A stretch of DNA of 64,000 bases from a virus. Its lineage: Duplodnaviria > Caudoviricetes. The stretch lies in IMG/VR virus record IMGVR_UViG_3300017963_000189; one strand, written 5' to 3'. The translations under genes were made by a program, and so were the position numbers. Each line of letters starts with the position of its first letter. Position 1 is the stretch's first letter. Below, piece by piece: positions 1 through 64,000 of the stretch. The notes beneath the pieces are model-generated. The model saw nothing but the letters and a program-made list of their open reading frames with translations, made no database searches and was not told where the DNA came from.

Positions 1-1369
1 GTTTCGTCTCATACCAATTTATAGAATCATCCTCAACTTTTTCGTAAGCCGGAACATCAGATAATGGCAAATAAACTACTTGTCTAACTTTATCAGGTAA
101 CTCAGTTAAAACATCCCTTTTCATACGACGAATCATACAAGATTTTCTCAACTCAACTTGTAGTTCTTCCTCGTTCGCCGAACCATATGTCGTACCAAAC
201 CCATTCCATTGTGGCGGAGCGTAGCGGTTTATAAATTTCCTCTTTCCACCAAAATGTGTGTCCAAAATTCCTAACAAATCAAGCTGTGGTGCTAATTCAA
301 CAGTTCGATTTAGTATCGGTGTACCGGTCGTCAAAATCTTGAATGGAACATTCTTGAAATTTTTGAGTATGTAATCCGTTCGAGCAGCTTTTGGATTTTT
401 CAAATAGTGACTTTCGTCACATACAATGACTTTTGGTTTTCTTACCACAAAACGATTTGATACCTTTGACGCCATTGAATAACTTACAATGTATAAATCA
501 CCAGGTGGAATGATTTTGTTCTTATCAACCGCAACCACACTTTTATGAGGCAACCACGTCTTTATTTCTCGCGCCCAATTTTTCTTCAGCATCGCTGGTA
601 CAACAATCAATGCTGGATATAGTTGATGGTACTCTATAATCGCTAACGCTTGTATTGTCTTTCCTAATCCCATTTCGTCAGCGATAAGGATTGACCTTTT
701 ATGTTTTGAGTATTCCACCGATACTTTTTGGAATGGATATAGTTTCTCAAACATACCCTTGAATTCTTCCGTTTCTTCCATTTCAGCGGTTACGGATAAC
801 TCAAATAACTTCTTTTGTTTCTCAATCTCTTTCTTTAGTCTCTGTTTCGCCTTTTTTACTTTTTCTTCGTCAATGTCATATCCTATTACTTTAACTAATG
901 GATGATTTGTTAGTTCATCAAATACATTTTCATCACGAATAATTGAAAACCAAACTCCATCTTGATTTTGGCGAAATTCAAATTGAAAATCTAAATCCTT
1001 CTTAAAAAATCCTATTAATATGTCAAACTTGTCTTTCGGTAACCAGGGTAACCTGACCTCTATTACATTATTATCACCTACTATTTTAATGTTTATTTTA
1101 TCGTATACCGGTCGTTCCTTGTTAACTTCATCATTTTTTGAACTTAATGTTTCATAATCAATTTCATACTTGTCTAATACACTCTTGTTCTTTACTAAAC
1201 ATTCATCTATAAGTTTTACTTTACCATAATCCGTTATCTTTCCTCTCAACAAGTGTTCCAATAATATTCTATCAGCGCCAGAAAATCCCTGTATCTTTCC
1301 TTGTTTAACAAAATCAAGAAATAGTTTAGCGAATTTTACGGTATAATGTTCATTATAGTTGTTACTCAC
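1..1369 (-). CDS. SNF2/SWI2-family helicase (3'-truncated at window edge)
   Basis: Not in ORF track; read manually from GTG at 1369 (GGAGAG SD, overlaps ATGTGA of upstream gene). Motifs LYPFQ, ILIADEMGLGKT, VCDESH, TTGTPILN, MIRRMK. Confidence 0.9.
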   Translation of the reverse strand, partial: MSNNYNEHYTVKFAKLFLDFVKQGKIQGFSGADRILLEHLLRGKITDYGKVKLIDECLVKNKSVLDKYEIDYETLSSKNDEVNKERPVYDKINIKIVGDNNVIEVRLPWLPKDKFDILIGFFKKDLDFQFEFRQNQDGVWFSIIRDENVFDELTNHPLVKVIGYDIDEEKVKKAKQRLKKEIEKQKKLFELSVTAEMEETEEFKGMFEKLYPFQKVSVEYSKHKRSILIADEMGLGKTIQALAIIEYHQLYPALIVVPAMLKKNWAREIKTWLPHKSVVAVDKNKIIPPGDLYIVSYSMASKVSNRFVVRKPKVIVCDESHYLKNPKAARTDYILKNFKNVPFKILTTGTPILNRTVELAPQLDLLGILDTHFGGKRKFINRYAPPQWNGFGTTYGSANEEELQVELRKSCMIRRMKRDVLTELPDKVRQVVYLPLSDVPAYEKVEDDSINWYETK

Positions 1370-1743
1370 ATACTCTCTCCGATTTGGATTACTCTACCAT
1401 AAACGTTCTTTGTCCAACCGTTTATCCGTCCATGATTATTTCCAATCAATAGTCCACGTTTATCATTTTTTCCTTTTACTAAATGTGTATAAAGATTTCC
1501 CTTGACCTTACAATAAACTATGTCGCCTACATTACATTCTTCCCACGTCACCGGTTCCAGTGTAACCGGTTGACGAGATTTGATTAACGGCATCATAGAG
1601 TTGCCAGGTTCTTTGGAAATTATTGTCTCTCCATTCAATAACTTTTCAACTTTCCAATTCAAATACTTTCTCCAAAATGGGCTCAAATCGTCTAAAGATA
1701 CGCCAACGGGCTTCCTCTTTGTCGATAAATCCTGCCCAATCAA
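1366..1743 (-). CDS. S24/S26 peptidase-like small protein
   Basis: GNSMMPLI motif and GDIV..K pattern of S24/S26 fold; real start probably the TTG near 1659 overlapping the Nudix stop. Confidence 0.6.
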   Translation of the reverse strand: MIGQDLSTKRKPVGVSLDDLSPFWRKYLNWKVEKLLNGETIISKEPGNSMMPLIKSRQPVTLEPVTWEECNVGDIVYCKVKGNLYTHLVKGKNDKRGLLIGNNHGRINGWTKNVYGRVIQIGESM

Positions 1744-2089
1744 TCTCTCTTATTTGTAGTAAATCCTTTGGTATTGTTGGATAAATGTGTTTTATAAAAT
1801 GTTTGTCCTTTATCCTAACAACAAACCAAAATACTTTCTTGTATGTCTTACCTTGTTTATTCTTATAGTTTATTACTTTTGGTTCACCACTTTCTACCAT
1901 GTCGGGCGAAAACTCAACCCCGAATTCCTCTCTCGTTTCTCTTATCGCTGCGTCTAACTCACTCTCTCCAATCTCTATCTTTCCCTTTGGAATGCTGTAT
2001 GAGCCTTTCCACGGTGCTCCGGTGGGATGTCCTAATAAAATACTATCTTCGTAGATAATAACTAAACCGGCCGATTTCTCTATTCCCAT
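1646..2089 (-). CDS. Nudix hydrolase
   Basis: Nudix box GKIEIGESELDAAIRETREEFG. Confidence 0.9.
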   Translation of the reverse strand: MGIEKSAGLVIIYEDSILLGHPTGAPWKGSYSIPKGKIEIGESELDAAIRETREEFGVEFSPDMVESGEPKVINYKNKQGKTYKKVFWFVVRIKDKHFIKHIYPTIPKDLLQIREIDWAGFIDKEEARWRIFRRFEPILEKVFELES

Positions 2090-2116
2090 TTCTCACCTAT
2101 ATATAAATATATAACT

Positions 2117-2494
2117 TTAGTATTTCCAACCATTTTTCTCAACATATATCCATTCACGTAATTCACCACCATATGAATTGTAATCATACATAACTTTTAT
2201 CGTGTCGCCAACTTCAATGTGTCGAATAATAGCTGGGTCGGTAATAACCTTGTTACCAATGTTCGGAACAACCAACACTATACTATTTTCATTCTTCTCA
2301 ATAAAACTACCATCAGGTACAATGATTTCCGTTTCAACCGGTAATGCTAATCCTACAAAAAGAAAACCAAAAATTATTGTAAAAAAAGCTAAAAAGAACC
2401 CGAACCCCATCATTCCATCAAGATCAATCATCACTCCAAGAAAGAATATAATAATACCAACTGCTAAAAGTATTCCACTAATTATCAAAACCAT
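2117..2494 (-). CDS. Hypothetical membrane protein
   Basis: Two hydrophobic N-terminal segments. Confidence 0.65.
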   Translation of the reverse strand: MVLIISGILLAVGIIIFFLGVMIDLDGMMGFGFFLAFFTIIFGFLFVGLALPVETEIIVPDGSFIEKNENSIVLVVPNIGNKVITDPAIIRHIEVGDTIKVMYDYNSYGGELREWIYVEKNGWKY

Positions 2495-2497
2495 AAC

Positions 2498-3268
2498 TTA
2501 ATCTCCTATATTTCTACTTGTTATCCATTTTTCAATTATATATCTTTTATCCTTTACAAAATATGGTATTCTTGTATCGGCGACCCAGCGTGACCTTTCC
2601 ACCATTCCATCACCAACTACCACATCGTAACTTTCTTTATATACGACAAATCCCCACTTTTGTAAAGGTGTAAGATTATCCCACAAAATACCCTTTTTAT
2701 AACACATATCAACCATTTCTTGTTGATTCTTTCCATTACATTCACTGTGACTATATAATGAACGAGCAAGAGCTTGAATGGAATTTCTCTTGGCATCTTG
2801 TTGTCTCCAAATGAAAACATTTTCTATTTCGCCGACAGTTGGCACATTGAAAACTCGGGCATCAAATAATGCTGATGTCCATTGATCAAAATGACCCACT
2901 CCCTTTAGATTGAAATGTGCGGTGAACGCGGAAGCCATAATGGATGTGATCTTTTGTATCTTTCCACCAAAATACATTTGTGAATCAGGATTCGCCCATC
3001 CATTCAATAAAAATGTGACTTCATCAGATTGCCCGTAAGCCATAAGTATTTGTCCTACATCACGACATAAATCAATAGTCGCTTGTTGAAACAATAATGA
3101 CAAACGATAATCAAATGGTTTCTCGATGTTCATTCGTTTTACCCATGTGTGAAACGCCTTACCATCAAGGCGAACAAACGTAGGCATATTTTGATTTACA
3201 TATCCTAACTCCGGAGAATAAAATTCCTTCTCATACATTTTCATCCGGTCGCCTAATGAATCACTCAT
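2498..3268 (-). CDS. thg1: tRNA(His) guanylyltransferase Thg1-like protein (3'-5' polymerase)
   Basis: VRLDGKAFH, YGQSDEVTFL, FDARVF, WRQQDAKRNSI motifs; start taken at MSDSLG (GGAGG SD). Confidence 0.93.
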   Translation of the reverse strand: MSDSLGDRMKMYEKEFYSPELGYVNQNMPTFVRLDGKAFHTWVKRMNIEKPFDYRLSLLFQQATIDLCRDVGQILMAYGQSDEVTFLLNGWANPDSQMYFGGKIQKITSIMASAFTAHFNLKGVGHFDQWTSALFDARVFNVPTVGEIENVFIWRQQDAKRNSIQALARSLYSHSECNGKNQQEMVDMCYKKGILWDNLTPLQKWGFVVYKESYDVVVGDGMVERSRWVADTRIPYFVKDKRYIIEKWITSRNIGD

Positions 3269-3567
3269 AATTCCTCCGTCCATTGACAATGTTCATACGC
3301 ATCGTTTGAGCCTTCTTCATACTTTAGTTGCATAACTTCATCTATTTCATCTAAAAGTTCTTTGCTCAATTTTATACCAAATTCCACACAAGATTCTAAC
3401 TTAGCCATCAATACATTGTAACGATAATTTACTTCAGATAAAGTAACGTGTTGTATAAACTTTCCATCAATCCATAACTCCGCATCATAATATGGATATG
3501 AACCATCAATCTTTTTTACGTTACGATATTCTTTATCACGATACTTTTTTCCCATCTTTCTTTCCAT
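3265..3567 (-). CDS. Hypothetical protein
   Basis: Co-oriented ORF, overlaps neighbours. Confidence 0.6.
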   Translation of the reverse strand: MERKMGKKYRDKEYRNVKKIDGSYPYYDAELWIDGKFIQHVTLSEVNYRYNVLMAKLESCVEFGIKLSKELLDEIDEVMQLKYEEGSNDAYEHCQWTEEL

Positions 3568-3742
3568 AATTTATTTTACTTACATCATACTCACTTATTA
3601 TTTTTGACATTTCATTACATTTTTGGAGCCACAAAGCATCGTCCTTGAGTGTCGTTTTACCATCTTTCTTCTTTTCACGGTACTTCCTACTATACTCAAC
3701 AAACGACCTTATGACTTCCATTGTCTCTTTGTGTGTCGCCAT
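3536..3742 (-). CDS. Hypothetical protein
   Basis: Co-oriented ORF with GGAG SD. Confidence 0.6.
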   Translation of the reverse strand: MATHKETMEVIRSFVEYSRKYREKKKDGKTTLKDDALWLQKCNEMSKIISEYDVSKINYGKKDGKKVS

Positions 3743-3743
3743 T

Positions 3744-3923
3744 TTACTCCTTTACTTTGACTACATTATGTTTTACATGAACATATAAAAGAATGGCCAT
3801 TACCCCAATCAAATATACACCCGCCCAATCAATAGGTACATTGAATATAGAATACTTTACCATTATTACAAATACCGGTATAGCCATTAACGCAATTATT
3901 ATGTTTCTCATACGTTCTTTCAT
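3744..3923 (-). CDS. Small membrane protein
   Basis: Start at MKERMRN downstream of promoter; two hydrophobic helices. Confidence 0.6.
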   Translation of the reverse strand: MKERMRNIIIALMAIPVFVIMVKYSIFNVPIDWAGVYLIGVMAILLYVHVKHNVVKVKE

Positions 3924-3951
3924 GACACTTCCTTTCATTATAAGTTGATAT

Positions 3952-3980
3952 AATATAATAAATAAAAATGGATTTGTCAA
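3952..3980 (-). promoter_or_regulatory. sigma70-type promoter (CAG-TTGACA-N17-TATATT)
   Basis: Exact hexamers and 17-nt spacer; one of 13 copies. Confidence 0.8.
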
Positions 3981-3992
3981 CTGTTTTTTTAG

Positions 3993-4018
3993 AAAAAAAG
4001 GGCGATTCCTCGCCCTTT
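3993..4018 (-). terminator. Intrinsic terminator
   Basis: GGGCGA-GGAA-TCGCCC hairpin followed by T7. Confidence 0.8.
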
Positions 4019-4050
4019 CGATGTAACCTTATACTTATTATACTAATAAC

Positions 4051-4920
4051 TTAAAACTTTGTTCCACATTTCGGGCAGAATGCAAAATTCTTCTTTCTTC
4101 GTTTACCACACTGAGTACAATATTCTCGTGTCGCTTCTTGAATGTTTACTCGTTTTTTGGATAATGGAAAGATTTGAAATTCTTCAATGTGAGAAACCCA
4201 ACTTTCAAAATCAATATTCGTTTTATGGAATTTTTGTTTTGACTTTTTACCTTTCTCAATACGTCCAGTTTCTTCAGTTGGAACAGGTAAACTACATTGC
4301 ATTTCATCCCCAAGAGACACTTCCTTACAAGGATTTACATTACTTGTTGTAAATGAAATGTTATTATCACTACTATTTGAAATCGTTATCGTTCCACTTA
4401 AATTCGGATCAGCAGTATCTCCACCCGTATTACAATACCAATATGGTTCATATGGTGGGCAAGGCGTAATGTCTCGTTTATGGTAATGATGATGGTAAAT
4501 ATGAGTAGATACCGGTTGAATCAACCAATTAGGAAATTGTCTTTCCTTATAAAACTCGATCTTGACTTTACCATTTTCGGCGACCAAATGACCACGACCT
4601 TGTTCAATCTCATACGTCTCAAACTTGAACTTGTGTTTCTTCTTTCCACTCGCTGTTATATCAGGTGTGTCCAAAAATACGTGTTCACCAGGTTTCAAAA
4701 CTAATCCACTTTCGGATGTCTTTTCGCCGTTTAAACTGATCATGGCGAGCCATGTGTAGGGCGTACAGTTGTCCAACTCAATTTGGAATTCCGTTCCGTC
4801 AGCCATAAAGACCTGATTGTAAGGATAAGTTTTGATTCTGGATTTGTTAATTGTGATGTGCGCTGATGGATAATCCATAACAGCGACGGATGATGTGCTA
4901 ACGCGTCTGTGTTGTTTCAT
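4051..4920 (-). CDS. Hypothetical protein with C-terminal zinc ribbon
   Basis: CTQCG...FCPKCG at C-terminus; AGGAG SD. Confidence 0.75.
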   Translation of the reverse strand: MKQHRRVSTSSVAVMDYPSAHITINKSRIKTYPYNQVFMADGTEFQIELDNCTPYTWLAMISLNGEKTSESGLVLKPGEHVFLDTPDITASGKKKHKFKFETYEIEQGRGHLVAENGKVKIEFYKERQFPNWLIQPVSTHIYHHHYHKRDITPCPPYEPYWYCNTGGDTADPNLSGTITISNSSDNNISFTTSNVNPCKEVSLGDEMQCSLPVPTEETGRIEKGKKSKQKFHKTNIDFESWVSHIEEFQIFPLSKKRVNIQEATREYCTQCGKRRKKNFAFCPKCGTKF

Positions 4921-5052
4921 AGCAATTCTCCTTATTTATTTGATAAATACCTGCAAACCAATTCATGTCCCGTTGGAACATTCTAAAGTCACCATTAACT
5001 CTTGGCTAACAGATTGATGAATTACATATATAAATATATAAAAATTTATTTT

Positions 5053-5685
5053 TTACTTATGTAACACTTTTGATTCTTCTAATTCTTTTGTATAAAAACA
5101 ATAATGTAACATTGGATATTCTGCAATATATCTTACAGGTTCCCTATCTCCAGGTAAAGTAGGTTTCGCACAATATTTATATGGTTTATATCCTATACCT
5201 TCTACCCATTTATACGCTTTACAATGTCTTGGATTTGGATATTTCATTACGTGTCGCCCATCGTCCGTAATCATTTTATACGAAAACATCATTATATCAT
5301 CACTCGATACCATAAACTTTTTTAAGTCAATAAGAAAATCCTCGTGAAATGTTTCATCTTCGTCTGGCGACAAAATGATGTCAGGTTTTTCGTCGTCTAA
5401 CTCTCGTAATAATTCCTCTCTCCAATTCCACCGATTCCACTTTATATCACTCGTAAATGTAATGAGCTTTGTTCCACTGGCTGCTTCTATACACTGGAGC
5501 CAAATGTCGGTGTCGCCATTTACCTCGTCAAATCTCAAAACTAATATGTCTACTAACTTTTTTAGTTCGCGGATCATCCGGGGCGCCATAGGGAAATCAT
5601 TTATCGCTACGATTCCTGCTACCTTTTTCTCTATCTCGTTGATTGTAAAACCTTCGTCACTAAAACCTTTTATTTTATATTTCAC
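5053..5685 (-). CDS. GT-A fold (GT2-like) glycosyltransferase
   Basis: PDIILSPDEDE resembles the GT2 DxD motif. Confidence 0.55.
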   Translation of the reverse strand: MKYKIKGFSDEGFTINEIEKKVAGIVAINDFPMAPRMIRELKKLVDILVLRFDEVNGDTDIWLQCIEAASGTKLITFTSDIKWNRWNWREELLRELDDEKPDIILSPDEDETFHEDFLIDLKKFMVSSDDIMMFSYKMITDDGRHVMKYPNPRHCKAYKWVEGIGYKPYKYCAKPTLPGDREPVRYIAEYPMLHYCFYTKELEESKVLHK

Positions 5686-5993
5686 TGTAACTTTTCCTCG
5701 TCAAACTCGTCAAATGTTATGATCGCTGGACAATACTGCATCTTACCATTCTTGAAATGTTTGATCCATACATCGGGTGCTTCAGAGCCTTGTCCATACA
5801 ATGTAATTACATAATCTTCATGTTTCTTGGAAAATTCTCTCAAATCCTTTTCATGCTCTAACCAGATTGTCGGATCGCCGCTTAACGCATATTTGGCTTC
5901 CTTATATTCCTCACAAATCGCATCAATAATTTCTTCCGCATATGGCTCTACATCTATCGAATATAAAACAAACTCATTCATCGTCATTCCCAA
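5682..5993 (-). CDS. Hypothetical protein
   Basis: Co-oriented ORF. Confidence 0.65.
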   Translation of the reverse strand: MGMTMNEFVLYSIDVEPYAEEIIDAICEEYKEAKYALSGDPTIWLEHEKDLREFSKKHEDYVITLYGQGSEAPDVWIKHFKNGKMQYCPAIITFDEFDEEKLQ

Positions 5994-6789
5994 AAAGTTT
6001 ATCAGGATCCCATCTGTATAGGTGTCCGTCTTTCTCAGCTCCCTCTATACCCTTTTCCTTGATAATTTCGTCTAACTCGTCGCCAGTCTTTCGTATTTCT
6101 TCGCCCGTTTCGTCACGACGATCAGGATCACCGTAAAAAGAAATGTCGTCCAAAATTCCACCAACTACATCAAATACAGTCATCTTCTTGTGACCTATAA
6201 CACAATACCAATAATCAGGATCGTCAGGAGTTTTATTCGTTTGGTATCTTTCCCAATCCAACATTCTGTATTCAGTATCTATCTTAAAGGGATAGCCTTT
6301 CATCTCATTTATTGGTGTAAATGAAAAAGAGATGCCCATATCATCCATCCAATCACCAGTTTCTTCGTCAAGTGTTTCGCCACGACCACCAAAACCTACC
6401 CATTCCTCAACTTCTCTATATTCACCATTGATACTCTTATCCCACCATTCAGTTGACCAAGCAACTTGTAAATACTTTGTTCGGGTATGACCATCGGGCT
6501 TATCCACAAATGGTTTCTTCCATTCGTCTACCCACTTACCCAAATCAAAATGACCAAGTTGACTGGCGAAAATCACACTAATAATTTCATGGTTGTCCAT
6601 AACATGATTGAAAAAATCCTCAAATGTTATATCGTCCTCTACTCGTATTTCTTCATTGAGATATGGTATAAAACTCTCTACTTTGTTTTCAAGTTGTTCG
6701 CCATCATCCCAATCACGGTAATATATTCCATCCTTTTTGATAAGGATTCCTCTTGTAAATTCACTCATAATAACCTCTCTATTTTTCAT
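5974..6789 (-). CDS. Hypothetical acidic protein
   Basis: 271-aa ORF; start may be MSEFT at 6768. Confidence 0.7.
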   Translation of the reverse strand: MKNREVIMSEFTRGILIKKDGIYYRDWDDGEQLENKVESFIPYLNEEIRVEDDITFEDFFNHVMDNHEIISVIFASQLGHFDLGKWVDEWKKPFVDKPDGHTRTKYLQVAWSTEWWDKSINGEYREVEEWVGFGGRGETLDEETGDWMDDMGISFSFTPINEMKGYPFKIDTEYRMLDWERYQTNKTPDDPDYWYCVIGHKKMTVFDVVGGILDDISFYGDPDRRDETGEEIRKTGDELDEIIKEKGIEGAEKDGHLYRWDPDKLFGNDDE

Positions 6790-8380
6790 TTACAGGATCA
6801 CTTTGTACTGAATAATCAACATCAGGATCATCTTCCATATGACCCACATTTACACTACCACCTGCTTGAAATGGCGACCGTATAATCATTCCTTGACCCT
6901 CTTTCTTTACTTTTCTTACAGCATCCTCAAAATACGCTCGTATCTCGTCATTTGTTACGGGTGATTTCTTTTTTTCCTCTATCTCTTTCTCAAACGCTTC
7001 TTCGTCCTTTTTCTCAGGTTCCGTCCTCATTTTATCAAAAAACTCGTTTTTGTGTTTTACCTTTTCTACCGCATCTATAATCTTTTCTTTTGGTATGTCG
7101 CCCGATTTCGCAGGCTCTTGAACTATTCGTTCTTTTGTTGGTTCATCTTGTCCTACCTTTTTCGTCGTTTCCTCTAATGCCTCAGAAAAATCTTCGTCTA
7201 AATCCTCTTGACTTTCAATGAAATGTTTAAATAACTCAGTTCCTGCTTTTAACTCTTTCTCTACCTCAACTTCATTTTCCATTTCCTCAATTTCGTCGTC
7301 TACCTCTTGAAGAAAATCCTTTTCCTCTTTTATCTTCTTTTCTATGTTGTCAAATGATTCTTCTATCGGTTTCGCAGATTCTATACCCGGTTTATCAAAA
7401 ATAATTTCATCGTCCTCGTCGTCCTCTTGTGGTATATCATAACCACCAAATTCACCTACCTCTAAACCAATGTGTTCTTGTGGTATAGGATCAAATGAAC
7501 TTGTAATAGAAAAATCTCCCGGTAACGCAGGATCAATACCTACACTATATTCTTTCTCTTGTCTACCTTTCATTATCACAGAGTTATAGGCGACAATCAA
7601 AGCAATAGCTAATGGATCAAACACAAATACAATGACCAATGTAAACCATTTCATTACATTGTCCATCGTCGTATTGAATATACGTGCCATATAAACCAAA
7701 GGCCCAACGTCTACACCGGTGTCTATCATTTCAAGTTTTTTGTCCGAAATGTCCTGTTCTACGGTAGATAATCTCACATTCGTTGTATCAAGTTGTTCGG
7801 TGTAACGTGAAATGTTGTCGTCTATTCTCGTTAATTCTTCGTCATATCTCTTGTGTGCTTGACTATTTCTCCACGCTCTATACTTTACAGAATTAGAATC
7901 CGTCGCTGTATTGTTAGCAGCTATCTCACTGTTACGATTCTCAATGGTTGATTGTCTCTCCGCTCTCAGTGTCGCTATATCACTTTTCAATCTTTCTCGT
8001 TCATCCACTAAATTTTGTTTTCGTTGATCCAATACTTGAGCTTGACTATTGATTTTATCTAATCCTATCGTCGCCCCTTGATAACTGTTAGTCAAATAAC
8101 CATAAATACCACCGGACGTTACTAACATCAATACCAATACTGCTATCGATAAATACGTCTTTAATCCCCAACCTGTTGTTTTCCAATACCTATACAAAAA
8201 TGACGCGGTGATGATCTTGGCGAATTCCAAGGCACCCATGGCGATTGCCACGTATAACATTTCCCCTGAGTATAACATGGATAAACCCGTTACAGAAAAG
8301 ATCGCTGCAGCAGCAGCTACCAGTAACGCTGAAAATCCCAATAAGGTTGTGAATATTTTTGAGTTAGTTTTTTCGAGCAT
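6779..8380 (-). CDS. Membrane-anchored coiled-coil protein with acidic tail
   Basis: Three N-terminal TM segments, coiled coil, fourth TM (VFVFDPLAIAL), long D/E/K-rich tail. Confidence 0.75.
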   Translation of the reverse strand: MLEKTNSKIFTTLLGFSALLVAAAAAIFSVTGLSMLYSGEMLYVAIAMGALEFAKIITASFLYRYWKTTGWGLKTYLSIAVLVLMLVTSGGIYGYLTNSYQGATIGLDKINSQAQVLDQRKQNLVDERERLKSDIATLRAERQSTIENRNSEIAANNTATDSNSVKYRAWRNSQAHKRYDEELTRIDDNISRYTEQLDTTNVRLSTVEQDISDKKLEMIDTGVDVGPLVYMARIFNTTMDNVMKWFTLVIVFVFDPLAIALIVAYNSVIMKGRQEKEYSVGIDPALPGDFSITSSFDPIPQEHIGLEVGEFGGYDIPQEDDEDDEIIFDKPGIESAKPIEESFDNIEKKIKEEKDFLQEVDDEIEEMENEVEVEKELKAGTELFKHFIESQEDLDEDFSEALEETTKKVGQDEPTKERIVQEPAKSGDIPKEKIIDAVEKVKHKNEFFDKMRTEPEKKDEEAFEKEIEEKKKSPVTNDEIRAYFEDAVRKVKKEGQGMIIRSPFQAGGSVNVGHMEDDPDVDYSVQSDPVNEK

Positions 8381-8382
8381 TT

Positions 8383-8562
8383 TTAATCTTGATTTTCTCT
8401 ATTGAGTAAAGCCAGGATTTGTCCTAACTCGTGTTGAATTTTACCGTAAGATTCATGAACCTGTTCTTTTGTTAACGCATCCTTTTCAATGGAACGTTTT
8501 AACCCTTCTACGTTGTCGGTTAATCTTTCAATCTTTTCTACTATAATATCTTTAAATCTCAT
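8383..8562 (-). CDS. Small hypothetical protein (59 aa, MRFKDIIVEK...)
   Basis: Read manually, below ORF-track cut-off; AAAGGA SD. Confidence 0.55.
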   Translation of the reverse strand: MRFKDIIVEKIERLTDNVEGLKRSIEKDALTKEQVHESYGKIQHELGQILALLNRENQD

Positions 8563-8607
8563 AACATATCCTTTCCGTTTACGTTTTACACATACTTATA
8601 TAAATAT

Positions 8608-8635
8608 TAAACTATTGAAAAATCAAATAGTTCCA
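8608..8635 (-). promoter_or_regulatory. Putative alternative-sigma promoter TGGAAC-N16-AGT
   Basis: One of five similar elements. Confidence 0.45.
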
Positions 8636-8641
8636 CAAAAT

Positions 8642-8672
8642 AAAAAACCCGCCCTACACAAATGGGGCGGGT
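8642..8672 (-). terminator. Intrinsic terminator downstream of rsr
   Basis: CCCGCCC-N10-GGGCGGG followed by T6. Confidence 0.85.
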
Positions 8673-8726
8673 CTCGGCTAAGTTCATAGCTCTCCCAGAG
8701 TCCTCCAGTCTCCCGGCTGTTCTGGA

Positions 8727-10370
8727 TTAGAATTTATCCATAATAAAGTCACTCATTATAGATGGCGCGTTTGTGTCGAAACCAACAACGTCGAGTGAGC
8801 TTCTATCCTTTGGATCAGCAATAGTGAAACCATTCGATGCCATACCAACTACAACTAACTTGACATCGTGACCCACTTTATGACGATAACGATCCATTGC
8901 TTCGCTTGGTTGGATATTTCCTGCCCAAGTTTCATTATCGGTATATACAAAAATCGCGTCAAAATCCTTGTTCATACCAGCGGCCCACAATGCTGGTAAA
9001 GCACAATCAGTTCCACCAAAATCTAACCTGCTAACGTAATTATCCACATCATTCAAACTCATTCTATCGTGTAACTTCAATTCCGTTACATTAGTTAACG
9101 CTTGACCAGAACCATACCAACCACCACCGGTAAATCCAATAATACCCCAGTTCTTTTCAGCTTTCATCGTTACCATAGCCATTGCGGACGATGCGGAACG
9201 ACAACTGATAAATGGAGCGTTTTGAATACCACTACCCATAGAACCAGATACATCCAAAGCAATCAAGATTCTCTTACCCGTAGACTCAATGTTCTTGAAT
9301 GCTTTGTAAAATCCTGCGTCCAAAGCGGAAACGATTTGTGGTACAACGTTCCAAGTATTAGACCCACGAAAACCACGTCCTGCTTCATAGGTTTTCAAAG
9401 CCATTAATAATTGAATAGGATGTACACGTGCTTTCTTTAACGCTTCATCATTAGTGATCTTGTCAACCACTAAGTTGATTTCGTCAAAGTTACCACTTTC
9501 CAAGATACCAACTTTGGATAAGTTACCTAAATTACGAATTAACGCAGTCATAGGCATTGTTGGTAACAACGCTTCGTATACTTTCTTTCCTAAGAATTGT
9601 GTAGGAATAGCTTCCCGTGGCAAGTTATATTCCTTAATCAAGTTCACAATTTCCTTTTCATTTTCGGCTTTCTTTGCTAACTCAAAACCATAAATCATTG
9701 GAATTTTCCTATACTTCTCAATGTCGCCATTGATTCCTTGAGTAATCCAATGGAATACCTTGTTCATATCTTCATTGACGGCTTGTGCATGAGACTTACG
9801 TAAAATGTCACGGTGACTCCACCCGTCACGAGATTGATACTTGACTACTTGATACGCCAACTTGTTGATGTCCTTGTCGGTGTACCACTTGGCGAATGCC
9901 TTACGTAATCCACGACCCCAACCACGCATCGAGTTTACGAACTCTGTGAAATGGAATAAATGAGTACCAATACGTGCTACTTTACTCAAGTTGTCCAAAG
10001 CGTACTTCTTAGCTTCGTCAGTTCCATAGGAAGCAACCATCGCTAATACGAATAACGCTGGATCATTATTAGGTGCACGACCCTCTAAAGAAATCTCAAC
10101 TACACGATTTACAACTTCAATGCCATCTTCCTTGATTAACTTTTCAATGTTCTTAGCATTCTTCTTAGTTAACTTTTGCGCGGATGCGTAATAAGTTGGT
10201 TGATCGCTACCCAATACTAAGAAACGATTTAACTTATCCCACTTGTCCAACTTAAATGAGACGCCACCGCCATAATTCTTAGCCATATCTTTCTTACGAC
10301 CCTTGATTTTTTGGTTTTGTGGAGTTGCTACCTTAGTAGACTTGTTTAAAGTTTTGGTATAATTTTGCAT
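8727..10370 (-). CDS. rsr: Ro60/Rsr TROVE-domain RNA-binding protein with vWA domain
   Basis: FLVLGS..TYY, SRDGWSHRDIL, PMTALIRNL, IALDVSGSM, GGTDCALP, YTDNETWAG, FTIADP; start MQNYT at 10370 after AGGAGG. Confidence 0.95.
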   Translation of the reverse strand: MQNYTKTLNKSTKVATPQNQKIKGRKKDMAKNYGGGVSFKLDKWDKLNRFLVLGSDQPTYYASAQKLTKKNAKNIEKLIKEDGIEVVNRVVEISLEGRAPNNDPALFVLAMVASYGTDEAKKYALDNLSKVARIGTHLFHFTEFVNSMRGWGRGLRKAFAKWYTDKDINKLAYQVVKYQSRDGWSHRDILRKSHAQAVNEDMNKVFHWITQGINGDIEKYRKIPMIYGFELAKKAENEKEIVNLIKEYNLPREAIPTQFLGKKVYEALLPTMPMTALIRNLGNLSKVGILESGNFDEINLVVDKITNDEALKKARVHPIQLLMALKTYEAGRGFRGSNTWNVVPQIVSALDAGFYKAFKNIESTGKRILIALDVSGSMGSGIQNAPFISCRSASSAMAMVTMKAEKNWGIIGFTGGGWYGSGQALTNVTELKLHDRMSLNDVDNYVSRLDFGGTDCALPALWAAGMNKDFDAIFVYTDNETWAGNIQPSEAMDRYRHKVGHDVKLVVVGMASNGFTIADPKDRSSLDVVGFDTNAPSIMSDFIMDKF

Positions 10371-10410
10371 GATTCGACCCTCCTGTTTAAAGGTAAATGT
10401 TATATAAACT

Positions 10411-10439
10411 AAAAAACCCGACAAGATATTTGTCGGGTT
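10411..10439 (-). terminator. Intrinsic terminator between Y-like RNA and rsr start
   Basis: AACCCGACAA-N5-TTGTCGGGTT followed by T-run. Confidence 0.75.
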
Positions 10440-10459
10440 ACTATTGTAAACAAAATATC

Positions 10460-10523
10460 TTGGATAAAAAGTTGTTGATGTTATTTTTACGTGTGATCGC
10501 GATAATCATCAACTACGACCCAA
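10460..10523 (-). ncRNA. Y RNA-like RNA A (64 nt)
   Basis: TTGGGT-CGT-AGTTGATGA-TTATC ... CATCAAC ... TTTT-ATCCAA; adjacent to rsr. Confidence 0.7.
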
Positions 10524-10594
10524 ATTATGTCTGAGATTGTAGGTTTTACAATCTCGTTACTGTTTGTACACATGGTACATCAGCTAAAATATAA

Positions 10595-10916
10595 AAAATT
10601 GGCGGGATTCGCATCTACCCGCAAGCGTTCATTCAGACTTGAATTATTCGAGCATGTCGGTTAACAACCGTCGTTATTAACCTTATGACAGGAAGAACCT
10701 ATCTATTTATCTTCCAACGTCCACTAGCAGTAGCTCTATTGCCAATTATAATGGGGATTTTAGCAGACGAACCATTGATATGTTTTTTTCAACCCCAAGA
10801 GTTGATCCCACTCCCATATCGACAGTCTCTTATTCTCACTGAACTCGCAACCGACTCCCAGAACTTTTCAGTCTGGGCTATCGTACCTTACTCACCTGCA
10901 TGAGTTATTCAGTCAC
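10595..10916 (-). ncRNA. Unidentified ~320-nt structured RNA
   Basis: Non-coding; multiple hairpins (ACTCA/TGAGT, CCCAGAC/GTTCTGGG, GGAAGA/TCTTCC); 5' GACTGAAT can pair with 3' ATTCAAGTC; preceded by boxA-like site. Confidence 0.55.
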
Positions 10917-10920
10917 AAAA

Positions 10921-10932
10921 TTTTCAAAGATC
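10921..10932 (-). promoter_or_regulatory. boxA-like antitermination element (GATCTTTGAAAA)
   Basis: Resembles rrn boxA; precedes ncRNA. Confidence 0.45.
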
Positions 10933-10941
10933 AAAATAAAA

Positions 10942-11030
10942 TGATGGATAAAGGTGGCTAACGAGATTGACGCGCGTCACGTCCTGCGTTTTTTTCGATT
11001 AAAAGATAACGTTAAACCGACGACCCATCA
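10942..11030 (-). ncRNA. Y RNA-like RNA B (89 nt)
   Basis: TGATGGGT-CGT-CGGTTTAACG-TTATC ... CGTTAGCC-ACCTTT-ATCCATCA. Confidence 0.7.
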
Positions 11031-11058
11031 AGTCCTGTATCAATCAGGACTTGTTTAG

Positions 11059-11132
<74 letters not shown>

Positions 11133-11155
11133 ATACAATATGTTATATATACTTA

Positions 11156-11183
11156 TATACTATTCAACTAAATAAAAGTTCCA
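11156..11183 (-). promoter_or_regulatory. Putative alternative-sigma promoter TGGAAC-N16-AGTATA
   Basis: Directly upstream of tRNA-fMet / Y-like RNA B. Confidence 0.5.
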
Positions 11184-11200
11184 TTTTTCTCAAAAAAAAA

Positions 11201-11440
11201 TTTAGGATAAGGAACGACCAGAGAGAGTTGATTTTTCCGTGAAACTATCACGTCTTTTTAACGTTGTTGTTAAAGACTCTCAACGGGGCTTCTTAAACTT
11301 GCTCCCACACAAGAAACTCTAAGACCGCGAAAACTTTCTTCGGTTAAGATTTTACGACGCGGCTAGCAGATCGAGTTTACAATCTACCTTTCATCCTTTT
11401 AGAATTATCTGTAAGGTAACTCTGCATCAACGACCCTAAA
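11201..11440 (-). ncRNA. Y RNA-like RNA C (240 nt, large internal domain)
   Basis: TTTAGGGT-CGT-TGATGCAGAG-TTACC ... CTCTGGTCG-TTCCTT-ATCCTAAA. Confidence 0.65.
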
Positions 11441-11452
11441 AGTTGAGAAAAA

Positions 11453-11464
11453 TTTTCAAAGAAC
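11453..11464 (-). promoter_or_regulatory. boxA-like element (GTTCTTTGAAAA)
   Basis: 12 nt upstream of Y-like RNA C. Confidence 0.45.
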
Positions 11465-11512
11465 TATTTGTACTACCATATATAAGTATATACAAATTTT
11501 CGAAACGTATCT

Positions 11513-11543
11513 ATTATACTACTTTTTGTGAAAAAAAGTTCCA
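11513..11543 (-). promoter_or_regulatory. Putative promoter TGGAAC-N17-AGTATAAT
   Basis: Heads the Y RNA/rsr unit. Confidence 0.5.
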
Positions 11544-11569
11544 TTTTTTGAAACTTTTTTTATTTTTTA

Positions 11570-11923
11570 TCATCCGTCTCGCCATGCTTCAGAATAAGTA
11601 GAAAATTCAAGATCATCACCGAACTTTTCCTTGAGTTTCTTTTCTACTCTCGCCTTAAATTCGGCTCCAGTTTCATCGTCTTTAACTTGATCCCACGACA
11701 CACCAATATAACAACCATAATCTCCGTCATAAGGCCATAGACATTCCATATCAAGTTCTTTTCCTAATTCATATCCAATTTCCCATACATCAGTATCATC
11801 GTCGTCGTTTTCAACTTCCATATTTAAAGCCTCACGAAATTCATCTTCCGATTCAAAACAAATTCCATAAATCAAGAATGAAGATGTGGAACTATTACTT
11901 ACAAACCCATTTCTTACTTTCAT
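11570..11923 (-). CDS. GFVSNSS-motif protein 8
   Basis: Begins MKVRNGFVSNSSTSSF; acidic body. Confidence 0.8.
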   Translation of the reverse strand: MKVRNGFVSNSSTSSFLIYGICFESEDEFREALNMEVENDDDDTDVWEIGYELGKELDMECLWPYDGDYGCYIGVSWDQVKDDETGAEFKARVEKKLKEKFGDDLEFSTYSEAWRDG

Positions 11924-11936
11924 ATTGTTTTCCTTT

Positions 11937-12314
11937 CTAACAATCTACTTCTACTTCAGCAACATTTTTAGGAAGTTTATCTTTAGCAGAATACCAAAGT
12001 TCACCTGGCCAGATTCCATCTACATTATCATATCCATATTTTTCTTCAAATTCTTCCTCAGACAAATCTTCATCTTCAGGTAATAATGTCACAGAAAAAT
12101 CTTCATAAAAACACCAATTACCTGTCATTCCACTAAAAATAACTACATCAAAATCACCAATTTTTTCTTCCTTTCGTCCTAAATAACTATTATCAATGAC
12201 TTGTTTCTCATAAACATCTAAATTGTCTCGCCATTCTTTTTCTTGTTCAGGTGTCATTACAATAGTAAAACTTGAACTTGAACTGTTTGATACAAAACCA
12301 CTACGTATTTTCAT
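11937..12314 (-). CDS. GFVSNSS-motif protein 7
   Basis: Begins MKIRSGFVSNSSSSSF. Confidence 0.8.
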   Translation of the reverse strand: MKIRSGFVSNSSSSSFTIVMTPEQEKEWRDNLDVYEKQVIDNSYLGRKEEKIGDFDVVIFSGMTGNWCFYEDFSVTLLPEDEDLSEEEFEEKYGYDNVDGIWPGELWYSAKDKLPKNVAEVEVDC

Positions 12315-12328
12315 AACCTTTCCTCCTG

Positions 12329-12928
12329 TTAATGTCTACTTACTTTTATATGATATACCCTACGAAACAATGTACCATGTTCCATAGCAGCAAATAATGA
12401 ACTATCGTTATCACTATATTCAAATGTATAGAATACGGCGTCAGGATTCTTTTCCTTGAATCTCTCTAAAATAGCTTTCGCTCGTTTGTCACTTTCTTCC
12501 TCACGAGCTTTCCAACATTTTTCATATAACTCTCTACCCTTGTCCGTTGTATATCCACCATTTTCTAAGGCTTCCCTTTCCATTTCTTTATATTTTTCGT
12601 CTCGTTTGTCGCCACGATATACATCAACATGACCAGGTAATTCTTCATATCCATCAAACCAACCATCCCTGATACAATCCAACATTTGTTCATCAGTCGT
12701 CTCACCATCTTGTTCTTCAATGTCGGCCCATACGATTTGAGCTACTTGATCAACAGGCCAAAATGTGTCCTTGTCGTCCATTCCATATACAAAAGGATTT
12801 GGATAATCGTTTTGACCAGGTGAAAACAAAATCTCTTTTACATCGTTAATGTTTTTTGGTTTACGCGGAAACGCTACCAAAAATGAACTTGAACTTGAAT
12901 TACTTACAAAACCATTTCTAATCTTCAT
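12329..12928 (-). CDS. GFVSNSS-motif protein 6
   Basis: Begins MKIRNGFVSNSSSSSF. Confidence 0.8.
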   Translation of the reverse strand: MKIRNGFVSNSSSSSFLVAFPRKPKNINDVKEILFSPGQNDYPNPFVYGMDDKDTFWPVDQVAQIVWADIEEQDGETTDEQMLDCIRDGWFDGYEELPGHVDVYRGDKRDEKYKEMEREALENGGYTTDKGRELYEKCWKAREEESDKRAKAILERFKEKNPDAVFYTFEYSDNDSSLFAAMEHGTLFRRVYHIKVSRH

Positions 12929-13403
12929 AACGATAACTACCTCTCTCTAAAAATTTATCAATATTGACTTCCCATGAACCTTTTTGATCCTTTACTTCGG
13001 CTAAATCCTTATACATCATATATTCCATACCAAAATTTCTGGCGATAAAAACATAATCGTTTCCTTTGTCATATTGTATATAATAATGATCGTAATGACA
13101 TAACGCCTTAAATGGAATATGATTTTTCAATAAAAACTCTATTACTTCCCACTCATTACATTCAATCGTATATCCATAAGCAGAAACTAACTCGCCTCTC
13201 AATTCCTCAAATTGATCTTGATAACTTACTTGATCTGGGTAATGAGCCATTGTTTTCCAAAATCCAAATCGTTCTAATTGTTCCATTTTCTTTTTTGATA
13301 TAAAAGTCTTTTCACATTTACCTTGAAAATCAAATTGATCCCTAAAATGAACTATAAAAGAACTTGAACTACTATTTGATACAAAACCATTTCTTACTTT
13401 CAT
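12918..13403 (-). CDS. GFVSNSS-motif protein 5
   Basis: Start re-set to MKVRNGFVSNSSSSSF at 13403. Confidence 0.8.
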   Translation of the reverse strand: MKVRNGFVSNSSSSSFIVHFRDQFDFQGKCEKTFISKKKMEQLERFGFWKTMAHYPDQVSYQDQFEELRGELVSAYGYTIECNEWEVIEFLLKNHIPFKALCHYDHYYIQYDKGNDYVFIARNFGMEYMMYKDLAEVKDQKGSWEVNIDKFLERGSYRYED

Positions 13404-13405
13404 TG

Positions 13406-13678
13406 TTATCTCCACTCAACTTTATTCATGTCAATACCAATATATTCTAAAAACTTATACATATCAAAATTATCCATACTACACCAACCATGAATGTATT
13501 TTTCGCCAACATCTATATCCCATTCATCGTATTTACCAAAATAATCACCAACATTTTTTAATTTACCATACTCCAAATGATTCTTTATTTTGTATAGTTG
13601 TTTATCAGTTACACCGTCTCGTTCTATAATAAATGAACTTGATGAACTATTTGATACAAAACCTTGTCTTATCTTCAT
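13406..13678 (-). CDS. GFVSNSS-motif protein 4
   Basis: Begins MKIRQGFVSNSSSSSF. Confidence 0.8.
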   Translation of the reverse strand: MKIRQGFVSNSSSSSFIIERDGVTDKQLYKIKNHLEYGKLKNVGDYFGKYDEWDIDVGEKYIHGWCSMDNFDMYKFLEYIGIDMNKVEWR

Positions 13679-13679
13679 A

Positions 13680-13997
13680 TTAACACAACCTTACACCAGA
13701 ATAAATCCTTACATCTTTTGAATTAGCACCAAACTCTTTTATAAGTTTTTCAGCCATTTGATTTATGTCCTCTAATGTTAAAACGTCACCACCAAAATCA
13801 GTTTCGTCACCCTCAGCAATCTCTATTCCTATAACAGTTTCATCAACTCCGTCCTCTCCGCCTTCATACAAAATTGTATATACATCTTGTAAATCATCTA
13901 ATTGATTCTCGTCATATTTACTATCGTCAAATGGAATGCCTACAATAACAAATGAACTTGTCGAACTATTACTTACAAACCCTACTCTTTTTTTCAT
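13680..13997 (-). CDS. GFVSNSS-motif protein 3
   Basis: Begins MKKRVGFVSNSSTSSF. Confidence 0.8.
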   Translation of the reverse strand: MKKRVGFVSNSSTSSFVIVGIPFDDSKYDENQLDDLQDVYTILYEGGEDGVDETVIGIEIAEGDETDFGGDVLTLEDINQMAEKLIKEFGANSKDVRIYSGVRLC

Positions 13998-14009
13998 TGT
14001 CGCCTCCTA

Positions 14010-14426
14010 TTAATAATATTCCTCTTTTATGATTATAATTTCATCGGTTTTATAGTCAATACCCATTGGTACTAACATCATTGCTCCCATATCATCATAA
14101 TCTTGATCAGATACAGATCCCTCATACAACTTCCAACCATGATTTTTGACCTTATCATATATCTCAGGATACATATCCTCAAACTCTCCAGGTTCCCAGC
14201 ACCTATCATCTATAAATCCATCAAGAGTATATTCATCCGCATTATCAACAAACGCACCAGTGATTATGAAAATAAACTTCTCAACTAACTCTTTCATTGG
14301 AAAATCTTCAGTGGTTTTTATTCCATCTAATACCGTCTTAAAACTACTCTCCAGATCGCCTTCTTTTACCGCTATAACGAAGCTGGACGAGCTGGAATTA
14401 CTTACGAAACCTGTTCTTACTTTCAT
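14010..14426 (-). CDS. GFVSNSS-motif protein 2
   Basis: Begins MKVRTGFVSNSSSSSF. Confidence 0.8.
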   Translation of the reverse strand: MKVRTGFVSNSSSSSFVIAVKEGDLESSFKTVLDGIKTTEDFPMKELVEKFIFIITGAFVDNADEYTLDGFIDDRCWEPGEFEDMYPEIYDKVKNHGWKLYEGSVSDQDYDDMGAMMLVPMGIDYKTDEIIIIKEEYY

Positions 14427-14438
14427 AATTTCTCCCTA

Positions 14439-14858
14439 TTAATAACTACAATATTCTAACATTTCATCAATGTCACCGATTGTCGTAGGTGAATGTTGAT
14501 CACATTCTCCAAATAATACAACTAACTCACCATCAGGTAAATCACTTTTATTAAGTTTCATATCTCCACCATAATCTGAAGCATATTTAGAAATTTCCAA
14601 AACAGTACCAACTTCTAAACGTTTTTCTCCCTCTACATCATCCGCATTAATCAACTCAAGTAATTTACCATATTCATTTTTGTCAAACCATTTGGTATTC
14701 AAGTGAATATATCCACCATCATAAGAATAACTCGTATCAATGAAATACTCATTTTTATTCAAATCTTCAACAGTCAAATCTTTGACATTTACTTTTTTTC
14801 CAATTACTACAAAACTTGAACTGGAACTGTTAGATACAAAACCATTTCTAATTTTCAT
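14439..14858 (-). CDS. GFVSNSS-motif protein 1
   Basis: Begins MKIRNGFVSNSSSSSF. Confidence 0.8.
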   Translation of the reverse strand: MKIRNGFVSNSSSSSFVVIGKKVNVKDLTVEDLNKNEYFIDTSYSYDGGYIHLNTKWFDKNEYGKLLELINADDVEGEKRLEVGTVLEISKYASDYGGDMKLNKSDLPDGELVVLFGECDQHSPTTIGDIDEMLEYCSY

Positions 14859-14886
14859 AACTTATTCTCCCTACTTTATATTATTT

Positions 14887-15123
14887 TTATTGAGGCCATT
14901 CACTTGGAAATTTATCGAGGGCGACCCACACTGTTCCGCCTTCGTAGGGCTCGCCGTTCTCGTCGGCTAACTGAGCCTGAATTACACCATTTCGCTCTCG
15001 TAAATCGCTGATGTTAATTAAGCCCATTCCAAAAGGTGTGAGCCAAGGTGCTTCAAACGGAAGCTTGTTGATCGTGTCGCCAGTTGGCAGCTTCGCTTTT
15101 CCCAAAAATATGTTTTTTCCCAT
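14887..15123 (-). CDS. Hypothetical protein
   Basis: AGGAG SD; lies between radical SAM and motif array. Confidence 0.6.
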   Translation of the reverse strand: MGKNIFLGKAKLPTGDTINKLPFEAPWLTPFGMGLINISDLRERNGVIQAQLADENGEPYEGGTVWVALDKFPSEWPQ

Positions 15124-15134
15124 ATCATTTTCTC

Positions 15135-16169
15135 CTATATTTCATAATGTACACACGATTGTTTACATTCTCTACATTTAATTACTTTATTCCTAAACTC
15201 AATAACTCGTTCACTATTCCACAAATCATTGAGAAAATTGTCCACTTCATTTAACTTAATTCCCTCTTTCCAATCAGATTCACCTTCCATAAAACTACAA
15301 GGGAAAAACTCACCTTTTACATTGAAGTAACTTGAAAATAAACTTGATTCACATGGTTCAATGTATTGTTCATATTGAGAATCATTACCAACTGCTTTCA
15401 AAAACTTGAACGCACCACAACTATCAAATCCAATGGGAACATTATTTGAAAGGGCGAAATTGACAAGTTCACTAAATTTTTCTTGCGAAAGTTGAGTGTA
15501 ACGAGATTCTGCTCGACCCTTTTTCTTGAGTGACAAAAATACAATCGCGTTCATCTTTGATAAACGTTCGTCGTTATGTCTCTCATATATTAAACTACGC
15601 GCCTTGTCAAAAGTTTCATTTGAAATCATAAAATGTATGTTTACCTGATCCATACCACGATCGGTCAGTTTCTTGATCGTGTTGAATGTCATATCCTTGT
15701 CATAATAAGATACGGCTACCGCTCCACAAGCAGCTGCTAAATGATCTGCTAATTCGTCAGTAATACCAGCTCCGTTTACGGTGACATTTGGAATGACTTT
15801 GTTATCTCGACAATACTTGAAGATTTTCCACATATCAGGATTTGAATCTATATCACCTATACCAAAAGCGATTTGTGTGATTGTGGGCGGGAGTTTGGCG
15901 AAAAGTTCCTTGAATGTCTCTAATGTCATATATTCGCCGTTTGGATTGTTTTTCTTGTAACAAAAGTTACATGGAACACCAACACCTTTACACGATGTCG
16001 CTATCTCAATGTCAGCAATCTCAGGACCAAATGGTGAAAATTGTGGATCATCCTCTTGTGTCTTTCCCCAACGCGCAAAAAACCCACTTTTCCTATCAAA
16101 AATAAAGTTGTAATCTCGGGAGTGCAGATAAGTCTTGTCACCCTTATGGGCGATAATCGCTTTGTTCAT
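15135..16169 (-). CDS. Radical SAM enzyme with SPASM/twitch-like C-terminus
   Basis: CKGVGVPCNFC (CX6CX2C variant), IAFGIGD, VTVNG, PCESSLFSSYFNVKGEFFPCSF, CRECKQSC. Confidence 0.85.
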   Translation of the reverse strand: MNKAIIAHKGDKTYLHSRDYNFIFDRKSGFFARWGKTQEDDPQFSPFGPEIADIEIATSCKGVGVPCNFCYKKNNPNGEYMTLETFKELFAKLPPTITQIAFGIGDIDSNPDMWKIFKYCRDNKVIPNVTVNGAGITDELADHLAAACGAVAVSYYDKDMTFNTIKKLTDRGMDQVNIHFMISNETFDKARSLIYERHNDERLSKMNAIVFLSLKKKGRAESRYTQLSQEKFSELVNFALSNNVPIGFDSCGAFKFLKAVGNDSQYEQYIEPCESSLFSSYFNVKGEFFPCSFMEGESDWKEGIKLNEVDNFLNDLWNSERVIEFRNKVIKCRECKQSCVHYEI

Positions 16170-16185
16170 GAATGTAACCCTTTCT

Positions 16186-16485
16186 TTAGAATGGTTTATT
16201 TATATCCTTTATATAATGTCTTATCAAATCTAAATCATTAGCAATATAATCAACTGCTAACATATCAATACCATGACCCTCTTTGTATTTTTTCTCTATT
16301 CGCCGAAAAGATTCTTGTAGAAAATCAAACTCAATCATGACATCGTAAAAATCGTCGGCGTCACGTTCCTCTAAGAAATCATACTCATTGTCCATAATTT
16401 GGGGCGATAATTCCTCAAATGAACGATTCACATTCATCATGAGATTTGTTATCAGTAACGCTTCATCAAGATTTGTATATTCCAT
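16186..16485 (-). CDS. Hypothetical protein
   Basis: Downstream of sigma70 promoter. Confidence 0.65.
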   Translation of the reverse strand: MEYTNLDEALLITNLMMNVNRSFEELSPQIMDNEYDFLEERDADDFYDVMIEFDFLQESFRRIEKKYKEGHGIDMLAVDYIANDLDLIRHYIKDINKPF

Positions 16486-16512
16486 AAAATTTCCTTTCTT
16501 CCATTTTATATA

Positions 16513-16541
16513 AATATAATAAAAAGAAAGAAGATTGTCAA
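16513..16541 (-). promoter_or_regulatory. sigma70-type promoter (TTGACA-N17-TATATT)
   Basis: Exact match; heads the radical SAM/motif-protein operon. Confidence 0.8.
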
Positions 16542-17041
16542 CTGTTTTCTAATATTATTTCCTTATGTCCAAATGCGAACTCTTTATCCATTATTTCATC
16601 TATCTTGAACCAACCTATTTCTGCAGTTTCATTTTCCTCATTATATTTATTTGTCAATTCTGGAAGTTTATCCACTTGTATAAAAAACCTATATCTCAAC
16701 GTAACATTTTGTTTGTTTTGAGCAACATCAGATGCTACATAATATGGTTGATGTACATTAAGTAGATTGTCGCTGAAATATTGTTTTATATTTAATCCCG
16801 TTTCTTCATATATCTCACGAACAACGGCTTCAACTCCGGATTCATTCCAATCAAGATAACCACATGGTAAATTCCAATAACCTTGATAATCCGGTGCACC
16901 TTGTCCGCGCTGATTAATCAAAACATATGTTTCGCCTTTACAACGAACAAAAACTAATCCCACGACGGCAATAGAACGAGAAATCCAATAGACTTGCCCT
17001 TCATGTTCAATCATTTTATTTTGTACGTTATTAAATTTCAT
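16538..17041 (-). CDS. Nudix hydrolase (ADP-ribose pyrophosphatase-like)
   Basis: LPCGYLDWNESGVEAVVREIYEETGL; start MKFNN after GGAG. Confidence 0.9.
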   Translation of the reverse strand: MKFNNVQNKMIEHEGQVYWISRSIAVVGLVFVRCKGETYVLINQRGQGAPDYQGYWNLPCGYLDWNESGVEAVVREIYEETGLNIKQYFSDNLLNVHQPYYVASDVAQNKQNVTLRYRFFIQVDKLPELTNKYNEENETAEIGWFKIDEIMDKEFAFGHKEIILENS

Positions 17042-17066
17042 AAAATCTCCTATTTTAATTGTTAGT

Positions 17067-17095
17067 AATATACGAAAATAAAAATGATTTGTCAA
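17067..17095 (-). promoter_or_regulatory. sigma70-type promoter (TTGACA-N17-TATATT)
   Basis: Exact match. Confidence 0.8.
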
Positions 17096-17286
17096 CTGTT
17101 TTCTGATATTTCTTCAAATTCTATATCTTGTATTTCCTCAACGAAGTAAAGTAACCCATCTTTCTTTAAAACTAAATCGGCTTGTTTGTACCATCTAAAC
17201 CAATCTAACTTATCTGCCGAAAACCCCGTATCCGGAGTTTTCATTTTTACAACCCATCTTTTGTCTTGAAATGATAAAAATTCCAT
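17092..17286 (-). CDS. Hypothetical protein
   Basis: Co-oriented ORF. Confidence 0.6.
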   Translation of the reverse strand: MEFLSFQDKRWVVKMKTPDTGFSADKLDWFRWYKQADLVLKKDGLLYFVEEIQDIEFEEISENS

Positions 17287-17288
17287 AT

Positions 17289-17528
17289 TTATCTTACCAA
17301 CGCTAATATATTTTCTTCATCTACAATAAAAGAACCATCAGACAATTCTATAGCTTTTCTTTTATCAAATATAACTTTTTTATTTTCACTTATAGCAGTT
17401 TCGCCATTTTTTAGAACAAGTCCAACAACCACCTTTTCATTTTGATCCGTATATTCTATTATACTACTTTTACTTTCTTTTATTTCTTCTATATGTAATC
17501 TCTTACCATAAGTATTTTGTATTTCCAT
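17289..17528 (-). CDS. Hypothetical protein
   Basis: Start re-set to MEIQN after GGGAG. Confidence 0.6.
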   Translation of the reverse strand: MEIQNTYGKRLHIEEIKESKSSIIEYTDQNEKVVVGLVLKNGETAISENKKVIFDKRKAIELSDGSFIVDEENILALVR

Positions 17529-17549
17529 TTCATTTCTCCCATATAACCA

Positions 17550-17574
17550 GGTGGGGCATGGAGAGAGCCCCACC
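17550..17574 (-). terminator. GC-rich hairpin after hsp20 (terminator or stabiliser)
   Basis: GGTGGGGC-N9-GCCCCACC; weak U tail. Confidence 0.45.
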
Positions 17575-17597
17575 GGATTTCAGCCATTACGAAGCGG

Positions 17598-18014
17598 TTA
17601 TTTGATTTCTATTTCTTTTAGTTTTTCTTCCTCTTTTTTGGGAAGCGTAATTGTTAGGACACCATTCTTGAAATTGGCGTCGATGTTTTGTTTATCAAAA
17701 GAATCTCCAAGATAAAACCTACGAGCAAAAGTTTTACTACCTATCTCTCGATAAAGATATTTCTTCTTTTCCTCTTTTTCTTCTTTTACTTCGCCGGACA
17801 CGGTTAAGTAACCTTTTTCATACTCGATTTTGATGTCTTTCTTATCAAATCCTGGCGTTACGGCGACAACCTCTAATTGATCGTCTTTCTCAACAACGTC
17901 AACTTTTACATTGTCGCCATCGAAAAATCCCAGACTTCTCCGATTAAAAAAGAAATCACTATCATCAAAAAGTGACGGAATGTCGCGTGAAAAATATTTA
18001 ATTAAACTATCCAT
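17598..18014 (-). CDS. Small heat shock protein (Hsp20/alpha-crystallin)
   Basis: VDVVE..., PGFDKKDI, F.RRF.L, ANFKNGVLTITLPK. Confidence 0.93.
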   Translation of the reverse strand: MDSLIKYFSRDIPSLFDDSDFFFNRRSLGFFDGDNVKVDVVEKDDQLEVVAVTPGFDKKDIKIEYEKGYLTVSGEVKEEKEEKKKYLYREIGSKTFARRFYLGDSFDKQNIDANFKNGVLTITLPKKEEEKLKEIEIK

Positions 18015-18149
18015 AATTAATTCTCCTTGTGTTTGTTTTACGTTATAGTTTAATCAAATATGTTACAAATATCGTACCAAAAAATCTCAGTCGTTGTTTT
18101 TATTGATTTTATCTTAGTTTAGTAAAATAACCATTATTTTTGTATGTCA

Positions 18150-19352
18150 TTATGTCACACTTAGTATGACATCATTGTTCGTGTCGCCAAAAACGGTGGC
18201 GAAAATCGCTTCCTTCTTGTCAAGGATATAATAATATACATCAACCTGTTCGCTCGTCTTTCTCAATGTTTGATTCTTGTAATGTACATCTTTACCCTCT
18301 TTTATGATCTTATCATAATGTTTCAATCTTTCCAAGTTCTCATTGTTTGTAACTCTAAAATGTTCCTGAGCTCTTGACTTCATTGGTTTATTGATTATAT
18401 CTTGTCGTTTTAAACCGGTCAACTTCTCAAAACTTTCATTCGCATCAAGTATAATGTAATCGACCACTCTATTCTTTTTATCATAAATAAGTTTTTTGTA
18501 GGCTATCGCATTGAAACTACGATGAAAAAGTAACTTGTATTTTCTCTCGTTTTCTTTGGCTTGTTCAGTGAGAAATTTTGTTTTTGTTATGTCTTGAATC
18601 GTTTGTATAAAATATAATGGTTCATCGTTTGATGTTTTTTGTAAAGTGGTTGTAACCAACGCCCAGAAGTAGAAACCATTATATTTCTTGAATCGTTTCT
18701 CTACTTGAACAAAATCTTGACCACCATCTAATAACCTATTACAAATATAATCAACCGATTCCAGATCAGATTTATATGTTATATCTTTTGGAGTAAGATC
18801 AAGTATGTCGCCACGAGTGTAACCCAATAGGTTACAAAATGTGTCGTTTACATCCATGTATTTCATGTCCATGTCTACTATGGCTTGAGCGACACCGGGA
18901 TTGTTGAATAATCCATCGAATTTTTCTTGTTCGATTTTCTCAGTGTTCGCTAACATCCTCTCGTTCGTTACATCACGACCAACTAAAATAAGGTATTCAT
19001 CGTCGTATAAACCATGAGCTGGATCATCTTGTGATGGAGTGTTAGATATACGATGTATATAATACTTACATGATACTAACTTAGTATCACTATTTTTTGT
19101 TTGTATAAAGAATTCCTGTTCACCATTGAATGTTTCATTGAACATTTTTTGTAATACTTTTTCGGTGTTGTCCTTATCATCTTCTATTACTAATGATGAA
19201 AAAGGTTTTTCCTGCATTTCATGATGATTATATCCCAACGCCTTAAAAGTATTGTTATTTACTTCTTGTACTCGTTTGAATTCATCAATGATGAAAATCA
19301 TTGCATCAACTTCATTTAATAAGTTGTATAAAAAATCTTTATCATTTAACAT
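18150..19352 (-). CDS. Multi-PAS domain protein without output domain
   Basis: Three PAS/PAC repeats (VNNNTFKALGY, VNDTFCNLLGYT, ANESFEKLTGL). Confidence 0.85.
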   Translation of the reverse strand: MLNDKDFLYNLLNEVDAMIFIIDEFKRVQEVNNNTFKALGYNHHEMQEKPFSSLVIEDDKDNTEKVLQKMFNETFNGEQEFFIQTKNSDTKLVSCKYYIHRISNTPSQDDPAHGLYDDEYLILVGRDVTNERMLANTEKIEQEKFDGLFNNPGVAQAIVDMDMKYMDVNDTFCNLLGYTRGDILDLTPKDITYKSDLESVDYICNRLLDGGQDFVQVEKRFKKYNGFYFWALVTTTLQKTSNDEPLYFIQTIQDITKTKFLTEQAKENERKYKLLFHRSFNAIAYKKLIYDKKNRVVDYIILDANESFEKLTGLKRQDIINKPMKSRAQEHFRVTNNENLERLKHYDKIIKEGKDVHYKNQTLRKTSEQVDVYYYILDKKEAIFATVFGDTNNDVILSVT

Positions 19353-19636
19353 ATAAATCTCTCAAGTAAGTTAACTATCAAATAAGAACCTGAACAAGAT
19401 GTAAGTGTTTCTAATCGTTGTTCTTTACTTATTGTATTGTCACTAATAACCTTTAACATATCTCGTAAATATGACTTGTCCAAATCAGATGGCGCCACAA
19501 CTTCTATGTCTAAATTAGACAAAATAGATAAATCACGAATTTCACTTACTAACTCTTTTCGTGTTTCATCTTTCGCCTTGTCAATTATTTCTTTCCACTC
19601 TCCCATAATTTTACTCCATGTATAAATAGTGATCAA
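19346..19636 (-). CDS. Hypothetical protein
   Basis: Co-oriented ORF. Confidence 0.6.
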   Translation of the reverse strand: MITIYTWSKIMGEWKEIIDKAKDETRKELVSEIRDLSILSNLDIEVVAPSDLDKSYLRDMLKVISDNTISKEQRLETLTSCSGSYLIVNLLERFIC

Positions 19637-20241
19637 CCATAAAATTTTGATTCACCATATAGTAATTTTACCTCTTTCATGATAAAAGCATACATACGAG
19701 CAACATTATACGCATCGTCCATTCCACGATGGGGCGAGCCTTCAAACTCTAAACCAAGTACCTGAAGCGCGTTGTCCACGTTTCGTTGTACGTTTTGATT
19801 CGTCAAAAGTGAAAACCAATACTTGAAATTACTATGAGTATGTTTGAACGGATATTGTAATCCCTTTCTCTCACATTCTCTTTCTACTTGTTGTCTATCA
19901 AAATCTCCCCAGGACATCCATTCATATTTCGTTGTCTTGAACTCAGTCATCATCCTCGCCAGGGCATAGTCAAGGGCAAGACCATCCTTGATTATCATTT
20001 GTTGAGTGATACCTGTGAGTTTAGTGCAGTAATCTGTTATACCACTTAGACCCATCTCTGTAGGAATTATGAGATAACTTTCTTTCTTTTCGATCTCCAA
20101 TGATCTCGTATCAAGTTGTACTATTCCTATCTCAATCATTTCCATTACGTCACGTTGATTTCGTCCATCAGGAAGTATACCATTTTCCCAACAAGTGCTT
20201 TCCAAATCTACGAAATTTATTTTTTGTACCTTTTTCGCCAT
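19633..20241 (-). CDS. DEDDh 3'-5' exonuclease (ERI1/KapD-like)
   Basis: VDLEST, EIIEIG-like MIEIG, LTGIT, WGDFD, HRGMDDA. Confidence 0.9.
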   Translation of the reverse strand: MAKKVQKINFVDLESTCWENGILPDGRNQRDVMEMIEIGIVQLDTRSLEIEKKESYLIIPTEMGLSGITDYCTKLTGITQQMIIKDGLALDYALARMMTEFKTTKYEWMSWGDFDRQQVERECERKGLQYPFKHTHSNFKYWFSLLTNQNVQRNVDNALQVLGLEFEGSPHRGMDDAYNVARMYAFIMKEVKLLYGESKFYG

Positions 20242-20242
20242 T

Positions 20243-20455
20243 TTATTTTCCTATCAATCTACAATTTTTTATTTCTTCCGGTGTCGCCAATCTATACCTA
20301 TCAAAAAAGATTACTTCCTTACCATGTTGTTTTCTCAACACTTCCTTTTGTTTCTTTACATATGAAAAAACATACACATTTCCGGTTGGAAAGTAAATCT
20401 TAAACGGACATTTGGTATCATCAAATATCACAATATCATCGTCTTTGAAATCCAT
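20243..20455 (-). CDS. Hypothetical protein
   Basis: Co-oriented ORF. Confidence 0.55.
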   Translation of the reverse strand: MDFKDDDIVIFDDTKCPFKIYFPTGNVYVFSYVKKQKEVLRKQHGKEVIFFDRYRLATPEEIKNCRLIGK

Positions 20456-20456
20456 C

Positions 20457-20753
20457 TTACCAATCCTCAGTTGGATCGGGATTAATCCAAGATTCTATCA
20501 ATGCTGATATGTATTCGTCTTTTGACTCCCATATACAATTTTTTAGTGCTCGTTCCTTTTCTTGTTCACTTTCATAATGACCATATTGTTCGGCGAACTC
20601 AAGTACATCAGTCATTTTGTCGTTTGTATCTTCCATTTCAGCACGCCAAACATATTCTGCTGCTCTCCGTAACGCTTCTTTGTACTTTTGTTTACTCTTG
20701 AACTCGTCAAATATAGCGTCAACTAATTCTTCGGTATTTGTCTTTTTACACAT
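20457..20753 (-). CDS. Hypothetical protein
   Basis: Co-oriented ORF. Confidence 0.6.
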   Translation of the reverse strand: MCKKTNTEELVDAIFDEFKSKQKYKEALRRAAEYVWRAEMEDTNDKMTDVLEFAEQYGHYESEQEKERALKNCIWESKDEYISALIESWINPDPTEDW

Positions 20754-20933
20754 TATTTATTCCTTTATTTTATATTTCTTTTTCGCCAATTTAAGATTTT
20801 GTGCGGTCGCTTTATCTTTTTCTTCATCACTTGTACAACCATAACATACATCTTCTGACATACCAAAAATAACTAAATTGATTTCTTCACCACACTTTTT
20901 ACATATCATAATTTATTCCTTTATTTTGTGTAG

Positions 20934-21004
20934 TCCGCCCACCGGGAATCGAACCCGAATAAGTGAGTTTAGAAGTCACTGTTCTACCATTGAACTATGG
21001 GCAG
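20934..21004 (-). tRNA. tRNA with CUA anticodon (amber suppressor)
   Basis: GTGAC-TTCTAAA-CTCAC; standard numbering from the D stem puts CTA at 34-36 (C31:C39 mismatch); normal D and T arms. Confidence 0.75.
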
Positions 21005-21016
21005 ATATAAAAGCGG

Positions 21017-21406
21017 TCAACTTGTGACCGCTTCATTTTCTTTTTGAGCCATTATAGGTAAATCTTTGAACATTCTTCCATTTGTATATACAGCAATCGC
21101 TGTAAGTTGGTTATCTAAATCAGGTTCATGAAAAAGTGAAAAAGGTATTTTCTTTCTATCATCATATTGTTTATCATTGATAGATTGTAACTTGTCTTTC
21201 CACTCATTCAATTCATGACTACTTTCAACAGCGAGAAAAATAAGATAACCATTCTTCCACTCGCTCTTCGGATAGTCCATCATAAACTGAGCAACTACAT
21301 GAGCACCCTGAACTGCTTGATATGATGGATCAAATAATTTAATAAAACTATCCGGTTTCTCCATACATCCTAAATCATTACGAGTTAGAACATATAGCCG
21401 TTTCAT
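21017..21406 (-). CDS. Peptidyl-tRNA hydrolase 2 (PTH2)-like protein
   Basis: LYVLTRNDL, QAVQGAHVVA, F.EPDLDNQLTAIA; start re-set to MKRLYV. Confidence 0.75.
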   Translation of the reverse strand: MKRLYVLTRNDLGCMEKPDSFIKLFDPSYQAVQGAHVVAQFMMDYPKSEWKNGYLIFLAVESSHELNEWKDKLQSINDKQYDDRKKIPFSLFHEPDLDNQLTAIAVYTNGRMFKDLPIMAQKENEAVTS

Positions 21407-21704
21407 TATCCACCTTCTGTATAACGGGATACGCATTAAGAAGTTGTTCAATGTAATCTTGATTTGGCTCATTATCGTCTCTTACCGACCTTTCAATTTG
21501 TTCATAACTTTTACCACGTGCCATACAATAAGCAATATGTTGATGTCTAAATTCATATTTCGCTTGTTGTACTTCGTGTCGTTTTTTATTTGATTCTTTT
21601 CTACTTCGTTCTAATTCCTTAAACTCGATCTTGAGTTGTCTGATTTGTTGTGCTAACCCTTTAAGGTAATATTTTCTCGATTTGATATATTCTTTACGTT
21701 CCAT
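21378..21704 (-). CDS. Hypothetical basic protein, overlaps PTH2-like gene
   Basis: AAGGAG SD; RHQHIAYCMARGKSYEQIE. Confidence 0.7.
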   Translation of the reverse strand: MERKEYIKSRKYYLKGLAQQIRQLKIEFKELERSRKESNKKRHEVQQAKYEFRHQHIAYCMARGKSYEQIERSVRDDNEPNQDYIEQLLNAYPVIQKVDNETAICSNS

Positions 21705-21775
21705 TTTAAATCTCCTTTATATTATTGTTTCATTTTTTATGATACATTACCACTTGTTTCAATAAAAATGAAACA

Positions 21776-21829
21776 TTAAGGAGGCTTAAAACTTTTTATC
21801 TACGTAAAGCCCTACGTCCACTTAATCAT
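21776..21829 (-). promoter_or_regulatory. Leader ORF MIKWT*GFT*IKSFKPP with two in-frame TAG codons
   Basis: AGGAG SD; ATG ATT AAG TGG ACG TAG GGC TTT ACG TAG ATA AAA AGT TTT AAG CCT CCT TAA. Confidence 0.6.
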
Positions 21830-21873
21830 TTTGATACTCCTATAAAATATCCATTGATTGATATACATATACT

Positions 21874-21901
21874 TACACTATTGAAAATGATTTTTGTTCC
21901 A
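21874..21901 (-). promoter_or_regulatory. Putative alternative-sigma promoter TGGAAC-N16-AGT
   Basis: Upstream of amber leader; also lies within a possible 45-aa ORF (21826-21963). Confidence 0.4.
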
Positions 21902-21979
21902 AAATCTTCATCCCAACCGTAAGATATGTGTTGACCTATATATTTTTCGTAATTTAATCTCATAACATATATAAATATA

Positions 21980-22123
21980 CTATTTTTTAATTTCCCCTAA
22001 TCCTTTACACTTTGTACACGCTACTTCCATATATACCGGTTGTCCGTCCAATAGGGAAATCGGGACTAATCGTTGTCCCGATCCCTTACAAGTTGGACAT
22101 ATTTCTTTTTTACTTTTCGCCAT
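21980..22123 (-). CDS. Small DnaJ-type zinc-finger protein (47 aa)
   Basis: Read manually: CPTCKGSG ... CTKCKGLG. Confidence 0.65.
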   Translation of the reverse strand: MAKSKKEICPTCKGSGQRLVPISLLDGQPVYMEVACTKCKGLGEIKK

Positions 22124-23426
22124 CAGTCTTTACCTTTTTTGTACGCGGTTTACGCGGTTTTGGTAAATACTTAATTTCATTTATAGAATGAATATGATAA
22201 CGACCCTCATAATCACTTGGATTTGTGGCGACAAGATTATAACTAATACGAACCTTTTTATAATCCGATTGTTTCGTCCTCAATTTGAACTTTTCAGGAA
22301 ATACATCAGAACCGATATAAATTTTTCGTTTCTCGCCATCTATAAAACCATTATGTGATTCATTTTGGAATCTTAAAACTAATTCGCCAACATCTTCATG
22401 TGTTTCAATAAACTCAATAGGCGGACAATGATTACTCACTGTTGATGTGATCATATGCCATACTACATAACAAATCTCACCAATCTTTTTCAATACCCAC
22501 CAAATAGTAGTGAATACAACTCCAATAACACTAAATATAAAACCAAATACCAACCCCACAGGTTTCAAAATAGCAACAATCGTATTGATCCACTTTTCTG
22601 CGGTTTCTTTTCGACGTTCCTCTTTAGCATCAATTTCTTCCTTGTGAGCCTTGTAATATTCGTCTTGTTGTTTCTTGAATTCGGCTTCTTTTTTACGGCG
22701 TTCCGCAAGACGAGCGAACTTTTTGTCTTGTCGTCGTTCTCGTATATTACAAGATTTCTTAATGAGAAAGTTGAAACATCCACGATTGAATAGAAATACA
22801 CCTATACGATATAATACCCAAAATGTGACCACCATACCTAATAAAATAAGTAATCCCATTCCAACTACATATCCTAACATTCCCCATTCAATGGCAACCA
22901 ACCAACCGGCAAGCATTACAAGTAAATCCCATACTACACTTAAAAACCAAAATACTGCCCATAATACCCAATACACAACAAAATATGGAATGGCGAAAAT
23001 AACATGAATACCATAACCTACCCATGCTACTGCATTGTCAAGGAATAATAAAGATATGAAGAATGTTGTAATGAATGCTAACATAGAAATAATTAATGAA
23101 AACGAAAAAGGATTTTCGTCTTTTAATGCTTCGAAATGTTCAGGTAACGATGGTATAACAAGACCTATCAATTTTGTTAGACCATAAATAATATAGGCGA
23201 AAATAAACAAAGGAAAAGTAACTACCATCAAAAGTGATCCCCAAAACATAAATTGGTAAAACGGACACTTATGAGTAACTAACTTTTCGCCCATACCATA
23301 CCAACTTCTCAACCATTGGTAATAACGATACCTGGCATCTGAGACGCCCATCGTAATGGTATCTTCGACACCAAACAACTTTTCGGAAGCGTCTCTTGCT
23401 TTAGATTTTGCTTCCCATTTACTCAT
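22110..23426 (-). CDS. Multi-pass membrane protein
   Basis: At least 7 hydrophobic segments, charged helical linker. Confidence 0.75.
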   Translation of the reverse strand: MSKWEAKSKARDASEKLFGVEDTITMGVSDARYRYYQWLRSWYGMGEKLVTHKCPFYQFMFWGSLLMVVTFPLFIFAYIIYGLTKLIGLVIPSLPEHFEALKDENPFSFSLIISMLAFITTFFISLLFLDNAVAWVGYGIHVIFAIPYFVVYWVLWAVFWFLSVVWDLLVMLAGWLVAIEWGMLGYVVGMGLLILLGMVVTFWVLYRIGVFLFNRGCFNFLIKKSCNIRERRQDKKFARLAERRKKEAEFKKQQDEYYKAHKEEIDAKEERRKETAEKWINTIVAILKPVGLVFGFIFSVIGVVFTTIWWVLKKIGEICYVVWHMITSTVSNHCPPIEFIETHEDVGELVLRFQNESHNGFIDGEKRKIYIGSDVFPEKFKLRTKQSDYKKVRISYNLVATNPSDYEGRYHIHSINEIKYLPKPRKPRTKKVKTDGEK

Positions 23427-23635
23427 TTGGACACCTCCGTTGAATCAGTTGATGTTGAGTCAGTTAATGTTTCGATAACTTGTAACAAACTATCTCTTTC
23501 TGCTGTTAGAGCGATAACAGCTTCAGAATCTTCGGAAACTCTCGCTTCCTCAAGATGATTCGTTGATTGCCATGAGAATATAAAAACTAAGACAATAACC
23601 AAGATAATAATACCTGCTCTTACATAATCATTCAT
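23423..23635 (-). CDS. Small membrane-anchored protein
   Basis: N-terminal TM; start re-set to MNDYV. Confidence 0.55.
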   Translation of the reverse strand: MNDYVRAGIIILVIVLVFIFSWQSTNHLEEARVSEDSEAVIALTAERDSLLQVIETLTDSTSTDSTEVSK

Positions 23636-23858
23636 AATATAACCCTTTCTTTTTGATGAATGTTTCACCGATTATAGTGTATATCTTCTTTAACTAATAA
23701 TTCGTTATAATGTTCCAACCAGGTTAAAAAAACTTGTCCTTTAGTTGTAAATTCATTTTTATCAATAGGTTTTTCGCCATGTTTCTCACATAACTTCTCA
23801 TATCGTCTATAATCTCGTAGTAAATCCTTGTCCATAATAACCCTTTCATTTTAGATAG

Positions 23859-23930
23859 TAGCGTGTAGCAGATTCGAACTGCTAAGGCAACAGGATATGA
23901 GCCCGTGCTGGACAACCAATCCGACACGCC
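23859..23930 (-). tRNA. tRNA-Met/Ile2(CAT)
   Basis: ACGGG-CTCATAT-CCTGT; atypical D arm. Confidence 0.8.
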
Positions 23931-23939
23931 ATTCAACCG

Positions 23940-24012
23940 TGGGTCTGGTTGGAGTTGAACCAACGATCTTCGCCATGTCACGACGACGACTTAACCTCTT
24001 GTCCACAGACCC
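23940..24012 (-). tRNA. trnV: tRNA-Val(GAC)
   Basis: Cloverleaf, loop GTGACAT. Confidence 0.88.
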
Positions 24013-24024
24013 AATATAACAATT

Positions 24025-24534
24025 TTAAAACCATTTGTCAAGGAAATTCTGGATTGTGTCCTCTTTTCCTCTCTTTATCCACCATTCTTTTCTAAGTAAT
24101 CCCTTAAAAACATATATCTCGTGTGTTAAAAAATTTGTTACTCCAAATAAAATCAACCCACTAAAAAATACCCATGACCATGTTTGTAAAGTCATTGATA
24201 TAACTGCTAATACATATCCACCTAAAATACCTACAAAATATGTCAAGTATTGAAATCCTTGTCTTATTATTTTCGCCCCATGCCATCCATCAAACATGAA
24301 CGCTGGTTTAACAATAAATCCTAACCACTTCTTTCTCGTTCCATCTTCATTATATTTTCGTTCCCACGCACTATCAGGATCAACCATATACCACGACCAC
24401 CAACCACCTTTTGGCAACCAATCAAAAATTGAATCTTCATAATAATATTGTAGACCATCTTCTATATCATTGAATATAATAGAAACTATCCACAACACTA
24501 AGGCGACAAAAAATAATATAATAAATAAAAGCAT
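24025..24534 (-). CDS. Membrane protein
   Basis: Three hydrophobic segments. Confidence 0.7.
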   Translation of the reverse strand: MLLFIILFFVALVLWIVSIIFNDIEDGLQYYYEDSIFDWLPKGGWWSWYMVDPDSAWERKYNEDGTRKKWLGFIVKPAFMFDGWHGAKIIRQGFQYLTYFVGILGGYVLAVISMTLQTWSWVFFSGLILFGVTNFLTHEIYVFKGLLRKEWWIKRGKEDTIQNFLDKWF

Positions 24535-24551
24535 CTTATCTCTCCCATTTA

Positions 24552-24866
24552 TTATAAATAGTGTTCATTCTTTTCTTTCAACCATTCCATTAATAATTTA
24601 TTCTTTTCGCCGACATAAACAGGACACCACTCAAGAAACTCAAGCGGTTTCACTGTTCCATATGGAGCTCCAGTATCCCAGTGATACTCCATATCAAGAA
24701 ACTCCATTGTAAACTTTTGTCGTATTCCTATAAAACCTTGTTTCTTCTGATGATATACTCCAAGAGTAAAGTTACGAGCTAATATCATATATAAACCGGT
24801 ATGCTCACACTTTTCTATTGGTAAATAATCCTCAACATTTGTTGTATATCCCATACAATACTCCAA
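24552..24866 (-). CDS. Hypothetical protein
   Basis: Co-oriented ORF, GGAG SD. Confidence 0.65.
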   Translation of the reverse strand: MEYCMGYTTNVEDYLPIEKCEHTGLYMILARNFTLGVYHQKKQGFIGIRQKFTMEFLDMEYHWDTGAPYGTVKPLEFLEWCPVYVGEKNKLLMEWLKEKNEHYL

Positions 24867-24875
24867 CTTAATTTG

Positions 24876-25001
24876 TGGTATTTGTAGGATTCGAACCTAA
24901 ATTCCGGTGTATCAGACCGACGTGTTACCGTGAGCGGTTATCCAATAAGATTAACCGGTCTCTTATTGGCTTCCCTTTGTGCTCTATTACACTACCATAC
25001 C
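24876..25001 (-). tRNA. tRNA-Ile(GAT) with ~57-nt insertion in the D loop
   Basis: GTGTAA[insert]GGTAACAC, anticodon arm TCGGT-CTGATAC-ACCGG, T loop TTCGAAT. Confidence 0.7.
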
Positions 25002-25010
25002 ATTATACTC

Positions 25011-25109
25011 ACCCCGTCACTGCCAGGTTTTACTCAACTGCGCGGGTCGAACACTCCAAACCTACCGCGAATCGGTTTTGGAGACGGTGGAATTGAACCA
25101 CCACGGGAT
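25011..25109 (-). ncRNA. Circularly permuted tRNA-like RNA
   Basis: Terminal stem ATCCCGT/ACGGGGT, then T arm GGTGG-TTCAATT-CCACC, then internally closed acceptor-like stem CTCCAAA/TTTGGAG. Confidence 0.55.
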
Positions 25110-25112
25110 TAG

Positions 25113-25184
25113 TGGGAGCACCAGGAATCGAACCCGGAACTGGAGGTTAAGAGCCAACTGCGTTCCCAATTACGCCATACTCCC
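25113..25184 (-). tRNA. trnK: tRNA-Lys(CTT)
   Basis: Cloverleaf, loop CTCTTAA. Confidence 0.88.
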
Positions 25185-25189
25185 ATAAC

Positions 25190-25275
25190 TACTTTTCACC
25201 AAACTATATCAAAAATACCTACTTTTCACGATCAGTAACCATTTTTCACCAAATGACCTTGAAAATACCTACTTT
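25190..25275 (-). repeat. Degenerate direct repeats (aaatacctacttt / ttttcacc)
   Basis: 2-3 imperfect copies in tRNA spacer. Confidence 0.45.
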
Positions 25276-25276
25276 G

Positions 25277-25355
25277 TGGGAGCAGTCGGGATCGAACCGA
25301 CGACACCCCGGGCTTCAACCGAGTGCTCTACCATTCTAATCTGAGCTACACTCCC
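25277..25355 (-). tRNA. trnF: tRNA-Phe(GAA), long D loop
   Basis: Cloverleaf, loop TTGAAGC. Confidence 0.88.
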
Positions 25356-25365
25356 ATATATAAAA

Positions 25366-25482
25366 TAAAATCGATCTTCCTCACATCCCTTTACTCTTGG
25401 AAGAATTGATAGAATACGTCTATCTCTTGATAAATGATATATAGGCCAGGGTTTGGCGACCCTTACACCATCAACGATTTTA
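25366..25482 (-). ncRNA. Unidentified structured RNA (~117 nt)
   Basis: Terminal stem TAAAATCG/CGATTTTA, internal hairpins AGGGT/ACCCT and GATAGA/TCTATC. Confidence 0.4.
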
Positions 25483-25486
25483 TAGT

Positions 25487-25604
25487 TGCGCGAGTAGGAT
25501 TCGAACCTACATCCTTCCTTTCCAATAAGATAACGTTTCTCCAGCGGCCCTGTTAGGACAAAAACGAAGCAACGGTTTTAGATGTTACCATTACACCATC
25601 GCGC
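25487..25604 (-). ncRNA. tRNA scaffold carrying a permuted Y-type helix in place of the anticodon loop
   Basis: Acceptor GCGCGA/TCGCGC, D arm GGTGTAATGGTAACATC, T arm GTAGG-TTCGAAT-CCTAC; insert CGTTGCTTCG-TTTT-GTCCT-AAC-AGGGC-CGC-TGGAGAAACG-TTATC. Confidence 0.7.
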
Positions 25605-25613
25605 AAATTAAAA

Positions 25614-25826
25614 CTATTTTTTTACTACCCTATATTGTGTTTTGCGGTAATTCTTCCAATTCTTTTTCTCTCGTTTTGGAAGATACCACCATCCACAACC
25701 ACCATATATACTACCGGTTCTTTGTAAACAAATCATACAAGGTACGTCTCTTACGTGTTTCCATTGTAATTTTTTGTAGACACTACTATTTGTAGTATTC
25801 TTTAGCGTTTCTCTTTTTCTCGTCAT
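25614..25826 (-). CDS. Small basic Cys-containing protein (paralog A)
   Basis: TTNSSVYK...CMIC...NWKNYRKTQY; start re-set to MTRKRE. Confidence 0.65.
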   Translation of the reverse strand: MTRKRETLKNTTNSSVYKKLQWKHVRDVPCMICLQRTGSIYGGCGWWYLPKREKKNWKNYRKTQYRVVKK

Positions 25827-25868
25827 TTTGATTCTCCTTATGTAATGTTTGACCACTACTAAGGAAAA

Positions 25869-26081
25869 TCATTCTCCATATTCATCATACATTATTACCT
25901 TGTATTGTGTTTTTCTGTAATGTTTCCAATTTTTACGATAATACGTTCTTTGGTTTTCATTACGATTATATTTACAACGTGAACATGAAATGATACATTG
26001 TAGTTCACGATAACGTTTTAACGCTAAGTTGTAAATACGACTGTTAGTTGTTGTATCAACTATTCTTTTGTATTTCGCCAT
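25869..26081 (-). CDS. Small basic Cys-containing protein (paralog B)
   Basis: TTNSRIYN...CSRC...NWKHYRKTQY. Confidence 0.65.
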   Translation of the reverse strand: MAKYKRIVDTTTNSRIYNLALKRYRELQCIISCSRCKYNRNENQRTYYRKNWKHYRKTQYKVIMYDEYGE

Positions 26082-26206
26082 TTGGTTTCTCCTTGAGTTA
26101 AAATTTACTTAACTCAAACGAAACCACTCCCTACATAATGTGTAAAATATGTCATATTATCTCCCGTTTTGACACATAATTGGTAATATATGTCACTTTA
26201 TTTTTG

Positions 26207-26289
26207 TGGTAAGGGTAGGATTTGAACCTACGAACCCTTGCGAGACCGGTTTTACAGACCGGCGCCTTTAACCACTCGGCCACCCTACC
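26207..26289 (-). tRNA. trnY: tRNA-Tyr(GTA)
   Basis: Type II cloverleaf, loop CTGTAAA. Confidence 0.93.
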
Positions 26290-26320
26290 AAATCTTATTC
26301 TAAACCAATACTATATCTCA

Positions 26321-26473
26321 TTAGTAATCAACTTTCCCGCGACAAGCTTTACGGGATTGTTCACGTTTTTTGTTTTTGATTTTACGAACACGGTAACGTC
26401 CATCAAAGAAACCATCACGTTTCTGGATTTCTCTCAAAACACCTTTGTTCATATTTATGTTTACATTACTCAT
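26321..26473 (-). CDS. Small basic hypothetical protein
   Basis: Start re-set to MSNVN (overlaps upstream stop). Confidence 0.55.
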   Translation of the reverse strand: MSNVNINMNKGVLREIQKRDGFFDGRYRVRKIKNKKREQSRKACRGKVDY

Positions 26474-26718
26474 TAGACCATCACTACTTTCTTTTGTTTC
26501 AACCAAGTTAGACAATCATCTAACTCTTGTTCATCTATTTCGCCATTCAATAACTGACACTGCCAGTTCAACATATTTGAGATAACTTCTTTCCTTACAA
26601 ACTTCCCTTTTGGGAAATCATCTAAGGCTAATCCTAACAAAGGCGTAGTATCTACACCAGGATAAGTCTTTCCATTTCTCAAATCGTCAACTACTTCTTT
26701 TACGTCAGCTTTTGTCAT
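26473..26718 (-). CDS. Hypothetical protein
   Basis: Downstream of promoter. Confidence 0.65.
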   Translation of the reverse strand: MTKADVKEVVDDLRNGKTYPGVDTTPLLGLALDDFPKGKFVRKEVISNMLNWQCQLLNGEIDEQELDDCLTWLKQKKVVMV

Positions 26719-26748
26719 TTCTCAAATCCTCTCTAAATGTTATACCTA

Positions 26749-26777
26749 AATATACAACATTTTTTTGGATTTGTCAA
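26749..26777 (-). promoter_or_regulatory. sigma70-type promoter (TTGACA-N17-TATATT)
   Basis: Exact match. Confidence 0.8.
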
Positions 26778-26797
26778 CTGTTTTCTGGTTTTTTTTG

Positions 26798-26871
26798 TAC
26801 CGCGAGTTGGATTTGAACCAACGACTTCCTGCTTGTAAGGCAGACACTCTAAACCCCTGAGTTACCGCGGC
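26798..26871 (-). tRNA. trnV: tRNA-Val(TAC)
   Basis: Cloverleaf, loop CTTACAA. Confidence 0.93.
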
Positions 26872-26885
26872 ATATAATGTTCCTT

Positions 26886-26961
26886 TGGTACGAGAGGCAA
26901 GACTTCATCCTTGCGCTTATGTATTGTAACCTATATGATCAACCTATAAGCCATACATCGT
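26886..26961 (-). pseudogene. Degenerate tRNA-like sequence ending in CCA
   Basis: T-like arm GCAAG/CTTGC, partial acceptor ACGA/TCGT, ACCA end; other arms do not pair. Confidence 0.35.
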
Positions 26962-27036
26962 ATGGAAGCGAATCAAACATACAGCGCTGACTTTGTTTGA
27001 CTTTTTCTCTACCTCTCTCGCCAGAGAAACATTGTG

Positions 27037-27110
27037 CTCCACCGGTAGGATTCGAACCTACGACAAGTCGGTTAACAGCCGACCGCTCTACCTGACTGAG
27101 CTACAGTGGA
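27037..27110 (-). tRNA. trnN: tRNA-Asn(GTT)
   Basis: Cloverleaf, G73. Confidence 0.95.
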
Positions 27111-27113
27111 ATT

Positions 27114-27188
27114 TGGCTGGCCCGCCTGGACTTGAACCAGGAATGCTTGAGTCAAAGTCAAGTGTGTTGCCAATTACACCACGAGCCA
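27114..27188 (-). tRNA. trnQ: tRNA-Gln(TTG)
   Basis: Cloverleaf, U1:A72, encoded CCA. Confidence 0.95.
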
Positions 27189-27196
27189 ATTTCTTG

Positions 27197-27269
27197 TGGA
27201 GGCCCTGAGAATCGAACTCAGCTCTTCACGGGCTTCAACCGAACGCTTCACCAGGATAGCTTGACCTCC
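27197..27269 (-). tRNA. trnF: tRNA-Phe(GAA)
   Basis: Cloverleaf, loop TTGAAGC. Confidence 0.85.
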
Positions 27270-27276
27270 AAAAAAA

Positions 27277-27391
27277 ATGGGTAAGTGTCGAATAAGATAA
27301 ATCTCCCAAAGGGAGTTGTGGGGCTTGATCCCACGGCGATCCAGATTCGTAAATCCGACCGCCAACCAGGTAACCTTATCCATCGACCCAC
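27277..27391 (-). ncRNA. Y RNA-like RNA with tRNA-like internal domain
   Basis: GTGGGT-CGA-TGGATAAGG-TTACC ... TCTTATTC-GACACTT-ACCCAT; internal arms CGGTCGGA/TCTGGATCG, GTGGG/CCCAC, CTCCC/GGGAG. Confidence 0.7.
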
Positions 27392-27395
27392 TTAG

Positions 27396-27588
27396 TTCTC
27401 AGAGTTGGAATCGAACCAACTTCCGTACAAGGTTTATTGTAGTTACTTACTATTCACACATTGTTTATTTTTCAGGCCTCAATGTGTGGGCTTCACTACA
27501 ATCTCACTTGATTCTACTTAGATTCGGCTGATCGCGATCAGCAGGAACGATCTAAGTCAACGTGTCTTACCGCATAAACGATCCAAGA
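27396..27588 (-). ncRNA. tRNA scaffold (193 nt) with two inserted hairpins, one a permuted Y-type helix
   Basis: Acceptor TCTTGGA/TCTGAGA, T arm GTTGG-TTCGATT-CCAAC; insert ACTTAGAT-CGTTCCT-GCTGATC-GC-GATCAGC-CGA-ATCTAAGT. Confidence 0.65.
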
Positions 27589-27589
27589 G

Positions 27590-27664
27590 CGGAACCGACG
27601 GGACTTGAACCCGCAAGCCTTCGCCTTGACAGGGCGATGTGCTAACCAATTACACCACGGCTCC
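27590..27664 (-). tRNA. trnD: tRNA-Asp(GTC)
   Basis: Cloverleaf, G73. Confidence 0.93.
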
Positions 27665-27703
27665 AAATAAGAACAGTTTCACATCTTGTTCAGGATGTAA
27701 AAA

Positions 27704-28123
27704 TTACTGCAACAACGTCAGGTTCAGGAATGGGAAATGTCTTTTCAACTCAACTTCGTGTTTCAATAATACCTTAGCTTCCGGTTCCGCTTTCAATAAG
27801 ACATCTAAAGAATCGTAGTAAGTAACATCGTTGACTTCCGCTTCCCAGCCGTAGCAAGAACAGTGTCCGTCATACAATACTGCCCATCTACCATCTTTAG
27901 TTATTCCTATTTCAGTAGCGCCTTCTTCGTAATCATCCAAGTAAAACCCATCATACATTATCAACCACACTACTTCAACACCTTTCAACGCAAATTGTAA
28001 ACGATCAATGTTATCAACTCCAGATTCAATAGCATATTCCCCGTAGAATCCGTTGTCATAACTTTCCTGCAACGCTTTTTGTTGATAGTTGTACGCTTTT
28101 CTCCAAGTTTGTAAAGTTTTCAT
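27704..28123 (-). CDS. Hypothetical protein in tRNA array
   Basis: AGGAG SD; GHCSCYG motif. Confidence 0.7.
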   Translation of the reverse strand: MKTLQTWRKAYNYQQKALQESYDNGFYGEYAIESGVDNIDRLQFALKGVEVVWLIMYDGFYLDDYEEGATEIGITKDGRWAVLYDGHCSCYGWEAEVNDVTYYDSLDVLLKAEPEAKVLLKHEVELKRHFPFLNLTLLQ

Positions 28124-28219
28124 GGCAATTCTCCTTATGTTAGTTTATGGTTTCTAAGTAGTTAAGAATTGCTTAACTTTACCATACCTATCATTTGGAT
28201 TGTCGCCTAAAAAATTTAC

Positions 28220-28231
28220 TTCTCAAAGATC
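28220..28231 (-). promoter_or_regulatory. boxA-like element (GATCTTTGAGAA)
   Basis: Variant of elements at 10921, 11453 and 32083. Confidence 0.35.
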
Positions 28232-28238
28232 AAACTTG

Positions 28239-28311
28239 TGCCCCCACTTGGATTCGAACCAAGAACTCACCGCTTAAAAGGCGGGTGCGTTACCATTGAC
28301 GCCATGGAGGC
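28239..28311 (-). tRNA. trnK: tRNA-Lys(TTT)
   Basis: Cloverleaf, loop CTTTTAA. Confidence 0.92.
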
Positions 28312-28313
28312 AA

Positions 28314-28553
28314 TTACATACTATTTTTTATCGCACTTACTATTTGGTAAAAATTCATTATCGTCCAATTCTTGTATACCATCACTTCACCATCAGAATA
28401 ATGAACTACCATTTTTATTTTTCCATAAAATTTACATATTTTGTCGCCGTTCTCGTTGATAAATGTGACCTTGTTATTCTCTACAATAAAATCACACTCA
28501 ACTTCAATGGCGACCCACTTGTAAAAATCGTAAAAAACTCTATCATTGTCCAT
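28314..28553 (-). CDS. Hypothetical protein
   Basis: Downstream of promoter, AAGGA SD. Confidence 0.6.
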   Translation of the reverse strand: MDNDRVFYDFYKWVAIEVECDFIVENNKVTFINENGDKICKFYGKIKMVVHYSDGEVMVYKNWTIMNFYQIVSAIKNSM

Positions 28554-28578
28554 CGTTTATTCCTTTAACGTATATATA

Positions 28579-28607
28579 AATATACGAAAAAAATGTAAAC
28601 TTGTCAA
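28579..28607 (-). promoter_or_regulatory. sigma70-type promoter (TTGACA-N17-TATATT)
   Basis: Exact match. Confidence 0.8.
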
Positions 28608-28627
28608 CTGTTTTTTCAGATTTTTTG

Positions 28628-28699
28628 TAGGCCTGCAAGGTAACGATCCTTGTTCTCCCGCTTAAAAGGCGGGTGCTTCACCATTAAAGCTTCAGACCC
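28628..28699 (-). tRNA. trnK: tRNA-Lys(TTT), atypical T loop ATCGTTA
   Basis: Cloverleaf. Confidence 0.85.
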
Positions 28700-28707
28700 A
28701 TAATTTG

Positions 28708-28780
28708 TGGAGCTACTCGGATTCGAACCGAGAACTCAGGCTTGCAAGGCGAGCGTAGTTCCCATTACTACCATAGCCCC
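28708..28780 (-). tRNA. trnA: tRNA-Ala(TGC)
   Basis: G3:U70, loop CTTGCAA. Confidence 0.9.
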
Positions 28781-28790
28781 ATATCATTTG

Positions 28791-28863
28791 TGGAGACGAT
28801 CGGAATCGAACCGACCACAGTCTGCTTGCAAGGCAGTCTCGCCCCCTTGGCACATGCGCCCCC
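28791..28863 (-). tRNA. trnA: tRNA-Ala(TGC)
   Basis: G3:U70, loop CTTGCAA. Confidence 0.88.
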
Positions 28864-28915
28864 ATAAAAGACAATCGTTTTAGGTTATCTCAACTCAAAC
28901 AACCTTTTTTACTTG

Positions 28916-28986
28916 TCCGCACAGAGAGAATCGAACTCCCATTTACTGGATATAAGCCAGGTGCTCTACCGTTGAACTATGCGCGG
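28916..28986 (-). tRNA. trnI: tRNA-Ile(TAT)
   Basis: Cloverleaf, loop CTTATAT. Confidence 0.88.
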
Positions 28987-28990
28987 ATAA

Positions 28991-29067
28991 ATGAACAAGT
29001 ATTGTATTGGAAAGCGGGCATTAGCCCAACTCCATCATGAAAGGATAACCCAATACTTTCGGCTCAT
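28991..29067 (-). ncRNA. Y RNA-like RNA E (77 nt)
   Basis: ATGAGC-CGA-AAGTATTGGG-TTATC ... CCAATAC-AATACTT-GTTCAT. Confidence 0.75.
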
Positions 29068-29070
29068 TAG

Positions 29071-29141
29071 CAAGGGCGACAGGAATCGAACCCGCCACAC
29101 CAGGATTTGGAGTCCCGGTCGTCACCTTGACATACGCCCCT
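29071..29141 (-). tRNA. trnW: tRNA-Trp(CCA)
   Basis: Cloverleaf, loop CTCCAAA, G73. Confidence 0.88.
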
Positions 29142-29149
29142 ATAATTTG

Positions 29150-29232
29150 TACCGACACTCGGATTCGAACCGAGACGGGATTTCTCCCACTCGCTTTTGA
29201 AACGAGCGTGTCTACCATTCCACCATATCGGC
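29150..29232 (-). tRNA. trnL: tRNA-Leu(CAA)
   Basis: Type II cloverleaf. Confidence 0.92.
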
Positions 29233-29235
29233 ATA

Positions 29236-29339
29236 ATGTCAAGGATTTTCACTACACAAAAGTTGACATATCTATGTAGTAAAGGCGTTTTACGTTTGTC
29301 GGTCTAAGTCAACCTCGACCTTTCCCACGACCTTGACGT
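29236..29339 (-). ncRNA. Structured RNA, possible Y-like variant with pseudoknot
   Basis: Terminal stem GTCAAGG/CCTTGAC followed by T-CGT; GTTGAC/GTCAAC crosses ACTACAT/GTGTAGT. Confidence 0.45.
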
Positions 29340-29346
29340 ACCTTAG

Positions 29347-29429
29347 TAGCACTGGAGAGATTCGAACTCTCATGTATGTTTCAACCGCCGGGTTTAAGCC
29401 GACTGCGTATGCCATTCCGCCACAGTGCC
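29347..29429 (-). tRNA. trnL: tRNA-Leu(TAA)
   Basis: Type II cloverleaf. Confidence 0.92.
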
Positions 29430-29439
29430 ATATATTTTG

Positions 29440-29512
29440 TAGCACCACCCGGATTCGAACCGAGATCTGTGGGGCGAAAACCCACTATCCTAAACCATTA
29501 GACGATGATGCC
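29440..29512 (-). tRNA. trnE: tRNA-Glu(TTC)
   Basis: Cloverleaf. Confidence 0.9.
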
Positions 29513-29517
29513 ATATA

Positions 29518-29601
29518 ATGAGCAAATAGTTGTCAAGGAATAACCCCGAAGGGCTATTGGATTCGAACCAATTTAACCGATAACCTTAACATTCGGCTCA
29601 T
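29518..29601 (-). ncRNA. YrlA-like Y RNA F with T arm and UUCG-closed acceptor-like stem
   Basis: ATGAGC-CGA-ATGTTAAGG-TTATC, ATTGG-TTCGAAT-CCAAT, AGCCC-TTCG-GGGTT, CCTTGACA-ACTATTT-GCTCAT. Confidence 0.8.
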
Positions 29602-29604
29602 TTG

Positions 29605-29679
29605 TCGGGATAGACGGATTCGAACCGCCGATCCCATGCTCCCAAAGCATGTGCGTTAGCCAGACTACGCTATATCCCG
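29605..29679 (-). tRNA. trnP: tRNA-Pro(TGG)
   Basis: Cloverleaf. Confidence 0.93.
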
Positions 29680-29686
29680 ATAAAAG

Positions 29687-29758
29687 TCTGAGCGGCTGGG
29701 CTCGAACCAGCGCGTTCCCGGTTCCAAGCCGGGGTTCTTCCAACTGAACTACGCCCAG
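29687..29758 (-). tRNA. trnP: tRNA-Pro(TGG)
   Basis: Cloverleaf, loop CTTGGAA. Confidence 0.85.
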
Positions 29759-29764
29759 ATAATA

Positions 29765-29836
29765 AAACGAACAAGAGTGACCAACGAGTTTTGTTCTTTT
29801 TGACAGGAAAGATAATCGTCAATCTTCGGCTCGTTT
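29765..29836 (-). ncRNA. Y RNA-like RNA G (72 nt)
   Basis: AAACGAGC-CGA-AGATTGACGA-TTATC ... TCGTTGGT-CACTCTT-GTTCGTTT. Confidence 0.75.
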
Positions 29837-29838
29837 AG

Positions 29839-29911
29839 AGTACCATATCGGATTCGAACCGATACCACCGACTTGGAAGGACGGAATGCTACCGTTAAAC
29901 ACCAATGGTAC
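29839..29911 (-). tRNA. trnG: tRNA-Gly(TCC)
   Basis: Cloverleaf, U73. Confidence 0.9.
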
Positions 29912-29918
29912 ATAAAAG

Positions 29919-29990
29919 TTGCGGGAGTGAGAATTGAACTCACGTGGCTCGGCTTATGAAACCGAGTGGGCGACCAACAGCCTTCCCACA
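29919..29990 (-). tRNA. tRNA-Met/Ile2(CAT)
   Basis: Loop TTCATAA; short D arm. Confidence 0.8.
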
Positions 29991-29997
29991 ATAAAAG

Positions 29998-30156
29998 TGC
30001 TCCGTTAAGGATTCGAACCTCGTTTAGTTATACCATGCTACACCTTGGCCCAGGACTTTGGTATAACCTACTCTTTCATCTTAGTGAACTGACTTGAATC
30101 AGTGTAGTAACTCAAGACTTCATTCTAAAACTATTAGACCATCTTCTAACCGGAAC
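29998..30156 (-). ncRNA. tRNA-like RNA (159 nt) with large central insertion
   Basis: Acceptor GTTCCG/CGGAGC, T loop TTCGAAT; hairpins CTTGAGT/ATTCAAG and GTTATACCA/TGGTATAAC. Confidence 0.55.
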
Positions 30157-30165
30157 ATATAAGGC

Positions 30166-30305
30166 TGCCTGAGGCCGGAATCGAACCGGCTTGAAAACCC
30201 ATTTCGTACTTTGTGGTTTTCTTTAGCGACCCCAGCGATTCTGTCTCAGTTAGTACGAACCAAAACATATTCTTTTCTGGGCGCCCCACTCCAGTGGGCT
30301 CGGGC
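30166..30305 (-). ncRNA. tRNA-like RNA (140 nt) with large central insertion
   Basis: Acceptor GCCCGAG/CTCAGGC, D arm CCCAC/GTGGG, T arm GCCGG-TTCGATT-CCGGC; insert TTCGTACT/AGTACGAA. Confidence 0.55.
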
Positions 30306-30311
30306 GTTTAG

Positions 30312-30393
30312 TACCTTCGGAGAGATTCGAACTCTCATGTCCTTTGGACGCTGGTTTCTAAAACCAGTGTGTATGCCGTTCCACCACGAAGGC
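30312..30393 (-). tRNA. trnL: tRNA-Leu(TAG)
   Basis: Type II cloverleaf. Confidence 0.92.
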
Positions 30394-30399
30394 AAATAG

Positions 30400-30473
30400 T
30401 GCGGGAAGTAGGTTTTGTATCCTACAACTTCGGGCTTACTCACCCGATGTTTTTTCTCTTAAACTATTCCCAC
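30400..30473 (-). tRNA. Non-canonical tRNA with 8-nt anticodon loop and 8-nt T loop
   Basis: GTGGGAA/TTCCCGC, TCGGG-TGAGTAAG-CCCGA, GTAGG-ATACAAAA-CCTAC. Confidence 0.6.
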
Positions 30474-30476
30474 TTG

Positions 30477-30551
30477 TGATGTCGACGGGATTCGAACCCG
30501 CATTTACCAGATTGAAAGTCTGGTGTCCTACTCCATTTAGACGACGACATC
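30477..30551 (-). tRNA. trnE: tRNA-Glu(TTC)
   Basis: Cloverleaf. Confidence 0.92.
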
Positions 30552-30557
30552 AATTTG

Positions 30558-30629
30558 AGCTACCTACAGGAATCGAACCCGTAACTTGGGCTTACAAAAC
30601 CCTTGTTTTCCCAGTTAAACTAAGGCAGC
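30558..30629 (-). tRNA. trnT: tRNA-Thr(TGT)
   Basis: Cloverleaf. Confidence 0.9.
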
Positions 30630-30638
30630 ATTCATTTG

Positions 30639-30711
30639 AGCTCCCGATCGGCATCGAACCGATACCACCAACTTACCAAGCTGGTATTCTATCCAATTAA
30701 ACTACAGGAGC
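30639..30711 (-). tRNA. trnT: tRNA-Thr(GGT)
   Basis: Cloverleaf. Confidence 0.9.
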
Positions 30712-30718
30712 AACTCAG

Positions 30719-30792
30719 GGTGATCGTCGGGATTCGAACCCGAACCAGCCGAGTCACAATCGACTATGCTCACCATTTACACCACGATCACC
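30719..30792 (-). tRNA. trnH: tRNA-His(GTG) with encoded G-1
   Basis: Cloverleaf, G-1:C73. Confidence 0.93.
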
Positions 30793-30799
30793 ATATAAG

Positions 30800-30873
30800 C
30801 GAGACCGAAGGGATTCGAACCCTCAGCTACCGGATAGACAGTCCGGTGTGTTGACCAATTACACCACGGCCCC
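30800..30873 (-). tRNA. trnD: tRNA-Asp(GTC)
   Basis: Cloverleaf, G73. Confidence 0.92.
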
Positions 30874-30937
30874 AAATGAACCAAACTCCATTATCATCCG
30901 CACGGTTAGTCGGCTTGATCAATTTCATTTGGTTTAG

Positions 30938-31009
30938 CTTCTCCAATAGGATTCGAACCTATATCTCCGCCCCGATTGGGCAGTGTCCTTTCCTTTAGAC
31001 GATAGAGAA
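30938..31009 (-). tRNA. Asp-like tRNA with non-canonical loop CAATCGG (ATC, A33)
   Basis: Normal acceptor, D and T arms, G73. Confidence 0.65.
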
Positions 31010-31108
31010 AACGAAACAAAGTGATCAACTTTATATTTCGCCGTGGATAGGAAAGTGATCAGCTCTCCAGCCCCACTATACCATTGGCATATAAAACCAA
31101 TGATGTTG

Positions 31109-31179
31109 CTGACCCACATGGATTCGAACCATGAACTTCTGATTCAAAGTCAGAGATGTTACCATTACACCATGAGCCA
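31109..31179 (-). tRNA. trnQ: tRNA-Gln(TTG)
   Basis: Cloverleaf. Confidence 0.93.
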
Positions 31180-31184
31180 ATATA

Positions 31185-31277
31185 AAAAGAATCTCGATAT
31201 GTTGTGTTAAGTTCCTCATAGGGCAGACGTAACTCCTAAACAACATATCAGCCGTTCTGCTACTCATTGATTCTTTT
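31185..31277 (-). ncRNA. Unidentified structured RNA (93 nt)
   Basis: AAAAGAATC/GATTCTTTT and GATATGTTGT/ACAACATATC helices. Confidence 0.45.
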
Positions 31278-31278
31278 G

Positions 31279-31355
31279 TCCGCGCGGTTGGAATCGAACC
31301 AACGTGTAACCTACTACTCTTTCTACGCCTTATCAGAGCGAGGAGATACGCGCGG
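31279..31355 (-). tRNA. Rearranged tRNA-like RNA, anticodon arm (GAT) before the D-loop-like segment
   Basis: CCGCGCG/CGCGCGG, CGCT-CTGATAA-GGCG only ~8 nt after acceptor, AGTAGGTTA afterwards, T arm GTTGG-TTCGATT-CCAAC. Confidence 0.6.
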
Positions 31356-31366
31356 ATATTTTTTCG

Positions 31367-31439
31367 TACTCTCGGCCGGATTCGAACCGACATTGTTGGT
31401 TTCGTAGACCAAAGTCCTATCCTATTGAACGACGAGAGC
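31367..31439 (-). tRNA. trnR: tRNA-Arg(ACG)
   Basis: Cloverleaf. Confidence 0.92.
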
Positions 31440-31446
31440 ATATTAG

Positions 31447-31630
31447 CTTCACGAGTGAGATTCGAACTCATTGTCTCAGTCGGGCACTTAACCGCATCGA
31501 CAGTTTAACTTGTCCAACTCTTATCCGGAAAAGAGTAGAAACGTTCATGTTTCGCGAGAACATTACTAAGTTTCCAGAGGAACTCACCGAAGAAAGTGAG
31601 CGACGATTCACCACATCGTCCAGTCGTGAA
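31447..31630 (-). ncRNA. tRNA-like RNA (184 nt) with 6-bp D stem and ~115-nt variable region
   Basis: TTCACGA/TCGTGAA, GACGAT/ATCGTC, GCTCAC/GTGAGT, TGAG-TTCGAAT-CTCA. Confidence 0.55.
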
Positions 31631-31740
31631 ATATATTGTCTTAGCAGACAAGGAGCGTTCGGCATCGTCCTACTCTATCCTTTTCCCCTTATTTATGTTA
31701 CCAGCCACTAATGAGTGTCAGGTGGGTAAGTCTACCATTG

Positions 31741-31824
31741 TGAGAGCAATAGGATTCGAACCTATACAGCCGTTAGGCACCGGGTTTACAATCCGGCTCA
31801 GCTCACCGTCTCTGAAGTGCTCCC
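31741..31824 (-). tRNA. trnY: tRNA-Tyr(GTA), extended D stem
   Basis: Type II cloverleaf, loop TTGTAAA. Confidence 0.8.
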
Positions 31825-31916
31825 AAAAATGTGTGTTTCCATTTTGAACTACAACTGTATGACTTATGTCAGTGTTGCAGGATCGAGAACGTGTACACAC
31901 CAAACCAAACTCTTAG

Positions 31917-31991
31917 CTTACCCGCTCAGATTCGAACTGAGGTCTCACGGCTTAACAGGCCGGCGTTTTAGACCGCTAATACTACGGGCAA
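31917..31991 (-). tRNA. trnN: tRNA-Asn(GTT)
   Basis: Cloverleaf, G73. Confidence 0.88.
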
Positions 31992-31994
31992 ATA

Positions 31995-32070
31995 TGGTAT
32001 GGGAAGTAGGATTTTCACCCACAACTCCACCCGACTAAAGGCAGTATTTTGTATTTTAAACTATTCCCAT
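31995..32070 (-). tRNA. Non-canonical tRNA (sibling of 30400), encoded CCA, anticodon ambiguous
   Basis: ATGGGAA/TTCCCAT-ACCA; shares TGGGAATAGTTTAA and CCTACTTCCC with 30400 element. Confidence 0.55.
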
Positions 32071-32082
32071 ATGTAAATTTTA

Positions 32083-32093
32083 TGTCAAAGAAC
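32083..32093 (-). promoter_or_regulatory. boxA-like element (GTTCTTTGACA) at head of tRNA array
   Basis: Between promoter and first tRNA. Confidence 0.5.
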
Positions 32094-32118
32094 TTCTATT
32101 GTTTCACAACAATACTAT

Positions 32119-32147
32119 AATATACTAAATAATTTTTATCTTGTCAA
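32119..32147 (-). promoter_or_regulatory. sigma70-type promoter driving the tRNA/ncRNA array
   Basis: TTGACA-N17-TATATT exact. Confidence 0.8.
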
Positions 32148-32175
32148 CTGTTTTTTTACTTTTTTTTAACTTTTT

Positions 32176-32301
32176 TTATTCACCAAAAATCCAACTAAAT
32201 AAGGCAAAAAATCCAAACACCTTCAATACCGCAAATAACAACCCTAATGTTACTACCAACATAATAACTCCAAGTATTCCAGCTATCCAATCAAAAACCA
32301 T
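32176..32301 (-). CDS. Small membrane protein (41 aa)
   Basis: Start re-set to MVFDWI downstream of promoter. Confidence 0.55.
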   Translation of the reverse strand: MVFDWIAGILGVIMLVVTLGLLFAVLKVFGFFALFSWIFGE

Positions 32302-32331
32302 TACTTTTCCTTTCTCAATTTTGTATACTAC

Positions 32332-32360
32332 AATATACAAAATATTAGCATACTTGTCAA
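32332..32360 (-). promoter_or_regulatory. sigma70-type promoter (TTGACA-N17-TATATT)
   Basis: Exact match. Confidence 0.8.
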
Positions 32361-32380
32361 CTGTTTTCTGGTTTTTTTTC

Positions 32381-32415
32381 AAAAAAAAAACCCGAACTAC
32401 TTTCATAATTCGGGC
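32381..32415 (-). terminator. Intrinsic terminator
   Basis: CCCGAA/TTCGGG hairpin plus T10. Confidence 0.8.
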
Positions 32416-32444
32416 TTTATATATTCTTTATGAAAGTAGTTTTC

Positions 32445-32660
32445 TTATGGCGCTCCTGCTGTTGGTTGTTCATTATTATGATCATCAGCTTTACGGTTGG
32501 CTTTTACCCAATAAATAAAATAGCCAACACCTAAGAGCATAGTAATCCCACCAACGGTACCGGGAGCGGCAAAACCGAGGGCGTTTACCAATAACGCTAA
32601 GGCTAACGGTATAATAAATACCGCTAATAATAATCGTATAATAAGTTGTGATTTTTTCAT
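32445..32660 (-). CDS. Small membrane protein
   Basis: Two TM helices. Confidence 0.65.
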   Translation of the reverse strand: MKKSQLIIRLLLAVFIIPLALALLVNALGFAAPGTVGGITMLLGVGYFIYWVKANRKADDHNNEQPTAGAP

Positions 32661-32726
32661 TGTTCCTACTTTCTTTTGTTATCTAATATAAATATAAACT
32701 AAATTTCATTCCATGTTATATATCTT

Positions 32727-32754
32727 TATACTCGTATATAAATATAAAGTTCCA
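32727..32754 (-). promoter_or_regulatory. Putative alternative-sigma promoter TGGAAC-N16-AGTATA
   Basis: One of five similar elements. Confidence 0.45.
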
Positions 32755-32761
32755 AAATTTT

Positions 32762-32974
32762 TCACTTTTTTTTAAGTTTTTTACATTCACATTCGTATAC
32801 TTCCATACCACTCCAGCCAGCCCATATCTCTCCGGTATCTTTACATCTATCACAATCATATTCTCTTAAAAGTTCCCTTGACTTCTTTACATGATATTTG
32901 GTTAAACACCACATCCCAAATGCCGTTAAAAAACCAATAAGACATACAATTATTACTCCCTCAGGATTTTCCAT
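32762..32974 (-). CDS. Small membrane-anchored zinc-finger protein
   Basis: TM then CDRCKDTG...CEC. Confidence 0.6.
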   Translation of the reverse strand: MENPEGVIIVCLIGFLTAFGMWCLTKYHVKKSRELLREYDCDRCKDTGEIWAGWSGMEVYECECKKLKKK

Positions 32975-33197
32975 TCTCTTGTTCCCTTATAGTATATTCT
33001 TCCACTTCTTTCTCAAATAACGCCAGTTCCTCGGCTTCCATGTCATATACACTCTTTCGTTTTGGAAGATTCGGGCCCGCCATTATCTCTCTCATAAGTT
33101 CTAAATATCTCAACCTACCTATAAAACGATCAGCTTTCGCCATGTCGTTGGCTAAACCGTCACTCATTTTACAATTACATTTTACACATCTACACAT
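32961..33197 (-). CDS. Hypothetical protein
   Basis: AGGAG SD. Confidence 0.55.
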   Translation of the reverse strand: MCRCVKCNCKMSDGLANDMAKADRFIGRLRYLELMREIMAGPNLPKRKSVYDMEAEELALFEKEVEEYTIREQENGKS

Positions 33198-34344
33198 TTT
33201 GTATCTCCTTTATCTTTTCTATTACCATGTCACCGGAAATCCTTTTGGTACACTCAAATTGTCTACCACTGTCTTTGTGATACGGACACCAATTCCAATC
33301 ACCTTTATCAAATTCTACAAATGTGTCCACAAAACATCCCGTACATACCATACCATCATCTTTTTGAACATAATAATTGTTTTCTTTGAACTCAAACCAT
33401 GACTTTGAAAACCCACTAATCATTATCACTTTCTTTTTCAAGGCCCACGCTAACCAAGATAATCCTGATGTCAAACCTATAAAAAATATACAACGATTTA
33501 TTATGTCAATCACGTCTTGTATAGGTTTATCTTTTATCACCGTTACATTATCTAAGTCACATCCCTCTTTTGAAATTGATACCACTTCATAACCTTGATC
33601 TACTAAATAATCTACCACTTGTCGCCAACCATCAGGATTGTTCCAATACTTTGCTTGAGCGGTTGAATGTGTCGCTATACAAACATATGGTTTCTTCGGT
33701 CTTTCCATATTCGAATATGGAATATCTATTTCTGGGCGAATCTCTTTATACTCCAATCCCAACATATCAGTCGCCGTTTGTTGTAAAGGTATGGTTCTCC
33801 AATCCCTTTTATTTTTGAACGGATCATTAGGATTTATTCCGATAACATACATAGCATACAGATCATCCATTTCTACTCCAGGATTTACAAATTTAATTTT
33901 GGGATACTTACTGACGAAAAGTCCATTCCAGAATGTTGAACATATCACTTCGCATTGATGTTTTTTTCTAAATTCCTCTACATAAGGTATCCATGCTATT
34001 GTATCTCCAAGAGCTTTACTGTCAAGTTGAATATACACTCGTCTATTTTTTGCATTATAATCATGTATAAACAATGGTTTCTTATTTTTGAATACTCTTA
34101 TTTGATAATTGATAAACCATTTGAAATCTTCTTTTATCCAATGATTTATTTTTATTGTATCATGTTTTACTATTTCATTGTTTCTATCTTTATCTAATAA
34201 AAGTATATCGTAATCATTGTTATTCTTTTCGCCGAGAATCTCTACAAATGGTTGTCCTACAAAATGAAAATTCATCCTCTCTCTCATTTCATTCGTACCA
34301 CGTCTCTTACTATTCTCGTATATGTCTATAAGTCTCTCTTTCAT
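33190..34344 (-). CDS. Autotransporter O-heptosyltransferase (TibC/Aah)-like glycosyltransferase
   Basis: DSKALGDTIAW, STAQAKYWNN, FIGLTSGLSWLAW, CTGC...WCP...FECTK. Confidence 0.8.
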   Translation of the reverse strand: MKERLIDIYENSKRRGTNEMRERMNFHFVGQPFVEILGEKNNNDYDILLLDKDRNNEIVKHDTIKINHWIKEDFKWFINYQIRVFKNKKPLFIHDYNAKNRRVYIQLDSKALGDTIAWIPYVEEFRKKHQCEVICSTFWNGLFVSKYPKIKFVNPGVEMDDLYAMYVIGINPNDPFKNKRDWRTIPLQQTATDMLGLEYKEIRPEIDIPYSNMERPKKPYVCIATHSTAQAKYWNNPDGWRQVVDYLVDQGYEVVSISKEGCDLDNVTVIKDKPIQDVIDIINRCIFFIGLTSGLSWLAWALKKKVIMISGFSKSWFEFKENNYYVQKDDGMVCTGCFVDTFVEFDKGDWNWCPYHKDSGRQFECTKRISGDMVIEKIKEIQNV

Positions 34345-35286
34345 CCTAATACAACTCGTCTTATATTTATCGCGTCAAATACGGGCTCGCCCGTGAGAAA
34401 ATATACATCGTCATAGTTGGCGAAACGATTATCATAATACTCAAGATTAAATAAAAATAAAGGTTTCTTCCAACTCAAAGCTTCCTTAACAACTAAAGGA
34501 TTACACTCCGCTATATTCGATGGAAATACAACAGCGTCACAGTGTGCGTAGTAATCGTCAACGTTATCTTTTTCGCCATGAATGAAACAATTCAATGGTT
34601 TATCCTCATAAAGGTTTCCAATAATCCTCAAAATTCTTGGCGTAATTTCCAACAAAATCAAATACTATTTTGTCCTTTATATTCTTGTCTAAATAACGCG
34701 CCAGTTCAAACGCATATCCTTGATTCTTATTTGGTGTAAATAACCCTACCACTAAGATATGCTTACAATTTCTCATTATATCTATATAGGGATACGGACG
34801 TTCTTCACCTACTTGTTCTTTTACTTCATATTCCACAATCTCTTTTGGTATATCTATAATGTTATATTGTTTCACTTGATACGGACTTACCATTACAAAT
34901 CTATCAGGATAAAACCTTTTCTTTTGTGGATTAAATTCAACCGTATGTGATGTTTCAAAAATCATAAATCGTCTACTATGATCATAAACGATTTCAGCAA
35001 TTTTATCATCCATAAAAAGTTCAGGTACTTCTTGTAAATGAATAATGTCAGGTTGTATTTGTTCTATATAAGATAATAACACTTCTTTATCATTATCAAG
35101 TGATAAGAAACTATCTCCAAGTAAATCTATTATTTTATTTCGTTGAACCACATAATGATCAGATAACTTTTCATATTCAACAATATAAATATCGTATGTA
35201 TCAACCAAAAGTTCTATTGTTCTCAATAGATATTGAGGCATTCCACCAGTTGAAAGATGTGGAACGATGTACATAACTTTTTTCAT
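34341..35286 (-). pseudogene. GT4-like glycosyltransferase split by a +1 frameshift near 34610
   Basis: N part (PHLSTGGMPQY...PNKNQ...YWKPL*) and C part (KPLNCFIHGE...FPS..ECNPLVVKEALSW) are consecutive halves in different frames. Confidence 0.7.
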
Positions 35287-35609
35287 ACAATCTCTTTCAT
35301 TATTATTTTCGCCCGTTTCGAAGGCTCTTTTGTCATAAATGGAACTGGGCGAGCCGTTGTGTAATCGTACTCGTTACGACCACAAGTTATATCGATTATG
35401 TCACCGGTCTCAGGATTCCTGAGAAACCAATGCGTGCCTTCCTCAATCTCCATACAATAAGGTTTATAACCTTTCTCTTTTCCCTCTAAATGATAATAAA
35501 CTTCACTCGCGGTATAACAATGACCGAATAACGGTCTATCTTTATCCCTATACTTTTTCTTTATAAGTTCAGGATGATTTATAAGTGATTTCTTTATTTC
35601 ATTTATCAA
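35283..35609 (-). CDS. Hypothetical protein
   Basis: GHCYTASE...HWFL motif. Confidence 0.7.
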   Translation of the reverse strand: MINEIKKSLINHPELIKKKYRDKDRPLFGHCYTASEVYYHLEGKEKGYKPYCMEIEEGTHWFLRNPETGDIIDITCGRNEYDYTTARPVPFMTKEPSKRAKIIMKEIV

Positions 35610-35784
35610 CCGTTACTCCATATGGTTTTTCACGATGGTTAGGAGTTTTCCCTACCATTTGTGGAATATAATTTACTTGTTTATACTCTCTACATCCTTG
35701 ACAATCACCAACTTGTTTTGCTGATACCAACAACCAAATCCTATCTATATCATAATGTGGAGCACATTCGTCACATACTAACAT
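35599..35784 (-). CDS. Small zinc-binding hypothetical protein
   Basis: CDEC...CQGC. Confidence 0.55.
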   Translation of the reverse strand: MLVCDECAPHYDIDRIWLLVSAKQVGDCQGCREYKQVNYIPQMVGKTPNHREKPYGVTVDK

Positions 35785-35811
35785 TGTTTTCTCTCGTTTG
35801 GAAATAAATAA

Positions 35812-35892
35812 AAAAGGCTTTACAGGTCAGCCACTCGCATCCCACCGGTTTGTTTCACCCGCCAAAGCCTTGTCCGCTGCGTAAAACCTTTT
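35812..35892 (-). ncRNA. Unidentified structured RNA (81 nt)
   Basis: AAAAGGTTTTAC/GTAAAGCCTTTT terminal helix, GC-rich core, abuts tRNA-Thr. Confidence 0.4.
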
Positions 35893-35894
35893 TG

Positions 35895-35966
35895 AGCTCC
35901 CTATCAGAATCGAACTGATAACTTCTACTTACGAGGCAGATATTTTTCCAATTAAACTAAAGGAGC
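35895..35966 (-). tRNA. trnT: tRNA-Thr(CGT)
   Basis: Cloverleaf. Confidence 0.9.
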
Positions 35967-35968
35967 AT

Positions 35969-36052
35969 AAACGGCAACTAATTTACTTGTCGTGATTTTT
36001 TTCGTATAGGAATTTGCTCACGAAACAAACCCTAAAGAATGAGTTGCCGTTT
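35969..36052 (-). ncRNA. Unidentified structured RNA (84 nt)
   Basis: AAACGGCAACT/AGTTGCCGTTT 11-bp terminal helix. Confidence 0.4.
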
Positions 36053-36116
36053 GAACCTCGCTGTGATAAATCACTAGCGACCGGTCCCGTTATATTTTCG
36101 TTCTTGTCTATAAATA

Positions 36117-36539
36117 TTATACGTCTGAATTTTCAATAAGTTCCGCGGCTCTCTCTAAAAAGAAAATTTTATCTGTTTCAAGATCTGTATATACTCTTGT
36201 CCATGTTGGAGCACGAAATTCACCATCTACATAATCCAAATCAATTTGATCAACCGCATCACTACCAGTTTCCATATCTTCATATGTTTTAGCATATGTT
36301 TCGAACCATAAAATGTTTTCAGGTTTTGTTCCTTTTGGAAATACATCTTCTTGATTAAATAACTTTGTAGCAATCGTTTCACAAGCATTTGTTACACTTG
36401 TTCCGGTATCAGGAACTCCGGGCTCAGTCATTACAACTACACATTTTCCTTTATGTGTATACACTTGAACTATACACCATGAATCATGAATACCATATCC
36501 CTTGTATTCAAATCTAAAGTCTACATAATGTTGTTTCAT
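36117..36539 (-). CDS. Hypothetical protein
   Basis: GTSVTNACETIA motif. Confidence 0.7.
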   Translation of the reverse strand: MKQHYVDFRFEYKGYGIHDSWCIVQVYTHKGKCVVVMTEPGVPDTGTSVTNACETIATKLFNQEDVFPKGTKPENILWFETYAKTYEDMETGSDAVDQIDLDYVDGEFRAPTWTRVYTDLETDKIFFLERAAELIENSDV

Positions 36540-36746
36540 TTACTTACCTTTCCCGGCGACATACCTACCTTTCGCCAATTCCTCTAAATGTTGTTCAATT
36601 TTTATGACCTTTTCCTGAAGCGCGTTTAACTCAACTTGCTTTAGCGCAACAGTTGGTTCAGTTTTTACGGCATTCAATGACCGAATTGCCGATTCAACTA
36701 ATTTTTCAAGATGTGTTTTTGTGTTTATTGGTATTGATGTACTCAT
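36540..36746 (-). CDS. Hypothetical protein
   Basis: Co-oriented ORF. Confidence 0.6.
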   Translation of the reverse strand: MSTSIPINTKTHLEKLVESAIRSLNAVKTEPTVALKQVELNALQEKVIKIEQHLEELAKGRYVAGKGK

Positions 36747-36749
36747 AAC

Positions 36750-36971
36750 TTACTCCTTAAAAATTTCTCTAAGTTCCTTTTTTAAATCTTCTATTTCTTT
36801 TTCTTGTTTCGTCATTCTTTCTATCGCAATTTGTATTGTAGTCATATCCCACGTACCACCATAAACACCATATGTAGTTAAAGTTGTACTCAATTCGTCT
36901 TTCGCCACTCTTAGTTGGCGACGAAGTTCCTTGTAACGTTTACGTCGAGCTAAATAATCAACCAATTTCAC
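36750..36971 (-). CDS. Hypothetical protein
   Basis: Co-oriented ORF. Confidence 0.6.
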   Translation of the reverse strand: MKLVDYLARRKRYKELRRQLRVAKDELSTTLTTYGVYGGTWDMTTIQIAIERMTKQEKEIEDLKKELREIFKE

Positions 36972-37207
36972 TTTTTTCTCCCATCGATTTGTTTTTTGAT
37001 GTCTCTTATTATTTCAATTTCATTTTCAAGAACCTTGATGAACTCATTTAACTCAACTTGAGCCATTGAACGTTCAACTTTACTTCCACCATTCTTTAAT
37101 AAATCTATCAACGTAAGCCCATTGATCTTCCAAAATGATTTCATCTTTGTCGCCCGTAACTTTCGCGCGTCTCGTATCTCATTTCTAATCCAATCAACTC
37201 TCGACAT
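36968..37207 (-). CDS. Hypothetical protein
   Basis: Co-oriented ORF. Confidence 0.6.
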   Translation of the reverse strand: MSRVDWIRNEIRDARKLRATKMKSFWKINGLTLIDLLKNGGSKVERSMAQVELNEFIKVLENEIEIIRDIKKQIDGRKK

Positions 37208-37890
37208 TATAATACCATCGCTTTCTCGTGACCTACTATTATACTTGGATCAACCATTATTTTCATTCCTTTTTCAATTACCGTTCTACAAAATCCCACA
37301 TCCTCACTCGTAAAGTCTGTCATAATAATTCCATTATCTAAAGGTATATCTTCCCATATAGGCTTAAACCAGGGATAACCAACTTTTTCAAATACACCTT
37401 TTCGTACTAACATAAAACCCATACCGGTATAGGCGACTTCAATTAATGTGTCTTTATCATATACTTTTAAATCGTCAACACTCATAAATTTGAATGTACC
37501 ACTTCTTTTAAAAAATTCCAAATCCCAATTTACAACTGTTGCGAAGTGTTTTTGATCTTCCATTCTATATAAACCAGATACTATATCAAGTTGTGGATAA
37601 CCCTCAAGTGTGGCGACTAACTTAAAAAATTGTTCAGGATTCCATACTATATCCGAATCAATCCACATCATGTAATCATAATCTACTTGACCTTGAAAAG
37701 GCTTTTGATCCTTACCTCTTAGATTGTCGCCCCCTAAACACATATTACGGGCATAATAAACAACACTACTATACTTGTTTATAACCTGAAACTCAATGCC
37801 TCGTCTCCATAATTGACCAAGAGTTTCACTCCAAGACATTAAAAACTTGTTCGAATATGTTCTCCCAGGTATTGCTAAAATTATTTTCAT
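37207..37890 (-). CDS. GT-A fold glycosyltransferase
   Basis: DYDYMMWIDSDI, GMGFMLVRKGVFE, SEDVGFC. Confidence 0.85.
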   Translation of the reverse strand: MKIILAIPGRTYSNKFLMSWSETLGQLWRRGIEFQVINKYSSVVYYARNMCLGGDNLRGKDQKPFQGQVDYDYMMWIDSDIVWNPEQFFKLVATLEGYPQLDIVSGLYRMEDQKHFATVVNWDLEFFKRSGTFKFMSVDDLKVYDKDTLIEVAYTGMGFMLVRKGVFEKVGYPWFKPIWEDIPLDNGIIMTDFTSEDVGFCRTVIEKGMKIMVDPSIIVGHEKAMVL

Positions 37891-38153
37891 ACATTCACCG
37901 TTTTGTCCACTGATAAATGATATTCACCTTTGATACGATAACTCGGAAATAGACGAACAAAATCAAGTTTGATTTTTTGTTCAACATTATTTATAACAGA
38001 ATCATCTATATATGTTTTGTTTTCTTCCTTTTGATAATATCTTATCACTACAAACCAAGTATCATCTTGTTCCCAATAATGAATAATATCATGTTCAAAA
38101 TTTCCATACCAACTATCAATGGCTCGTTGTACGTCTACATTTTGTAACTTCAT
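37887..38153 (-). CDS. Hypothetical protein
   Basis: Co-oriented ORF. Confidence 0.6.
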   Translation of the reverse strand: MKLQNVDVQRAIDSWYGNFEHDIIHYWEQDDTWFVVIRYYQKEENKTYIDDSVINNVEQKIKLDFVRLFPSYRIKGEYHLSVDKTVNV

Positions 38154-38401
38154 TTCTCTACCTCTTTTTTATATGTCGCCTGACACACTCGACAACGATA
38201 TACAATAGTATAATCAAGATACTGCCCATCGTCGTCCTCTTTAATCTCCAAACACTTCTCCGTATATAAGTGTTCCTCTTTACAATTATGCTCGCCAACA
38301 TATCGGGGACGCGGAACTACATCCACGTGCCCGATTGTTAACCCCAAATCCCTTAATTTCTTGTACTCTTTACTCAACATAAATAACCTTATTGAACTCA
38401 C
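38150..38401 (-). CDS. Hypothetical protein
   Basis: Co-oriented ORF, CRVC motif. Confidence 0.55.
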   Translation of the reverse strand: MSSIRLFMLSKEYKKLRDLGLTIGHVDVVPRPRYVGEHNCKEEHLYTEKCLEIKEDDDGQYLDYTIVYRCRVCQATYKKEVEK

Positions 38402-39431
38402 TCTTTAAAGATTGTTCACCTTTCTTGAATAATTTATATTGTTTACGGATAATTGATTCCGGTACAACTGATCTATCAACTCCATTTTCTATATCCTTGT
38501 TTACTCGTTCTAATGAAGTTTCTACATCAGATTCAAATACAACGGCTATCTTTTGCGCACCATTGAAATCAGCCATAAACTCAACTCTCAACCATTTATT
38601 TACATTGGTAGCATCCAAATACACTTTACCATATCTACGTAACGCGACTTTCATTCTTATTTTCGCGGTTGGCCAAACTTCAGCATTCATAGATTGATCG
38701 GAAACATCACCGGTCAACTCTCTACGAATATCGTCTGGCGAAACAATGTATTTTGGATCAACATTTTTTAAATAACGAGATTTACCTGAACCAGATATTC
38801 CAACCATTACATATACCTTTTTACTGGAATGTCTTTGTTTGAAATATACCCACTTTTCTTTGATAACGTTTTTCAACCTATCAGACCAATCGGATTCTTT
38901 CAAATATAATTGTTTGGATATAACCTTGTCAGCGGTAATAAAATCATCTAAATCGGGATCATCTTGTAACTTCTTGTGACCCGGATTCAAATCCATATGT
39001 TTATCAATCATACGATAAGTTAAATCATAATGTTTGATTCTATTTTTTATAGATTCTAAATACTTTATAGATTCTTTTGGATGTCCAAAAGCATATATAC
39101 GATCATTACCTACATTAGTCTTAGTTCCCTTACCATAATCATGTAAAAAAGCTGCTTCTAACAAATCAGGACGTTTTAATTTCCATACAGCCATTACTAC
39201 ATAATAAGTGTGATAAAAAGCATCAAACTCAGGGTGATGGTTCAAACCTTGTGGAACGCCCTCTAAAGCGTTTACAACCTTAGCGGTAATATCATATTCA
39301 CGTAACGCTCTTTTCCATTCCTCTATATAAGTAGCATTAGTAACAATTCTACGTTGTGGATATTCACGAACAATCGCCCGTGAACATAACCAAGTTTCAA
39401 CCAATATGTTTTTTAAACTTTGTTGTGCCAT
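38370..39431 (-). CDS. HD-domain phosphohydrolase fused to P-loop polynucleotide kinase (AAA_33)
   Basis: HH...HT...LHDYGK...GH; GISGSGKS, SPDDIRREL, LDATN. Confidence 0.85.
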   Translation of the reverse strand: MAQQSLKNILVETWLCSRAIVREYPQRRIVTNATYIEEWKRALREYDITAKVVNALEGVPQGLNHHPEFDAFYHTYYVVMAVWKLKRPDLLEAAFLHDYGKGTKTNVGNDRIYAFGHPKESIKYLESIKNRIKHYDLTYRMIDKHMDLNPGHKKLQDDPDLDDFITADKVISKQLYLKESDWSDRLKNVIKEKWVYFKQRHSSKKVYVMVGISGSGKSRYLKNVDPKYIVSPDDIRRELTGDVSDQSMNAEVWPTAKIRMKVALRRYGKVYLDATNVNKWLRVEFMADFNGAQKIAVVFESDVETSLERVNKDIENGVDRSVVPESIIRKQYKLFKKGEQSLKSEFNKVIYVE

Positions 39432-39471
39432 AATAACCTCTTTTCTTACCTATAAGTTACAAAACTTTTTA

Positions 39472-40080
39472 CTAAATGTCAAGTGTTTTTTTCAATATTT
39501 TTTCCTTTTCTAATACCTTATGTAACGCTTGTAAAATAAACAACTCATACTCTTTTCCTGCTCTCGCATACATATGAGTAATAACATTCTTTGGATCAAA
39601 ACCCTTTCGATATGGGCGATCCTGCGTCATAGCATCATAAACATCAACTATCGCTAATATCTGGGCGAGCCCGTTGAACTCCGTTCCCTTTAAACCATTT
39701 GGATAACCTGTACCATTCAACTTCTCATGATGTTGCTCAACTATCTCAGCTTCAGCATCCATACCAAGTGACCGTAAAATCGTAGCACTGTCTGATGGAT
39801 GTTGTTTGATACTCTCATATTCTTCGCCAGTTAATTTACCGGGTTTAAATAAAATACCCTTTGGTATCTTGATTTTTCCCACATCATGATAATACGCTGC
39901 ACGTGTTACCAGGTTCGCGGTTTTCAAGTCTAAACCCAACTCTTGGGCGACCATCTTAACAATCCTACCAACCCTTAAAGAATGTTTTTGGGTATAATCA
40001 GAGTCCTCTACGGCTTTCAGAAGACTCATTGTGATTAATACCCTTTGATAGTCTATTTCAAATTTAGTGTCCTTTGCCAT
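39472..40080 (-). CDS. HD-GYP domain phosphodiesterase
   Basis: HSLRV, HDVGKI, HHEKLNGTGYPNGL, DVYDAMT..RPYR. Confidence 0.92.
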   Translation of the reverse strand: MAKDTKFEIDYQRVLITMSLLKAVEDSDYTQKHSLRVGRIVKMVAQELGLDLKTANLVTRAAYYHDVGKIKIPKGILFKPGKLTGEEYESIKQHPSDSATILRSLGMDAEAEIVEQHHEKLNGTGYPNGLKGTEFNGLAQILAIVDVYDAMTQDRPYRKGFDPKNVITHMYARAGKEYELFILQALHKVLEKEKILKKTLDI

Positions 40081-41260
40081 TTATTTTCTCTACCAATAAA
40101 TTTTTTATTCGTTTTAATCCCTTTTGTTCGTACAATCCATGTATTACATCTATCGCCTTTAATTCAGGTTTATCTACCATAGTGAAAATAAATCCAACTC
40201 GATCACGTTTGATTTTATCTTGTATCTCTAACGCTAACTCTTTACGAGACATTTCAGGCGCTCTTTTTCTATAATACTCACCCTCTTTAGATAAATATTC
40301 AATCAATTCAAAATACCTTTTTTTCAACAACTTATATTCTTCTTTTACGGAATCAGGTAACTTGTCCAAATATACTTCAAATTCTTCTTCCTCGTTGTCC
40401 AATAAAACACCTACCAAGTTGTTAGTCACACCCTCGCCAGTAGCTACATGGTGTAAATGAACATACTTTGGCGACTTAACTTTTACTCGACCAACTACTA
40501 AATCATCTTTGAACTGAACAACTATAAATCCCTCAAATCCATTTCCCTTTTCATTCTCTTTATCAGCAATTTCAGATAATTCGGAAACATCCTTAACATC
40601 TTTCAAATCAAACAATCTTGGAAAACGTATAGAATATCCCTTGAACATCTTTTCGTATTTCTTCTTTATGGATTTATGGAATATATTAAAGTCACGTAAT
40701 TCACCATCGTTTTCTTTTAAACCAATGAAAACTAACTCTTTTACGCCTTCATAATCAACTACTATTTGATTTGATGGATGTACCAACTCAAACATATAAG
40801 TCAAATTTGGCGAAAATTCCGCAGTTAACTTTTCAAAATCTTCTTTAGAAACTACATCAAAGAAAATCTTGGAAAAAGAAATTCCATCCATATTAGACGC
40901 ATCATCAGCATCAATAGTTCCATTAGTTGCTACTCTCCATTCACCATCATAAAAATATACTTTTATAATAGAACCATCTACCTTTTCAACTACATAAGAA
41001 TCATCTAATATCAAATTGTAAGCATATATTTCACCGTAGTTGAAAAACTTATCAAATGGATGCGCAACTATATTCCAAGTTCCCTTTTCTAATATGATAC
41101 CACGAGATTCTTTTACAATCTTGTTAGAGAAATCGGAATTAAACTGATTATACTTGAATATAACTAAGTTATCCTTAGCATTAATATGCAAGTTGAACGG
41201 GTCTTTACGTAAATCATCTAAAGACCGTATTTTCAATATTTTTTGTAAGTTCAATTTCAC
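40064..41260 (-). CDS. T4 Rnl1-family RNA ligase
   Basis: ESRGIIL, PFDKFFNYGE, EKVDGSII, FELV, EGFIVV, VKVKS. Confidence 0.88.
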   Translation of the reverse strand: MKLNLQKILKIRSLDDLRKDPFNLHINAKDNLVIFKYNQFNSDFSNKIVKESRGIILEKGTWNIVAHPFDKFFNYGEIYAYNLILDDSYVVEKVDGSIIKVYFYDGEWRVATNGTIDADDASNMDGISFSKIFFDVVSKEDFEKLTAEFSPNLTYMFELVHPSNQIVVDYEGVKELVFIGLKENDGELRDFNIFHKSIKKKYEKMFKGYSIRFPRLFDLKDVKDVSELSEIADKENEKGNGFEGFIVVQFKDDLVVGRVKVKSPKYVHLHHVATGEGVTNNLVGVLLDNEEEEFEVYLDKLPDSVKEEYKLLKKRYFELIEYLSKEGEYYRKRAPEMSRKELALEIQDKIKRDRVGFIFTMVDKPELKAIDVIHGLYEQKGLKRIKNLLVEKINGKGH

Positions 41261-41286
41261 GTTATTTCTCCATTCATTTATACACC

Positions 41287-41315
41287 AATATACAAAATTA
41301 AAGTATAAATGTCAA
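41287..41315 (-). promoter_or_regulatory. sigma70-type promoter upstream of RNA ligase
   Basis: TTGACA-N17-TATATT exact. Confidence 0.8.
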
Positions 41316-41569
41316 CTGTTATTTTTATTATTTACGCCTTGTTTCGGTTTTGATACATATTCTTCAAATAATTTTACAAGATCATCTTCACATCCTAATT
41401 CTTCAGCAAGTTCATCTAATTTTAATCCGCCCATACCACCTACAATACCACATAACATATTACCCCAAATATCGGCTACCTGTTGATCATGTTTCAAATG
41501 AACTTGTCTTTTAATTTCTACCTCTTTTTCATTTTCATCAAGATAGAATTTTTCTCGATCCTCACTCAT
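41312..41569 (-). CDS. Hypothetical protein
   Basis: Co-oriented ORF. Confidence 0.6.
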   Translation of the reverse strand: MSEDREKFYLDENEKEVEIKRQVHLKHDQQVADIWGNMLCGIVGGMGGLKLDELAEELGCEDDLVKLFEEYVSKPKQGVNNKNNS

Positions 41570-41760
41570 TATACCAATGGAAGTTTACCGAATAACAGGA
41601 CGCCGTAATAGTTTAGAGTAACTAAAAGATTTACTACAAAAGCTACCCACATAAAAAATTTTATCAAGTTGTTAGCAACGCCTTTTTTATTCCAAAAATA
41701 CGCTGCTAAAAACAATAAAAATGTGTTTACGATTAAAACAATACCTAATAACATAACCAT
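41569..41760 (-). CDS. Small membrane protein
   Basis: Two TM helices. Confidence 0.6.
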   Translation of the reverse strand: MVMLLGIVLIVNTFLLFLAAYFWNKKGVANNLIKFFMWVAFVVNLLVTLNYYGVLLFGKLPLV

Positions 41761-41767
41761 TCTCCTT

Positions 41768-42070
41768 TTACTTGTTTCGTTTTGCTGCTCTACGAGCTTT
41801 CTTTTTTTCTTTTAACGGGTCTTGACCCTTTTTTACTTTGAATTTTTTCTTACCACTTTTTGAATCTTTTAAAATAGCATCTTCAATCATATCTCTCAAA
41901 TCACCCGCATTATCAATTAATTTTTGAAGTCTTTTCCGTTCTTTCTGAGCCCCTTTACCTTTACCATATTTGAAATCAAGTTGATCTAATTTCTGAGCTG
42001 CGGATATTTTAACTCGTTCTTTTGCTCGTTCTAATGCTTCTTTTTTCTTTTGTTCTTTACTTTTCGCCAT
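41768..42070 (-). CDS. Highly basic hypothetical protein
   Basis: K/R-rich; LD.K.G.GKGAQKERKRL. Confidence 0.65.
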   Translation of the reverse strand: MAKSKEQKKKEALERAKERVKISAAQKLDQLDFKYGKGKGAQKERKRLQKLIDNAGDLRDMIEDAILKDSKSGKKKFKVKKGQDPLKEKKKARRAAKRNK

Positions 42071-42337
42071 TTACATTACACCTTTTCTTTTCTTCTCTCT
42101 TGTAGTCCATATACGATCTAAAATGACCATAATAATTAGTAATACTCCAAATGTCAACCATCCAAATACTGCTGTAAATATATGTCCGATACAGATTGAT
42201 ATAATTATTGTAGCAATAACAAATAATATACATTGTCCATCTTCCATAAATATAACCCTTTCTTTTGTTTAGGTAAGCTGTTCCCTGGCCCCGTTAGTAA
42301 GTTTTACTACGCCCGGCAGAAAAAGTTCCCAACTTTT

Positions 42338-42664
42338 TCAGATTTTTCTATATTTATTTGCAAGTTTCTTTTGTCGTTTTGCTTCAATTTTTGCTTCCTC
42401 GATAACTCTAATATATTCCTTTAATGTTGTCCTATCATCAAGAGTAATCAAATCATATCCACTCAACATATCAATAAAATCACAGGCAGGAACATAACCT
42501 CTTTTCATATATATTTCGTCTACACATTCACGAGCATCAAGAAAATTCATTTGTTTTGACATTATCTTTCCTATCATCGCCAAAGTCGGCGTTACATAAT
42601 CTTGTGGATCATATAATTTACTTACTTCCGCTACATTAACACTAAAATATCTTGTTTTACTCAT
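42338..42664 (-). CDS. Hypothetical protein
   Basis: Start re-set to MSKTRY. Confidence 0.55.
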   Translation of the reverse strand: MSKTRYFSVNVAEVSKLYDPQDYVTPTLAMIGKIMSKQMNFLDARECVDEIYMKRGYVPACDFIDMLSGYDLITLDDRTTLKEYIRVIEEAKIEAKRQKKLANKYRKI

Positions 42665-42693
42665 AATATACGAAATAAAATAACCTTTGTCAA
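42665..42693 (-). promoter_or_regulatory. sigma70-type promoter (TTGACA-N17-TATATT)
   Basis: Exact match. Confidence 0.75.
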
Positions 42694-42703
42694 CTGTTTT
42701 TTG

Positions 42704-42787
42704 TGACCAGAGCGAGACTTGAACTCGCACGAGATTTCTCCCACAACGCCCTCAACGTTGCGCGTCTGCCTATTCCGCCATCTGGCC
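42704..42787 (-). tRNA. trnL: tRNA-Leu(GAG)
   Basis: Type II cloverleaf. Confidence 0.92.
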
Positions 42788-43027
42788 ATTTCCATTATCA
42801 AACAATTCACATTCCTCAACTACTTCGTGACCACATCTATAACCGTGAATACAATCTTTACAACAAGACTTCTTCCACAATTCTTTGAATGTCGCTCCGT
42901 TTTCTTTTATCCAATTCAATACAAACTCAACACCAGGATCAGCATCTATTCTAACACCTTCGCACCATTTTTCGATGTCGATTTTCTTTATTTGTACCAA
43001 CATATATTTTCTAAAGGAATGATCCAT
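42770..43027 (-). CDS. Small Cys-rich hypothetical protein
   Basis: DPG.EF..NWI; CCKDC...C...C. Confidence 0.65.
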   Translation of the reverse strand: MDHSFRKYMLVQIKKIDIEKWCEGVRIDADPGVEFVLNWIKENGATFKELWKKSCCKDCIHGYRCGHEVVEECELFDNGNGQMAE

Positions 43028-43030
43028 AAC

Positions 43031-43396
43031 CTACTCAACTTGTGAAATTTTCTCCAATACGTTTTCTACGTCATTTATCCCAAATCTTTTGTGTAAGAAA
43101 AAAACATAAGGATCATTGGACAATTCTGCAAGTGGAAATCCACTCATAAAAATTACCCTCAAATCATTTGATAATTCTCTTATCTTTTCATATACAACCA
43201 TTCCATTTACATCTGGCATCATCATATCGACAAATACCAAATCCAATTCATCTATATTCTTTTCGACCTTTTCTATTCCCTCAACGCCACCTAAGGCGAC
43301 AATAACCTCAATTCCTAACTCAAGTGATTCTAATATTTCTTGTAAATACTCGACCAATTCTTGTTCGTCGTCAATTATTAACACCAATTTCGCCAT
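43031..43396 (-). CDS. Single-domain response regulator (CheY-like receiver)
   Basis: LIIDDE, DLVFVDMMMPDVNG, IFMSG, LHK; start MAKLV. Confidence 0.9.
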   Translation of the reverse strand: MAKLVLIIDDEQELVEYLQEILESLELGIEVIVALGGVEGIEKVEKNIDELDLVFVDMMMPDVNGMVVYEKIRELSNDLRVIFMSGFPLAELSNDPYVFFLHKRFGINDVENVLEKISQVE

Positions 43397-43533
43397 TCCC
43401 TTTCTCCACATAGTTCATTGTGATTCTCAACTATAAACCTATTCGTATATATACCTATTAATAAATATGAGATATAAAATAAATATAATCTTTATGAGAA
43501 AAAAGTGACGAACTGTTACGCCCGTCACATTTT

Positions 43534-44028
43534 TTATCGGCAATAACGATTTGCAGCATATGTTGCTGCCCAAGCGTATGGTTTACCCTCTACCTTGAAT
43601 CCCAAAGAATTCAAGTAACCAATAGCAGAATCGTAAATCATATTGGATGCGTATTGTTTCTTCACGTTAGCATCAACGTGTGTTCCAATATCATCAATAT
43701 TAATTCCGTTTTCGCTCAAGAACAACGCGGTTTCGACAATACGTTCAACTTCATTCCACAATCTCTTGAAGATGCCACCTTTATCTTCGCCAAGTTTATC
43801 GTCTCGTTCTCTTGTGTGAATAATGTGTACTCCACGTCCAACTCCATCTACCATACGGTGCATTCCAATAACTACAGAATAAATCGTACTTTTACTGTTC
43901 ACTTGAGAATCACATCCAACAAAAATTTCATATTGAATTTGACCATTAGCGTCACTCATGTAATCTTTCATGTATTCCAATACATCTGGAATTTTAGTAC
44001 CATCGTGTTTAACGAATTGTCTGTTCAT
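43534..44028 (-). CDS. Ribonuclease H-like YkuK family protein
   Basis: IFVGCDSQ, RLWNEV, HVDAN, KPYAWAATYAANR. Confidence 0.8.
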   Translation of the reverse strand: MNRQFVKHDGTKIPDVLEYMKDYMSDANGQIQYEIFVGCDSQVNSKSTIYSVVIGMHRMVDGVGRGVHIIHTRERDDKLGEDKGGIFKRLWNEVERIVETALFLSENGINIDDIGTHVDANVKKQYASNMIYDSAIGYLNSLGFKVEGKPYAWAATYAANRYCR

Positions 44029-44039
44029 TTTTTGTTCCT

Positions 44040-44426
44040 TTATTTATTTCCAAAATTACTTCTTACATCCCACTCTTTAAGCATATGTGGGAAAGATTTT
44101 AAATATTTACCATTTTCATCATATGGTTCATATGATTCATTTTCAATAAGTTTGATCGGCTTTCCGAGTACAAACGCAGCTCCCATATCAAAATGACTAC
44201 CAGTTGAAGTTGAATCAAAAAAGATATGAATTTCATCAGCCCATTTTATTGCTTCTACATTTTCATCACAAATACCTATACTCGTATTATCTTGATTTGT
44301 ATGTATGTGGGGCAAATGAACTTCATGACCATCACAAATTAACTTTTTTGTATATGATTCTAACTTTTCTCTTACTTCGTCTGTCGCCTCACGAACACTA
44401 CATATAATATAAATCTTTTTACCCAT
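44040..44426 (-). CDS. Nucleoside 2-deoxyribosyltransferase-like protein
   Basis: IYIICSVR, AIKWADEI, STGSHFDMGAA. Confidence 0.65.
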   Translation of the reverse strand: MGKKIYIICSVREATDEVREKLESYTKKLICDGHEVHLPHIHTNQDNTSIGICDENVEAIKWADEIHIFFDSTSTGSHFDMGAAFVLGKPIKLIENESYEPYDENGKYLKSFPHMLKEWDVRSNFGNK

Positions 44427-44715
44427 CTTCCCCTCTTTCTAAAACCTTTGCGGTCTTTGTATCTTTTTGTATATAATGTTGCCGAAAAAACTTCATTTCA
44501 CCAATTAACTGCGACAACAATAAAATAATCTTGTATAATCCCAAGGCGAAAATACCATAAAGAGCAAACTCAAATGCTCTATATGCTAACCATAGACCAT
44601 TTTCGCCAAATACCTCAAGACCAAGTGTAATCAAAAGTAAAACCGCCATGGCTATAAAACAAGCCGTACTAAAACCTTTGATTACACTATTTTCATCAAT
44701 TCCATACATAAACAC
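44419..44715 (-). CDS. Membrane protein
   Basis: Two TM helices. Confidence 0.6.
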   Translation of the reverse strand: MFMYGIDENSVIKGFSTACFIAMAVLLLITLGLEVFGENGLWLAYRAFEFALYGIFALGLYKIILLLSQLIGEMKFFRQHYIQKDTKTAKVLERGEDG

Positions 44716-44970
44716 CCCTTTTCTTTTTATCTTTTAGTTAATTTCCCTACGGGCTTTTCAACTACTTTACCATCTTCCATTACGATACGAACTTTCATCT
44801 TTTCATTTGTAGTGTCAATACTTTGACATACAATAGCACTTTCCATACGAATCTTACCTTGAATACTTACCTTATCACCACAACTAAAAGACATTCTTTT
44901 CATGTAAATCTCCTTGTTTTTATATGTTTAGTAAATCTACGAAATAAAACCGTATTTGTCAAAGGCTTTT

Positions 44971-45435
44971 TTAAAAAAACTTATTTTTTCTTTCTTCCTC
45001 TACTTTTATTTCCTCTCGCAACTCCATTAAAAGTTTTCCTAACATATTATAGCCCGCTCCATCTTCATTTCTACCCCAAAAATAATCTGTTTTACTGTAC
45101 TCAACTATTTCTGCATTTCCGGTAGACAATAAAAGATTTCTCATACGATCTATCTTTTTGAATTTCGCCACAAGGGCTCGCCTCATAACTAATAACTTTA
45201 CTTCATTCCAATCACTTCTCAAAGGTAAATCGTCTCTACGACCCTCATGTGCAGCACCACCTGGCTTATCTTGATTTCGTATGTATTCTTCCCATTCAGT
45301 GCCTTCATATTTCTTAGATTGATAATAGTGTTCTGTACTTTTATAATCTCGACCATCAATAGTAATCGTTATAGGATAAAAATTACTAAACTCTCCAAAA
45401 GGCTCTTTAAGTTTCCTGAATATTATTTGTTTCAT
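44971..45435 (-). CDS. NADAR (YbiA-family) N-glycosidase
   Basis: FSNFY, STEHYYQSKK, MRRALVAKF, LLSTG..EIVE, YFWG, NMLGKLLMELRE. Confidence 0.92.
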   Translation of the reverse strand: MKQIIFRKLKEPFGEFSNFYPITITIDGRDYKSTEHYYQSKKYEGTEWEEYIRNQDKPGGAAHEGRRDDLPLRSDWNEVKLLVMRRALVAKFKKIDRMRNLLLSTGNAEIVEYSKTDYFWGRNEDGAGYNMLGKLLMELREEIKVEEERKNKFF

Positions 45436-45646
45436 CTGGAAATCTCGTTTTCTCCATTGTGTCTATAAAATCTAAAAGTTGTTTCTTTACATCTTCATTG
45501 TTGTTACTATGTGAAATGTTCCAACGAGCACTTGTTAACAACATCCTTGCTTTAGTGTCGCTGGAACTTCCCACTTGATACGCGAACTTTAACATATAAT
45601 ATGAAATTTTTATAAAATTCATCCATGTTTTTATTTTTTTCACCAT
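45407..45646 (-). CDS. Hypothetical protein
   Basis: Co-oriented ORF. Confidence 0.55.
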   Translation of the reverse strand: MVKKIKTWMNFIKISYYMLKFAYQVGSSSDTKARMLLTSARWNISHSNNNEDVKKQLLDFIDTMEKTRFPDETNNIQET

Positions 45647-46347
45647 CGTAGCGGTTTCCTTTTATTATAGATTTTCCGTATTTGTTCCTTTATCTTTACT
45701 ATGTTCCAATCAATATCATTTCCAATTCCATCTTCAATTTCATAATCTATATGATCAAGTTCATCTAAACAAACGAACTCACATCCCAAAAGGTTGTCCA
45801 CTCTTGACATATGCCAGTGACCATAAAACCAAATTTTAGGTTTATGAATCTCAAACATTTGATTCAATGCTGTAGAAGTTCTATTTCCTGTACCATCGTT
45901 TATGAACTCTTTCTTAAAGATTTGTTCAATTCCGATTCTCGGACATTCGTGTGTCAGCATTATATCGGGCTTGACTCTTTCATAATCCGCAATAGCATCC
46001 ATCAACTCGTTATAGGACAGTTGCTCTTCTTCCCACCAGGAGACGCCAGGGATACGCCAAGACCAATCTATTGACCAGGCTCCCCTGACAAAGAAGAATT
46101 TAAATCCATTGAACTCAACTTCACCATAACCTTTCCCAAAAGTATATTGTTCTCTTAGGCCTTTGTAATCGTCGTGATTACCTGGAATAATTTTATGGTT
46201 ATATGGATTTACCTTATTAGTAACAAGTGAATACCAATGTTTGGCGAAGCCGAAGTCACCTAATTGAATAGAATATTCTGCATCTTTTATTCTTTCCAAA
46301 TAGGCGTGAAATTTTCCATGTACATCGCCTATTAATCTAATTTTCAT
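45640..46347 (-). CDS. Calcineurin-like metallophosphoesterase
   Basis: GDVHG, LGDFG, PGNHD, LTHECP, GHWH. Confidence 0.92.
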   Translation of the reverse strand: MKIRLIGDVHGKFHAYLERIKDAEYSIQLGDFGFAKHWYSLVTNKVNPYNHKIIPGNHDDYKGLREQYTFGKGYGEVEFNGFKFFFVRGAWSIDWSWRIPGVSWWEEEQLSYNELMDAIADYERVKPDIMLTHECPRIGIEQIFKKEFINDGTGNRTSTALNQMFEIHKPKIWFYGHWHMSRVDNLLGCEFVCLDELDHIDYEIEDGIGNDIDWNIVKIKEQIRKIYNKRKPLRW

Positions 46348-46535
46348 AAAGATTTCTCAATTTTCTCGTAAAAATATTTTTCCGTTTCATTTAAAGTTTC
46401 AAGATATTTTTCAAGTAACTTACGTGTTTTCTTTTTCAAGTCTCCACGTCTTAACAAGAAATTTAATCTCGTTTTCGCCATACCCAATTCCATCTTTTTT
46501 AAACTTTCTAAGATTTCATTTTGAATTGTTTCCAT
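46344..46535 (-). CDS. Hypothetical protein
   Basis: Co-oriented ORF. Confidence 0.55.
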   Translation of the reverse strand: METIQNEILESLKKMELGMAKTRLNFLLRRGDLKKKTRKLLEKYLETLNETEKYFYEKIEKSL

Positions 46536-46550
46536 AACCTTTTCCTTTAT

Positions 46551-47219
46551 TTAAGATAATAATTCTAATAATCCATTTATTATTGTTTCTTTATTTTTAC
46601 GATAATCTTTTTCCCAAATAACAATAACGTTAAATCCCATTGATTCTAATAGTTGTTTTTTTTCTTTATCATATTTCCATATTTCTTTTGCTTTAATTTT
46701 CTTTTTGTTTTTTGTTATCAAATGATTTTTATCATATACATTTGGATTAGCATGCCAGTAATCTCCATTATATTCTACAATTATATTTTTGTTAGGTACA
46801 AATATATCTACAAAATACTTTTCAATATGTTTTTGTTTTTCAACTTGTATTTTATTTTTTGTTAATATATTTATTATTTCTATTTCAGCTTTTGATGATC
46901 TTCCTTTTTGCCAACGAACATCTGAATTGTTCCATATCATTGATTTTTTCATTTTATCATAAAAATTTTTATCTTTCCATTTTTCTTTAAGAGTTTTACT
47001 TATAGAGTTTTTGTGTTCTTGACTTAACTTTTTTCCTATCTTTGCATTTGTTATATTTTTTTTGTGAGATTCGGTTTTTGATTTTCCGGATAACGCATTA
47101 GATAGATTCTTTTTATGTTCTTCTGAAAAGGGTTTTTTGTTTTTTTGACTACGTTGCATTTTTTCTCTATATTCCGGATCGGCCCATAACCTTTTCATTT
47201 TTTCAGATCTTGATTCCAT
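46551..47219 (-). mobile_element. Free-standing homing endonuclease-like gene (NUMOD3 repeats plus Vsr/DUF559-type nuclease)
   Basis: SEEHKKNLS/SQEHKNSIS repeats; SKAE, VDIF, VEYNGDYWH, IVIWE; very A-rich. Confidence 0.75.
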
Positions 47220-47280
47220 ATAATTTTCCCCTTTATAATAAATATAAAGGTTTTCATTTTTTTAATAACCTCTTAAAAAA

Positions 47281-47483
47281 GTAATTATTTCCTGTAGCCA
47301 GGATTCTGTCGTTTAAGATAGTCATTTATCTTTATGTGGCCTCAACCTTGCTATTATCGACCCGCTCACCGTCTAAGCTATTTTGAGTTGCATCCTCAGT
47401 GGTACAAACGACTTTCGTCTCCCATCTTAAGCAGCGATGTCCTGAGCTTCCTCTCCGTAGAGCGACTATCCAGAAATAATTAC
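47281..47483 (-). ncRNA. rnpB: Compact RNase P RNA (203 nt)
   Basis: P1 GTAATTATTTC/GAAATAATTAC, P2 GATAGTC/GACTATC, P3 CTCT/AGAG, P4 AGC(T)CAGGA/TCCTGGCT with bulged U, GAGGAA (CR-I), GCAAG (CR-IV), ACAGAA (CR-V). Confidence 0.88.
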
Positions 47484-47992
47484 TCTTTTGGTATTTCTAC
47501 ATTGACCATATCAAAACTATAATACTCTCTATAATATGTGTCAAGGATTAATTTCTTCACATCATAATTATGATGATTTATATCATACAAAGTTTCTACA
47601 TAAACTCCAGGTGTTTTCTTGTCTATATTCAATATCTCCGACAACGCCAGAGCGACAGCAGGCGACCGTGACAAACCTGCCTCACAATGAATCATAAAGT
47701 TTTTGTGTTTTTTATTTTTCAATCCAAACTCAATGATTTTTCGAGCATCACTATCATCAATTTGTTTTGGTTTAACTACCTCATAAAATGATGAAATTGT
47801 ACCGTCTGCCCGTTCATCATGAAATCGAAGATACAAAACATCTTTCATAAGTGGATTTTTCACCACTTCATATTGTGGATGTTCCGGCGACACTATTGAT
47901 ATACAACTAAATGGTACATCAATTTTGCTCATAAAACCTTGATCAGTAGCCATAGCTACATTGACTACAATAAATCTTATATTCATACACAA
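47480..47992 (-). CDS. Protein-tyrosine/dual-specificity phosphatase-like protein
   Basis: IHCEAGLSRS (HCX5R P-loop). Confidence 0.85.
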   Translation of the reverse strand: MCMNIRFIVVNVAMATDQGFMSKIDVPFSCISIVSPEHPQYEVVKNPLMKDVLYLRFHDERADGTISSFYEVVKPKQIDDSDARKIIEFGLKNKKHKNFMIHCEAGLSRSPAVALALSEILNIDKKTPGVYVETLYDINHHNYDVKKLILDTYYREYYSFDMVNVEIPKE

Positions 47993-48158
47993 CCTTTTAT
48001 TTATGTTTTAATCTATAATCTATATCTTTTAAAATAAAATATGTCACACTCTTTTTAACTACGTGATGTAACGCGACTAAAAATCCTACAAGTGCTAATC
48101 CAACAAGAATTGTTCCAAACATTGCTAATAATCCTTTCGTTCATTTATGTGTTTCTAT

Positions 48159-48187
48159 AATATACTAAAATATTTCCTATTTGTCAA
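48159..48187 (-). promoter_or_regulatory. sigma70-type promoter (TTGACA-N17-TATATT)
   Basis: Exact match; upstream of PTP and RNase P RNA. Confidence 0.8.
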
Positions 48188-48195
48188 CTGTTTTT

Positions 48196-48645
48196 TTAAA
48201 TTTCTATATCCAATGGTTTCATTTCATAACCAACAATGTCACATAATATATTTATCCATGTTTGTTCAGAATAAATACCATCAGCTAAATCAGTACCCCG
48301 TGTCCAATTTTCCCCAACTCGCGGCTTACGAGTAGATGCTTGACAACCAAGATAACCTAAATCTTTTTCACCTTTATTTTTTCTATCTTTACGGCGAGCA
48401 CTAATACTATAAGTATGTGTTTCAGTGAATAGTTTTATCACAACTCTTTTTGTATCTTTGTGATAAAATATTAAAGCGGCTTTTTCGAAACGAGCAATGA
48501 TAGCTTTCAACCATCTTGCTAATTCAGGAAATATATGGGTAAGTTCATCACTTTGAATCAATCGACCACCATAAGTTTCTTCAAGACGATTAATAGTTGA
48601 TTCAAGTTGATCTAACATTTCTACGGCATCTTTTTTCTCATTCAA
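48196..48645 (-). CDS. Hypothetical protein
   Basis: Start re-set to TTG downstream of tRNA-Ser. Confidence 0.65.
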   Translation of the reverse strand: MNEKKDAVEMLDQLESTINRLEETYGGRLIQSDELTHIFPELARWLKAIIARFEKAALIFYHKDTKRVVIKLFTETHTYSISARRKDRKNKGEKDLGYLGCQASTRKPRVGENWTRGTDLADGIYSEQTWINILCDIVGYEMKPLDIEI

Positions 48646-48663
48646 TGTATTTCTCCGGTTTAG

Positions 48664-48747
48664 CGGAAGATAAAGGGATTGAACCTTTGATCCCAAAGGG
48701 AAGCCTCGGTTTTCGAAACCGGCACATTACCACTCTGTCAATCTTCC
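48664..48747 (-). tRNA. trnS: tRNA-Ser(CGA)
   Basis: Type II cloverleaf, G73. Confidence 0.9.
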
Positions 48748-48803
48748 ATATAGTCATTGACTTCTATTCGCCTCATTATCAATGACCTTTTCTCGTTTGA
48801 GTG

Positions 48804-48887
48804 CGGAGAGTATAGGGATTGAACCTATGCAGGGAAACCCCGGCCTCCGCTTTCCAAGCGGGCACATTACCACTCTGTCAACTCTCC
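48804..48887 (-). tRNA. trnS: tRNA-Ser(GGA)
   Basis: Type II cloverleaf, G73. Confidence 0.92.
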
Positions 48888-48893
48888 AATATT

Positions 48894-49202
48894 TTATTTC
48901 AACATCAAACGGTACGGATGTGTTTTTTGGTTTAAAGTGACTACTCTTTTTGTAGTACAAAAATCATTGATCAATGGAATATGAGTATTGATTAAATCCA
49001 ATAAATGATTCGCTTGTGTCATTGTATCAAACATTATTTTGATTTCTTCAAGACCAATTTCATATCCTCTAAATCCCGGCAAATCAGCATGAAAAACTTT
49101 TCTTATTTTTTCATATTGTGTATTATGAGCATCCGTCCATTCTGATATATCGTGTGTAGTCAGCCACGTATCAACACTTATTTTTACTATTACACCTATC
49201 AT
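48894..49202 (-). CDS. Hypothetical protein
   Basis: AGGAG SD. Confidence 0.6.
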   Translation of the reverse strand: MIGVIVKISVDTWLTTHDISEWTDAHNTQYEKIRKVFHADLPGFRGYEIGLEEIKIMFDTMTQANHLLDLINTHIPLINDFCTTKRVVTLNQKTHPYRLMLK

Positions 49203-49333
49203 TTAATTTCTCCTGTATAGGTTTATATTTTATGTGTGACCTTATTCACTTAACATAATATATAACGTTGCCATACCGGAAATTATAAACACTCCAAGAA
49301 TTCCGCCTACCACTAATGATAATATTATTTCCA

Positions 49334-49624
49334 TTAAGCGTGATTTGTTTTCATCCTTTCAATTTCAACTTCCAATGAATTATCATTTCGTAATTCAACA
49401 TCATTTTTAATTTGTGGCATTTTCTCTTTTTTGTCCGAAACTGCTTCTATATAATCACCAATCATTTTATCCATCGCGTCACTATTATCCATAAGTGGAG
49501 TTTCACCTTCAATTTCCACCGTAACAGTTTCATATTTATCTTTTTTACCAAAAGCCTTTTCCCAATTATCCACATATTCATCATATGTAACATTCATCGG
49601 TCTCGGTTTATCACCTTTACTCAT
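49334..49624 (-). CDS. Hypothetical protein
   Basis: Begins MSKGDKPRP. Confidence 0.65.
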   Translation of the reverse strand: MSKGDKPRPMNVTYDEYVDNWEKAFGKKDKYETVTVEIEGETPLMDNSDAMDKMIGDYIEAVSDKKEKMPQIKNDVELRNDNSLEVEIERMKTNHA

Positions 49625-49826
49625 TGTTTAACCTCTTTTCATTCTTATTCATTAACATTGTTGGTTTACTATAATCTGCTGGTTCGGAATATGAATATAC
49701 CATTTCACATTCACAATAACCACAAATCGGAATATCGCTATCTTCGGCGACAACCCTAACATATTTCCTACCATAATTTTTATAATGTTTACAACCTACA
49801 TATTCACATAAAAATATATCACTCAA
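49617..49826 (-). CDS. Small Cys-containing hypothetical protein
   Basis: C..GC, CGYCEC. Confidence 0.55.
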   Translation of the reverse strand: MSDIFLCEYVGCKHYKNYGRKYVRVVAEDSDIPICGYCECEMVYSYSEPADYSKPTMLMNKNEKRLNNE

Positions 49827-49860
49827 TAAACCTCTCCATATTTACATATAAATATATAAG

Positions 49861-50088
49861 TTATTTTGTTTCCTCTTTTTTTCCAAAATACTTTTTCAAT
49901 ATAAGATGAAATACAAATAATGATATCGGAAACGCTAAAATATTACTCAATAAATCGGTATTTATTTTACTCGTATCTCCACCAAGAGCAAAAACTAATA
50001 AACCTATAATAAATCCCGCTCCAAAAGCAAATACAATATATCTCCATACAAACGACCACCAAACTTCCAATGTCTTTCCAAATTCCAT
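49861..50088 (-). CDS. Small membrane protein
   Basis: Two TM helices. Confidence 0.6.
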   Translation of the reverse strand: MEFGKTLEVWWSFVWRYIVFAFGAGFIIGLLVFALGGDTSKINTDLLSNILAFPISLFVFHLILKKYFGKKEETK

Positions 50089-50098
50089 AACTTTCTCC

Positions 50099-50518
50099 TT
50101 AGTTTAAATACCACATATACCAACTAAATACATTTAATAATAAAAAGGCGACCCACAAAATGACTTGTGACCATACTTTCTTTTTTATCGCCCAATAAAT
50201 CCAAAAAAAGTTTGATACTATCCATACTGGCCAACACCATATCACTTTTAATCCACATAATACAATCCCTATAAGTGAAAATGTAGTAGCAATACGACCT
50301 ATAATAGTTAACTTTTTCTTTTCTTTACCTTCCCAATCAAACTCTTTTAGGTTTACATTTCCTATCTTTACAGGATCAACTTTTTTAGTTTTCCCTACAG
50401 CCTTTTCTATTGTTTTTTTCGCTTGTGTTGCTGCGGCTTTATTCTTTTCTTCCTCAATTATTGGATCAAATGTTTTATCAAGTTCTTGTGTAAAATCATC
50501 TAAATTATCATCTGCCAT
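50099..50518 (-). CDS. Membrane protein, PnuC-like C-terminal helices
   Basis: SLIGIVL...IWCWPVWIVSN..W...SQVIL...LNVFSWYMW; start MADDN. Confidence 0.55.
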   Translation of the reverse strand: MADDNLDDFTQELDKTFDPIIEEEKNKAAATQAKKTIEKAVGKTKKVDPVKIGNVNLKEFDWEGKEKKKLTIIGRIATTFSLIGIVLCGLKVIWCWPVWIVSNFFWIYWAIKKKVWSQVILWVAFLLLNVFSWYMWYLN

Positions 50519-50552
50519 ATAACCCCCTTGCGTTGATTTGTACATAACTAAG

Positions 50553-50638
50553 CGGAAGATGTAGGATTCGAACCCACGCTACCAAAGGTAGACCTCGGTT
50601 TTCAAAACCGGTGCATTACCAGACTCTGCCAATCTTCC
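50553..50638 (-). tRNA. trnS: tRNA-Ser(TGA)
   Basis: Type II cloverleaf, G73. Confidence 0.92.
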
Positions 50639-50720
50639 AAAGTGGCGGGAGTTTAAAAACATCAACTCTTGATCACCACCTACTCCCGCTTAGTATGATG
50701 AATAGACCTGATGCTATGAG

Positions 50721-50806
50721 CGGAGAGTACAGGATTCGAACCTGTGTGTCCAAAGGACAACCTCCGGGTAGCAACCGGGTACATTACCTGACTCTGTCAA
50801 CTCTCC
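50721..50806 (-). tRNA. trnS: tRNA-Ser(GCT)
   Basis: Type II cloverleaf, G73. Confidence 0.92.
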
Positions 50807-50811
50807 ATATA

Positions 50812-51186
50812 TTATTTCATTTTCTTTTCTGCTAACTTTATTACTTGTTTTAAATATTTTACATATAATTTAAAATCTTTTTCTAAATTTGATGGTTTAT
50901 ACGGAATTTTTTTCTTAACAACAGGATCATGACTTCCATCTAATACATCAAATAAAAAATTAATTGGCGGATAATCATATCCCGCGGAAGCAATTATTAT
51001 CCAATCATCTTCTGGCGAACCTTTTCTATCACTATGCCAGTATACAAGTCCGTCCCTGGAATCCCATTCAGCTTCCCAACCATCAATTTTTTTGTTATTA
51101 ACTTTTTTACCAATATAATTATCTAAATCAGCAGGATATTCATCTAAATCAATTTTCTCTACTAATTTTTTCATCTTTATCGACAT
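50812..51186 (-). CDS. Hypothetical protein with MSIKMKKLVE leader
   Basis: Leader shared with 51534 and 51862 ORFs. Confidence 0.65.
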   Translation of the reverse strand: MSIKMKKLVEKIDLDEYPADLDNYIGKKVNNKKIDGWEAEWDSRDGLVYWHSDRKGSPEDDWIIIASAGYDYPPINFLFDVLDGSHDPVVKKKIPYKPSNLEKDFKLYVKYLKQVIKLAEKKMK

Positions 51187-51188
51187 TC

Positions 51189-51413
51189 TTATTCTCCATA
51201 TAAGTCATTTAGTTCAACAATCATATCGTCCATATCTTCTAAAATTTCCTTGTCTCTTTCTTCGCCGTTGTCTTTAAAATATTCACTTTTTAATTGATTA
51301 AAGTCACGACGATGTTGAATAATTTTTCGTCTATCATCCCCACTTTGCATGGCGACTCTCCACATATCCATAAAATGATTCATTTTTTTACGTATAATTT
51401 CGCGTTTAGTCAT
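51189..51413 (-). CDS. Hypothetical protein
   Basis: GGAG SD. Confidence 0.6.
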   Translation of the reverse strand: MTKREIIRKKMNHFMDMWRVAMQSGDDRRKIIQHRRDFNQLKSEYFKDNGEERDKEILEDMDDMIVELNDLYGE

Positions 51414-51438
51414 TTACTTTCTCCACATAATAAATTTG

Positions 51439-51528
51439 AGTCGGTGACAGGATTTGAACCTGCGACAGGGTTTCCCCTTTTGCTGGTTTTGCAGACCAGC
51501 CCCTTAGACCAGACTCGGGCACACCGAC
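51439..51528 (-). tRNA. trnC: tRNA-Cys(GCA) with long variable arm
   Basis: Loop CTGCAAA, U73, variable arm AGGG-GAAA-CCCT. Confidence 0.85.
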
Positions 51529-51533
51529 ATTAC

Positions 51534-51860
51534 TTACCACGGTTCTTCTAAAAAACGTAAAGCAGCTCTAATTAAACTACGATTGCCTATTGGATCATAG
51601 CTTTTTGTATGAGCTCTAAAATGATTTCTTTTATACCAAATATCCAATCCTTTAACTTTACTTCTATCAACTACTCTTGAACCGGCTCTACTTGGCGAAT
51701 CATAAGTCATATCTCTAACTTCGGCTTTAACATCTTTCATTTTGTTAATTTCATCTACAAACTTTTTCAAAGATAGCCGTTTTTTATTATCTTCAAACCA
51801 CTTTTCAATATCTTTAAGTGTTGTTTTACCTTCCAATAATGATTTAAGTTTTATAGACAT
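51534..51860 (-). CDS. Hypothetical protein with MSIKLKSLLE leader
   Basis: Leader motif. Confidence 0.65.
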   Translation of the reverse strand: MSIKLKSLLEGKTTLKDIEKWFEDNKKRLSLKKFVDEINKMKDVKAEVRDMTYDSPSRAGSRVVDRSKVKGLDIWYKRNHFRAHTKSYDPIGNRSLIRAALRFLEEPW

Positions 51861-51861
51861 T

Positions 51862-52167
51862 CTATTTCACCAACTTAAATGATACTACTTCCCATTTCGC
51901 CTTTTTTGAAGTCAATAAAATGGGAGTTTTACCTTTCCAACCTACTCTTACATGACGTTTCAACTCAACAATATATCCACCATTCTTACCAATACCCTCT
52001 AATCGAACCGTCCTATTCGTTTGTTTCATTGACTCAACTCGACCAACTTGCTGATATACAGGAAGTCTCGTCAAAAACATTTTAGAAACTAATGGATACA
52101 TTTCTTCAATTACATTTTTTTCTACTAACTTGTCTTTTAGTTTCATTGAATTCTCCATAATTTTCAT
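51862..52167 (-). CDS. Hypothetical protein with MKLKDKLVE leader
   Basis: Likely start at MKLKDKL. Confidence 0.6.
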   Translation of the reverse strand: MKIMENSMKLKDKLVEKNVIEEMYPLVSKMFLTRLPVYQQVGRVESMKQTNRTVRLEGIGKNGGYIVELKRHVRVGWKGKTPILLTSKKAKWEVVSFKLVK

Positions 52168-52172
52168 ATATA

Positions 52173-52201
52173 AATATACGAAAATAAAATAACGTTGTCA
52201 A
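52173..52201 (-). promoter_or_regulatory. sigma70-type promoter (TTGACA-N17-TATATT)
   Basis: Exact match. Confidence 0.75.
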
Positions 52202-52202
52202 G

Positions 52203-52622
52203 TTATTTTTTGGCTTTTTTTACCGTTTTCGTTTTATCATTTGTACGTCTATTATATTTTGCTTGTTTCGCCTTTGCTTGAGCGGGTGTCTCATTTTTCC
52301 TACGATCTGCAATACCCATCTTTTCACGAACTACATAATTTGTATTTTGTTTTACCTGTGTGTCCATATTCTTTTTCTTCTTATATAAAAATATAGGAAT
52401 AAGAATAGGTAAAAGTGTTTTCAACATATCCAATATATCTTTTTGAGCTAAGAACTTCAACAATTCTTTCCCAAACTCAACACTTTCGCCTGCTGCTTCT
52501 TTAGCATCAGCTGCTATCGCTGCAGGCTCCCAGACATTCGTGTACCCTGTATATAAAAACCAACCAACGACTAAAATGATAATCAAGGTATATGTTCTGT
52601 GTTCTAAAATCCATCTAAACAC
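52203..52622 (-). CDS. Membrane protein with basic tail
   Basis: TM segments; LLPILIP motif shared with 52994 ORF. Confidence 0.6.
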   Translation of the reverse strand: MFRWILEHRTYTLIIILVVGWFLYTGYTNVWEPAAIAADAKEAAGESVEFGKELLKFLAQKDILDMLKTLLPILIPIFLYKKKKNMDTQVKQNTNYVVREKMGIADRRKNETPAQAKAKQAKYNRRTNDKTKTVKKAKK

Positions 52623-52634
52623 CTTCTTTCTCCG

Positions 52635-52997
52635 TTAATATTTCTTTTGATAAATCCCCAAATCAAAAACTACTTTATCTAATTCATTAACAACCTTGAT
52701 CAACATCATTCTTTTACCATAAAATTTTTGTAACTCTTTTGGCTTGATTTTTATTTCCTTTCCAAAAGATTCTATCTCATTTCCCTCTTTATCATACATA
52801 TAAACCACTAACCACGCATTATATGGTTTACTCTTTCCTTGTATCTCTACTTCATAAAGAAAATCTACAAATATGGTTTTTCCTTTACGATATTCTATAT
52901 CATATACTCCACTTTTTATTTTAGGAAGGGGCGACTCGCCAGAAAACAATGATCCCACAAATAAAAGTATCAATATGATTATCAATGACTTTTTCAT
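52635..52997 (-). CDS. Secreted/exported hypothetical protein
   Basis: Signal-peptide-like N-terminus MKKSLIIILILLFVG. Confidence 0.65.
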   Translation of the reverse strand: MKKSLIIILILLFVGSLFSGESPLPKIKSGVYDIEYRKGKTIFVDFLYEVEIQGKSKPYNAWLVVYMYDKEGNEIESFGKEIKIKPKELQKFYGKRMMLIKVVNELDKVVFDLGIYQKKY

Positions 52998-53458
52998 TTC
53001 TTTACCTCTTTCTTAAAGACGGTTATTTCCTTATCATGACTCTTTCTTGTAAAATATGGAATTATTACAGGTAACAATGTTGTAACTATTGCTAATATAC
53101 TATCCATCGTTCCCTCTTTATTCGCATTATTTTCCGTATGAGAAGCTTTCAATTCTGCTTCTAACTTCTCGTAATCTTCCTCTAATTCTTGTATTCTATA
53201 TTTCAACAATTCCATTTGTAAATACAATTCAGTATCAAATTCGTCCATATTTTCAGGAACAGATTCCGCTATAGCGGGTTCTTCGACAGATTCCTCAGCT
53301 ACTTCAGGTCTCTCAGCACTTTTTGTATGATGTTCTTTTGTAATGAATTCACCAAAGACAACATTATATGCCTTATCGAGTGTACCTTGACCATAGGCGA
53401 AAAGTAAAAAAAGAGTAATAGACAATCCCCAAACAAGTTTGCCAACTGTAAACTTCAT
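52994..53458 (-). CDS. Membrane-anchored coiled-coil protein
   Basis: N-terminal TM, coiled coil, C-terminal LLPVIIP. Confidence 0.65.
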   Translation of the reverse strand: MKFTVGKLVWGLSITLFLLFAYGQGTLDKAYNVVFGEFITKEHHTKSAERPEVAEESVEEPAIAESVPENMDEFDTELYLQMELLKYRIQELEEDYEKLEAELKASHTENNANKEGTMDSILAIVTTLLPVIIPYFTRKSHDKEITVFKKEVKK

Positions 53459-53502
53459 AAAATTTCTCCTGATATTCTCTATATATAAATATAAGTGAAA
53501 TT

Positions 53503-53703
53503 TTATTTTATCTTGTTTACCGCTTTCTTTATTTCATTTAACGCTTCAAGAATTTCATAATATGTCGCCGATACAACATCAATTTCTTTAGTAATTTTAC
53601 GAATTTTACTTATTTGAAATTGATAGTATACGACAAAACCAACAAAGACTAACATAACCATAAATAAGATTGCGACTACAATCCATAATATCTCTGTTAT
53701 CAT
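53503..53703 (-). CDS. Small membrane protein
   Basis: Single TM. Confidence 0.55.
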   Translation of the reverse strand: MITEILWIVVAILFMVMLVFVGFVVYYQFQISKIRKITKEIDVVSATYYEILEALNEIKKAVNKIK

Positions 53704-54137
53704 TTTTTGACTTCTTTAGTTTCACCAGGACCACCATCAAGCTGATCGGCTTTCTCTTTCCATTCCTTAAATACTTCAAAAAAGTTACTCAACTTCGCAT
53801 GAAGCGCATGACTAAACTCAACTTCCTCATTCATATCCAAACGACTATTCATTTCTTTCGCGACATAATCAACACTAAAATCTTGATATTGTCTAAGAAG
53901 TTTTTCTACTTCACTATGAATTGTTGAATATAATAATCGTTGAAATTGATCCCTGTCTCTCCAACTAATATCAAGGGCTTCGACTATTACCCTTATAATT
54001 TCTCTTGTAAGCCGTTTTTCAATATCATGATTTGGATTACTTATTTCACAATTTCCTTGACGTTGATAAGGATTGAATATTTCATTGTGTCCACTAAAAT
54101 TTCTATAATCCGTCGGACATTTATCATCTTTACTCAT
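53700..54137 (-). CDS. Hypothetical protein
   Basis: AGGAGG SD. Confidence 0.65.
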   Translation of the reverse strand: MSKDDKCPTDYRNFSGHNEIFNPYQRQGNCEISNPNHDIEKRLTREIIRVIVEALDISWRDRDQFQRLLYSTIHSEVEKLLRQYQDFSVDYVAKEMNSRLDMNEEVEFSHALHAKLSNFFEVFKEWKEKADQLDGGPGETKEVKK

Positions 54138-54145
54138 TTCGCCTC

Positions 54146-54616
54146 CTATAAACCAAATCTATCTAATTTAGCTGGTTCAATATCATAAACACTTGAGAAT
54201 TGAGTTTTGAGATTTCCAAACCAATCAATACCGTGTTTTTGAATAATGGTATAAAAATCTTGAACATCATGATCACGAAGTTTGTAATCCCATTCACCGG
54301 TCTTTTCATTCATAACTGGATGAACGTGTAACAATTCATGATACATCAAAATTTCTCGTGTTTCATCGTCAAGTTGATCCCACAAATCACCGGACATTTG
54401 AATAACATAATCACAATTACCAAATACTTTCAATAAGTTATTCGCCCTTGAACAATGACCAGCCGTAAACTTATTGATAAATGGATATACCAACAAATAC
54501 TTTATCCTAACATTTTCGATGCCCATATTTTTGTCGTGCATAACCTTGTCCGCTAATACTTCTAAGTCTTGACTTTTCACATACTCGCGATTCTTAATTT
54601 TTACAGTCTCACTCAT
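54146..54616 (-). CDS. Phage metallopeptidase-like protein
   Basis: ILMYHELLHV (HExxH) and HDVQDF..II..HG. Confidence 0.75.
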   Translation of the reverse strand: MSETVKIKNREYVKSQDLEVLADKVMHDKNMGIENVRIKYLLVYPFINKFTAGHCSRANNLLKVFGNCDYVIQMSGDLWDQLDDETREILMYHELLHVHPVMNEKTGEWDYKLRDHDVQDFYTIIQKHGIDWFGNLKTQFSSVYDIEPAKLDRFGL

Positions 54617-54631
54617 AACATTTTTTCCTTT

Positions 54632-54829
54632 CTATGCTTTTTGTGTTACTCCACAATATTTACATTTCTCATAACTGTGATGTGAATCTCGCCCATCAGG
54701 TTCAAATTCATGTTCACATATTTCCTGAAGCGCTTTAATAGCCTTTTCGATTTTAATAACTTGTTGATTTAAATCAACTCGTTTTTGTTCTAAATCTTCA
54801 ACGGCTACTTGTAATACGGCTTGTTCCAT
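54632..54829 (-). CDS. Small coiled-coil/zinc-finger protein
   Basis: CEHEF...CKYCG; start MEQAV after GGAGG. Confidence 0.6.
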   Translation of the reverse strand: MEQAVLQVAVEDLEQKRVDLNQQVIKIEKAIKALQEICEHEFEPDGRDSHHSYEKCKYCGVTQKA

Positions 54830-54830
54830 A

Positions 54831-55187
54831 TTATACCTCCTGATTTGGAATAAACATTTCGTCTGCCAAATAAACTTCATGGCGACTATGAGATTTGGGA
54901 TGAAGTCTTTTAGCTAACACTTTAATTACTCTACGATCTTTCGGAACTCTAAACATTTTTTGTAGAAATTCGTCACATTGTTCTTTAGTTTTTAGTACAT
55001 GGAAACCTGATTCATAATATGTAGCACAAGAACCATCTTTGACTGTTTTCCTGTCAGCAGATAACCATTTACCAACTTCTAATTTCCTTGAACCACGTTC
55101 ATTTTTACCTTTAATCCCATGAAATAAAGTATGATATTCACCATTAATAACTTCAACTATTCTATAACATTCAATAATTTGATCCAT
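54831..55187 (-). CDS. Hypothetical protein
   Basis: YESGFHV motif. Confidence 0.65.
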   Translation of the reverse strand: MDQIIECYRIVEVINGEYHTLFHGIKGKNERGSRKLEVGKWLSADRKTVKDGSCATYYESGFHVLKTKEQCDEFLQKMFRVPKDRRVIKVLAKRLHPKSHSRHEVYLADEMFIPNQEV

Positions 55188-55233
55188 AACCTTTTCCTTT
55201 CACCTATATAACCTTTATACTACTCAATTTTAA

Positions 55234-57495
55234 TTAAGTTCCATCTAATATTTCTCTTATCTTTCTCGCCAATGATGTCGGCGTCACAGGTTTCTGAATA
55301 AAATTAGTTCCAGGATCTAATACCCCACGATGAACTATTGTGTTATCGGTGTAACCGGACATATACAAAACTTTTAGATTTGGTATAAAATCACTTAACT
55401 GGATCGCAAGTTCTCTACCGTCCATTCTCGGCATCACGACATCAGTCACCAACATATTTATTTTTGTTTGATTATTTTTCATCACTTCTATAGCTTCAAT
55501 ACCATTGGACGCACAAATAACTTTATATCCCATATCTCTTAACGCGTCACAAAGTAATAGACGAACTTCTTTTTCATCTTCTACTAATAACAATGATTCA
55601 TTTCCACTATAATCTAATATCTCTCCATTTATTTGTATTTCGTTTTTTGTCTCTCTATCCACTCTTGGCAAATATACCTTGAACGCCGTTCCTTGTCCAA
55701 TCTCACTATATACCCAAACAAAACCACCACTTTGTTTTATTATTCCATACGCCGTAGACAATCCTAAACCAACTCCCTTACCCATTTCTTTTGTCGTAAA
55801 AAATGGTTCAAAGATTCTTTCTTTTGTCGCCATATCCATTCCAACACCATCATCCGTAACAGAAAACATTATGTAACGACCTTTATCAATCATCTTTTGT
55901 TTTCGTTCAACGTGATCTTCATCAAAATATATATTTTTTGTCTCAAGTCTAATCAATCCTACATCTTGTTCAGGTATAGCATCCCGAGCATTGATTATCA
56001 TATTCATCATAACCAAACTAATTTGATTGACATCAACAAAACAATTACCCAAATCAGGATCAAGATGTTTAGCGATTTCTATATCTTCTCTTATCAGTGT
56101 CGCCAAAACTTTTATTTCATTTTCAAGAATGTTATTTAAGTTAACAACTTCTGGCGTCAAAATTTGTTTTCTACTAAAAGCAAGAAGTTGTTTTGTAAGT
56201 GCCTCGGCTCTATCAGCCGCATTATCTATTTTTTCTAATTTTGTTTGTAAATATATATGTGGTTCTGTTTCAGGACATTTTTGACTTCTCCTAATAAGAA
56301 GTTCAGTGTGACCACGAATAACGGTAAGAATGTTATTGAAATCGTGAGCAACTCCACCCGCTAATAAACCAATAGCTTCCAATTTAGCAGCTTGTCGTAA
56401 TTGTTCTTCAAGATTTAATTTTTCTGATATATCATAAAAAATTACAAGTATAGATTGTTTATTTTTATATATTATTGGTTTAGCAACAACTTCAACATCT
56501 ATGATACTACCATCTTTTTTAAAGAATTTTTCGTCTAACGGTTCATTAGTTTCTCCTGTTTCTATCATATTTTTTATTCTTCCTTTAACAACACTTCTAT
56601 AATCAGGATGAACATAATCCATTACTTTGTCGCCAACCAAATCTTTATAATTGTCAGCTCCAATTAATTGACATGCAGCAGGATTGGCGAAAACAATCTC
56701 CATACTTTTTATATTGTAAACTATGATTGAAGATGGTAAAAGTTCCACTAAATCTTTATATTGTCTTTCAAGAGATTCAAGTTTTAGTTTTTCACTTATA
56801 TCATTGAACAAAACCATACTTGCTTTTTGATTCTTATAAGTTATTAATTTAGAAATCACTTCCATTTCAATAGCTTCTTTTTTATCATGTGATAAAAATT
56901 TCATTCTACTCGCTGGACAATATCCTTTTTCTTGTAATTCCTTTATTCGCCGTTTTCCTTCCTCAATAGAATCAGGATGGACGGATTCAAAAACACTTTC
57001 AGGTTTATCATCGTCCAATGGACGATTTATCATTTTTCTCGCTTGTTTGTTGGAAAATAATTTTTGTTTTGTTTTTAAACTATAAACTGCCATTCCGATT
57101 GGCAAAAGTTCAACTAAATCTTCATAGTATTGTTCTTTTTCTATTTGTTTAGTAATATCTATACCAAAACTTAAAAATGTATTATTTGGAGTTATTTCTG
57201 CAGAAAATAAACCATGACGTGTTTCACCATTTTTATGTAATATGGTAAACTCTCTATTTAATACTTTACCTTTTTCACGTAATTCATTACTAATCGCGAT
57301 CCGTTCTTCCGGATACTTCCACATATTAAATTCAAGAGAAGTTTTACCAATTATTTCTTCTCGTGCATAACCGGTCATTTCACAAAATAAATCATTTACT
57401 TTTATAAACTTTCCAGTGTCCAATTCGCTATATGCTACCGCAATAGGTAACGAACCATATACTTTATCAAATGAAATTGTTATATCGTCGTTCAA
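55234..57495 (-). CDS. Hybrid sensor histidine kinase (3 PAS + HisKA/HATPase + receiver)
   Basis: LAGGVAHDFNNIL, NMIINARDA, FEPFFTTKEMGKGVGLGLS, LLVEDE, VTDVVMPRMDG, FIQKP. Confidence 0.95.
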   Translation of the reverse strand: MNDDITISFDKVYGSLPIAVAYSELDTGKFIKVNDLFCEMTGYAREEIIGKTSLEFNMWKYPEERIAISNELREKGKVLNREFTILHKNGETRHGLFSAEITPNNTFLSFGIDITKQIEKEQYYEDLVELLPIGMAVYSLKTKQKLFSNKQARKMINRPLDDDKPESVFESVHPDSIEEGKRRIKELQEKGYCPASRMKFLSHDKKEAIEMEVISKLITYKNQKASMVLFNDISEKLKLESLERQYKDLVELLPSSIIVYNIKSMEIVFANPAACQLIGADNYKDLVGDKVMDYVHPDYRSVVKGRIKNMIETGETNEPLDEKFFKKDGSIIDVEVVAKPIIYKNKQSILVIFYDISEKLNLEEQLRQAAKLEAIGLLAGGVAHDFNNILTVIRGHTELLIRRSQKCPETEPHIYLQTKLEKIDNAADRAEALTKQLLAFSRKQILTPEVVNLNNILENEIKVLATLIREDIEIAKHLDPDLGNCFVDVNQISLVMMNMIINARDAIPEQDVGLIRLETKNIYFDEDHVERKQKMIDKGRYIMFSVTDDGVGMDMATKERIFEPFFTTKEMGKGVGLGLSTAYGIIKQSGGFVWVYSEIGQGTAFKVYLPRVDRETKNEIQINGEILDYSGNESLLLVEDEKEVRLLLCDALRDMGYKVICASNGIEAIEVMKNNQTKINMLVTDVVMPRMDGRELAIQLSDFIPNLKVLYMSGYTDNTIVHRGVLDPGTNFIQKPVTPTSLARKIREILDGT

Positions 57496-57515
57496 CTATT
57501 CTCTCCGTAAATAAG

Positions 57516-57595
57516 AATCCCCGGTGAGAATCGAACTCACATTCTCAGCTCCGGTTACGGCTACAAGCTTAGGAGGCTTGCCCGGCTACGGGGAC
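57516..57595 (-). tRNA. Rearranged tRNA-like RNA, anticodon arm (CCT, Arg) nested before D-like segment
   Basis: GTCCCCG/CGGGGAT, CAAGC-CTCCTAA-GCTTG only 8 nt after acceptor, T arm GTGAG-TTCGATT-CTCAC. Confidence 0.65.
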
Positions 57596-57598
57596 ATT

Positions 57599-57805
57599 CT
57601 ATTTTTTATCTTTCTCCACTTTCATTCTTTTTACAAAACCATCAGGGTCTTTTTTGTATTCCACAATCATATCAGTAAATGCTTTACTGATACCTTCCTC
57701 AATCGTCATACCCAAACTTTGAATTTTTTCTACAATATCATCTTCTAATTCTACGACAGTAAAAACTTCTCCAGTTTTTTCGTCGATAAGTTCTACTTCA
57801 ACCAT
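57599..57805 (-). CDS. Hypothetical protein
   Basis: AGGAG SD. Confidence 0.6.
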   Translation of the reverse strand: MVEVELIDEKTGEVFTVVELEDDIVEKIQSLGMTIEEGISKAFTDMIVEYKKDPDGFVKRMKVEKDKK

Positions 57806-57848
57806 GTCATTTCTCTCCTACTATATAAATATGTATAGATATAAAAAA

Positions 57849-58526
57849 TCAAACAACACTGCAATTTTCTTTTATATATCTTTCTCTGGCTAAAACCATT
57901 CCTCTAAATTGATCCAATGTATCAACCATCATAAAAGGTATATCATTATTATCTCTACGATACCAACCATTACCACGTTCCCGTTTAAACAGGACACCTA
58001 CACTACCATTTTCACTGGCATGTATAGTTTCTACTGTTTGTGGTTTATCGTCCAACAAATAATTCGGATGATACAACTCTTTTTGACTTGAGAAAATCAA
58101 ATCTTCATACGTTATTTTATTTTCTTCTAACCATTCAATAGTACCCACTTTTGATTCCGGTGTATATTGATGTGTTGATAAAACTATACGACAATTCGGC
58201 AGTTTTTCTTTCAAGATGTTGAAATGTTTATACCATTGTCCTGGCGTCACAAGCGCCGGAGCATGGCGAAACACATCATAAGTCAAATCACCACCAAAAA
58301 ATAACTCAGTCATAAGTTTATCGACTTCCTCACCTTTTTCTTCCGGCCAGTATTCATCTTTGAACCACCAACCACGTATTTCACTCGGATGAACTTTATA
58401 TTGTTCATATTGTGGATAACGTTCAAAGAATAATTTCTCTGAATAGCCATGAAAATCGCGCAATACGCCATCTATATCGTGATGAATCGTAATAATTCTA
58501 TTTGTAATAACTTCTATTTTTCCCAT
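57849..58526 (-). CDS. HAD-family 5'(3')-nucleotidase (NT5C-like)
   Basis: HDIDGVLRD, K..WL, LLDDKP. Confidence 0.82.
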   Translation of the reverse strand: MGKIEVITNRIITIHHDIDGVLRDFHGYSEKLFFERYPQYEQYKVHPSEIRGWWFKDEYWPEEKGEEVDKLMTELFFGGDLTYDVFRHAPALVTPGQWYKHFNILKEKLPNCRIVLSTHQYTPESKVGTIEWLEENKITYEDLIFSSQKELYHPNYLLDDKPQTVETIHASENGSVGVLFKRERGNGWYRRDNNDIPFMMVDTLDQFRGMVLARERYIKENCSVV

Positions 58527-58535
58527 AAGCCCCCT

Positions 58536-58778
58536 TTATACATACGTTTTATACATATCAAACAACTTCTCTAATGTTTCCTTTTCTATTTCCTTATCTT
58601 GATGTATCTTTCCTATTGTCGCCAGAATCGTCTGGGCTCGCCCAGAACGAGACTGGTTTAATGTCTTTTCATTTGGATCATAACCATTAGTCTCAAATGT
58701 CTTTACTAAATACTTCTTTAGTAATACATTTAACTTCTTTATCGTCTCGTCCTTTTTTGAATCAGGTATCATTATCAA
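58536..58778 (-). CDS. Hypothetical protein
   Basis: Co-oriented ORF. Confidence 0.6.
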   Translation of the reverse strand: MIMIPDSKKDETIKKLNVLLKKYLVKTFETNGYDPNEKTLNQSRSGRAQTILATIGKIHQDKEIEKETLEKLFDMYKTYV

Positions 58779-59197
58779 GATACACCACCATTCTCTACAA
58801 TGTCCTCTACAAACTTCTTAGCCTCAATCAATGACATCTTTTCACCACTTGTCGGTATTACATTTTCCCTGGCGTATTTTATCGCTTCCACTTTACCCAT
58901 TGTATGATTAGCGTATATGTCTTTTATCATCCAATCAATAACCTGTTCATATGACATATCTTCACCATTGTTATCGGCTCGCCACTTTTTGATAGTTTGA
59001 TTTTTACGCCAAATAAAATTCATCCGTTTTAACGTTTCCGGTGTTACTTCATTGTCTCGTTTAATTCTTGTTATAGTATCAGTAACTTCAATCCAATCTT
59101 CATGAAAAAGATTATCTGGATTATTATCATGAATTTCATCTAATAATTCAGCTAACTTTTGAAGTTTGTCCAAAACTCTTTGTTTCTTGTCTAACAT
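58775..59197 (-). CDS. Hypothetical protein with C-terminal ribosomal L7/L12-CTD-like motif
   Basis: KVEAIKYARE...MSLIEAKKFVE. Confidence 0.6.
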   Translation of the reverse strand: MLDKKQRVLDKLQKLAELLDEIHDNNPDNLFHEDWIEVTDTITRIKRDNEVTPETLKRMNFIWRKNQTIKKWRADNNGEDMSYEQVIDWMIKDIYANHTMGKVEAIKYARENVIPTSGEKMSLIEAKKFVEDIVENGGVS

Positions 59198-59500
59198 TTA
59201 GAAACCCTTTTTATCTAATCTCCGATCATAAAACTTTAATACTGTTTGATTGTCAACTTCCCAATGATCAACATATTGTTCTTGTAACTCAAAGATCATT
59301 GTTTTCGCCCCTTCCACATCACCATCTATTATACGAAACCAAATACGTCTGAGTTCCAAATATAAAATATTACTGTTAGTATTCGCCATCCATTGACGTA
59401 AATCTCTTTCAAAACTAAATGTGTCGCCTTTATCAAGACAATCTAAATAATGTTCAAAAATCTCCGCTGCGGGTTTTGCATGTTTTCCTACATATCTCAT
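59198..59500 (-). CDS. Hypothetical protein
   Basis: Co-oriented ORF. Confidence 0.6.
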   Translation of the reverse strand: MRYVGKHAKPAAEIFEHYLDCLDKGDTFSFERDLRQWMANTNSNILYLELRRIWFRIIDGDVEGAKTMIFELQEQYVDHWEVDNQTVLKFYDRRLDKKGF

Positions 59501-59784
59501 TCGTCGCCCCTTTCTTCCGTTTTATTTGTATGTTCATCTAAAAATTGTTGTGATCTATTATGTGTAATTTCTCGTATGTCTATATCAGCAACTGCTTTTA
59601 TTATCGCTATTACCGTAATACGAAAAGGTCGGCGTAGTGACCATTTAGTTTCTACACCGACCAAGTTGTAATCCCCAGCCTTCAAGTTAGCTATTATTTT
59701 ACGATAATTAAAAATTGTACCATCAAAAGTAGTTTCGAACGTATAACTTTTTTGTATTAATTTTTGTGGTATTTCATTACGCAT
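59497..59784 (-). CDS. Hypothetical protein
   Basis: Co-oriented ORF. Confidence 0.6.
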   Translation of the reverse strand: MRNEIPQKLIQKSYTFETTFDGTIFNYRKIIANLKAGDYNLVGVETKWSLRRPFRITVIAIIKAVADIDIREITHNRSQQFLDEHTNKTEERGDE

Positions 59785-60130
59785 TCTTTTTCCTCAACCA
59801 ACCTTCATAAATTTTAAATTCTTCACGATATGGAGCAACAATGTCGCCATTAGCAATCTTGGCTAATTGACCAGCATACCGCAACATTTTTTTCTTGACG
59901 TGTTTGAACTGACCTTCTGAAACAAATCCATGTTCCAAAAACCACTTGGCGACTGAAGTCATAAAGTCACCATCAAAACCACTAAACCCAACACCATTAG
60001 CATATTTGGTGTATTCAGCACTTTGTTCATCAGCAGTTTGAAGTTCATAAATACGTATCAAACCCTTGATAACTGCTACGTCATTAGTCTCAAGTAAATT
60101 CTTGATTTCGTCTTTAGTCCACTTTTTCAT
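59777..60130 (-). CDS. Conserved phage-type hypothetical protein
   Basis: QTADEQ...NGVGFSGFDG; AGGAG SD. Confidence 0.7.
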   Translation of the reverse strand: MKKWTKDEIKNLLETNDVAVIKGLIRIYELQTADEQSAEYTKYANGVGFSGFDGDFMTSVAKWFLEHGFVSEGQFKHVKKKMLRYAGQLAKIANGDIVAPYREEFKIYEGWLRKKNA

Positions 60131-60169
60131 TATATACTCCTATTAGTTGTTATCTCAATTAACTACTAT

Positions 60170-60198
60170 AATATACAACATTTCGGAGTATTTGTCAA
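60170..60198 (-). promoter_or_regulatory. sigma70-type promoter (TTGACA-N17-TATATT)
   Basis: Exact match. Confidence 0.8.
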
Positions 60199-60743
60199 CT
60201 GTTTTCTGATTTATTTTTTACTAATTCGTTAGCGAACTTTCTAACTGACTCCCAATACAATAAATAGTCTGTTCTTCGTCTTTCTCTTATAGGATTTCGC
60301 CATCTTTCGTCAGGTCTATTATCTTGTCTCAACCAATGATAAATATCAGCCCACTCGGTTTCTGCATCAAATCCGGCTTTATCGTCCAAGTAAACATCAA
60401 AATATGGTTTATTTGTATAGTCACCATAATCGCCTTCACCTATCTCAGGATTATCATTTACATATTCAAACTCTATATTATGTAACGACAACAAATTAAT
60501 ATAGTGTCTTATTTGATCTTTATGTGAACAAGTATAAAGAATCGTCCTTATATCTGGGCGAGCCGTAAGTAATTGTAATGACGGTTTCGCCCATTCGTAA
60601 AAATCTAACTTGTTTACTAACTTTTCCTTGTGATTCGGACGTATGATCACACCATGCATGTCGATTAACCAATAGGTTTCATACCATTGTTGTCTCATTT
60701 GTTTATCATATTGACGATGTATAACGTCTATAATTGCTCCCAT
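60195..60743 (-). CDS. HAD-like hydrolase
   Basis: LIDMHGVI, ILYTCS, VNDNP, KPYFDVYLDDKAG. Confidence 0.7.
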   Translation of the reverse strand: MGAIIDVIHRQYDKQMRQQWYETYWLIDMHGVIIRPNHKEKLVNKLDFYEWAKPSLQLLTARPDIRTILYTCSHKDQIRHYINLLSLHNIEFEYVNDNPEIGEGDYGDYTNKPYFDVYLDDKAGFDAETEWADIYHWLRQDNRPDERWRNPIRERRRTDYLLYWESVRKFANELVKNKSENS

Positions 60744-61363
60744 TAATATCTTTCCTCAATAACATTTGAAACAATCAACTCAACATCATTTTCCTGCATT
60801 TCTATCAAAGCATCATCCGCTCCATCAAGACCCGCAACACCATCAACAACAACATAAGTTATAAATCCCAAACTTTCAGCATCAAGAGCTGTAAACTTTA
60901 CACAATAGTCTGTCGCCAAACCAACAATATAAACTTCGTCAATCGCTTGATCATCTAAAATGTCACATAAATCTGTTTCAAACAATTTACCATTGTCAAA
61001 AAATCCACTGTAAGAATCTACTTCGGGATTCGTTCCTTTTACAACATATTCATTAATCCATTCTAAATGTAAATCCTTATGTAATTCAGCACCGTTTGTT
61101 CCTTGAACACAGTGATCCGGCCACAAAACTTGTTCTACACCATTTAAATTAATAACATCAAACAACATACTGCCTTCATGACTTGACGCAAATGACTTAT
61201 GACCCTCAGGATGCCAATCTTTCGTGGCGACAATTAAATCCCAATCAACGTTTGCGGTAAGTTTATTTACAACAGGAATGATTTTTCCGGCGTTCGGTAC
61301 TTCCAATGATCCGCCTTCCATAAAATCATTTTGAATGTCTACTAAAATCAAAGCTTTTCTCAT
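60743..61363 (-). CDS. pncA: Nicotinamidase/pyrazinamidase
   Basis: ALILVDIQNDF, DWHP, WPDHCVQ, KG..DSYSGF, GLATDYCV. Confidence 0.95.
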   Translation of the reverse strand: MRKALILVDIQNDFMEGGSLEVPNAGKIIPVVNKLTANVDWDLIVATKDWHPEGHKSFASSHEGSMLFDVINLNGVEQVLWPDHCVQGTNGAELHKDLHLEWINEYVVKGTNPEVDSYSGFFDNGKLFETDLCDILDDQAIDEVYIVGLATDYCVKFTALDAESLGFITYVVVDGVAGLDGADDALIEMQENDVELIVSNVIEERY

Positions 61364-61366
61364 ATC

Positions 61367-62113
61367 TTACCTCCTGTATATCGGTGGATATTTAGTTTTA
61401 TGTTCATTTATCCTAATCATTTTCTTTACTTTTTCAATCTTATCGGCATGATCAATAGGATATTCTTTACCGGTTTCAAGATAATATAGAATAGAATCTA
61501 ATACATCATAACTCATTCCAATATCTTTTTCATCAGTCTGCCCTTCCCAAAGAGCAGCAGTAGGCGTTCTCTCAACCAAATCGTCGGGAATACCTAAGTT
61601 TCTCGCCATCCCTTTTACTTCCCACTTGTAATATTCTGCTATCGGAAGCACATCAACTCCACCATCACCGTATTTAGTAAAATATCCAATCATATCTTCA
61701 CTCTTATTTCCGGTTCCGGCGACCAACATATTATTTTTTCCAGCGACAGCATAAAGGAAAGTCATTCTCAATCTTGCTCTTATATTCGCTTGTTCTAACC
61801 TACCCAACAAAATCGGAGCTTCCTCGACCATCGCGTTATATGTTTCTCTCATATCATAAAAGACAGTTTCAATACCAAGAAGTTTAGCAACTCTATCAGC
61901 GTCAAGTTCATCTTGTTCACCAGAATAAATCGGCATAATAACACCAATAACATTTTCTTTACCAACGGCTTTTACCGCGAGAGCGGCGACAAGAGTAGAA
62001 TCAATACCACCACTCAAACCAACGACATAACCATTAGTTCCAGAAATAGTATTATAATTCTCTAACCAACTTGCAATGTCTTTTATTTCCGGTTCAAAAT
62101 TAAGATTACTCAT
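61367..62113 (-). CDS. nadE: NH3-dependent NAD+ synthetase
   Basis: GLSGGIDS, NIRARLRM, GTGNKSE, GYFTKYGDG, PTAALWEGQTDE. Confidence 0.95.
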   Translation of the reverse strand: MSNLNFEPEIKDIASWLENYNTISGTNGYVVGLSGGIDSTLVAALAVKAVGKENVIGVIMPIYSGEQDELDADRVAKLLGIETVFYDMRETYNAMVEEAPILLGRLEQANIRARLRMTFLYAVAGKNNMLVAGTGNKSEDMIGYFTKYGDGGVDVLPIAEYYKWEVKGMARNLGIPDDLVERTPTAALWEGQTDEKDIGMSYDVLDSILYYLETGKEYPIDHADKIEKVKKMIRINEHKTKYPPIYRR

Positions 62114-62141
62114 TTATATACCTTTCTTTATGTACTTTCTT

Positions 62142-62170
62142 AATATACAAAATTAAGTTCACTTTGTCAA
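62142..62170 (-). promoter_or_regulatory. sigma70-type promoter upstream of nadE-pncA
   Basis: TTGACA-N17-TATATT exact. Confidence 0.8.
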
Positions 62171-63345
62171 CTGTTTTCTATAATTCTTTTCGCTAAATCT
62201 ATCATTTCAGGATCACCGGTGTGTTTTCCCTCAACATCACTCAACTTGATTGTCGGTATCCATTTTTTACCTTGTGGTTTAGCAGAAACCATCTTGATAA
62301 CAATATTCAATGGAGTAACATCAGGAATATCATTAGAAAGATTAGTTCCCATTCCATATGAAATTTTAATTCTACCATGTCCAAAATGACTATTTATTCT
62401 TTCAATTTCCTTTGGATTCAACCCATCGGAGAATACAATCGTTTTAGTTCTTGGATCAATACCAAGTTTCTTGTAATGTTCAATAGCTCTTTTTCCAAAC
62501 TCAATAGGATCACCAGAATCGTGTCTAACACCATCAAATAATTTAGCATACATTGTGTCAAACGATCCAAAAAAATTCTTTGTGGTGAAAGTGTCCGTGA
62601 GTGCTATACCCAACTCTCCATTATAAACATCGACCCAACGACCAAGAGCAACAGCGTTTGCTTGATGAAAACCATATTTCGCAGCGTGAAACATAAACCA
62701 TTCATGAGCTTGTGTTCCAATAGGTTTTATTCCATACTTACGAGCTAAGTGGACATTACTTGTACCAACAAAATGATTTGATTTACTAAATGTTCTAACC
62801 ATTCTACTTTGACTCTTGTAAGAATGTCGCCGTCTTGTTCCAAAATCGGCTAAACTTATAGTAGGTACTAAATCAAATAAGAAATCTCTTTTTGATTCAT
62901 TATGATTTTCTATATCTCCCCAATGTACATTACCAATACCTTTACCGGTATGAATGAAATAAAGTTCTGAAATCAAAGCCATAAGCGGAACTTCCCATAA
63001 GATTGTTCTATACCATAATCCCTCAATCTCTACTGAAAGTTCACCATCATTCCAAAAAATCTTTATTTCATCAGCGTTATAGCGATAACCTTTCAGGAAA
63101 TCTATATAAACAGGATCAAAGAAATAAAGGTTTTCTCTCAAATAATCTTCCTCACCATCGGTAAGAAAAAGTTTTTCCATATCCCAAACCATGTCGCCCA
63201 AATCCTTAGCAACTGCTTCAGGAATGTAAGTTTTCCCACGATTGAAAAACTTATACTTTACTTCGGCACGCGGGTACAACTTCGTAACTGCGTTCTGCAT
63301 TGTAAACTTATATAAATCATTGTCTAAAATAGATTTGATTAACAT
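62167..63345 (-). CDS. pncB: Nicotinate phosphoribosyltransferase
   Basis: LDNDLYKFTM, ADFGTRRR, GTQAHEW, LTDTF, GVRHDSGDP, VFSDGL, KLSD..GK. Confidence 0.95.
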   Translation of the reverse strand: MLIKSILDNDLYKFTMQNAVTKLYPRAEVKYKFFNRGKTYIPEAVAKDLGDMVWDMEKLFLTDGEEDYLRENLYFFDPVYIDFLKGYRYNADEIKIFWNDGELSVEIEGLWYRTILWEVPLMALISELYFIHTGKGIGNVHWGDIENHNESKRDFLFDLVPTISLADFGTRRRHSYKSQSRMVRTFSKSNHFVGTSNVHLARKYGIKPIGTQAHEWFMFHAAKYGFHQANAVALGRWVDVYNGELGIALTDTFTTKNFFGSFDTMYAKLFDGVRHDSGDPIEFGKRAIEHYKKLGIDPRTKTIVFSDGLNPKEIERINSHFGHGRIKISYGMGTNLSNDIPDVTPLNIVIKMVSAKPQGKKWIPTIKLSDVEGKHTGDPEMIDLAKRIIENS

Positions 63346-63354
63346 TATAACCTC

Positions 63355-64000
63355 TTAAAATATTAGTGAACCTTTATCATCCCATTTGGTATAAATCTTA
63401 CCATCTTCTCGGATGATCATATATTTCAAAACATTTTTCATTTCTTTACTCATACAATCATCGTCCACCACCGTAGAAATTCCCTCAACCGAATACTTCA
63501 TAGCTCCAAAGGGTAATCTTTCCAACTCGTGACCATGATATTTAATATAATTAATAATCGTTTTCAACGTTTCCTTTTTAGCAGCATTTTCCACAATCCA
63601 TTTGTCTTGTTTTGTATCTTCATCACTTGTATACAACTTTCTAAAAGTAACTTGATCAACTTCCATTTCAATTAATCTATTGAAGATTCTTTTTACATAA
63701 ACATCGTCATATATATCAGTAAGATTGATAGACAACCTTACATTAAAATTCATTTTCTTTAAATTATCAACAACATAACTAATATCAACTTGTCGATCTA
63801 TAGGCATAACCATTATATCAGCATTATTGTTAGAATCAAAAATATCTACTACACTCAAACTAATAGTGGAAATATCCTCAAACCAATCGGCATAAAGTTC
63901 AATTACTTCCAACAAACCAACACTACTTGCAATACCACTTGTTTGTAACTCAATCCACTTAAAAGGGCTACTCAAATTACGATTTATACTAAGAATATCA
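63355..64000 (-). CDS. Radical SAM-like protein, C-terminal part (5'-truncated by window)
   Basis: Frame stays open to window end; IELQTSG, STVVDDDCM, IIREDGKIYTKWD resemble radical SAM barrel end; CxxxCxxC not visible. Confidence 0.5.
   Translation of the reverse strand, partial: DILSINRNLSSPFKWIELQTSGIASSVGLLEVIELYADWFEDISTISLSVVDIFDSNNNADIMVMPIDRQVDISYVVDNLKKMNFNVRLSINLTDIYDDVYVKRIFNRLIEMEVDQVTFRKLYTSDEDTKQDKWIVENAAKKETLKTIINYIKYHGHELERLPFGAMKYSVEGISTVVDDDCMSKEMKNVLKYMIIREDGKIYTKWDDKGSLIF

Follow-up and report, generated by a model that had tools for sequence, protein, structure and literature searches.

Weinberg et al. (2010, PMC2864571) listed the manA RNAs (RF01745), known from marine bacteria and cyanophages, as riboswitch candidates. 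They are reported to combine a conserved core with peripheral helices that vary, and to form RNA-only octamers, decamers and a 60-mer cage made from pentamers, with interfaces that consist of kissing loops and one GNRA loop-receptor contact (Ren et al. 2026 preprint, 10.64898/2026.07.01.735769). RNA-only cages are formed also by ROOL and GOLLD, and GOLLD is often located just downstream of tRNA-Met (Kretsch et al. 2025, PMC12286853). In another system, the Ro60 protein binds structured or misfolded RNAs via its central hole, while Y RNAs tether Ro60 to PNPase (Chen et al. 2014, PMC4201824).

We consider here an RNA gene in the IMG/VR virus record IMGVR_UViG_3300017963_000189 (Duplodnaviria; Caudoviricetes), of which a stretch of 64,000 nt, called the window, was analysed. 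This RNA is like ROOL (RF03087; Weinberg et al. 2017) in being a large, ornate phage RNA near tRNA genes, and has a block in common with it, but ROOL has about 580 nt and another overall fold. It is like GOLLD (RF01998) in being an ornate phage RNA near tRNA-Met, but there is no sequence or model match and GOLLD exceeds 800 nt. It has the neighbourhood of the Y RNAs, including YrlA, that accompany Ro60, being flanked by Y-like RNAs upstream of rsr, but it has neither the terminal Ro-binding helix nor the tRNA-like domain, and it is three times larger. The closest likeness is to manA, and from its layout, which is that of the manA core, we read the RNA as a relative of the manA class that is enlarged and carries an internal duplication. 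In full, our main reading is that the RNA is structured, non-coding and stand-alone, with a length of about 325-337 nt, and is an enlarged double-core relative of manA that would self-assemble by analogy and may be circularised; we assign to this reading a probability of about 0.68.

The window comes from a large uncultured phage; the contig with its rsr protein measures up to 309 kb. A DNA search of 50,697 phage records matched the tRNA-Met alone and so gave no relative among isolates. The window contains 42 tRNA genes, all on the minus strand, and at gathering thresholds Rfam finds tRNAs only in its whole length. The minus-strand stretch 11570-10374 is free of protein genes and constitutes an array of RNA genes ahead of rsr, arranged as follows in the 5' to 3' direction of the minus strand.

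First part of the array, minus strand: a promoter-like site, a boxA-like box at 11464, a 240-nt Y-like RNA, and tRNA-Met.
11058-11132, minus strand: tRNA-Met, upstream of the RNA and within the same array.
Part that follows tRNA-Met, minus strand: a small Y-like RNA at about 11027-10945, a boxA-like box at 10932-10924, the manA-like RNA, and a hairpin.
10924-10932, minus strand: the boxA-like box, GATCTTTGA / GAUCUUUGA; the mapped 5' end of the RNA falls inside it.
10593-10929, minus strand: the whole RNA unit, about 337 nt, with its 5' end near C10929 and its 3' end at the last U of a U-run.
3' part of the array, minus strand: a Y-like RNA at about 10520-10455, a strong terminator at 10439-10415, and rsr.
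8727-10373, minus strand: rsr, encoding a Ro60 homologue (Pfam TROVE 2.9e-39, vWA_Ro60 2.6e-56).

The first-pass annotation had described a non-coding structured RNA, richer in GC than its flanks, at 10595-10916. The location was right and the unit is slightly longer, since RNA-seq contigs of relatives extend over 10593-10929; a profile of the RNA family (nhmmer) spans 10924-10593. The other properties are borne out. All three minus-strand frames of 10593-10929 contain stops, the GC content is 41.5% compared with 31.5% and 30.4% in the flanking spacers and 34.9% in the whole window, and the minimum free energy is -93.1 kcal/mol (z = -2.5 vs shuffles). The sole open reading frame inside the RNA, of 72 aa on the plus strand, has no relatives that we could find, and a search for RNA-derived contigs by means of this spurious frame gave none. 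The setting in an array of tRNA, Y-like RNA and rsr genes, among ornate phage RNAs beside tRNAs, is likewise as first described, and transcription from the minus strand, as part of the array, is probable.

A search with the Ro60 protein gave one IMG/VR locus and many metagenomic relatives. When the contigs of twelve metagenomic relatives were examined, a homologue of the RNA was found at seven distinct loci, about 200-550 nt upstream of rsr. Scanning metagenomes with a pattern of invariant positions added one full variant (L045/L049) and one partial (L048), the rest being duplicates. On metagenomic phage contigs the RNA has at least nine sequence variants, all of them with a Y-like RNA just downstream, followed by rsr wherever the contig extends that far. 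In the 3 kb upstream of rsr in the relatives L037/L038 and L043 there is no copy of the RNA, and in L039 protein genes stand directly upstream of rsr; L044 is uninformative as to its presence, as this contig ends 19 nt before rsr. Scans of IMG/VR with family-specific motifs gave only the L001 contig and chance matches in GC-rich coding DNA (L028, L030, L031).

In an alignment of the nine distinct variants the mean column identity is 72%, with long invariant runs (AACU.U.GGGGUUG, GC..AAA.CCCC, GCUACU and GACG). A consensus structure of 78-81 pairs was obtained with RNAalifold. With eight sequences, 48 pairs persist through changes on both sides; with nine sequences, 94% of the cells pair, and double changes occur in 51 of 81 pairs, to be compared with 9-23 for slid partners and at most 41 in 500 within-column permutations. 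The helices are the closing helix P1, the internal-loop hairpin P2, the GNRA hairpin P3, a long arm P4 around P5-P8, and the hairpin P9 with its 11-nt loop. Their parts are, from the 5' end:

10916-10920, minus strand: P1 5' strand, UUUUG, for which most relatives have CCUCG; its partner is 10601-10597, and the changes between variants are compensatory.
10885-10915, minus strand: outer manA-type module, consisting of UG, ACU, the loop GAAUA, the hairpin P2b, AA and GGU; invariant letters and covarying stems.
10896-10899, minus strand: loop L2 (GCAG), one strand of a 4-bp pseudoknot.
10852-10883, minus strand: P3 hairpin, a covarying stem capped by the GNRA tetraloop GAAA (10869-10866).
10832-10848, minus strand: P4 arm, 5' strand, GCG, UUCAG, UG, GAAU; pairs with 10644-10625, with compensatory changes.
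10825-10831, minus strand: return strand of the inner module, AA then GAGAC, where most relatives have GGU; its partner is the inner A' strand.
10789-10805, minus strand: P5 hairpin, containing AACU.U.GGGGUUG, invariant in all variants.
10719-10768, minus strand: P6 domain, a stem 10768-10761/10726-10719 around invariant AAA.CCCC and GCUACU.
10727-10730, minus strand: pseudoknot partner (CUGC), inside the P6 domain and adjoining the invariant GCUACU.
10691-10716, minus strand: P7 hairpin; most relatives have here a second loop hairpin, with a loop of type G-UA...AAU-C.
10655-10690, minus strand: P8, in which helix P8a (UGUC/GACA) is capped by the hairpin P8b with the invariant loop GACG.
10645-10658, minus strand: A' strand of the inner module, made up of the P8a 3' strand GACA, UG, CUC and a GAAUA loop; the second copy of GUG-ACU-GAAUAA.
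10625-10644, minus strand: P4 arm, 3' strand, AUUC, CUGAA, CGC.
10602-10622, minus strand: P9 hairpin, a 5-bp covarying stem GCGGG/CCCGC with an 11-nt loop, UAGAUGCGAAU; the P1 3' strand follows without a gap.
10597-10601, minus strand: P1 3' strand, CAAUU, for which relatives have CGAGG; the U-run 10596-10593 comes next.

P1 can be extended by AAAA (10924-10921). In seven variants the P3 loop reads GAAA, while L040 has GCAA and L045 has GUAA. Five of the 8 bp in the P6 stem covary, and so do all seven pairs of the 7-bp stem of P8b. P5 is invariant in all variants, so that covariation gives no choice between its hairpin and an alternative in which GGGGUU pairs with AAUCCC (10759-10754). Loop L2 pairs with 10730-10727 in nine of nine variants, as GCAG/CUGC, GUAG/CUAC, AUAG/CUAU, ACAG/CUGU or GCAG/CUGU, with covariation in two of the four columns, and this pseudoknot is the only extra helix found that links two otherwise unpaired segments. 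Two long-range helices (columns 287-290/344-347 and 29-35/322-328) with some covariation were rejected, because they clash with better-supported stems.

At its 3' end the RNA has P9, GCGGG-UAGAUGCGAAU-CCCGC, and then CAAUUUUUU. The first-pass annotation had noticed this 3' end (hairpin at 10622-10602) and the T-run, which are indeed present; the hairpin is more than a terminator stem, being a conserved loop hairpin of the manA type that abuts the closing helix. A terminal pairing between 5' GACTGAAT and 3' ATTCAAGTC had also been suggested. The complementarity exists, but covariation backs P1 (10920-10916/10601-10597) instead, and the ATTC of the proposed pairing is engaged with the internal GAAT at 10835-10832. 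That the termini resemble each other in this way is because the GAAUAA module occurs twice.

To see how this module recurs, consider the P4 arm. Its 3' side carries a second GUG-ACU-GAAUA-AUYC and its 5' side GRAU-AA-GGU, and the two pair with each other as the corresponding strands do in P2. The inner pairing is compensatory: it is CUC/GAG in the window and L045, CUAC/GUAG in L032 and ACU/GGU in most others; moreover, a G-C pair in L040 takes the place of A-U in the others, and GAAU/AUUC alternates with GGAU/AUCC. Around this pairing the inner junction has the same order as the outer one, namely a helix X (P8a), UG, an internal-loop helix, P5, the arm P6, the loop hairpin P7 and helix X again. 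In the outer junction X is the helix P1 that closes the ends, whereas the inner copy is permuted, such that its helix X ends in a cap and its internal-loop helix runs out to the outer junction. Covariation shows that the RNA is made of two nested five-way junctions of like layout, each with an ACU/GAAUA//AA/GGU internal loop and with a loop hairpin (G-UA...A.U-C) that abuts helix X; the 4-bp pseudoknot ties the hairpin loop of the outer junction to the inner domain. In L033 and L041 the manA model takes P7 as its terminal hairpin, and the same nested elements are found in L018, which is a different phage contig of 180 kb.

We now turn to how far the likeness with manA extends. manA is the only Rfam family that aligns at permissive thresholds. 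In the window the full model aligns with a 227-nt insertion at 20.1 bits, for which the local search gives E = 0.004 and for which E in a search of the whole window would be near 1. The scores in relatives are 20.4 (L032), 18.1 (L033), 17.8 (L041) and 12.0 bits (L001), with none for the other four variants, so that five of the nine align in all. These 12-20 bits are to be compared with a gathering threshold of 55.2 bits, and by score the RNA is not a member of the family. The score derives from three collinear elements: P1 with UG and ACUGAAUAA; UAAGGU; and UG.GGGUA...AAUCCC.CC followed by the P1 3' strand. The letters common to manA and the RNA are GUGACUGAAUAA, the hairpin, UAAGGU and UG.GGGUA.A...AAUCCC.CC.

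The structural features of the manA core are, on the other hand, present. P1 is followed by UG and the internal-loop hairpin aCUGAAUAA ... UAAgGu, with letters that are invariant or nearly so in the nine variants and with covariation in P1, P2a and P2b; the outer module aligns with positions 22-60 of the manA model. The last hairpin has a 5-bp stem and an 11-nt UA...A.U loop with no spacer to the P1 3' strand, and this holds in all relatives. When the RNAalifold consensus is compared with the Rfam structure line, the order of the five helices is the same: P1, P2, P3 (GNRA), P4 and P9. The likeness therefore comprises the order of the five-way junction, the UG, the ACU-GAAUAA...UAAGGU hairpin, the GNRA-capped arm and the abutting last hairpin with its 11-nt loop, and both RNAs are found in phages, often beside tRNA genes. 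What differs is that a single manA core has about 140-190 nt, whereas here there are about 320 nt between the P1 strands and a second, permuted core in P4. The RNA is accordingly about twice the size (about 335 vs 140-190 nt) with the core present twice; it has the extra pseudoknot between L2 and the inner domain and no 5' P0 hairpin; and it stands beside Y RNAs and rsr instead of in a 5' UTR, with evidence of joined ends. It is an uncatalogued, enlarged variant of the manA class without an entry in Rfam 15, which lies below the membership score and has the core structural features. That it could not be matched by eye to a known RNA, as first stated, agrees with no family reaching the Rfam threshold on the RNA; it is nevertheless not without relatives, as it has the manA junction core and two modules in common with ROOL; that it is no group I or II intron, tmRNA or RNase P is supported.

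A pattern of the first element was found at 26 IMG/VR loci, of which 13 were scanned; five of these 13 are Rfam manA matches. A rule could then be tested, by which the P1 5' strand and GUG-ACUGAAUAA are followed at the other end by the loop hairpin and, after 0 nt, by a P1 3' strand complementary to the five letters ahead of UG-ACUGAAUAA. This rule is obeyed by independent RNAs of the manA type, which have 142-173 nt and among them five different sequences of P1, by seven of nine variants of the enlarged RNA (317-321 nt) and by L018 (299 nt).

Another of the 26 pattern loci falls in the 3' domain of a ROOL RNA. There, the ROOL consensus has the GGUAAuCAAUCC loop hairpin, a helix, GUGgcuGAAUA and a helix strand, which is the block that occurs twice in the RNA considered here. 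As ROOL has the same two sequence modules, their presence is no proof of descent from manA. In the 5' region of ROOL we could not trace the strand by which the block would return (helix-AA-GGU), and we therefore treat the block as a shared module and not as membership; with the ROOL covariance model there is no match on 10300-11600 at E up to 10.

Since the resemblance to manA rests on about 40 shared core positions together with the topology, convergence on a common RNA building block is possible. From this the first alternative follows, namely that the RNA is a new class, not manA by descent, which reuses a widespread block (loop hairpin, helix and GUG-ACU-GAAUA loop) and the function of which need not resemble that of manA or ROOL. 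It would account for the low scores of the manA model, for the crossing of the block between families that ROOL exemplifies, for the about 210 nt (P5-P8) that have no manA counterpart, and for the observation that in manA-type loci the nhmmer profile of the family finds the P2 module only. The likeness exceeds the block, however, as it includes the five-helix order, the joint of 0 nt, the UG linker and the GNRA-capped arm, and RNAs of intermediate size exist, such as L018 with its 299 nt and the same nested arrangement. We find a separate origin rather unlikely, and continue with the enlarged relative of manA.

By analogy with manA this RNA probably self-assembles, and its most likely role would be that of a self-assembling particle or scaffold made during infection, with the conserved GNRA loop and the invariant loops as candidate contact points. 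An alternative is that its shape serves protein binding rather than RNA-only assembly, so that the RNA is a client or partner of the phage Ro60/Y RNA system, either bound or chaperoned by Ro60 or acting as a decoy for host exonucleases. The synteny with Y-like RNAs and rsr is strict in every variant, and Ro60 is known to bind structured and misfolded RNAs (PMC4201824). Against this stands that the terminal helix GGGUCG...UUAUCC of the neighbouring Y-like RNAs is missing: they start with GGGUCG and end with UUAUCC, neither of which is found in the RNA, the ends of which form P1 (CCUCG/CGAGG type). In addition, the enlarged manA-type RNA L018 has no rsr within the 4.6 kb examined. In place of RNA-only assembly such a role appears unlikely, but it is compatible with our main reading. 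That the RNA is always found next to Y RNAs and Ro60 hints at a possible connection with RNA quality control or with protection from exonucleases.

Part of the 1.2-kb stretch is present in 13 public runs, of which nine are RNA libraries, and four RNA runs from four different studies were compared. RNA contigs that are 90-95% identical to the window, and hence belong to relatives and not to this phage, cover 10593-10929 at depths of 4-80, with the reservation that DNA may be present in RNA libraries. The predicted ends of the RNA are also the limits of the cover, and in none of the four RNA runs does it reach the adjacent Y RNA or the start of rsr. Cover is seen elsewhere in the tRNA-Met region, from which the contigs continue into unrelated sequence, and on one short piece at 11310-11370. 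The variant in X8 has compensatory differences at 10678 with 10663 (P8b) and at 10881 with 10854 (P3).

The mapped 5' end falls within a boxA-like box, the presence of which, at 10932-10924 ahead of the RNA, had been pointed out before. The motif G(A/T/G)TCTTT(G/C/T)A occurs 9-45 nt upstream of P1 in ten of the ten variants with readable upstream sequence, whether preceded by tRNA-Met, by a Y-like RNA or by a coding gene. The same box stands ahead of the Y-like RNA at 11464 and of a tRNA-like gene at 32093, in the latter case behind a TTGACA-17-TATATT promoter, and a near-perfect boxA precedes some manA RNAs (L008, L011). The pattern is not enriched in the whole window (9 found vs 8.7 expected); its meaning rests on position and not on number. 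We read the box as a leader signal of the antitermination type, and where it overlaps the 5' end of the RNA it may be simply a transcription signal; it could equally be conserved as a part of the mature RNA.

These data bear on the possibility that the RNA is a leader, riboswitch or attenuator that acts in cis on rsr. In all variants it is located upstream of rsr on the same strand (about 200-550 nt; about 220 nt in the window), Rfam labels manA cis-regulatory, and the terminal helix with its U-run could terminate transcription. A complete Y RNA and the strong terminator at 10439-10415 intervene, however, before rsr is reached, and contigs from RNA libraries stop at the ends of the RNA, none of them continuing toward rsr. 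Size and double junction are, furthermore, unlike those of known riboswitches, and the canonical manA RNAs L017 and L024 are placed between tRNA genes and have no ORF downstream that they could control, which is consistent with a free-standing RNA. Regulation of Ro60 synthesis in cis is for these reasons highly improbable.

The RNA contigs contain further information about the ends. In X8, contig 12 (340 nt) is circularly permuted: it runs from 10778 to 10929 and then from 10593 to 10782, with zero letters in between. In X11, a contig of 336 nt has 116 unaligned letters, a number that equals what one full turn would still require (75 + 40 nt). In X6 there is a joint that skips 10635-10781, seen in one contig with a short side of 24 letters. 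Molecules in which the 3' U-run is joined to the 5' end are likely to be present in environmental RNA, and from such joined ends follows that the RNA may be circular, with one permuted contig in one run and a length coincidence in another as the basis. A predominantly circular form is possible. The joined contig could instead have arisen by template switching of the reverse transcriptase or from a tandem copy in a relative that has not been sampled. The DNA loci carrying the RNA, 20 out of 20, are collinear and single-copy. In the window, a circle would cap the extended P1 (AAAA/UUUU) with a CUUUG loop.

The phage has genes for healing and sealing of RNA ends:

38370-41260, minus strand: healing and sealing genes, with an Rnl1-like ligase (40064-41260), an HD phosphohydrolase (39472-40080) and a protein with a Pnkp-like kinase domain (38370-39431).

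On these genes the Pfam matches are RNA_lig_T4_1 (1.6e-24), HD_5 (3.9e-30) and AAA_33 (1.8e-15), and the NCBIfam matches are the T4 RnlA family (1.4e-22) and bacter_Pnkp (1.5e-10), the latter two below their curated cut-offs. The window also encodes a Thg1-like enzyme and an RNase T-like exonuclease, while a search for RtcB gave no match in the 34 ORFs of the window that were scanned, nor on the L001 contig, which is 37% complete. Circularisation would then take place after processing, plausibly by the Rnl1-type ligase of the phage, and we infer that an ATP-dependent ligase would join the 5'-phosphate made by cleavage to the 3'-OH made by termination. That the RNA is instead a ribozyme, which cuts itself from the array transcript and ligates its own ends without a protein ligase, is barely credible: the joined 3'-5' junction in the RNA contig, the closeness of the ends brought about by P1 and the many invariant unpaired nucleotides would fit, but no self-cleaving ribozyme of Rfam matches with E as high as 10, the RNA stops where a U-run stops, as one would expect of termination and not of cleavage, and the phage encodes a ligase of its own.

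The enlarged, free-standing relative of manA can be combined with all the leads above into a bolder proposal, which we regard as doubtful. In the giant phages with Ro60, the RNA would be a covalent circle of about 337 nt, closed by the Rnl1-type ligase and containing two manA-type junctions, which assembles by itself into an RNA-only particle and is protected, by its circular form, from the 3' exonucleases recruited by the Ro60/Y RNA machinery. If this were true, there would be a DNA-encoded, enzymatically circularised, cage-forming RNA of a bacterial virus, and manA, ROOL and the enlarged forms would be united as a superfamily with a common junction module.

For 16 years manA has stood among the orphan cis-regulatory elements or riboswitch candidates. 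Enlarged and duplicated relatives that behave as abundant, free-standing RNAs among the tRNA and Y RNA genes of phages support the view that the manA class is a gene product in its own right, which fits the cage structures. The junction module that manA, the present RNA and ROOL have in common may mean that a number of ornate phage RNAs consist of shared parts, and could guide structure prediction and searches for more members. The Ro60/Y RNA neighbourhood and the joined ends, finally, provide the first testable leads on the role of such an RNA during infection: RNA quality control, protection from exonucleases or encapsulation.

Two manA-type RNAs (Rfam RF01745) of canonical size lie directly among tRNA genes in other loci:

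L024:8305-8480, plus strand, directly between tRNA-Ala and tRNA-Asn
L017:8428-8570, plus strand, after tRNA-Arg

This placement agrees better with a free-standing RNA than with the cis-regulatory label that the family carries in Rfam. An enlarged manA-type RNA occurs on a 180-kb IMG/VR contig (L018:2684-2998, plus strand), where the strands of the closing helix P1 are 299 nt apart and where no tRNA was found within the 4.6 kb examined. This RNA also has the nested second module of the double-core manA-like RNA of the window, GGAAAUUAAGGU with GAUGACUGAAAAUUU, and its inserted domain is unrelated. The large phage RNA ROOL (RF03087; at L004:3239-3835, minus strand) has in its consensus the loop hairpin GGUAAuCAAUCC, a helix and GUGgcuGAAUA, a block that is also present in the manA core; no mention of this likeness was found in two cryo-EM papers.

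The double-core RNA is flanked by three Y-like RNAs, each with GGGUCG at its start and UUAUCC at its end, and none of them matches the Rfam Y RNA families:

11440-11201, minus strand, Y-like RNA 1
about 11027-10945, minus strand, Y-like RNA 2
about 10520-10455, minus strand, Y-like RNA 3

The GGGUCG start is also found downstream of the homologue of the double-core RNA in every relative (L001, L032, L033, L035, L040, L041, L042 and L045). Just upstream of the homologue, two of these relatives have matches to the tRNA model, which are tRNA-shaped genes with long insertions and for which ARAGORN gives no call:

L035:2304-2421, plus strand, 118 nt
L040:1252-1388, plus strand, 137 nt

In the public RNA-library run X6, one RNA contig joins 10635 to 10781, so that 145 nt and with them the inner-domain helices P6-P8 are missing; the contig may come from a variant with this deletion or may be chimeric.

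The window also encodes an RNA repair kit, given in the first row below, and, elsewhere, the genes of the second row:

38370-41260, minus strand, consecutive Rnl1-like RNA ligase, HD phosphohydrolase and Pnkp-like kinase protein
2498-3289 and 19633-20241, minus strand, Thg1-like tRNA-His guanylyltransferase homologue and RNase T-like exonuclease

At 15135-16169 and 18150-19352 (minus strand), near the RNA array, are the genes of a radical SAM/SPASM enzyme and of a protein with multiple PAS domains. Domains of the histidine-kinase ATPase, HisKA and response-regulator receiver types are also present in the open reading frames of the window.

The boxA-like box at the double-core RNA recurs as GTTCTTTGA (32093-32085, minus strand) just ahead of a tRNA gene (32070-31998), with a canonical promoter, TTGACA-17-TATATT, just upstream of it. 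This order of promoter, box and tRNA gene suggests that boxA-type leaders are in use by the RNA-gene arrays of this phage.

Follow-up and report, generated by a model that had tools for sequence, protein, structure and literature searches.

A stop-gated leader ahead of a PTH2-fold gene and a suppressor tRNA: an apparent natural sensor of stop-codon suppression in a jumbo phage

Introduction

Phage suppressor tRNAs are already known, and the locus described here raises the question of how a phage that carries one could know whether a change to the genetic code is working. A recent paper poses "what triggers this switch" as a question (PMC10879173). We approach it through a 64,000-nucleotide stretch (the window) of a 309-kb genome of the Caudoviricetes (IMG/VR record IMGVR_UViG_3300017963_000189), in which a mini-ORF interrupted by two in-frame UAG codons precedes a small operon, and the operon precedes a tRNA with the anticodon CUA. 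A 293-kb relative, G001, served as a proxy for the remainder of the window's own genome. An initial annotation had proposed that ribosomes reach a Pro-Pro-stop at the end of the mini-ORF only upon UAG readthrough, so that the operon would sense the state of suppression or termination. Comparative evidence supports this proposal, in the form of a peptide conserved across the TAG codons, a design that is widespread, a switch of the gate to TGA alongside a UCA anticodon, and covariation between the leader end and the ribosome binding site (RBS) downstream.

Results

All features described here lie on the minus strand, and coordinates fall from 5' to 3'. The leader mini-ORF (21829-21776) comprises 18 codons including the stop and reads MIKWT-UAG-GFT-UAG-IKSFKPP-UAA, so that direct reading bears out the initial description of it, Shine-Dalgarno (SD) sequence included. 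Its ATG (21829-21827) stands behind an AGGAG SD (21841-21837) with a 7-nt spacer, and the two gating UAG codons (21814-21812 and 21802-21800) are each invariant in the clade. The ORF closes with Lys-Pro-Pro-UAA (21787-21776), a predicted ribosome pause site that is also part of the anti-SD strand, in which CCT CCT encodes Pro-Pro ahead of the terminal TAA (21778-21776). Both TAG codons follow ACG, as had been pointed out for the window, but relatives have ACA, CGG, CCG, or AAA at these places instead. From the leader stop to the start of the next gene, ORF108, there are 71 nt in the window and 58 to 96 nt in clade variants with the start correctly placed. The mini-ORF is laid out as a leader: a short upstream ORF with its own RBS, directly ahead of the gene that it would regulate.

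About 140 nt 5' of the leader lies a promoter-like motif, TATATTTATATA (21968..21979), which has 18 matches in the window at one mismatch or fewer against 2.4 expected; the coding strand holds 9 exact copies. The same motif is found 5' of the leader in five relatives (L001, L005, L008, L010, and L085), and it likely marks the start region of the operon transcript, with a putative promoter role. A 45-codon ORF (21826..21963), the TGA of which overlaps the leader ATG as ATGA, found no match in Pfam and PHROG searches and is not kept in relatives. Its counterpart in L005 is intergenic, the last ~25 nt, with the leader SD, being conserved. Probably the stretch is no gene but untranslated 5' leader RNA.

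Conservation of the leader had been set as a test of the proposal, and the peptide is kept across both TAG codons in 11 distinct, diverged variants of the clade, which share the core stop-G-F-x-stop-(I/V/G)-x(2-4)-P-P-stop. Within this core, the Gly, Phe, Pro, and Pro codons show third-position changes only, with all four Pro codons in use, while every change in leader length is in frame and an SD-like purine run stands 5 to 9 nt 5' of the ATG in all variants. Judged by this comparison, the leader is under selection at the level of the peptide across its UAG codons. The nucleotide motif that had been suggested for finding further examples, ACGTAG...CCTCCTTAA, would miss nearly all relatives, because conservation lies at the amino-acid level.

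Analogous leaders occupy the same site in huge phages in about 43 distinct versions, built from a short N terminus, an in-frame stop, and then either xPP-stop or RGPD, RSPG, or RASP. Distant clades retain the xPP-stop over unrelated nucleotides. Leader ends in relatives are RHPP, RPP, NAPP, WPP, IRGPD, IRSPG, and GRASP, compared with KPP-stop in the window, and the leaders of L005 and L008 have a very short ORF, MT-stop, ahead of the readthrough part. Among 24 distinct leaders of the PP class, the terminal stop is TAA in 19 and TGA in 5, TAG in none, and it is never of the gated type. Of 55 non-identical related loci, 31 had a strictly defined stop-gated PP-stop mini-ORF inside the 400-nt target window, and the same definition was satisfied 3 times elsewhere in these loci on both strands, an enrichment of about 280-fold (31 in 22 kb versus 3 in 604 kb); a chance ORF was rejected on these counts. 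The PTH2-like gene is itself gated in two cultured phages, Serratia phage BF and Tenacibaculum phage pT24, by a UAG that stands at its codon 4 or 3, and both phages encode a tRNA-CUA. Erwinia phages pEa_SNUABM_12/19/44/47/49/50 are cultured carriers as well. Scanning the window for other genes gated by an early TAG revealed none, and the DNA of the locus had no match among 50,697 phage records.

Behind the leader, the initial annotation had seen alternative hairpins. These are better taken together as the interior of a single long stem (21792-21703), the outer helix of which joins the last codons of the leader to the SD of ORF108 (AAGGAG, 21717-21712, in the 3' arm) and to the AU of its AUG. 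The 3' arm is ATAAAAAATGAAACA, and the inner hairpin is variable. The MFE and centroid predictions agree on this long hairpin (-28.5 kcal/mol, z -2.7), and an architecture that sequesters the SD and AUG recurs in 12 of 12 clade sequences and 10 of 11 distant ones. Matched arms score -17.2 kcal/mol compared with -9.6 kcal/mol for mismatched arms, a result equaled in 0 of 20,000 permutations; by this comparison, the end of the leader covaries with the RBS behind it in the manner of two helix strands. Structures and arm covariation together give the arrangement of an attenuator, in which the downstream RBS is sequestered and would be opened by a ribosome at the stall site. Control would be translational, exerted by sequestration of the RBS rather than by a choice between two alternative hairpins. 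A transcription attenuator was rejected because no U-run follows the leader hairpin. From the size of the ribosome footprint, a ribosome terminating at the first UAG should remain short of the hairpin start at 21792.

The first gene behind the hairpin, ORF108 (21704-21378), encodes a 108-aa helical-hairpin protein of unknown family, homologues of which are the immediate 5' neighbors of the PTH2-like gene at almost every locus. Its AF2 model (pLDDT 87) consists of two long antiparallel helices, and comparison with the PDB (Foldseek), AFDB clusters, and a wide VIA-align search returned generic helical hairpins at noise level and no specific match. The best structural match was a designed protein, with a Z of up to 8.5 across 63 residues; the tRNA-binding arms of SerRS and FemA, at a Z of 7.0, were indistinguishable from noise and were set aside. 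Used alone as an IMG/VR query, ORF108 retrieved no related loci, and alignment-based queries with the PTH2-like family succeeded. In the close relatives L070-L072, the ORF108 reading frame is absent and the PTH2-like gene and tRNA are kept; some genomes can thus do without the gate. A complex prediction of ORF108 with the PTH2-like protein returned a score of 0.00, which gives no verdict and is evidence neither way.

The PTH2-fold gene itself (21406-21017) encodes 129 aa from an MKRLY start that is invariant among homologues, and its 29-nt overlap with ORF108 makes it probably translationally coupled. The label of PTH2-like, given in the initial annotation, holds for the fold but not for sequence-family membership. 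Foldseek placed 14 PTH2 chains and Atu0240, a related fold, in the top 15 matches to the AF2 model (pLDDT 86) at probabilities of 0.84 to 1.0, and VIA-align matched six PTH2 entries at Z 11.0-11.8 with an rmsd of 2.1-2.3 Å over 98-102 residues, the next unrelated fold falling to Z 2.9. AF2, Foldseek, and VIA-align all identify the protein as having the PTH2 alpha/beta fold. Pfam does not recognize it, the PF01981 gathering score not being reached; 2 of 41 family members touch PF01981, at an E of 0.14; and a profile of the family against PDB sequences, at E up to 10, gave chance matches and no PTH2 chain. The phrog_3668 family, labeled "hydrolase," matches the protein at 7e-8.

The PTH2-like family amounts to 1715 clusters at 50% identity, with R9, D11, Y29, Q33, H36, D96, and T102 invariant or nearly so. 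Set beside the PTH2 motif, the position of the catalytic Lys appears to be taken by an invariant Tyr, and the N-terminal RxDL...Q..HA and later D...T pattern presumably are retained. With Tyr at the catalytic Lys position and the Pfam threshold missed, the chemistry may differ from that of PTH2. Homologues are also found in TAG-recoded Lak megaphages and in huge phages LR7565xx, and comparison shows that many huge phages of either kind, standard-code or recoded, conserve the cassette of leader, helical partner, PTH2-fold gene, and suppressor tRNA.

The suppressor tRNA (21004-20933; ARAGORN; Rfam RF00005, 55.5 bits, E 6e-11) is a cloverleaf with an anticodon, CUA, complementary to a stop codon. 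As the initial annotation had stated, it is the only CUA tRNA in the window, which holds 42 tRNAs according to ARAGORN, and it does follow the PTH2-like gene, but at a gap of 12 nt rather than 13. Rfam at permissive thresholds matched the tRNA alone between 20850 and 22050. Read directly, the tRNA has C1:G72, A73, and an unusual C31:C39 mismatch; C1:G72 and A73 point to no amino acid with confidence. Suppressor tRNAs accompany the PTH2-like gene in 56 of 60 IMG/VR loci, with none inside the fetched flank in 4, and their bodies are diverse, long-arm types included, which ties the cassette to suppression and not to one tRNA lineage.

The gated stop corresponded to the adjacent suppressor in 37 of 37 distinct cases (34 TAG/CUA, 3 TGA/UCA, 0 mismatches) and was TGA, the gate of the L020 leader, exactly where the adjoining anticodon was UCA, with the limit that the three TGA/UCA loci are mutually related, so that the covariation may represent one or two evolutionary events. 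The partner gene and the PTH2-like enzyme are unchanged between CUA and UCA loci, and a purine follows the gated stop in 53 of 62 cases. Comparison across loci shows the gated stop to match the neighboring suppressor anticodon, and we infer that the leader UAGs are read through by tRNA-CUA.

Between the PTH2-like gene and the tRNA lies a terminator-like hairpin, GC-rich and of 9 bp, followed by UUUUAUAU (21033..21011); it ends 6 nt before the tRNA, and the PTH2-like stop codon (21019-21017) supplies the first three bases of its 3' arm. Most relatives have a hairpin of different sequence and a T-run at this site. Candidate roles are a terminator, an attenuator, or 3' protection after RNase P cleavage, and feedback on the tRNA through this hairpin, containing as it does the PTH2-like stop, is possible. 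With such an element in between, the genes and the tRNA may not share a transcript. The sequencing runs that contain the locus are two DNA runs, from sediment and seawater metagenomes, with no RNA run listed, and they are silent on expression.

Both the window and G001 use the standard code, not code 15 or code 4. TAG terminates 12 of 84 window ORFs of at least 100 aa (15 of 117 at a threshold of at least 60 aa) and 59 of 384 ORFs of at least 100 aa in G001. No gene interrupted by TAG was found in the window, and treating TAG as sense raises coding coverage in no region of G001. Read as sense, TAG adds less ORF coverage than TGA does. Long same-frame continuations past a TAG each have their own SD and ATG, and the terminase genes of three relatives are free of internal stops. 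Given a standard code in both the window and G001, the leader UAGs are exceptional and the cassette is self-referential.

Discussion

We consider it probable that the cassette is a translational attenuator with stop-codon suppression as its input. According to this model, a transcript probably begun at the TATATTTATATA element would carry the leader ORF with its own SD. Without suppression, ribosomes would stop at the first (or second) UAG, both 5' of the hairpin at 21792-21703, which would stay closed, hide the SD and AUG of ORF108, and keep ORF108 and the coupled PTH2-fold gene off. If tRNA-CUA were present, charged, and able to beat RF1 at both UAGs, ribosomes would get to Lys-Pro-Pro-UAA, a presumably slow-terminating end within the 5' arm of the hairpin, and a ribosome paused there would open the hairpin, free the RBS, and allow ORF108 and the PTH2-like protein to be made. 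With a pair of UAGs, the response should be steep, and near-cognate readthrough should not trigger it; engineered switches with doubled UAGs have higher gain and better discrimination between a cognate suppressor and near-cognate readthrough (PMC6412442). Stalling at the leader PP-stop is proposed by analogy with poly-Pro C termini, which show the worst termination in E. coli (PMC6412442), and with the minimal RxPP motif, which arrests ribosomes (PMC10951233). The KPP-stop differs from canonical RxPP, and a 17-residue peptide may cause only a brief pause; the layout would also be compatible with plain translational coupling that involves no true arrest.

One simpler reading takes the leader for a plain upstream ORF of five codons, closed by the first TAG and followed by a conserved RNA structure or protein-binding site. 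Conserved structure does form in this region, and the two ACGTAG contexts of the window can make a small hairpin, yet that ACGUAG hairpin is not conserved, and the four conserved codons past the first TAG vary only at third positions with all Pro codons used. Frame-preserving indels, a change of the anti-SD CCUCC to CCGCC or CCACC while Pro-Pro stays, and the persistence of xPP-stop in distant clades despite unrelated nucleotides likewise speak for a translated peptide, and we regard the upstream-ORF explanation as extremely unlikely. It is hardly credible, moreover, that TAG is a sense codon in the phage's own code and the leader a small gene written in it. An encoded suppressor tRNA and PTH2-like homologues in TAG-recoded Lak megaphages might suggest as much, but TAG ends 12 of 84 window ORFs and 59 of 384 G001 ORFs of at least 100 aa, the gain in ORF coverage is smaller than for TGA-as-sense, long continuations past TAG carry their own SD and ATG, and three terminases lack internal stops.

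Other readings accept readthrough of the leader and differ on its cause or its consequence. The leader might report release-factor capacity, with near-cognate host tRNAs reading UAG when RF1 is depleted or inhibited and tRNA-CUA being a passenger or an independent tool. UAG readthrough is always a competition between RF1 and a tRNA, and sequence by itself does not tell these two inputs apart; given the terminator-like hairpin, the tRNA may be expressed separately; and 4 of 60 loci have no suppressor tRNA in the fetched flank. We nevertheless find this reading very unlikely, as the gate is TGA exactly with a UCA tRNA (0 mismatches in 37 distinct cases), serial UAGs strongly disfavor near-cognate readthrough (PMC6412442), and TAG and TGA lineages would need separate RF1 and RF2 inhibitors, yet their proteins form one family. 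Negative feedback, in which the PTH2-fold enzyme with ORF108 would hydrolyze the ester of the charged or peptidyl suppressor tRNA, would mean that suppression above a threshold induces its own damper and settles at a low set point tolerable to a standard-code phage. The close linkage of the cassette to suppressor tRNAs regardless of tRNA body fits such a loop, as does the PTH2 fold, proteins of which act on tRNA esters. Unlimited suppression would also be harmful to the phage's own proteins, as TAG is the stop of 14-15% of window and G001 ORFs with 100 aa or more, and no gene depends on the reading of UAG. However, suppressor specificity of the enzyme is nowhere seen, anticodon-specific recognition would have to lie elsewhere since partner and enzyme are the same in CUA and UCA loci, and the gene is kept in fully TAG-recoded Lak phages, where damping seems counterproductive, all of which leaves negative feedback unlikely.

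For the output of the attenuator that we favor, proteins of the PTH2 fold act on tRNA esters, and our guess, a tentative one held with somewhat less than even confidence, assigns to the PTH2-fold enzyme and its helical partner the hydrolysis of tRNA-linked esters that accumulate after stop readthrough. Recycling of dropped-off peptidyl-tRNA, which the initial annotation brought in, is likewise a guess at the output. Candidate substrates would be peptidyl-tRNAs from drop-off or from ribosomes running off mRNA ends, and hydrolysis would keep tRNA pools free. A bolder extension, which we think quite unlikely, sees in the cassette a bistable and self-referential switch of the genetic code and a stepping stone to stop-codon reassignment in phages. 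A little suppressor tRNA would then let ribosomes pass the leader and translate ORF108 and the PTH2-like gene into the terminator hairpin, which translation to the PTH2-like stop would melt, yielding more tRNA and thus positive feedback. The enzyme and partner would remodel termination, for example, by clearing peptidyl-tRNAs or by acting at ribosomes on a suppressed stop, and make cell-wide readthrough tolerable. If this were true, standard-code carriers would be pre-adapted to shift late genes into a recoded alphabet.

The leader in this jumbo phage looks like a natural and apparently undescribed sensor of stop-codon suppression, which would turn readthrough of a given stop codon into expression of a conserved enzyme pair. 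In the open literature, where absence is not proof and to which most subscription journals do not belong, we came upon no account of a natural leader gated by a stop codon, nor of suppressor tRNAs associated with a PTH2-like gene. As such, the cassette offers a concrete answer to how a phage could know that a code change works and to what suppressor tRNAs may do in standard-code phages. It would also tie a large unannotated family (PTH2-like) and a second unknown family (ORF108) to translation termination, add a new input to arrest-peptide regulation, and account for gaps left unannotated in the genomes of cultured jumbo phages, that of Serratia phage BF among them. The combination of doubled UAG, a purine after the stop, a PP-stop, and an RBS hairpin could be reused in compact suppression reporters, and nature here would parallel a design built by synthetic biologists for genetic-code expansion.

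Archaeal and eukaryotic PTH2 proteins (PF01981; 3erj, 1xty, and 1q7s Bit1) share the fold over ~100 residues, which is nearly the whole phage protein. In contrast, the sequence of the phage protein does not reach the thresholds of Pfam and PDB HMM searches, its gene is paired with one for a helical hairpin and adjoins suppressor tRNAs, and its activity is a prediction. The bar minigenes of phage lambda, ORFs of two or three codons that provoke peptidyl-tRNA drop-off and are lethal to hosts limited for Pth, resemble the MT-stop ORFs of L005 and L008 in being very short and tied to peptidyl-tRNA hydrolase biology, but they have no conserved readthrough peptide, gating of a downstream gene, or link to a suppressor tRNA. 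The code-change modules of recoded phages (crAss-like and Lak) likewise combine a phage suppressor tRNA with suppression that times expression (Borges et al., bioRxiv 10.1101/2021.08.26.457843). In those modules, the suppressor tRNA is accompanied by a release factor or aaRS, and the preprint mentions no hydrolase, leader, or attenuator (bioRxiv 10.1101/2021.08.26.457843). The window and its 293-kb relative, in contrast, are not recoded, and the cassette is the only UAG-dependent unit found.

The closest likeness in layout is to arrest leaders (SecM-secA, MifM-yidC2, ApdA/ApdP/ApcA with RAPP/RAPG, ermC, and cat), which likewise have a short ORF upstream that is provided with an SD, a Pro-rich C-terminal motif, and a stall site in a strand of the hairpin that masks the next SD and AUG (PMC10951233, PMC7897499). 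The phage leader differs in its input, which would be readthrough of one or two in-frame stops rather than secretion, membrane insertion, or an antibiotic; in its much shorter peptide of 17 residues; and in a pause predicted from sequence alone to fall at a stop after Pro-Pro rather than at an elongation step. Engineered amber switches have the same logic: a UAG inserted into the leader peptide of tna or trp makes downstream genes depend on charged tRNA-CUA, passage past the UAG is required, and multiplexed UAGs sharpen the response (PMC6412442). Those switches are synthetic and act on transcription, through Rho or an attenuator, whereas the phage version is natural, widespread, and by our reading translational, and its leader would control genes that adjoin the suppressor tRNA itself.

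Architecture of the cassette

The window has a G+C content of 35% and 42 tRNA genes, lies within a phage contig of ~309 kb, and encodes every gene on the minus strand, the strand of all the window features described here. A leader mini-ORF (ATG at 21829, end at 21776) follows the Shine-Dalgarno (SD) sequence AGGAG (21841-21837) with a 7-nt spacer and reads MIKWT, TAG, GFT, TAG, IKSFK, Pro-Pro, TAA. A 108-aa frame termed ORF108 (21704-21378), which opens 71 nt beyond the leader stop with AAGGAG before it, overlaps by 29 nt a PTH2-like gene of 129 codons (21406-21017), whose TGA is included in a GC-rich hairpin (21033-21011). A tRNA with anticodon CUA (21004-20933; Rfam tRNA, 55.5 bits) starts 12 nt past that stop and is the single CUA tRNA detected by ARAGORN in the window. 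Direct reading agreed with the initial annotation of the leader, reading frames, and CUA tRNA in all but small details, the gap before the tRNA having been given as 13 nt and one hairpin arm having one base wrong.

Upstream, the promoter-like motif TATATTTATATA (21979-21968) is one of nine exact coding-strand copies in the window, the other eight including those at 2100, 5027, 16507, 28573, 32735, 52167, and 53482. The motif is strongly over-represented on that strand, with 18 near-matches against 2.4 expected, and also lies upstream of the leader in relatives; it probably serves the phage as a promoter element of its own. The 45-codon ORF that separates it from the leader is not kept as an ORF in relatives and probably belongs to the 5' untranslated region. 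Farther upstream lie a 47-aa mini-protein with a DnaJ-type CxxCxGxG zinc finger (22123-21980; PF00684 E value of 3e-7, slightly below the cut-off) and a 438-aa multi-pass membrane protein (23426-22110). Their order is the same in related loci L001 and L005, and L010 retains the membrane protein, so conservation of the neighborhood extends beyond the operon.

Codon-level conservation of the leader

Syntenic relatives gathered by exact-protein look-ups, in IMG/VR and in JGI metagenomes, yielded 11 distinct leaders in the clade of the window phage, each with its own SD. Examples (# denotes TAG) are MEFT#GFT#VKSFKPP, MT#GFT#IKSFKPP, MT#GFR#IFKPP, MFEYWLGNYG#GFP#INKPP, ML#GFT#GIIFKPP, MF#GFT#VKKPP, MK#GFK#GRHPP, and MKFAYWLGNYG#GFT#VGCRPP. 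Across these versions the first and second positions of the Gly, Phe, Pro, and Pro codons are invariant and the third position varies in all four, with all four Pro codons in use. Length changes are confined to whole codons, in the N-terminal part and in the stretch before Pro-Pro. CCUCC, a possible anti-SD, is swapped for CCGCC or CCACC in relatives that retain Pro-Pro. This codon-level pattern is the apparent signature of translation through both UAGs. In the window's RNA the two ACG-TAG contexts can form a 6-bp hairpin (ACGUAG/UUACGU, 21817-21802), which is not retained in relatives.

The genetic code of the phage is, as far as can be seen, standard. TAG ends 15 of the 117 window ORFs of at least 60 aa, each same-frame continuation after TAG opens with its own SD and ATG, and a search of the window found no other gene with an early TAG. 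The closest large relative, G001 (IMGVR_UViG_3300032053_000002; 292,723 bp), carries the same double-TAG leader and served as a further check. Code-11 ORFs cover 86% of it, reading TAG as sense gains less than reading TGA as sense, TAG ends 59 of 384 ORFs, and no TAG-interrupted genes were found; terminase genes of three relatives contained no internal stops. With a standard code in the window and G001, the leader's UAGs are both exceptional rather than a product of recoding. G001 also has a small ORF, MK#KKFLNGADTIFIGLALL... (155,123-155,314, minus strand), with an SD before it and 60 open codons past the TAG, possibly a second suppressor-gated gene encoding a membrane peptide.

Gated stops match the linked suppressor tRNA

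The PTH2-like family is large and lacks annotation, comprising 1,715 clusters at 50% identity (E value of ≤1e-3). A suppressor tRNA was present at 56 of 60 IMG/VR loci with a family member and, where found, lay on the same strand 5 to ~1,600 nt downstream. In nearly all loci an ORF108-like gene sits directly upstream of the PTH2-like gene and overlaps it, and just 5' of this gene is a mini-ORF with a short N terminus, an in-frame stop, and a Pro-rich end. Distant leaders ending in Pro-Pro (PP class) include MIMR#ITYKPP, MKGFT#VYKPP, ML#VFRPP, MY#ISKPP, MT#VRNVLKPP, ..T#VDINAPP, ..L#VFDILNVPP, and ..M#TLLRKLWPP; the ending in a second class is IRGPD, IRSPG, GRASP-stop, or RGDP-stop. In one locus (L065), the leader ..AMTY#VLINAPP-stop occurs in two tandem copies (2197-2286 and 2375-2455) before a single ORF108-like gene. 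Under a strict definition, a PP-class leader was found in the expected 400-nt target of 31 of 55 non-identical loci, and there were 3 occurrences in 604 kb elsewhere.

Among 43 distinct leaders, 37 distinct cases had a suppressor tRNA farther downstream at their locus, and its anticodon matched the gated stop every time (34 TAG/CUA and 3 TGA/UCA). The TGA leaders are MIMKRI$TRNKGPDNN ($ denotes TGA), found in L020, and the related leaders of L030 and L048; tRNA and leader changed together, and since the three loci are mutually related, the switch of stop may represent one or two evolutionary events. PP-class leaders terminate with TAA (19) or TGA (5) and never with the gated type. A purine after a stop codon is a context favoring suppression, and one follows the gated stop in 53 of 62 cases. 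Linked suppressor tRNAs belong to several lineages, long-variable-arm types among them, which associates the cassette with suppression as such. Those of L046, L047, L054, L062, and L063 are 86 to 92 nt with long variable arms (class II, Ser/Leu/Tyr-like); others belong to class I. L059, L060, and L064 have a 96-nt UCA tRNA upstream besides the CUA tRNA, and a UUA tRNA is likewise present in L044.

A hairpin linking the leader to ORF108

The leader region folds into one long stem (21792-21703) that is both the minimum free energy and the centroid structure (-28.5 kcal/mol; z score of -2.7). The hairpin described in the initial annotation forms its inner part; in the outer helix, the final codons of the leader (GUUUUAAGCCUCCUUA) are base-paired to the SD and to the AU of the ORF108 start codon. 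All 12 clade sequences adopt the same fold despite differing inner-arm sequences, the 5' arm in some beginning directly after the leader stop rather than inside the leader, and in distant clades without an SD the leader CCA-UAA pairs with UUAUGG at the start codon. Over 21 loci, segments from the same locus paired at a mean of -17.2 kcal/mol versus -9.6 kcal/mol with those of other loci, and none of 20,000 permutations matched the arms as well. No U-run follows the stem, so control would be translational.

Judging from the ribosome footprint, termination at the first UAG would leave the ribosome's edge ~10 nt before the stem, a ribosome on the second UAG would reach the first base pairs at most, and a ribosome holding the second Pro codon in its P site would cover the outer 5' arm completely. 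In Escherichia coli, termination is poorest when Pro-Pro precedes the stop (PMC6412442), minimal RxPP motifs arrest ribosomes (PMC10951233), and in engineered switches doubled UAGs discriminate better against near-cognate readthrough (PMC6412442). The initial annotation had proposed that the operon senses suppression. Its observation was confirmed, and the core of its interpretation is supported by peptide-level conservation, the tRNA match, and the hairpin; the leader is likely to be a suppression-sensing translational gate.

The gate takes other forms. In a few clades (L047, L054, L057, L061, and L050), leader and ORF108-like gene are joined in one frame, so that readthrough would yield an N-terminally extended protein rather than open a hairpin. 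Fused sequences, at ~2560-2650 in L047/L054/L057/L061 and ~2650-2740 in L050/L052, include MKKISFW#ICDQFW#LKLIRGPDVFLIWMGK... and MK#SIRSP...KTMTTKDLK. In two cultured jumbo phages the TAG is in the PTH2-like gene itself. The gene of Serratia phage BF (NC_041917.1) starts MTH#NDK, with TAG as codon 4, in a stretch without an annotated gene (~286,090-286,350). That of Tenacibaculum phage pT24 (NC_049383.1) starts MK#ITK, with TAG as codon 3 (~194,120-194,400), where the annotation shows a hypothetical gene with its start called farther downstream. Their CUA tRNAs (289,666-289,738 and 191,520-191,593, respectively) lie 2.6 to 3.3 kb from the PTH2-like gene. These arrangements appear to be other implementations of the same logic, in which proteins would be made only upon stop readthrough.

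Three close relatives (L070-L072; JGI Ga0307378_10038442 and relatives; ~1130-1500), with a 71% identical PTH2-like protein, lack the ORF108 frame and have another small gene upstream, and no stop-gated leader was recognized in them; they retain the PTH2-like gene and CUA tRNA, so the gate is dispensable there. Stenotrophomonas phage RAS14 (OP752703.1, 88,311-89,096) has its PTH2-like domain at the C-terminal end of a 261-aa protein that lacks an in-frame TAG and whose N terminus resembles an HD-type domain; ~1 kb downstream is a phage gene for valyl-tRNA synthetase.

Products of the proposed gate and the boundary with the tRNA gene

The 129-aa protein had no Pfam match and no PDB sequence match. 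Its AF2 model (pLDDT of 86) resembles PTH2 structures from archaea and human along almost its full length: the top 11 Foldseek hits were all PTH2 chains (probability of 1.0), and VIA-align gave Z scores of 11.0 to 11.8 (rmsd of 2.1 to 2.3 Å over 98 to 102 residues), the next unrelated fold scoring 2.9. The protein is therefore PTH2-like by fold and outside PF01981 by sequence. The ORF108 model (pLDDT of 87) is a long helical hairpin with two short helices, for which structure searches found no specific relative. We rank first a putative role for the pair in clearing tRNA-linked esters that arise from readthrough; ranked second is that the two act as a putative deacylase of the suppressor tRNA, which would make the feedback negative.

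Most relatives have a GC-rich hairpin and T-run, of differing sequence, directly before the suppressor tRNA (L001, L005, L010, L078-L080, L070, L077, L044, L020, L030, and L065), and in the window and several relatives the PTH2-like stop codon lies inside it, the window's TGA in the 3' arm. Translation of the gene could thus override a terminator at 21033-21011, which would tie production of the tRNA to translation of the gated genes and create positive feedback. Alternatively, the hairpin could stabilize the 3' end that RNase P cleavage leaves on the mRNA. In some clades the PTH2-like gene and the tRNA are not neighbors.

Relation to known systems

A survey of recoded phages mentions no hydrolase, leader, or attenuator (bioRxiv 10.1101/2021.08.26.457843), a theta-ribozyme paper describes the trigger of the code switch as poorly understood (PMC10879173), and we found no literature linking PTH2, phage, and suppressor tRNA. 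Synthetic switches have been built by putting UAG in the tna or trp leaders (PMC6412442). Mechanistically, the cassette would be the same kind of device as SecM, MifM, RAPP, and the erm attenuators, a leader-peptide attenuator. To our knowledge, attenuators with suppressor readthrough as their input have been known only in synthetic versions; what distinguishes the cassette from SecM, MifM, RAPP, and erm is that its input would be readthrough of a stop codon by the cognate suppressor tRNA.

Follow-up and report, generated by a model that had tools for sequence, protein, structure and literature searches.

Conservation of Y RNAs and Ro60 extends from bacteria to humans. That one tRNA-shaped fold can occur in two circular permutations is known from the permuted tRNA genes of red algae and some archaea and from two-piece permuted tmRNA, in which processing restores decoding tRNAs or tmRNAs. 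YrlA (RF02553) is recognised by the signature GNCGAAN0-1G near the 5′ end and by a YUAY that opens the V region (PMC4201824); it ends in the Ro stem, its acceptor stem is closed by a loop, and its T arm lies 5′ of its D arm. It occurs in Ro60-bearing genomes and is common in phages; it often lies just upstream of the Ro60 gene on the same strand, a position used as a candidate criterion by Chen et al. 2014 (PMC4201824). A resemblance of YrlA to a circularly permuted tRNA has been described and a dimeric-tRNA origin discussed (Wang et al. 2018, 10.1101/312249). In Mycobacterium smegmatis, RNase P cuts the acceptor stem of YrlA and CCA is then added (PMC4201824), the processed Y RNA having a free CCA end and consisting of two base-paired fragments. 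Yrn1 of Deinococcus radiodurans, with a proven Ro60 (Rsr) partner, likewise has tRNA-like features (T arm); its Ro stem, with the ends, stands in place of the acceptor stem, and it has a short ‘anticodon arm’ (PMC4201824).

The DNA analysed here (the window, 64,000 nucleotides) is a piece of a large T4-like phage genome on a 309-kb contig; the phage is known only from metagenomes, and the sequencing runs listed as containing it comprise two DNA runs, from sediment and seawater metagenomes, and no RNA run. Every gene of the window is on the minus strand. More than 40 tRNA genes are present, two of them ordinary tRNA-Pro(UGG), together with a Ro60/Rsr ortholog (43-44% identity with annotated Ro-like proteins of actinophages), an Rnl1-type RNA ligase and an HD plus AAA_33 kinase-like protein. 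A tRNA-like gene of 120 nt lies at 25605..25486 on the minus strand (RNA position i being window position 25606-i), and the Ro60 gene follows 15 kb downstream on the same strand. An earlier note on this DNA, which gave 25487-25604, had picked the right gene, the real ends lying one base further out on each side. We consider it probable that the 120-nt product is a Y RNA whose chain is connected as in a tRNA, one that would be processed as a tRNA and bound by Ro60, the Ro60/Rsr protein of the window being its presumed partner. The features of the gene, of its surroundings and of its orthologs are collected in Table 1.

Table 1 Features of the tRNA-ended RNA gene, Ro60 and other Y-like RNAs in the window, and orthologs in related contigs. 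Positions are those of the window, except for orthologs, where they are those of the contig named.
Feature	Position	Strand	Basis or remark
Acceptor stem, 5′ strand UGCGCGA	25599..25605	-	pairs with 25493-25487; 7/7 acceptor pairs covary class-wide
D arm GUGU-AAUGGUA-ACAU, with G18 G19 and A15	25582..25596	-	Rfam alignment
C26 and A-rich linker UAAAAC	25575..25581	-	alignment; like CUUAAA post-D-arm linker of Catera YrlA
Helix 2, counterpart of ordinary Y RNA 3′ strand, CGUUGCUUCG	25565..25574	-	9/9 modelled pairs covary
U-rich internal-loop side UUUUU, facing CGC	25560..25564	-	(near-)invariant in five orthologs
Closing stem GUCCU/AGGGC and loop AAC	25547..25559	-	constrained fold; 4/4 modelled pairs covary
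GCCG, the GNCG core of the presumed Ro60 contact motif	25545..25548	-	motif scan; UACG in ortholog L035
Helix 2, counterpart of ordinary Y RNA 5′ strand, UGGAGAAACG	25534..25543	-	Y 5′-strand HMM match
UUAUC, equivalent to YUAY opening the YrlA V region	25529..25533	-	invariant in 5/5 orthologs
Small V hairpin UCUU-AUUGGAA-AGGA	25516..25530	-	third pair U.G/U-A/G-C covaries
T arm GUAGG-UUCGAAU-CCUAC	25494..25510	-	Rfam alignment; 3/5 pairs covary class-wide
Acceptor stem, 3′ strand UCGCGCA, and discriminator A	25486..25493	-	sequence
Ro60/Rsr ortholog	8727..10424	-	Pfam TROVE 2.5e-39, vWA_Ro60 2.7e-56
Three ordinary-topology Y-like RNAs upstream of Ro60	10460-10523, 10942-11030, 11201-11440	-	folds, motifs
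Four Y-like RNAs within the tRNA cluster	27277-27391, 28991-29067, 29518-29601, 29765-29836	-	folds, motif scan
Ortholog in L013	1625-1747		syntenic place
Ortholog in L031	1144-1267		syntenic place
Ortholog in L035	3572-3695		syntenic place
Ortholog in L037	1236-1359		syntenic place

The body of the gene is that of a tRNA. The Rfam tRNA model (RF00005) matches it from end to end with 41.9 bits (gathering score 29), which bears out the earlier description of intact acceptor, D and T arms; in this alignment 65 nt occupy the place of the 17-nt anticodon arm. As in canonical tRNAs, a 7-bp acceptor stem with discriminator, a D arm and a T arm are found, and the tertiary-pair nucleotides of the latter two (G18 G19, U54 U55 C56, 15:48) are present; a canonical 5-bp anticodon stem with 7-nt loop and conserved anticodon is absent, and ARAGORN does not call the gene as a tRNA. 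The D-arm region shares 19 nt of identity with the phage's own tRNA-Gln (31108-31179). CCA is not encoded at the 3′ end; the trailer starts with CUA, and ACUA is kept in 5/5 orthologs. A promoter and terminator scan of 25000-26400 gave no signal exceeding that of shuffled sequences, which fits co-transcription with the tRNA cluster.

For the insert, a fold was computed with the three tRNA stems held fixed as constraints. It reads, in order, CGUUGCUUCG, UUUUU, GUCCU, loop AAC, AGGGC, CGC and UGGAGAAACG; the strands of the Y helix thus lie inside the tRNA in swapped order, as had been claimed. In helix 2, 25565-25574 pairs with 25543-25534 at nine of the ten positions, leaving one conserved internal G.A mismatch. 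The U-rich side of the internal loop is U/A-rich throughout the class described below and ends in UUUG; the closing loop varies among members in length (3-6 nt) and sequence. The closing stem with its loop sits at the site of the 5′ and 3′ termini of ordinary Y RNAs, so that the Ro60-type helix is an internal hairpin of the 120-nt RNA and is not formed by the RNA's own 5′ and 3′ ends. A loop-closed helix could hinder Ro60 binding if the protein needs termini, which counts against such binding.

Between this hairpin and the T arm lies the small V hairpin, of 3-4 bp, which begins with the UC of UUAUC and shows compensatory change in the orthologs (U-A/U.G to G-C). It is the equivalent of a variable arm, not an anticodon arm; its loop is not conserved in the five orthologs (AUUGGAA, AUUAGAA, UCAUGC, UAUCAGAAA and ACUGAUGAA) and therefore holds no anticodon. 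The stem CATCT/AGGATG, put forward earlier as the equivalent of an anticodon stem, has to be given up: it shares nucleotides with the D-stem strand ACAU and with the T stem (its first G), it competes with the D stem, and its register is lost in the orthologs.

The insert belongs with the Y-like RNAs of the same phage. The seven listed in Table 1 share one layout, namely a closing stem, G(U/C)CG, a second helix of 9-10 nt and UUA(U/C)C; that at 10942-11030 is the closest sequence relative of the insert, and the Y-like RNAs upstream of Ro60 have orthologs in contig L010 at 16407 and 16991. On the minus strand of the window, G[CT]CG-N9-13-TTAYC gives 14 matches against 1.5 expected, all seven Y-like RNAs and the 120-nt gene among them. 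A hidden Markov model trained on 15 ordinary Y 5′ strands, with the 120-nt gene left out, ranks 25551-25529 sixth in the window (9.8 bits), above two of its own training members; this is the sole match outside the training set to score with the family, the next, unrelated one reaching 4.4 bits. On these sequence comparisons, the resemblance of the insert to the local Y-like RNAs exceeds chance. In ordinary Y-like RNAs the complementary strand lies downstream of the GNCG strand, whereas the 120-nt gene has it upstream and caps the closing stem with a loop; the strand order of the gene is thus a circular permutation of that of ordinary Y RNAs. A search for 8-mer complements was too permissive to discriminate strand order.

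Read from its 5′ end, the 120-nt RNA consists of acceptor 5′ strand, D arm, Y 3′-type strand, loop, Y 5′-type strand, UUAUC, V region, T arm and acceptor 3′ strand. This is the order of YrlA with the acceptor stem open and the Ro stem closed, and the reciprocal permutation proposed in the earlier note is supported both by a match to the YrlA of phage Catera in permuted register and by the recurrence of the arrangement, with covariation, in 16 contigs. Shared with YrlA are the GNCG helix, the YUAY start of the V region, D and T arms, acceptor stem and tertiary-pair nucleotides, as well as the occurrence in Ro60-bearing genomes (often just upstream on the same strand) and in phages; unlike YrlA, the tRNA-ended RNA ends at the acceptor stem, has a Ro-type stem closed by AAC and carries the D arm 5′ of the T arm. 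The window clade has CU in place of the AA of GNCGAA; the window itself reads GCCGCUG, with GNCG and the trailing G kept. From M. smegmatis YrlA after processing, with which it would share a free CCA end, the tRNA-ended RNA differs in being one genome-encoded chain for which no internal cut is needed, and from Yrn1 in having the Ro-type stem in the anticodon-arm position. In permuted tRNAs and tmRNAs, processing leads to decoding molecules, whereas YrlA and the tRNA-ended RNA seem to be end products, neither of them decoding.

The Catera YrlA, which lies just upstream of the Ro gene, runs through closing stem, GCCGAGA, helix, UUACC, purine-rich V region, T arm, closed acceptor stem, D arm, CUUAAA linker, helix and closing stem. 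In permuted register GCCG, UUAYC, a V region rich in purines and a U/A-rich linker behind the D arm are common to both RNAs, and the permuted sequence aligns with Catera YrlA better than the native order and shuffled sequences do (z 3.5-4.3 for three orthologs, about 2 for two). The RF02553 model is tied to the YrlA topology and cannot score the tRNA-ended arrangement. For the ordinary Y-like RNAs, it gave no match at 8000-12000 or 27270-27588 with E up to 10; this negative counts for little, since even the YrlA of Catera reaches only 36 bits with it against a gathering threshold of 69.

Orthologs were reached by working outward from neighbouring proteins into metagenomic contigs. Four related phage contigs carry one in the syntenic place, about 90% identical, next to a small ORF that is 48-57% identical at the protein level. 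Among the five orthologs, the window included, five pairs change on both sides: one in helix 2 (C-G / A-U / U-A), one in the closing stem (U.G / A-U / C-G), one in the small hairpin (U.G / U-A / G-C), one in the T stem (both sides altered) and 15:48 (A:U once, in the window; G:C three times; A:C once). Overall, 95.8% of cells pair, as against 37-50% with the partner strand slid. No copy was found in the 78 kb analysed of G001, the closest Ro60-encoding relative examined (Ro60 65% identical), so that the RNA would be dispensable or replaceable. A candidate for G001 at 2106-2277 of L010, with a GGGUCGA motif, is a doubtful member; its fold is unlike that of the class and it scores 12 bits.

The arrangement is not confined to this clade. 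IMG/VR was scanned with GCCG-N10-14-TTATC-N10-30-GGTTCGAWTCC, which gave at least 119 loci; sorted by a crude pairing test of topology, many look like ordinary YrlA (closed acceptor hairpin past the T arm) and several have the tRNA topology. The search with covariance models of a tRNA scaffold and Y helix that the earlier note had suggested was run with R1, built from the window clade, and R2, built from 14 diverse members: 20 tRNA-topology Y RNAs of 125-136 nt were found in 16 contigs. The 120-nt gene scores 146.7 bits with R1 and 120 bits with R2; with R2, members reach 70-122 bits and ordinary tRNAs at most 50 bits. Tandem copies occur in L053, L098, L124 and L153, and some members encode a 3′ ACCA, like mature tRNAs. 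In the 21-row class alignment, which was fitted to the covariance model (a caveat on its pairing and covariation figures), 96.1% of cells are paired against 39-46% with the partner slid; 26 of 29 pairs change on both sides, including 9/9 in helix 2 and 4/4 in the closing stem, and the covariation score is 0.851 against 0.252 for shuffles, a value reached by 0 of 500 shuffles.

GCCG and TTATC are part of the IMG/VR pattern, and their conservation among the loci found with it is partly ascertainment; members found by synteny or by model alone show the variants GUCGA, UACG and UUACC. UUAUC is present in all pattern-independent members except for UUACC in the second L098 copy. The GCCG region reads GCCGCUG in the window, UACGA in L035, and GCCGAC, GCCGC, GCCGG or GUCGA in other members. 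Other searches gave no further members: in a DNA search of the INPHARED cultured phages only parts of neighbouring tRNAs were matched; in the named Ro60 phages Catera, Phosso and Sixama, R2 found nothing but ordinary tRNAs; an IMG/VR scan for a tRNA-Gln-type D arm with a long insert had no matches; and scans anchored on the neighbouring tRNA-Phe returned nothing but G001 in IMG/VR and one unrelated high-GC tRNA cluster (L012) in metagenomes. The 15 IMG/VR matches of TTTTGTCC...GGGYCGY...TTAYC were all chance.

We regard the tRNA-ended RNA as a real, widespread variant of Y RNA/YrlA and not as a new category. No published Y RNA with tRNA ends was found in the literature searched, some key reviews lying outside its scope, and the earlier remark that this is not a described RNA class fits that literature. 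[quoted passage not shown]

The link to Ro60 was examined at the level of genomes. A TROVE protein is encoded in 8 of the 11 searchable IMG/VR records with the RNA, including all five that are at least 98% complete, a link that is partly ascertainment since Y RNA features had gone into the search pattern; a Ro60 match is present in 366 of 50,697 cultured phage records. Five carriers (G002, G004, G007, G008, G011) have the RNA 0.3-2.5 kb upstream of Ro60 on the same strand, within the approximately 4 kb typical for YrlA and interleaved with simple Y RNAs. In L098, from the complete 110-kb genome G004, the 430 nt that precede the Ro60 start codon contain two copies and two simple Y RNAs in the order tRNA-ended, simple, tRNA-ended, simple. 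The window copy lies outside the approximately 4 kb, and the distance to Ro60 in the window, G003, G006 and G009 is 15-100 kb. The 15 kb between the window gene and Ro60, which are thus not adjacent, and the only partly kept GNCGAA are observations against Ro60 binding.

That the tRNA-shaped RNA is real and its hairpin serves a factor other than Ro60, or only stabilises the RNA, appears unlikely to us. The factor could be a tRNA-modifying enzyme, a tRNA-targeting nuclease of the host or one of the RNA repair enzymes that the phage itself encodes, with the RNA acting in decoy or recruitment; the RNA ligase and kinase-like protein of the window would suit this, as would the distance from Ro60 in the window (15 kb) and in G006 and G009 (40-100 kb) and the three carrier contigs without a TROVE gene. 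Those three contigs are, however, fragments of 10-29% completeness, and the reading has to contend with the Ro60 genes of all five near-complete carriers, with the five carriers in which the RNA stands directly upstream of Ro60 among simple Y RNAs, and with the motifs that the helix has in common with those Y RNAs. Very unlikely, in our estimate, is a precursor that is cut again and re-joined, by RNA ligase or through tandem read-through, into a YrlA-type or circular RNA. Tandem copies would permit it: in L053, pairing is possible between the 3′ acceptor strand of copy 1 and its 5′ counterpart in copy 2; RNA ligase genes lie nearby, and permuted-tRNA-like processing has been raised for YrlA RNAs (Wang et al., 10.1101/312249). 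The window clade, however, has one copy only, the perfect 7-bp acceptor stems covary as intramolecular pairs, and some members have the encoded 3′ ACCA that is seen in mature tRNAs.

The pattern of conservation contradicts the two remaining readings. A tRNA with a removable intron or insertion, in which the small hairpin with AUUGGAA would be a Pro-UGG anticodon arm, is highly improbable: the window hairpin does have a 7-nt loop with U33, UGG and A37, but the loop is not conserved among orthologs, the stem has just 3-4 bp, and the insert lies between position 26 and the small hairpin and not at 37/38. At 48 nt the inserted hairpin is far too small for a group I intron, bacteria have no known splicing endonuclease route, and the window already has its two ordinary tRNA-Pro(UGG) genes; the hairpin is, moreover, the most constrained and covarying part of the gene. 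Splicing of the insert as an intron, by which the earlier note would have considered its reading refuted, fails because no conserved anticodon arm remains after removal. A decaying tRNA pseudogene with a chance hairpin, to which the missing ARAGORN call might point, is scarcely credible given an ortholog identity of about 90% beside 48-57% for the neighbouring ORF protein, compensatory changes in every helix, and 20 members in 16 contigs.

For the preferred reading, a Y RNA with tRNA connectivity, the following course is proposed. The 5′ end would probably be cut by RNase P out of a long transcript of the tRNA cluster; a 3′ processing step and then CCA addition would follow. The RNA would fold into the L-shape of a tRNA, with acceptor stem, D arm, T arm and a purine-15:pyrimidine-48 pair, and its anticodon-arm position would hold the defining module of the phage's Y RNA family, predicted as a helix of approximately 10 bp with one internal mismatch, an asymmetric loop (U-rich versus GNCG-N) and a short closing stem capped by a loop. 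The predicted shape is that of YrlA, only the chain breaks differing (acceptor open, Ro stem closed). The phage Ro60 would be expected, from the shared helix, to bind the GNCG helix and the U-rich loop; this would leave the tRNA body, its acceptor end free, accessible to tRNA-binding factors, or the body would shield the RNA from exonucleases.

Two questions are touched by this RNA, namely the role of the tRNA-like half of bacterial Y RNAs and the origin of Y RNAs. The same predicted shape with opposite connectivity indicates that selection keeps the fold and not the position of the ends; a protein-binding helix, here predicted to be of the Ro60 type, can apparently be grafted on a tRNA scaffold and kept by nature; and the free acceptor end makes CCA addition, charging and EF-Tu binding directly testable. 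Since tandem copies of the gene contain a YrlA in register, the RNA also provides the proposed origin of Y RNAs from tRNA with a concrete intermediate. A further reading, which we hold to be doubtful, is that the tRNA-ended RNA works as an adaptor whose free acceptor end is CCA-tailed and possibly aminoacylated, and is at the same time the evolutionary link from tRNA to YrlA. As an adaptor it might deliver the phage Ro60 to EF-Tu or the ribosome, a synthetase, the CCA enzyme, or the phage tRNA repair ligase and kinase; as a link, a tRNA would have gained a Ro60-binding anticodon arm, and tandem duplication of its gene would have given the permuted YrlA directly, which, if true, would be simpler than the published dimeric-tRNA model.

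Species 1 and 2 of phage T4 (rnaC, rnaD) resemble the RNA described here in size and setting, being stable RNAs of approximately 120-140 nt and of unknown function from within a T4-type tRNA cluster. They were rejected as relatives, R1 giving no match (8.6 bits); to our knowledge, T4 has no Ro60. At its 3′ end T4 rnaC has a T arm and an acceptor-like strand.

The tRNA-ended Y RNA gene of the window (25605..25486, minus strand) is followed directly at its 3' side by a second structured RNA (see the table), which has a closing helix AAAAUCG/CGAUUUU with GGGUCGCC inside. This RNA is kept, with compensatory changes, in three related phage DNA pieces (L031, L035 and L014); it is missing from two others, L013 and L037, which carry orthologs of the tRNA-ended Y RNA, and it is present in L014, where the tRNA-ended Y RNA is absent. 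It is therefore a module independent of the tRNA-ended Y RNA.

Coordinates of accompanying features in the window
Feature	Position	Strand	Remarks
Structured RNA, ~115 nt	25368-25481	minus	directly 3' of tRNA-ended Y RNA gene
tRNA-Phe(GAA)-like gene	25277-25355	minus	Rfam 47.1 bits
tRNA, anticodon CUA	20933-21004	minus	ARAGORN label Pyl
Lone T-arm element (GUUGGUUCGAUUCCAAC)	27393-27463	minus	just upstream of Y-like RNA 27277-27391
PAS-domain protein	18150-19352	minus	
PAS / histidine kinase / receiver hybrid	55234-57495	minus	

More than one kind of tRNA-scaffolded RNA seems to be common in the phage group of the window. Matches to the tRNA model in relatives include a 191-nt gene whose variable region holds ~120 nt (L010 4746-4936), a 108-nt gene with a middle of 58 nt and an encoded CCA (L010 2285-2392), and a match of 196 nt with a long insert (L013 215-410). 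At L010 2106-2277 a tRNA-like 3' half is formed by a T arm and an acceptor strand ending in CGCAACUAAAU, which resembles the 3' end of the tRNA-ended Y RNA; this half has on its 5' side the motif GGGUCGA, together with two candidate 5' acceptor strands. The locus is possibly related to the tRNA-ended Y RNA by rearrangement; its score with R1, the covariance model built from the window clade of these RNAs, is only 12 bits.

In L053, 330 nt upstream of the Ro60 gene, two tRNA-ended Y RNAs are arranged in tandem (1021-1286). Base pairing is possible between the 3' acceptor strand of copy 1 and the 5' acceptor strand of copy 2, so that the junction reads like YrlA, the Y RNA with a closed acceptor stem and its ends in the Ro stem; this arrangement bears on the interconversion of the two topologies.

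The lone T-arm element is kept in L035, and an extra match to GUCG...UUAUC lies at ~37617 (minus strand), outside the tRNA cluster of the window. In phage T4, rnaD (species 2 RNA; L036 3054-3172, minus strand) contains GGGUCGC and GUCGUCGG, similar to the Y-family motif; T4, however, lacks Ro60, which the window phage encodes, and the resemblance may be coincidence.

The tRNA-Phe(GAA)-like gene, for which ARAGORN made no call, has a D loop 7 nt longer than that of the model; its counterpart is conserved in L010 (2016-2093). The tRNA with anticodon CUA, the reader of the amber stop codon, is conserved in G001, a Ro60-encoding relative (L001 5891-5966). Between the tRNA and RNA genes (25200-25275, minus strand) lie repeated motifs GGTGAAAA(A/G)TAG(G/T)TAT, conserved in L013 (1780-1880) and L014 (1725-1800); they are candidate phage promoters or processing signals. 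RNase P RNA was not found in the window with Rfam at gathering thresholds. Both PAS proteins listed in the table are of types uncommon in phages.
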